Assembly (NCBI RefSeq): GCF_006345805.1
Contig: NW_021824382.1
Location: forward strand, 1-18,983
DNA from: Octopus sinensis
Taxonomy: Eukaryota
Direction of reading: 5' to 3'
Length of the DNA: 18,983 bases
This document shows, piece after piece, positions 1 through 18,983 of this stretch. The notes under the pieces are model-generated. The model worked only from the letters and a program-made list of their open reading frames with translations, ran no database searches and was not told where the DNA came from. Numbering within the stretch: the first letter of the stretch is position 1; each line of letters opens with the position of its first letter. The translations under genes were made by a program, and so were the position numbers.

Positions 1-72
1 CGTCGCAGAGTTACTCCTTTACAGCTGAGTGAACTGGAATAAAGTGAAATGAAATGTTTTGCGCAGGAACAT
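1..72 (-). mobile_element. SINE family A fragment (CORE-like central part), cut by window edge
   Basis: Reverse complement (gttcctgcgcaaaacatttcatttcac...cactcagctg) aligns with ~161-232 of the + strand SINE next to it; the tRNA head is missing. Confidence 0.8.
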
Positions 73-74
73 CC

Positions 75-345
75 GTGGAGGTACGTGGCTTAGTGGTTAG
101 GAGTGTTGGACTCATGATCGTAAGATTGTAGTTTCAATTCCTGGACGGGCGATGCATTGTGTTCTTGAGCAAAACACTTCATTTGGCGTTGCCTCGGTCC
201 ACTCAGCAGGCACAAATGAATAATCCTGCAACAGACTGGTGTCCGGTCCGGGTGGGGTGTTTATATAAGTCATGGAAACCGAGAAATAAGTCCTTACGAG
301 TCGGTATGATTCGAAGAGGTAACCTTTAGTTTGTATTTGTATTTG
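75..345 (+). mobile_element. tRNA(Arg)-derived SINE, family A (tRNA head + CORE-like domain + tail 1)
   Basis: A box TGGCTTAGTGG 86-96 and B-box-like GTTTCAATTCC 131-141. The head resembles tRNA-Arg (gactcatgatcgtaagattg). The CORE-like stretch tgtgttcttgagcaaaacacttc follows, then a 3' stem-loop gagtc-ggtat-gattc and a simple-repeat tail. Homologous to 1434-1684 and 1691-1914. Confidence 0.88.
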
Positions 346-867
346 TTTTACAAGATTCTTGATGTGAATTCGTGTTTTGAAAGAAATATTATTGAATCCT
401 GGGAGAGGCATTATGCCGGTCATATTAAGAACACGCACTGGTTCGTTCGGTCCTTCAAAAGTCAGTATTTAAAAACACACACACACACACACGGATGCAC
501 ACACTTAGGTATAAACACACACAAATACAGACATACACACACTCACATAGTCATCTCGGACAGATCTTGGAAAAAATCCCTACGGTGGAACATAAGTTCA
601 AAAAGAAATGGAAATAGAAAGACGTGTCACTGAAAAGATTGGAATGCGATGAAATAATTATTTAGCAAAAAAAATAACAACACAAACAATAATGAACAAT
701 AATAATAAAGGACCGAACCAGTGCGTGTGTTTATTATTACCGGCATAATGCCCCTCCCAAGGCTCAATAGGTAACCTTTACTTTACTGTTAGCGTCCCGC
801 CCGGTCCGAGATCCTAACCACAAGCACTTACGTCGTCACATCTTATTAGTACGCATGCATTTAAGCT

Positions 868-1323
868 ATATCCAGAAGCTGGCTACCCGCATGATTCTTG
901 GTCTCAAGCATTTGTCTTATGAAGAAAGGCTGAAGACGCTCGACCTTTACTCTCTAGAAAAACGACGACGCCGTGGTGATCTCATTCTTGCTCACAACAT
1001 CATAAGCGGAAAGTGTAAACTCTCGAAAGAGCTGTTCTTCACTCCTGCTCCAGAGCGTCGTTGCGGGGTCACTCCGAAAAGCTCTATCTACGACAATTTC
1101 ATCTCAATCGAAGGAGAGAGGCTTTCTCCGTCCGGGTTGCAGATCCGTGGAATAAACTGCCGGACGAGATAGTGAAGATACCGACGACCGCTCGGTTCAA
1201 AGTCTCTCTTGACCAGAAATGGCCTGAATTCTTTGCATGAACACCCCCCCTGTACATAACTCCATGTCCCCCTACATGGCCTTGCTTTTTGCTTTTTGAG
1301 CCAAAAAATTAACTTAACTTAAC
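868..1323 (+). mobile_element. 5'-truncated CR1-clade LINE: ORF2 C-terminus (frameshifted) plus 3' UTR
   Basis: IQKLATRMILGLKHLSYEERLKTLDLYSLEKRRRRGDLI is followed by a 1-nt frameshift near 1060 into LRGHSEKLYLRQFHLNRRREAFSVRVADPWNKLPDEIVKIPTTARFKVSLDQKWPEFFA* (1061-1240). These are typical CR1 post-RT motifs. 3' UTR hairpin ccatgt/acatgg at 1262-1279 and (TTAAC)3 tail to 1323. Confidence 0.9.
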
Positions 1324-1433
1324 ATATCGGTTCTTCCTTGTATCTTAATTACAACAGTAAGTACTGTCTTGATTCCCAACACCCGCAGTGTTGGTTACCA
1401 GGTTTCCATGCATCTAAGTAAAATATAGATAAT

Positions 1434-1684
1434 GTAAAGTTACCTTCTCGAGTAGTACCGACACATAAGGGCCGGTTTCTCGGTTTCGTGACGTATATAA
1501 ATTCCCCATCTGACGGGACGCCAGTCCGTCGCAGGTGGTCTCAGTTTTGCCAGATGAGTAGACTCCAGCAACGTGAAATGGAGTGTTTTGCTCAAGAACA
1601 ACGCATGGCCCGGTCTAGGAATCGAAACCGCAATCTTACGATCATGAGTCTGACACTCCTAACTACTAAGCCATGAGCCTTCAC
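1434..1684 (-). mobile_element. SINE family A, full length
   Basis: Reverse complement is colinear with 75-330: A box, B box, CORE-like part and ggtaactttac tail. Confidence 0.9.
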
Positions 1685-1690
1685 TAAAAA

Positions 1691-1914
1691 GGCTCATAGG
1701 GCTGGTTTCCAGGTTTCCATTGTGTATATTCCCCACATGGACGGGACTCCGGTCTGTCGTAGGATTACTCATTTTTGCCAGCTTATTGGATTGGACAAAT
1801 GTGAAATGAAGTGTTTTGCTCAAGAACACAACACATCGCCCGGTCCAGGAATCGAAACCACAATATTGCGATCATCAGTTCAACACCGCAAAACACTAAA
1901 CCGCTCGTCTCCCA
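1691..1914 (-). mobile_element. SINE family A, slightly 3'-truncated, tandem with previous copy
   Basis: Colinear with 1462-1684 (gtgttttgctcaagaaca...cggtccaggaatcgaaacc). Confidence 0.88.
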
Positions 1915-1946
1915 TATGCATCGAAGTGACCGAGAACAAAAGATTT

Positions 1947-2382
1947 GGATCTTCTCGGTTTGAACGGCAGTTTTTTAAAATAATTTCCACGTAACTAAAC
2001 ACTTTTAAACTTCGTATACTGGTAGAATGTGTTTATAAAACATTTTTTTCTTTAGGCTTTATAGAGAAAATTCTATAGTTTGTAAGATATTTGTTGTTTT
2101 TTTTCTTTAATTTCTGCAATTTCAACCAATCAATGACGTCTATTAAGGTGAAAACATTTTGTGCCTTATGAATTTATCCCTCGTTTAAGAAACAGATTGG
2201 ATTTATTTACATTTCTGAAGAAAAAAGATACCCTTCCCCTACCCCTAACACTAACCCTAACCCTAACTAACCCTAACCCTAAAACATTGAAATGCAATAG
2301 ATCGATACTAGGGTCATAATTATGGGTGACAATTTCATATGACACCGCTGGAAAAAAACTGCCGTTCAAACCGAAAAGATCG
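1947..2382. mobile_element. MITE (non-autonomous DNA transposon) with 30-bp TIRs and 8-bp TSD
   Basis: TIR GGATCTTCTCGGTTTGAACGGCAGTTTTTT (1947-1976) matches the reverse complement of 2353-2382 at 28/30. AAAGATTT is duplicated at 1939-1946 and 2383-2390. Confidence 0.92.
2231..2283. repeat. Degenerate (CCCTAA)n telomere-like repeat inside the MITE
   Basis: cccctaacactaaccctaaccctaactaaccctaaccctaa. Confidence 0.85.
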
Positions 2383-2390
2383 AAAGATTT

Positions 2391-2577
2391 CCCCTGAGGA
2401 ACACCATTCCTTTCTAAGATTACTCGCTCCTTAACGGCTTAGTGGAATGGAAAAACGTGAAAGAAGTGTTTTGCGCTCGAACACAACGCAGCCCGAAGTC
2501 TGTTCCTACAACGAAAATTACGACCTCGCGATCGTGAGTAAGTACAACACCCTACACAGAAGGCCATGCGCCTTTAC
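2391..2577 (-). mobile_element. Old, diverged SINE family A copy
   Basis: aacgtgaaagaagtgttttgcgctcgaacacaacgca ... gcgatcgtgagt ... aggccatgcgcctttac follows the order of the 1434-1684 copy. Confidence 0.7.
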
Positions 2578-2969
2578 ATCTTATTATTAACATACATACA
2601 TTTAATCTATATATTCTTCCCCTCTCTATCTTTATTACAGTTATATTTTATTGCTTTATCATTTGATCAGGGAATTTATCTTTGCAAATACATTTCAAAT
2701 CCAGAGTTAAAGTGATAATATATGTCCTTAAAAACAAGATTTTATCGCTAACGAACTCTTAGCGATAATCAAATACTTCGACCCAATTCATAGCCACATA
2801 TTACAATAACTTTGGTCTGTAATCCATCTTCTGAACATTATTTGAATTTATATTATTTGTATTATTTCCTTTCGTGTTTTAGTTTTGTGATTCCGTGTTA
2901 TTTTATAATCATCTGATAAACATTTTTATTACGTATTTTCAGTATACGAAATATAAAATGTGTGCTGAT

Positions 2970-3306
2970 TGTATGTATGTATGTATGTAGGTATGTATGT
3001 ATGTATGTATGTATGTATGTATGTATGTATGTATGTATGTATGTATGAATGCGTGTATGTATGTGTGTATGTATGTATGTATGTATATATGCGTGTATGT
3101 ATGTGTGTATGTATGTAAATATGAGTGTATTATGTATGTGTATGCATGTATGTATGTATGCAAGAATGTATGTATGTATGTATGCATGTATGTATGCATA
3201 TATGCATGTATGTAAGTAAGTATGTATGTAAGTATGTATGTATGTGTGTGCATGTATGTTATGTGTGTATGCTTATATATTATACAAATACATGTATATA
3301 TCAATA

Positions 3307-3368
<62 letters not shown>

Positions 3369-3543
3369 CATAAAAATCTGAATATGCATCTATATATAAA
3401 CACACACACGCATACACACACATGTATGTGTATGTACACGCACGTATAACCATATATGTATATATGTGGTTGTGTGTGTATATACATATATACATACACA
3501 CATACACACATATATATATGAATATATGCACACATATATATAA

Positions 3544-3596
<53 letters not shown>

Positions 3597-3644
3597 ATAT
3601 ATATATAATATATAGATAAACATATATATATGTATATATTATAG

Positions 3645-3681
<37 letters not shown>

Positions 3682-3706
3682 TATATATATATATAGATAG
3701 ATAAAC

Positions 3707-3755
<49 letters not shown>
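2970..3755. repeat. Compound microsatellite (TATG)n, (TA)n, (CA)n
   Basis: Directly visible tandem repeats. Confidence 0.97.
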
Positions 3756-4847
3756 CCTAACTACATCTGTGTGTACGTGTGTATGTGATTAACCTTAGAC
3801 TTCATGAATTTCTATGAAATTTAATATAAGAATAACACAAGCTATATTAAGTCAACATAAAACTATATAATTTTATGGCCGTTTGTTTTTAGAATAATTG
3901 TCATTCGCTATCTTGAATCTTGATCTTATTTTATCATTCTCCTATATCGAACTGCTAGTTATCTTTTTGACGTAAACGTTCATAACACGACACATAAGCG
4001 CACAAGCAAGTATGCGACACGGCATATGTGTGCACGTGTTTGTGTGTGTGTGTGTATACATACATATTGATATATGCAAATATCTACGCATGCATCTATG
4101 TATCTATTATTGTATGCCTGTATTATATATATTATATGTATACATGTGTTATTCTATGTATATATGCATACGTATATATGGCTAGATGGATGCGTATTTG
4201 CCCGTTTGTATGTACGTATCCAGCACGGCCTTCTCTCAACCCCCTGGCATCGAAGTACGAGACATTCTAATAAAGAATTCTGGAGGCATCTTTTTCTGTC
4301 TAGACAGCTTCCAGTCTGAAAATATGGTCTTCATTGTTGATAATGTCCTGTACTATCGATTTATCTTCTGCTTCTAAATAAGATGGTCTGTACTGTGAGA
4401 TTTAGAACCTTCCAAAACAGTGTAGCAACTTCGTCTCCAGATCCCAGCCGACCAAGTAATGCGTGCATCTCGTAGTTGCTGAGATTAGAAGTGAACGCTT
4501 GCGCTTCGGAAGTTCTGGTCTAGTTGATTGTTTCTACACCTTGTGACATGTGTCCGTTGAGAAAATGACCTTTCATCCAGCGTGCAACTGTATTTTTTTG
4601 TAGCACCCGCTTCAAAACTGGAAGTAACATTTACAGTAACAACAACAATAGCACCGTGAACGAAAATAACAACAACAAAAATAATAAATCGAACGCCGCC
4701 GGTGTCTGCTCATCGTCAACAACATCAGAAAATGTAACTCCCTAAACATCAAAGTGAAAACTATAATGATCTCCAAGACGCGCCCCTCTCCGCTTGGAAC
4801 AACTCTGGCAGATAGTATATGCGAAGGAGGCGGTGAGAAGATTGAAG

Positions 4848-5149
4848 TTTGTTCCTTCTCGAGCCATGCCCGGGTCATAAGGGCCGGTTTCCTGGTTTCT
4901 TTGGCATATAGGTTCCCAACCAGGACGGTACGCCGGTCCATCGCAGGTGAGTGAAAGATGTAGAGGAAAGAGTGAGAGAAAGTTGTGGCGAAAGAGTCAG
5001 CACAAGTTCGCCATTATCTTCTGCCGGAGCCGCGTGGAGCTTAGATGTTTACGCTCATAAATACACACAACGCCCGGTCTGAGATTCGAACCCGCGATCC
5101 CTCGACCGCGAGTCCGCTGCTCTAACCACTAGGCCATGGGCCTCCACAA
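4848..5149 (-). mobile_element. tRNA-derived SINE family B with 13-bp TSD
   Basis: On the - strand: A box TGGCCTAGTGG and B box GGTTCGAATCT. TSD GAGAAGATTGAAG at 4835-4847 and 5150-5162. The 3' part is shared with family A but the middle differs. Confidence 0.93.
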
Positions 5150-5598
5150 GAGAAGATTGAAGGGCAAATAATTACCAATACAAAGAAAAGAAAAATGAAA
5201 CAGCTATTCCAACTCAAAATAACTAGCAGATATGAACAAATGACGTCAGTGCCATTGAGCAACATTGCACCAATACAATTCCCAACAACAGCTACACCTG
5301 CACTGTCAACACTATCATTCCATCACCGCCACCACTATCACACACACCAGCATTACAAACACACCTTAATTCACGCACACAGTAACAAGCATATCGTAAA
5401 TCTCATCACCAACAAATAATATAATAACGACGCGATTATAAGTACAAGCAATAAAGAACTAATGAAACATAAATACCAAGAAACAATCGTCACTCAGAAC
5501 AGCAACTAACAACATTCCATCTCACATCTAAATATCCTAAATGTATAGGAGACTTCTGAAGGACTATCAATAAAAAAATTATACACAGAACTTCTATT

Positions 5599-5902
5599 TT
5601 GTTTGTTCGTTCTCGAGTCACGCCTGGCTCATAAGGGCCGGTTTAACGGTTTCTTGGCGTATAGGTTCCCCACCTGGACGGGACGCCAGTCCGTTGCAGG
5701 TGAGCTGCAATATGCAGGAGGAAAGAGTGAGAGAAAATTGTGGCGAAAGAGTCAGCAGAAGTTCGCCATTACCTTCTGCCGGAGCCTCGTGGAGCTTATG
5801 GGTTTCGCTCATAAACACACACATCGCCCGGTCTGAGATTCGAATCCGCGATCCCTCTACCGCGAGTCCGCTGCTCTAACCACTAGGCTATGTGCCTCCA
5901 CT
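5599..5902 (-). mobile_element. SINE family B, second copy, with 14-bp TSD
   Basis: Colinear with 4848-5149. TSD ACAGAACTTCTATT at 5585-5598 and 5903-5916; short (AAAC)n tail. Confidence 0.93.
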
Positions 5903-6611
5903 ACAGAACTTCTATTGGTAATAACTATAGGCAGTAGGATGAACGAAATACCTGTCATTCTACAGGAATAAAGGAAATGGTCTTTTTTCACCCACTTCTC
6001 TCTTGTTGATCATGACTGATCATGAAAAGGCTGAGTACATACACACTACATGGGATCAGCTTGAAAGTAAGGCTGCTTGCTCAACGATCTCAAGTCACTA
6101 GATATATATGTGGTGACTATCAATGAACCGAGAATTTTCTCTCTACGAGCCTTCCTGCTAATGTTAGTTCATGGATACGAATTCCTGCATGCTAGAGTAG
6201 CGAAGTAAGAAAGCGGGTATAGACGAAAGGGAGGAACTTGACAATAAATGGTAGTTCGCTCTGTAAAGGATGATTAGCGTAGAATCGGTCAAGATTAGTA
6301 AGGTTGTAAGCATTAGAGAAAAATAGAATAGAGGGATAGTTAGAAATTTAGAAGCAATGCTTAGGAAAGGCATCGTAACCGACGTGCTGTCGGTGAGATA
6401 GGCCCATGGCTAATTTTTCAACATGAATCACAAAGGTTGCATTGTCAGAGTTGCTGTCATGTTTGCAAGCTGGTTTTCATATAAAATGTTGACATCGACA
6501 ACAATTATATCATATTTTATATTTATATTTTTAATTGTTATATGTCCCCACATGTGTTGTAGTGCCCCCCCCCACCCTGTGTAATGCCTTTGTGGCAATT
6601 TAAAAGAAATA

Positions 6612-6685
6612 AAGAAACTTGCTTTCCAGCCACAGGGTTCCGAACTCAGTCCCACTGCGTGGCACCTCGGCAACAGACTTCTGCT
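6612..6685 (+). mobile_element. SINE family C, 5' fragment
   Basis: aagaaacttgctttccagccacagggttcc...cagtcccactgcgtggcacct matches the reverse complement of ~6765-6839. Confidence 0.75.
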
Positions 6686-6689
6686 CTCT

Positions 6690-6862
6690 ATATATATACG
6701 ACGGGCGTCTTTTGCTTTCTGTCTACCAAATCCACTTACGGGGCTTTGATCGGCTTTAGGTTATAGTAGAAGACACTTACCGAAGCTCCTACGCTGTAGG
6801 ATTTAACCCGGAACCATGTGGTTGGGAAGCAAGCTTCTTACCACACAGCTACGCCCACGCCT
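6690..6862 (-). mobile_element. SINE family C, 5' half
   Basis: The - strand reads ggcgtgggcgtagctgtgtggtaagaagcttgcttcccaaccacatggttccggg...gtggatttggtagacagaaa...cccgtcgtatata; homologous to 16350-16491. Confidence 0.85.
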
Positions 6863-6916
6863 ATACTCATATTTTGAAGTTTACTTCTGTTTGCCTCACC
6901 ATACCTTTATGCTTGT

Positions 6917-6943
6917 ATATATATTATATATATATATATATAT

Positions 6944-6978
<35 letters not shown>

Positions 6979-6989
6979 GTGGTGTGTGT

Positions 6990-7037
<48 letters not shown>

Positions 7038-7043
7038 TGCGTG

Positions 7044-7074
<31 letters not shown>
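6917..7074. repeat. (TA)n followed by (TG)n microsatellite
   Basis: Directly visible. Confidence 0.97.
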
Positions 7075-7180
7075 AATTATTTTTCTGACGACTTAATCAT
7101 CCAGCAAGCTCACTGCTTTGAAAATAGTCTTTGTTAATTTCCGTACACGATCAGTTATATTGATGGCAGTGGATAAGAAT

Positions 7181-7347
7181 ATTACATTGACCCCACTACT
7201 TGTCTGATGCAGTTGTTAATCAGCTCGAGAAGGATGAAAGGGAAAAGCCTGTCTCAGTGAGATTTGAACTCAAAGCTCAAAGAAACAGAACTAATACTGC
7301 AAGACAATTCGTCTCGATGCTCTATCGATTCCACCAATCGATCACTT
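7181..7347 (-). mobile_element. Diverged SINE family E with Nin/Deu-like central domain
   Basis: The - strand has gagttcaaatc (B-box-like) followed by cctttcatccttctcgag, resembling the Nin/Deu motif GCCTTTCATCCTTYCGRGGTCGATAA. Similar to 17512-17656. Confidence 0.65.
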
Positions 7348-7439
7348 TATAAAATTACTTCTTTATTTACTTCTTTTATTTACTTTTTCTTTTAGATAAT
7401 TTAAATAGTCTAGGAATTATTTTTTTCTCGACTATTTTA

Positions 7440-8185
7440 GAAACGAATTGGTATTTTTGTAGTTTGGAAAGAATGAAAAGAAATATTTTCCTAATTGAAA
7501 ATAATCAATATCTATTAAGAACCTTATAGCTTTTAAAATAGTACTTAATGTCGGTTTTATATTTTTATCAATCCAATTTGTTATCGTATTGTTTCTACCT
7601 GTTTTCGTTTAATATTTTATCCTTCATGAAATTAAAACTATAATTTCTTTTAAAATCTTCTTTAATTTATCATGAAGGATTTGGCTATGGATTTTGGTGT
7701 ACTGCAACCAAATTTATTTTATCCTTGGAGATTAACTTATCTAATATTTTAGTAACTACCTTGATATTTTTGATAATCCCTATATTCCACATTAGGGAAG
7801 CTGATTTTTAGCTGTTTCTTTTTTTTTTTTTTGTTAATACTTTGTATTCTTCTGTATTTTAAACTTTCCATTCCAATATATTTGTTATTAAATATTGCTA
7901 AAGGTTTGACGTTCACCATGTTGTAGTCGGTATTTACGAAACTTGTTTTAACTGGAATTTCATTCCTCTTTGGAATCCAGTAGATTTGGATTGCAAATAG
8001 AATTCTAAGAACTAAGAACTAAAAATTATTAAATAATATTGTTATCATTATTATCAAGTATTACCAAAAAATTATAAAGATTATTAAGTTAAATTAATTA
8101 TTAGAAGAATTAAAATAATATTTCTCAAATAGCTAAGACGTATTACGTTAATTACAGAAGAAGTTCGGGATAAATGCAATAGATT
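7440..8185 (-). pseudogene. Decayed Penelope-like element (PLE) reverse-transcriptase fragment
   Basis: The - strand translation, across stops and frameshifts, gives PLE RT motifs in the right order: SIAFI (~8170-8184); IYWIPKRNEIPVKTSFV..VKPLA (YWIPK 7968-7982); IIKNIKVVTKILDKL; SQILHDKLKKILKEII (~7639-7686); KAIRFLIDIDYFQLGK (~7487-7534). The GIPMG motif and the catalytic DD motif are not visible. Confidence 0.75.
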
Positions 8186-8197
8186 ATGGTAATGATA

Positions 8198-8326
8198 TTT
8201 TCCAATATTGGTAGAAGGCTCATAAATGTTGGCAGAGAAGGCGGGAGTGCAGTAGGGTCAAGTCTTTTAGAATCAATCTCAGTAATTAACTGCTATTTAT
8301 TTTATCAACTCATGAGTGATGAAAGA
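8198..8326 (-). mobile_element. SINE family E 3' fragment (very diverged)
   Basis: aatcaatctcagtaattaactgctatttattttatcaactcatgagtgatgaaag resembles 17544-17605 and 7181-7240. Confidence 0.5.
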
Positions 8327-8414
8327 TACTGCTGTAGTTTATTTGTTTTATCATATTACTAACGGGATGAAATAAAATTTTGCTGTTGTAGGTGTTGTTG
8401 AACGCTGGAATAGA

Positions 8415-8712
8415 ATGGTCGAATGGTGTAGAAGTTCAGTTCACAACTATGAAGTCCATGGTTCAATCTGACTGTATGACCTGTTAGATAAAAGTCATTT
8501 TCTGTTGCCTTGAGTCGACCCATACTTTATTTGCAAAATTTGGGGCTGATGAAAACTGCGTAAAATCCGTCGGGTGGATTACACCTTTCATGCCCAAGCC
8601 TCCATGAGAATTACGTTGAACGGTACACGTGACGGTAAAATGTTCAGTAACTTATACCTCAATTCAGGAGCAGACAACTGAATTGGTCGAATAACAGAAT
8701 CCTCTTCATCGA
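8415..8712 (+). mobile_element. Old SINE: family C-like 5' half joined to tail 2
   Basis: Decayed A/B boxes (tggtcgaatggt; ggttcaatct). gagtcgacc...aaatttgg..gatgaaaactg resembles family C. ctccatgagaattacgttgaacggtacacg resembles 17272-17300. Confidence 0.5.
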
Positions 8713-9736
8713 AAGTTACCCCTCTTCAGCCTCCTCGAAAAAGCTTTTCACTAAAAAAACAGATTGAATCGTAATCAAAACAGTCTAAAATGTAGTTTTA
8801 GAATATGTCATTGAAAATATCCATTTTTCAGAAAGTTACGAGGAAACAAATTGGGTGGGGTGGTTTTCTCTAGTTATGTCCAATCGATGTGAGTAAATTA
8901 AAACACTTTTCTTATTCAGCTTTCTTTAAAATCACCAACGAATATGAAAGGATAATGTAAACAGCATAATTTGGTTCATGCTGGATTAAACTTATAGTTT
9001 GGAGGAATGTTTTAAATTTAATGTTTGTAGAAAATAAAGTTAGAAATATCTGAACAACCAATATATTTCCACAAACATAAACAGAAACGTTAAAAAATAT
9101 AACGATATATCGGTGTGTGTTAGAATGTTGCAGTGAATAAAAATTAGTTCTGTAATTGAAACGCTTACCCGAAAGCTTCTGTAATAAAAGAAACATGAAA
9201 ATCTCATTTTGATGAAAATATATTGAAACTGGAATCTTTAAAATTTTTCTAGAAAATGTAGACTTATATAACTGCATTCTTTTAGCAAATGTCACACAGA
9301 CAGACACAAACACACATATATATATTTGTGTGCGTATATATACATATATACACACACGCACGCAAACACAAATGTTACGTTATGCGTTCGCATTATAGTT
9401 TGAACTGCTAAACATTCACACTTTCCAACGACACACAAAAAAACCCCGGTAAAAACTAGTTATAATTACCGAAACACCTTTCCCTGTGGATCTGAGGGAC
9501 GAGGAAAGAGCTAGAGTTAAGCAGTAACAAAAATCACAATCCCACAACGAATCAACGATGATCCTTCTTCATATTCTCAAGAGATATCTGATATGATTTA
9601 CCTAAAATAGCAAACACGCTCCTGTCTTTTAGAAAAAGTGAGGACGTAAAAGTTAGAAGTAGTTTTAAATATACTGTTTGAATAAAAGGCAAGATATTGT
9701 CAGTGCTAGAAAGCTGTATGAATGTATGTAAGAGAT

Positions 9737-9870
9737 TAAGAAACTCGCTTTGCAGTCCCGTGATTTTGAATTGAGTCCCCCTGTGTAGTAAGTAGTATCT
9801 ACTATACACCCGGCTTGAGCAATGCCTTGTGAGTGCATTTGGTACACAGTAACTATGTAGAAACCGTCCT
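9737..9870 (+). mobile_element. Diverged SINE family C 5' half
   Basis: tctactatacacccggc..caatgccttgtgagtgcatttggtacacagtaact matches the reverse complement of 6700-6770. Confidence 0.7.
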
Positions 9871-9878
9871 AATATATC

Positions 9879-9916
<38 letters not shown>

Positions 9917-9917
9917 G

Positions 9918-10100
9918 TGATAGATCGTTAGCTACTACACGCATTTTTTCTCTCCTGTTTTTTCTGTGATTCTTTCTGTCAAAGAGCGTAGGCTCGAAAC
10001 GTGAAAGGCTTTTTCTATTCCTGGGCGCTATACTAATACATTTGTTTGTTTGTACTCCGCCTGCCTTCGTTTTTTGTTTATTTTCGTAAACTTTCCCTTT
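9918..10100 (+). mobile_element. Family X copy 1: short (TA)n-flanked element with a minimal hammerhead-like motif
   Basis: Homologous to 10448-10625 and (inverted) 12216-12423. Motif tcttt-CTGTCAA-A-GAGC-gtag-GCTC-GAAA-C-GTG-aaagg at 9971-10008. Confidence 0.85.
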
Positions 10101-10413
10101 ATATATATATATATGCGTGGTTGTGTGCTATTATATTCGTATAGTTTTTATACGTATGTTTGCGGTTTGTATGTTTGTGTGTGTATCTATGTGTGAGAGA
10201 GTGCGCGCGGCGATGTTAGTATACGTACGCATGGGTGTGCCCGGTTATCGTTCTATATGTACGTGGGTATGCGTGTGTGCGTGTGTGTAACACACATGCG
10301 TGAGGTTTTGTAAATGACCAGAAAACAGAGATTGCACCTGTGCATGTGTGTATGTGTATGTACAGAAACATGCACATCGGAATGTAAAGGTGTTTATATG
10401 ACATTATTAACGC

Positions 10414-10447
<34 letters not shown>

Positions 10448-10451
<4 letters not shown>

Positions 10452-10621
10452 TTAACCACTACAGACATTTTTTCTCTCCTTGTTTTTTTCTGTTCCCCTT
10501 TCTGTAGAAGAGCGTCGGCTCGAAATGTAGAAGACTTTTTTCTATTCCTGAGCGTTTATACTAATACATCTGTTGTTTTGTACACCACCTGTCTTCGTCT
10601 TTTGTTTTTTCGTAAAACTCT

Positions 10622-10625
<4 letters not shown>
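10448..10625 (+). mobile_element. Family X copy 2
   Basis: Lies between two (TA)n tracts. Motif cttt-CTGTAGA-A-GAGC-gtcg-GCTC-GAAA-T-GTA-gaag at 10498-10533. Confidence 0.85.
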
Positions 10626-10679
<54 letters not shown>

Positions 10680-11212
10680 CATACCATATACATATATATA
10701 TGTGTATATATATACATATATATATGTGTGTAATACATACATGTATATATATATATGCACCAATGATGGTTACTGCTTGTGCGGGAGCGTGTTGCGCATG
10801 CGATGGCATATCTGCATACGTGTGCACCTGTGTGTATTTGATAATACCTGCGTGTGTGTATGCGTGTGCGCGTGTGTGTAAGTGTGTATGCTCGAATATG
10901 TGTACGCGTGCGCGTGTCTGTGAGAATGTATGTGTGAGTATGTGTGCGCGTACGTATCTCCGGCAAAACGTTGTATTTCCAATTATATCCTACGTGTAAG
11001 TATCCTCAACTGCAAGCCACCCTCTGCTCCCTTCCACCATCCTTTTTTCTTTCTTACGCTTCACCCTCTCCACTCCCTTTCTCTTTACTCTCCTAATTTA
11101 ATTATTATTTATTTTTGTTTTTGTAAATGCTTCTGAATTTCACTTATTTTAAATTAATATTCTTCTCTTCTCCCCATAAGTACGCACACATAAACACACA
11201 CACATGCAAACA

Positions 11213-11258
<46 letters not shown>

Positions 11259-11320
11259 ATATATATATATATAACACACACACACAAATACGCACATAAA
11301 CATGTATATTTATATATGCA

Positions 11321-11446
<126 letters not shown>

Positions 11447-11786
11447 TATATATGTGTATATATATATATTATATATATATATATATATATTATGTGTGTG
11501 TGTGTGTGTGGTGTGTGGGTGTGTGTACAGATATGCATATGTAAATGGCTATTCATATTTACATTATAAGCGCATGTGTTTTTAATTATCTTAATTAATT
11601 AAAATCTCATTAATAAAGTAGAAATTGGATGAGCGATCAGTAATTAAGAGTAACTAGTGTTCACTGCACATGTAGCATTACATGGCATATGAAGATCATG
11701 TATGTGCATTGCGGTGTATATACGTACACACCGAGACACACATATATGTTTATGCCTACACATAAAATACATAGGGACATATACAT

Positions 11787-11845
<59 letters not shown>

Positions 11846-11984
11846 TATATCCTTATTCCTATTAGCATGTAGAAACACATATGTGTATATATATATGTGT
11901 GTGTATAATACTTAGACATAACTATGGATCTCTGTGTATACAAACGCAAACGTTTGCAGTAATATGAATATGCATATATATGTA

Positions 11985-12015
<31 letters not shown>

Positions 12016-12215
12016 AGATATCTTTATATATACCTTTATACATGCAAAGATATACGCACCTATTATTATATAATGATTCATTTTCTAAATGCACTATGCA
12101 GTTTACAAAGTAGCTATACACATGTATAGACAAATATATATGCATGCGTTCATGCACATGCGCATAGTTTTTGTGTGTGTGTACACATATACCTGCATAC
12201 CTATATGTATATATC

Positions 12216-12423
12216 TAAAGGGAAAGTTTACGAAAATAAACAAAAGACGAAGGCAGGTGGAGTACAAACAAACAAATGTATTAGTATAGCGCTCAGGAAT
12301 AGAAACAGTCTTTTACGTTTCGAGCCTACGCTCTTCGACAGATACACAGAAAAAAACAAGGAGAGAAACAAGGAGAGAGAAAAAGGGAGAGAAAAATACG
12401 TGTAGGAGCTAACGATCTATCAT
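12216..12423 (-). mobile_element. Family X copy 3 (inverted)
   Basis: The - strand reads CTGTCGA-A-GAGC-gtag-GCTC-GAAA-C-GTA-aaaga (12341 to 12309); the ends coincide with those of copy 1. Confidence 0.87.
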
Positions 12424-12962
12424 CTATCTCTCTAGCTGATCCCAACTTGGTGTTGATATAACCGTCAGTCTAAGGCTCTAGAAATTCATTGTTACGTTTC
12501 ATTAGCAATGGAGACTAATCAACAGCACATTGTACGAGATATTATACTGAGAAGTGGAGTTGATGAGAATCAGTGGAAAGATATCTGACCATGGCAGTCC
12601 AGTTGACAGAATAGATCTGATATAGACAAATTCATGAGAATGTATACTACGAACTCACTGGCGTCTTTGAAATTCGGAGCAACGTTTTGATGGAGAGTCG
12701 ATTGTCATTGGGAAGGTTGCAAAGAGCAGCGAAAGAGCTTTGACAAACAGAACAGAAAAATCGGATATTTAATAAACGAGCGGAATTGAACCTATCTCCC
12801 AGGATACAGCAACATTTGTTTCAACACAGGAATTCACATAAAGAATCTTGCAAACCAGATACAAGAGCGAAATGATTCCACACTCTTATTCTACAAATAT
12901 TTTGTACCCTTCTTACAATATTAACGGCTTCTTCATTTGTTTTATGATACCTAGTCAATAAG

Positions 12963-13182
12963 CTCTCTCTCACTCTCCCTCCCGCTCCTCTCTCTTTCTC
13001 TCTCTCCCTCCTTCCTTCCCTCCCTCTCTGTCTCTCTCTCTATATATACATATATATACATATATATACATATATATATGTGTGTGTGTGTGTGTATGTG
13101 TGTATGCGAGTGTGTGTGTGTATACGTATATGTATATACACACACATATATGTGTATACATATGCATATATACATGCATACA

Positions 13183-13222
<40 letters not shown>

Positions 13223-13225
13223 GTG

Positions 13226-13274
<49 letters not shown>

Positions 13275-13382
13275 TGTATGTATATGTATTATATACATTC
13301 ATACATATAATGGGGTAATTGAGTAATATCCAGTAATGTAATACATAATGATCATGCCGGCGCACGTATACACGCACACACA

Positions 13383-13438
<56 letters not shown>

Positions 13439-13462
13439 CATATGTATACGTCTATATGTATA

Positions 13463-13508
<46 letters not shown>

Positions 13509-13621
13509 CATATGTATACGTATATATGTATATAATACACGTACATATGTATATATATATATATAACATATATATATATATATACATACATCTATATGTG
13601 TGTATATATATATATATATAT
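12963..13621. repeat. Compound microsatellite region (CT)n, (TG)n, (TA)n
   Basis: Directly visible; includes a local direct duplication tacatgtacatatgtatacgt at 13431 and 13501. Confidence 0.95.
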
Positions 13622-13696
13622 AAAAGGTGAAGTCAAACAATATTGTTTCAAGGGGAATCATTACTTTTGTTTGTTTTTACCATTATAGCTGACACC

Positions 13697-13711
13697 ACTA
13701 CTACTACTACA

Positions 13712-13762
<51 letters not shown>
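13697..13762. repeat. (ACT)n trinucleotide microsatellite
   Basis: Directly visible, one interruption. Confidence 0.97.
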
Positions 13763-13763
<1 letters not shown>

Positions 13764-14402
13764 TGCATTGCAGTAATGAGATAGTCCACCGTACCCTGTC
13801 ATGGTTATATAGTTTCCTGAAACATTATGGAACTGCCAATATCCTAATCAATACCATTGAATACTTAATATCATCCACTATTTGATATCGTTTGGATATC
13901 AAATATCACATCAGCCTTTTATTTATTTACAAATACATCAGATGAAAAAAATCAATACATCGATCATGATCGTTGATTATTCAAATATTTTTTGAATATT
14001 TCAATGTTTCGTATAATTTTTTGTGACATCCATGAATATTTTGCATCAAAAATTGTATATCTTAATACCGTGGCGTTAAGTGCTTTGACAACATGGCTTC
14101 TCGGCGATACGGTTTCGATAGTTCAGTCGTAGTATCGTCAGAGTTTCGCAGAAGAAAACCTTGCAGTATTGCTTCTTCGTGATTTTAACCGATCTGTGTT
14201 ACATATGCAAGTGATGCCACGTTCCTTATCGTTATCATCATCATCATCACTTTTGTTGGTAACTTAAAATACCTTTTCAAATAGAGCACCACTGAAATAC
14301 CGGAGTTTACACATGCACACACACACACACACACACACACTCTCTCTCTCTCTTTCTCTCTCTCACACACACTCACACTTATGTATGCATATATGTATAT
14401 AT

Positions 14403-14856
14403 ATAAAAGTAAAAACGACAAGCGAAACAATATAGCCAGTAAATGAAATTGTGCGCAGTGAATATATTAAGATGACGCTCGTTTAAGGGGAAAACAGATA
14501 ATGTGGCGTTTCGAAATGCTCTTAATCAGAAAGAGGAGGGAAAATCTCCGAAGAGAATGAATAAATAGTCAAGAAAAGCAAAAGAGTGGTTAAATGACTG
14601 AAGTACCCCACCCCACCATCACCCACCATATATATATATATTATATATGGTGGGGTGGGGTACTTCAGTCATTTAACCACACTTTTGCTTTTCTTGGACT
14701 ATTTTTTTCATTCTCTTCGGAGATTTTCTGCCTCCTCTTTCTGATTAAGAGCCATTCTCGAAACGCCACATTATCTGTTTTCCGCCTTAAACTGAGCGTC
14801 AATCTTAATATATTCACTGCGCACTTCCTTTCGGCTTTGTCGTCTTTTACTTTTAT
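14403..14856. repeat. Long inverted repeat: two head-to-head copies of a divergent family X-like element around a (TA)n spacer
   Basis: 14451-14619 is the reverse complement of 14647-14824 apart from small indels and a few substitutions; the outer ends 14403-14424 and 14835-14856 also pair. Confidence 0.93.
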
Positions 14857-14882
14857 TTTCGATTTACATATATATATATATT

Positions 14883-14942
<60 letters not shown>

Positions 14943-14984
14943 CATATTATATATATATATATAATATATAATATATATTGACTG

Positions 14985-15639
14985 TTTGACTGCTATTTCT
15001 AAATTCGGTATGTGGTAAGGCAATTCGTTGCTAACCCTTTATTGCTTAGTATTACTTAAATTTTCCTCGAATGAGCTTTTACATGCCGAAGACTACTTGG
15101 TGTAATTGATAATTATTCCAAATTAATTAATTTCACCCTTCATTATTACGGATAACCATATTTTATCTCAGTAGATGACCACAGCATCTTGTTTTGGCTA
15201 CACGCGGGTGGGAAGGGGCTGGTGACACAATCGTTTCATTCACAAATTGAATTCGGTGATACTAGTTGCGGATTCTAGCTCGCTCTGATACTGAGTTGAG
15301 TTGGTGCCTTCTAGTGTCTCAAAATCAATATATAATCATATTTATGATTATAGTATTCTACGCTGAAGAGAAAAGAAGTTTCGGGAAGATAGAATTATTT
15401 AATATTAAATATTAATTCTTATGCTTTCCTAAAAACTTGTTTTCGAAACGTACGTCCGTAGATAACTTAAAAAGTATGATAGATTGCCGTCAATTCATTC
15501 TCTCTTACCTGTTTGTGTCTGCCTCAAATTGCTGTTTTTACTGAATCTCCTTTTTAGTAGAAGAAATAGCTAAAACCTTTGACTGCTATTTTCTAATTCG
15601 GTTTTGTGGAAGGCAATTCGTTGCTAAACCCTTATTGCT
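14985..15639 (+). mobile_element. Retrozyme/PLE pseudo-LTR-like non-coding element, 593-bp period with 62-bp terminal direct repeat
   Basis: Direct repeats at 14985-15046 and 15578-15639 (tttgactgctattt...aaggcaattcgttgctaa...ttattgct). (TA)n on both sides, an internal hammerhead, and a homologous fragment at 18846-18983. Confidence 0.75.
15357..15462 (+). ncRNA. Type I hammerhead ribozyme, canonical core
   Basis: Stem I TCTACG (15357-62) pairs with CGTAGA (15457-62). CTGAAGA 15363-69; 75-nt stem II hairpin 15370-15444 closed by GAAAA/TTTTC; GAAA 15445-48; palindromic stem III CGTACG. GTC triplet with predicted cleavage after C15456. Confidence 0.88.
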
Positions 15640-15649
15640 AATATATATA

Positions 15650-15702
<53 letters not shown>

Positions 15703-15814
15703 AAATAATCAGAAAATGGAAGTAAACTTTAGATCAAAACCAAACAAATTGGACCACATCTGTAGGTTTCTTTTTTAATACAAGGCATGACGTAACATTT
15801 CTATGACATAACAA

Positions 15815-15930
15815 TTCTTACGGCTGTTTCCGCTACCAATGGTCATTTGGTGCCTACGAAAGAATTACGAACAGAATATTCGTCATCTTCATAGGATATT
15901 CGATCTAGTACATGGAGCTTCATCAGAGTA
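15815..15930 (-). ncRNA. Type I hammerhead ribozyme motif, partly degenerate
   Basis: The - strand has CTGATGA (15926-15920), an 89-nt foldable stem II (A-GCT-CCA...TGG-T-AGC-G; inner CCTATGAAGA/TCTTTCGTAGG), GAAA (15830-27), CAGCCG (near-palindrome CAGCTG) and a GTA triplet. Stem I is weak (TACT/AGAA). Confidence 0.65.
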
Positions 15931-16119
15931 AATAGAAAAGCATCAGATAAGACAAACCAAAGGAAGCGGGAATAGGATAGAACATGGCGTCAAGAAGAAG
16001 CCAGTAGGCTCCACATATTGAAATCATACCATCGTCCAGCGTAGAGCTTCGAAGTCGATTAACGATTAAGGATTATGGGATTAAGAACGCTGAACTGTGA
16101 ATCTCTTATTCTTGTATTC

Positions 16120-16491
16120 GTTTACCTTTTATAGTCATTTGATTGCGTTCATGCTGGAGCATCACCTTCAATGGTTTTAGTCGAACAAATCGACACTAGG
16201 ACTTATTTTGTAAGTCTAGTACTGATTCTGTCGTTCACTTTTACCGAACCGCTAGGTTACGAGGATGTAAACACACCTATACCGGTTGTCAAGCGGTGAT
16301 AGGGGCACAAACAAACAAACACACACACACACACACACATACATACATGTATACAACGGGCTTCTTTCAGCTTCCTTCCCACAAATCTACCCACAAGGAT
16401 TTGGTCGCCTAGAGCCTATGATTGAAGACACTTGTCCAAAGAACATATGGCTGGGAAGCAAGCTTCTTACCACACTGCTACACCTGCGTCT
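16120..16491 (-). mobile_element. SINE family C, near full length with internal (CA)n and a deletion over the B box
   Basis: The head tgtggtaagaagcttgcttcccagccatatg matches 6815-6845. About 25 bp present in the 6690-6862 copy is missing near 16440. A 3' half follows the microsatellite (cgcttgacaaccg...gctccagcatg...caaatgact). Confidence 0.82.
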
Positions 16492-16499
16492 ATTAAATA

Positions 16500-16677
16500 C
16501 ATACCTGGAACCAGTTCAAAACTTGGAACCACCTCAAATATGCGTACTCGAACCCATAAGAAGGTCCTTCACTATGCTGGTGAAGAGCGAGAGAATTTCT
16601 CCATTACAAAACACATTAAAAGGCTTTTATACGGGTTCGGATACGCGCCAAACTGTTTGCAACTGGTACCAAGTTTG
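16500..16677. mobile_element. Decayed MITE with imperfect TIRs, possible TA TSD
   Basis: Left catacctggaaccagttcaaaacttgg..gcgtactcgaaccc versus reverse complement of the right end caaacttggtaccagttgcaaacagtttggcgcgtatccgaaccc; TA on both sides. Confidence 0.6.
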
Positions 16678-16685
16678 TATTAGGA

Positions 16686-17046
16686 TTATTACCTCCGCCT
16701 TAACGAAGACGTGTTTGCTAACAGTCGTGTTTGTTTGTCCATGGACAAGATATCGCAAGAACCACTAGATGGATTCAGATGAAACCTTCAGGGTTGTTTG
16801 GCCTCGCAATCGGCACGAACTGGTTAGATTTGGAGATCGATCCGGTTCCGGACAAGGATTATGGATTATTTTTCCGTTTTTCTTTTACTTAATTTCTGAG
16901 AGCGGTCGGTTCATTTTTGGTATTCTCGTTTGTGGGATCTGTCGAGTTTATTTAAGATATCCTCATTTTTAAAAATCATCTCTGGCTAATCGTTGAGATG
17001 TTGGTGTTGTCTAGGCGAAGGTTTGTGCTCTATGAGTGCTCTTGTT
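16686..17046 (+). mobile_element. Non-autonomous Helentron/DINE-1-like element (HINE)
   Basis: 5' TTATT-ACCTCCGCCT subterminal repeat (16691-16700) pairs with AGGCGAAGGT (17013-17022, 9/10). Short (GTTT)n near the 5' end, 3' hairpin GTGCTC-tat-GAGTGC (17025-17039), T-rich ends. Confidence 0.75.
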
Positions 17047-17127
17047 GCTATTGGCTCTGTCATTCTTTTTATTTCAGCTTTTATGTTTGATTTTTTTTTT
17101 GGTAATCGAACCAAAGGCGCATCGCTT

Positions 17128-17398
17128 ATGGCCATGAGTTCGATACCTGACGTGTTCTGTCCTTGAGCAAGACACTTTATTTCACCTTACACCAGTTCCC
17201 TCAACTGGCAAAAATTAGATGGATCTGTATTTCAAAGGGCCAGCCTTGTCACTTTGTGTGCCACGCTGAATCTCCCTTGAGAACTACGTTAAGGGCACGC
17301 ATTGTCTGTGGAGTGCTCAGCCACTGGCGCGTTGATTTCAAGAGAAGGATGTTTCGTTGATCGGATCCTATGGAACACTCAGTGATGTAATTGACGGA
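17128..17398 (+). mobile_element. SINE family D (B box + CORE-like domain + tail 2), 5' end decayed
   Basis: gagttcgatacc B box; tgtccttgagcaagacactttatttcac..ccagttccctcaactggcaaaaat as in family A, then a different 3' region shared with 8600-8712. Confidence 0.75.
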
Positions 17399-17511
17399 AT
17401 ATCGGTTACTAATCCTGCTAAATGCACTTTCTGTTCCGGCAAAGGGTGCAAACGAATAAAAAGATTCCAATAGATTTGAACACAGAAATCGGAAACATCT
17501 TGATGCATTTC

Positions 17512-17656
17512 TAAGGCCAGCAATTTCGTGGGAGGGAAAAATCGATTACATCGACCCTAGTGCTTACCTTGTATTTATTTTATCGATTCCGATTGGCTGA
17601 AACACAAAGCCGACCTAGGTGAAATTTGAACTCAAAACTTAAGGACGGAAAATATG
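17512..17656 (-). mobile_element. SINE family E (Nin/Deu-like) fragment
   Basis: gattacatcgaccctagtg...ttttatcga...caaagccgacctaggtgaaatttgaactca is homologous to 7181-7275. Confidence 0.7.
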
Positions 17657-18086
17657 ATTACATTACATAGGCATACGGCATAAAATTTAGGGATTAATTA
17701 AGGTAAGTGACCTAGATCCCTGCGTAGAGACTATGAGGTTCCCAGGTAGATCTCTTTGTGTGGAAATATGGAGAGTTTTTGTACTGTAGACTCGGTTAAC
17801 TAAAGCCATGTAAATTACATTGGGTACAAGGAAACTATTAGGAAGCCGGTGAGAGGAAATGCTCAAGGAATTCAGAGATATTGACTAGTCGATAATCTCG
17901 ATTTACCCAATAACAAAATGGGCCAAACCAATCAGACACACACACACATTCATAGATATATTGTATAGACGACATGCGTATACTTACGTGCGTTATATGT
18001 TGCATGAAACGCACATATATACATCTATACACACACACGCAGACACATATGTACTTATACAATGAAATATATGGTTGTACACTCCG

Positions 18087-18160
18087 ATAGATAGATAGAT
18101 TGATAGATAGATAGATAGATAGATAGATAGAAAGATAGATAGACAGAGAGATAGATAGAT
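18087..18160. repeat. (GATA)n microsatellite
   Basis: Directly visible. Confidence 0.97.
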
Positions 18161-18169
18161 AATCATCAC

Positions 18170-18293
18170 ACATGTATGGCTACAACAATGCATGGATACA
18201 AACATGTATTTCTTATATATGCATATATATATATATATATATATATATGCATATATAAGAAATACATGTTTGTATCCATGCATTGTTTGTAGC

Positions 18294-18302
<9 letters not shown>
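18170..18302. repeat. Near-perfect 133-bp palindrome centred on (AT)n
   Basis: acatgtatggctacaacaatgcatggatacaaacatgtatttcttatatatgc-(AT)n-its reverse complement, with one 1-nt indel. Confidence 0.95.
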
Positions 18303-18362
<60 letters not shown>

Positions 18363-18415
18363 TATATACATACATATAAATATATACATATATATACATA
18401 TATATATGTGTGTGG

Positions 18416-18449
<34 letters not shown>

Positions 18450-18517
18450 TAATATCTATACATATATAATGTATATATATACATATATACATACATATAA
18501 ATATATATATGTGTATA

Positions 18518-18573
<56 letters not shown>

Positions 18574-18782
18574 TCTATGTATGTATGTATATGCGTAATT
18601 ATGTCACACCTTATTAGGCATTCAGATGTAAATAAATAATGCAAGGAATATGCTAGGCACAGATACATATACACATAGGCTCACAAGCACACACACACAC
18701 ATATGCATATATATATATATATACACACACATATGTATATTATATATACACATAGATATATATATATATATATATATATACA

Positions 18783-18836
<54 letters not shown>
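18303..18836. repeat. (TA)n-rich low-complexity region
   Basis: Directly visible. Confidence 0.93.
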
Positions 18837-18841
<5 letters not shown>

Positions 18842-18845
18842 CAAC

Positions 18846-18983
18846 AATTGAGGGTAAAATAATTAATTATTAATCAATTTCACCAAGTATTCAGTATGCA
18901 AAGGGACCATTTAAGGCGAATTCAAATTATTACATTATATAAAGGTCATAGTAAAATAAATTACTTTGCCGCATACTGAACTC
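18846..18983 (-). mobile_element. Fragment of a relative of the 14985-15639 element, runs off the window
   Basis: agggtaaaataattaatt..atcaatttcaccaagta..taaagg..tgccgcatactgaa matches the reverse complement of ~15002-15143; next to (TA)n. Confidence 0.7.

Follow-up and report, generated by a model that had tools for sequence, protein, structure and literature searches.

Family A is a young, dispersed, non-coding tandem family that occupies hundreds of TA microsatellites in the genome of Octopus sinensis, and the insertion at positions 14985-15639 of the DNA analyzed here is one of its members. The window is the whole of this DNA (18,983 nt) and constitutes an entire small contig (NW_021824382.1) of the 2.72-Gb genome. 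The best full explanation of the family, to which we assign a probability of about 0.85, is that it is a non-LTR retrozyme inserted into (TA)n by a Neptune-type PLE, likely from a circular monomer RNA. Family A is very probably non-autonomous and PLE-mobilized, and a circular template is probably the main route. The family is previously undescribed but belongs to a known element type, the animal non-LTR retrozymes; the genomic evidence that it offers for PLE mobilization and a circular template is unusually direct.

The window insertion lies between two (TA)n tracts (Table 1). An earlier note on this DNA had described (TA)n on both sides and a 62-bp direct repeat at the ends, amounting to about 1.1 monomers, and both descriptions are accurate, with the addition of a 5-nt piece at the 5′ junction that likely arose by a template jump. 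The 5′ end of the insertion is unit position 1 and the 3′ end is unit position 62. The two repeat copies are spaced 593 nt apart and are 84% identical without gaps and 87% with gaps. The doubled unit has a longest stop-free frame of 49 aa and a longest ATG-led frame of 23 aa, in agreement with the earlier reading that it contains no ORF. With a GC content of 34%, the unit has the non-coding character and the GC content under 45-50% expected of a retrozyme. No tRNA was found in the window, and no promoter was identified.

Compared with the commonest letter per column, the window copy carries 13 substitutions and 9 deletions, while 33 other monomers have medians of 4 and 1. It is among the most deviant monomers, and is old or error-rich. 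Because the copy is so deviant and its contig is small, the 593 period and the 87% repeat identity may partly reflect sequencing error. The 593-bp unit first proposed therefore holds as the spacing of the window copy and not as the family length, since the modal monomer is 599-600 nt (33 full monomers). No other retrieved locus matches the flanks of the window copy at more than 80%, so no duplicate of this locus was found among those compared.

Table 1. Features of the window insertion and its flanks (positions in the window)
Feature	Positions	Strand	Basis
(TA)n target, 5′ flank	14868-14978	none	repeat detection
Extra 5-nt piece at 5′ junction; repeats letters of unit start	14980-14984	+	sequence
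Insertion: 1.1 monomers of family A, single-armed	14985-15639	+	comparison with family
62-nt redundancy, first copy	14985-15046	+	self-comparison
Conserved structured block, common to sister families	15004-15138	+	compensatory changes, 9 family representatives
Short 3′-end zone (unit 62-77, mode 68)	15046-15061	+	end mapping of copies
Long 3′-end zone (unit ~159-177, modes 170 and 177)	15143-15161	+	end mapping of copies
Type I hammerhead motif	15357-15462	+	motif scan and fold
Hairpin across monomer junction (helix 1 of conserved block)	15555-15595	+	fold
62-nt redundancy, second copy; terminates at short 3′-end zone	15578-15639	+	self-comparison
(TA)n target, 3′ flank	15641-15698	none	repeat detection

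A relaxed scan of both strands of the whole window returns a single match, the type I hammerhead motif in the middle of the unit, where the earlier note had placed it. Helix I (15357-15362 with 15457-15462) comprises 6 bp, the core consists of CUGAAGA (15363-15369) and GAAA (15445-15448), and helix II is an arm of 75 nt (15370-15444). Helix III is short and palindromic, and cleavage is predicted at a GUC site after 15456. Helices I and II both appear in the predicted fold (z -2.4 and -2.7). Rfam at its E-value thresholds missed the hammerhead and returned only microsatellite-driven miRNA noise; the long helix II likely hides the motif. Of 131 full-length copies of family A, 114 retain an intact core and helix I. 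The helix II arm ranges from 64 to 76 nt across copies, and helix I covaries between families. The hammerhead sits outside the 62-nt terminal repeat. Each unit thus carries one hammerhead motif, a predicted ribozyme, as in animal non-LTR retrozymes.

Family A is abundant and uniform. A DNA search yielded at least 126 matches from 40 scored of 1707 candidates, with identities of 91-98% apart from self (most 92-97%), and many of these matches fall in head-to-tail runs with a period near 598. A 22-nt motif from the 3′ half of the hammerhead has 794 exact matches genome-wide and a 21-nt family motif (unit 30-50) has 2265, with none for the reversed control of either. The (TA)n targets are spread over many chromosomes. 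These counts, together with the dispersal of the family over many loci, dispose of two objections raised in advance, that the unit is single-copy and that its repeats are a local duplication. The 33 full monomers are 98.6% identical between loci and 99.4% within a locus, and the largest arrays contain 13 and 14 full monomers. Contigs from four of four sequencing runs, whose RNA status is guessed, cover 27-29 of 30 bins, and one contig bridges the monomer junction, as tandem DNA also would; among the runs listed as containing the family, none is recorded as RNA.

The ends of the copies carry the main evidence on how the family moves. They were surveyed at 41 loci from hammerhead matches and 36 loci from unit 30-50 matches, taken in chromosome order, and removal of 3 duplicates, segments shorter than 30 nt, and one hairpin self-match left 74 loci with 120 arms. 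All but two arms (118/120) end in one of two 3′ zones: 70 in the short zone (counted at unit 40-80, nearly all within the limits in Table 1) and 48 in the long zone (counted at 155-195). The 5′ ends are scattered across the whole unit. TA-rich DNA adjoins 114 of the 120 arms, mostly at an internal TA of the unit, and 38 arms are longer than one unit; beyond the first unit they enter a further monomer and in no case an ORF. The expectation of permuted or tandem, TA-flanked copies throughout the genome is borne out for the tandem arrangement and the flanks; the copies are not freely permuted, since their 3′ ends are fixed.

Two arms stand head-to-head at 45 of the 74 loci, meeting at offsets of -11 to +8 nt. 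A short end is combined with a long end in 42 of the 45 pairs (p 5e-12 versus random pairing). One of the other three pairs has two short ends and two have an odd end. The remaining 29 loci contain 30 arms, 25 of them short, and single arms mostly border (TA)n on their 5′ side. The stretch between the two zones, about 100-110 nt in family A, constitutes a tail. The family thus displays the inverted 5′-truncated partner, one-sided tail, and microsatellite target of PLE-type integration. Purified PAc (Poseidon) protein cuts both strands of AT-rich DNA in vitro and starts at two internal RNA sites, with the intervening stretch forming the genomic tail (PMC11167929). By analogy with this system, the short and long zones are likely the first and second internal start sites of reverse transcription.

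In the window copy, a single short-zone arm stops after 1.1 units, which explains the 62-nt repeat without an LTR. The repeat is the product of a fixed internal 3′ start and a random 5′ stop, and there is no true LTR: the length of the terminal repeat tracks the length of the arm. The earlier proposal that the terminal redundancy derives from reverse transcription around a circular or tandem RNA is supported in the form of likely single-template, multi-turn copying, with the correction that the redundancy is not a fixed terminal feature.

The predicted cleavage site leaves no mark on the copies. There is no pile-up of 5′ ends there (3/120 at unit 470-479), so any cleavage in vivo would occur without a genomic trace. 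In a sample chosen independently of the ribozyme, 14 of 60 segments cross the site and none stops there on first pass. This excludes a cleaved linear monomer as the sole template and leaves circle and uncleaved multimer undistinguished. Separately, 7 of 60 segments have 5′ ends clustered at unit 543, at the base of a hairpin, and in 13 of 45 head-to-head pairs both arms stop no more than 12 nt from the same position. A hairpin pause or a fold-back route to the second arm is proposed for these two patterns.

Autonomous PLEs coexist with family A in the same genome. Their RT and GIY-YIG ORFs measure 775-883 aa (four of five proteins scanned) and contain the PLE linker motif CX4CxxC, which marks Neptune and Nematis elements (PMC8557442). 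One young family has RT and GIY-YIG ORFs of about 780 aa and ends in (TA)n; its copies reach 99% identity, and its 3′ end has 819 exact matches. It is classed as Neptune-type from its linker, a label that leaves Neptune and Nematis undivided. Its head-to-head insertions pair one plain end with one end bearing a tail of about 40 nt in eight of eight cases, comprising all 7 opposed pairs less than 5 kb apart among the first 100 matches listed and 1 found by BLAST. Because its short and tailed arms pair as they do in the genome's own PLE, family A carries a PLE footprint. The earlier view that this is a ribozyme-bearing element mobilized by a PLE gains support from the two 3′ zones, the short/long pairing, and the (TA)n targets.

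At the loci sampled, family A is not the pseudo-LTR of a neighboring autonomous PLE, which would adjoin an RT-GIY-YIG ORF. No coding PLE body was found by tblastn with three PLE proteins in flanks of 0.7-3.5 kb at any of 41, 36, and 30 loci (sets that overlap in part), and the first two sets alone answer the objection that every copy might lie 3′ of a coding PLE. BLAST and profile scans of the PLE stretches sampled, which comprised 149 GIY-YIG candidates listed of 5029 and an additional 28 and 20 wider stretches, revealed no helper PLE that shares sequence with the unit. Unit profiles matched 5 of 114 PLE-centered stretches, and the three matches inspected (L046, L053, L263) are separate insertions across (TA)n. 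It is thus the shared target and footprint, rather than shared sequence, that point to a helper PLE.

Pieces of PLEs lie near sister copies in 2 of 20 stretches (L120, L126) and are separate elements: the L120 piece was judged so by eye, and the PLE in L126 and L131 ends in (TA)n without the conserved block. The young Neptune-type PLE carries its own, different pseudo-LTR of about 545 bp, closely related copies of which contain a hammerhead-like motif with a U3-A8 core (L037, L038, L047, L053).

Variant patterns within insertions bear on the template. Across 45 multi-copy loci, a variant seen in at least three loci is fixed within a locus in 73 instances and mixed in 7; in addition, 36 rare variants are fixed across a locus. 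In 26 two-armed loci, 39 of 40 occurrences of such shared variants extend to every copy on both arms, and 10 rare variants do the same. This uniformity across monomers and both arms indicates that each insertion derives from one sequence type. Uniform arrays can also be produced by uniform multimeric transcripts or by DNA-level tandem growth.

Rare variants fixed across an insertion are enriched in A>G changes on the hammerhead strand, which account for 24 of 77 in 111 loci, with 15 T>C (strand test p 0.024). Among single-copy variants, a comparison set that includes sequencing errors, A>G accounts for 14 of 172 (Fisher p 1e-5). Where at least three copies overlap, 17 A>G stand against 4 T>C among 35 variants (p 6e-4). 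ADAR prefers U or A on the 5′ side of the edited site, and 21 of the 24 A>G sites have one of these (p 0.03). Locus L187 contains seven A>G changes, three of them adjacent, repeated through its tandem monomers. The pattern is most simply read as several turns of copying around a single edited monomer RNA. Part of the data had already been seen when the A>G test was made, and 13 of the variants that it counts prompted it. At the level of loci, the excess over T>C is 10 to 5, or 7 to 2, and is partly driven by a few loci. Selection for G-U pairs could favor the same change.

Family A belongs to a larger superfamily. A degenerate unit-start motif has 14,365 exact matches and none in the control, corresponding to about 14,000 units. 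Sister monomers measure 541-562 nt, are 52-58% identical to family A, and carry their own type I hammerheads, in which helix II arms are 25-54 nt and helix I is altered yet paired; one sister family (L113) has a U3-A8 core. Among the arms inspected, sister families end at the same two offsets.

The RNA of the unit is predicted to be highly structured. The sense fold of the whole insertion beats 20 of 20 shuffles (z -5.1), and rough circular-fold z values (8 shuffles each) are -3.8 to -9.1 for the sense strand and -1.5 to -3.9 for the antisense strand. An alignment of nine sister representatives contains three conserved helices around the two 3′-end zones: a long-range helix (15004-15013 with 15081-15090), an inner hairpin, and a hairpin at about 15099-15138. 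In this three-helix block, 94.6% of cells pair, compared with 38-43% in slid controls. Compensatory changes affect 5 of 38 pairs, with 12 cells altered on both sides. In pair shuffles, which ignore relatedness, none of 500 reaches the covariation score and 32 of 500 reach the count of five pairs. Together with the sense fold and the covarying helix I, these changes speak for selection at the level of the RNA. The block is likely the binding site of the PLE protein.

These features suggest a mechanism for family A. Tandem copies would be transcribed, and their hammerheads would excise monomers that are then ligated into circles; cleavage probably occurs as dimers, because helix III is short and palindromic. 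A PLE protein would bind the three-helix block and cut both (TA)n strands, and cDNA would begin at two internal zones, one per arm. Synthesis would then travel back along the RNA past the ribozyme site for between 0.1 and more than 10 turns, after which the cDNA ends would be joined mutually, to give the head-to-head form, or to the target. The window copy would represent one arm, whose synthesis began in the short zone and ended after 1.1 turns. A bolder extension, which we put forward tentatively and at somewhat less than even odds, is that units throughout the superfamily give rise to RNA circles that undergo A-to-I editing before a PLE protein rolls them into (TA)n; this protein would recognize the three-helix fold rather than a shared sequence, with both cut strands primed at two different sites of one molecule.

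Several other explanations account for parts of these data. A PLE might instead copy linear, uncleaved multimers from existing arrays, which would make the hammerhead an inherited passenger and the circle unnecessary. Uncleaved RNA is the main substrate of PAc in vitro, where the hammerhead is dispensable (PMC11167929), family A arms cross the cleavage site freely, and uniform source arrays would yield uniform copies. We nevertheless consider this unlikely: rare variants, an A>G cluster among them, are repeated across all monomers and both arms within single insertions, which implies that at some step one molecule was multiplied, and the hammerhead core and helix I are kept in most copies and covary across families that are only 52-58% alike. 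Alternatively, the unit could be the pseudo-LTR of a rare, unsampled coding PLE, with the copies representing 5′-truncated products and pseudo-LTR tandems. All end signatures are PLE-like, the sampling of PLEs is partial, and retrozymes in Xenopus match PLE pseudo-LTRs (bioRxiv 10.64898/2026.07.22.740005), yet this origin is improbable given that monomers directly abut one another in arrays of up to 14, that arms longer than one unit enter another monomer and never an ORF, and that the young Neptune-type family has a different pseudo-LTR of its own.

Two further explanations dispense with a PLE. A minisatellite that expanded through unequal crossing-over and dispersed as DNA, with an incidental hammerhead, would account for the greater identity within loci than between them. 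Such a route, which may lengthen some arrays after insertion, has been considered for retrozyme arrays (bioRxiv 10.64898/2026.07.22.740005). As an account of dispersal it has been largely refuted by the end survey: the anatomy is strand-polar, with fixed 3′ zones and random 5′ ends, and short and long arms are strictly paired. The (TA)n targets on many chromosomes and the sense-strand A>G bias also stand against it, and we rate it very improbable. A LINE of CR1, RTE, or R4 type could in principle have mobilized the unit by twin priming. The window contains what we take to be LINE-like remnants, and 5′ inversions occur in L1. However, both arms of family A are sense 3′ ends from two different internal sites and lack poly(A) or a tail repeat, and their pattern agrees instead with the genome's own PLE in all eight pairs examined, and we rate LINE mobilization very improbable. 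Insertion by a Neptune-type PLE, likely from a circular monomer RNA, is thus the preferred reading.

Animal non-LTR retrozymes are tandem units of 170-400 nt with type I hammerheads and circular expression, for which PLEs have been proposed as helpers (Cervera and de la Pena 2020, PMC7229834). Like them, family A is non-coding, low in GC, and tandem, ranges from monomers to long multimers, carries in each unit a single type I hammerhead whose helix III is short and palindromic, has a highly self-paired RNA in its predicted fold, and shares its genome with PLEs. The family differs in its longer helix II arm (canonical helix II is 4 bp, and minimal PLE helix II is 7-8 bp; PMC4209133, which also describes the U3-A8 core variant). 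Its strict (TA)n targeting, two fixed 3′ zones, and short/long head-to-head pairs also set it apart from animal retrozymes as described in these sources, and, in contrast to retrozymes expressed as circRNA, it is known here from genomic copies, whose shared variants and A>G changes lend indirect support to monomer RNA. The earlier impression that the unit is longer than known animal retrozymes does not hold, since it exceeds the range above and falls within the 51-972 bp reported by Li, Clavereau and Pollet 2026 (bioRxiv 10.64898/2026.07.22.740005).

The same preprint ties retrozyme units to PLE pseudo-LTRs: in Xenopus, 24 of 57 families hit Repbase and 21 of 22 hits are PLEs. This kinship is presented for part of the families, and no pseudo-LTR match to family A was found in the 114 PLE-centered stretches sampled. 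Cleavage was observed in only one of nine predicted retrozyme dimers. By word search, the main text of the preprint samples no mollusc, and tails and inverted arms are unmentioned in it; ribozymes are likewise unmentioned in the available text of PMC13282606. In the open-access literature, with subscription papers and Repbase outside the scope of the search, nothing was found on family A, retrozyme tail signatures, or edited retrozyme fossils.

PLE features include inverted 5′-truncated copies, a one-sided tail, and a bias for (TA)n (PMC8557442). Family A resembles Neptune/Nematis PLEs (PMC8557442) and PAc (PMC11167929) in its (TA)n or AT-rich targets, 5′ truncation, partial tandems, inverted 5′-truncated partner, one-sided tail from two start sites, and position of the hammerhead upstream of those sites. 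Unlike them, it lacks an ORF, its entire repeating unit is non-coding, and its tail is about 100-110 nt instead of the published 30-40 bp; its unit also does not match the pseudo-LTR sequence of the PLE families sampled here. Plant LTR retrozymes (PMC4918200; features as given in PMC7229834) share with family A a size class of 600-800 nt, non-autonomy, a hammerhead, and a proposed circular intermediate. They differ in their type III hammerheads, true LTRs, PBS/PPT, 4-bp target duplications, and high GC. Rather than a type III hammerhead inside two LTRs, family A has a type I hammerhead outside a non-fixed 62-nt repeat, and it is therefore not a plant-type LTR retrozyme.

If the bolder extension above is true, the genome preserves direct fossils of animal retrozymes reverse-transcribed by a rolling-circle route, together with a minimal substrate ready for PLE integration in trans. 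How animal retrozymes move is still a proposal in PMC7229834 and bioRxiv 10.64898/2026.07.22.740005, where the roles of a PLE as helper and a circle as template are based on co-occurrence, shared hammerheads, and pseudo-LTR kinship. Family A itself shows the tail signature of PLEs, for which the genome's own Neptune-type PLE provides an internal control. The rule of one start site per arm, seen in 42 of 45 head-to-head pairs, bears on a PLE mechanism that is still unfinished, and the RNA fold and the two start zones are now named as targets for testing. Fossils of edited templates may offer a means of telling circle from multimer.

Other hammerheads occur elsewhere in the genome. Further unrelated type I families have helix II arms of 28-64 nt (L063, L066, L075, L142, L173, L223, L229, L231); long helix II arms seem frequent in this genome and would be missed by standard descriptors. 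Hammerhead-like motifs with a U3-A8 core are found in one sister clade (L113, L116, and L008 at 400-760). A more distant PLE, 27% identical to the Neptune-type protein, has a hammerhead downstream (L308, minus strand, near 3947). This hammerhead recurs twice, 469 bp apart, in L101 (621 and 1090), where the repeat is possibly a retrozyme derived from an L308-type pseudo-LTR. Different retrozyme families and PLEs are stacked back to back in shared (TA)n tracts in L016, L019, L046, L053, L120, and L263.

The remainder of the window contains additional repeats. Positions 14403-14856 form a large imperfect palindrome with a TA center, in which two head-to-head arms belong to an older dispersed family that is 71-79% identical to 39 other places and has a decayed minimal hammerhead-like motif. 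Relatives of this family end in microsatellites, and a PLE ORF is absent from all eight loci checked. A 169-nt repeat occurs as an inverted, TA-ended pair (9946-10114 and 12203-12371) that is 87% identical and 2.1 kb apart, and the PLE in L066 has a similar sequence on its upstream side. Positions 771-1172 contain a 133-aa open frame that presumably resembles the C-terminus of a CR1/L2-type LINE protein, and positions 18175-18297 form a near-perfect hairpin with a (TA)n center.
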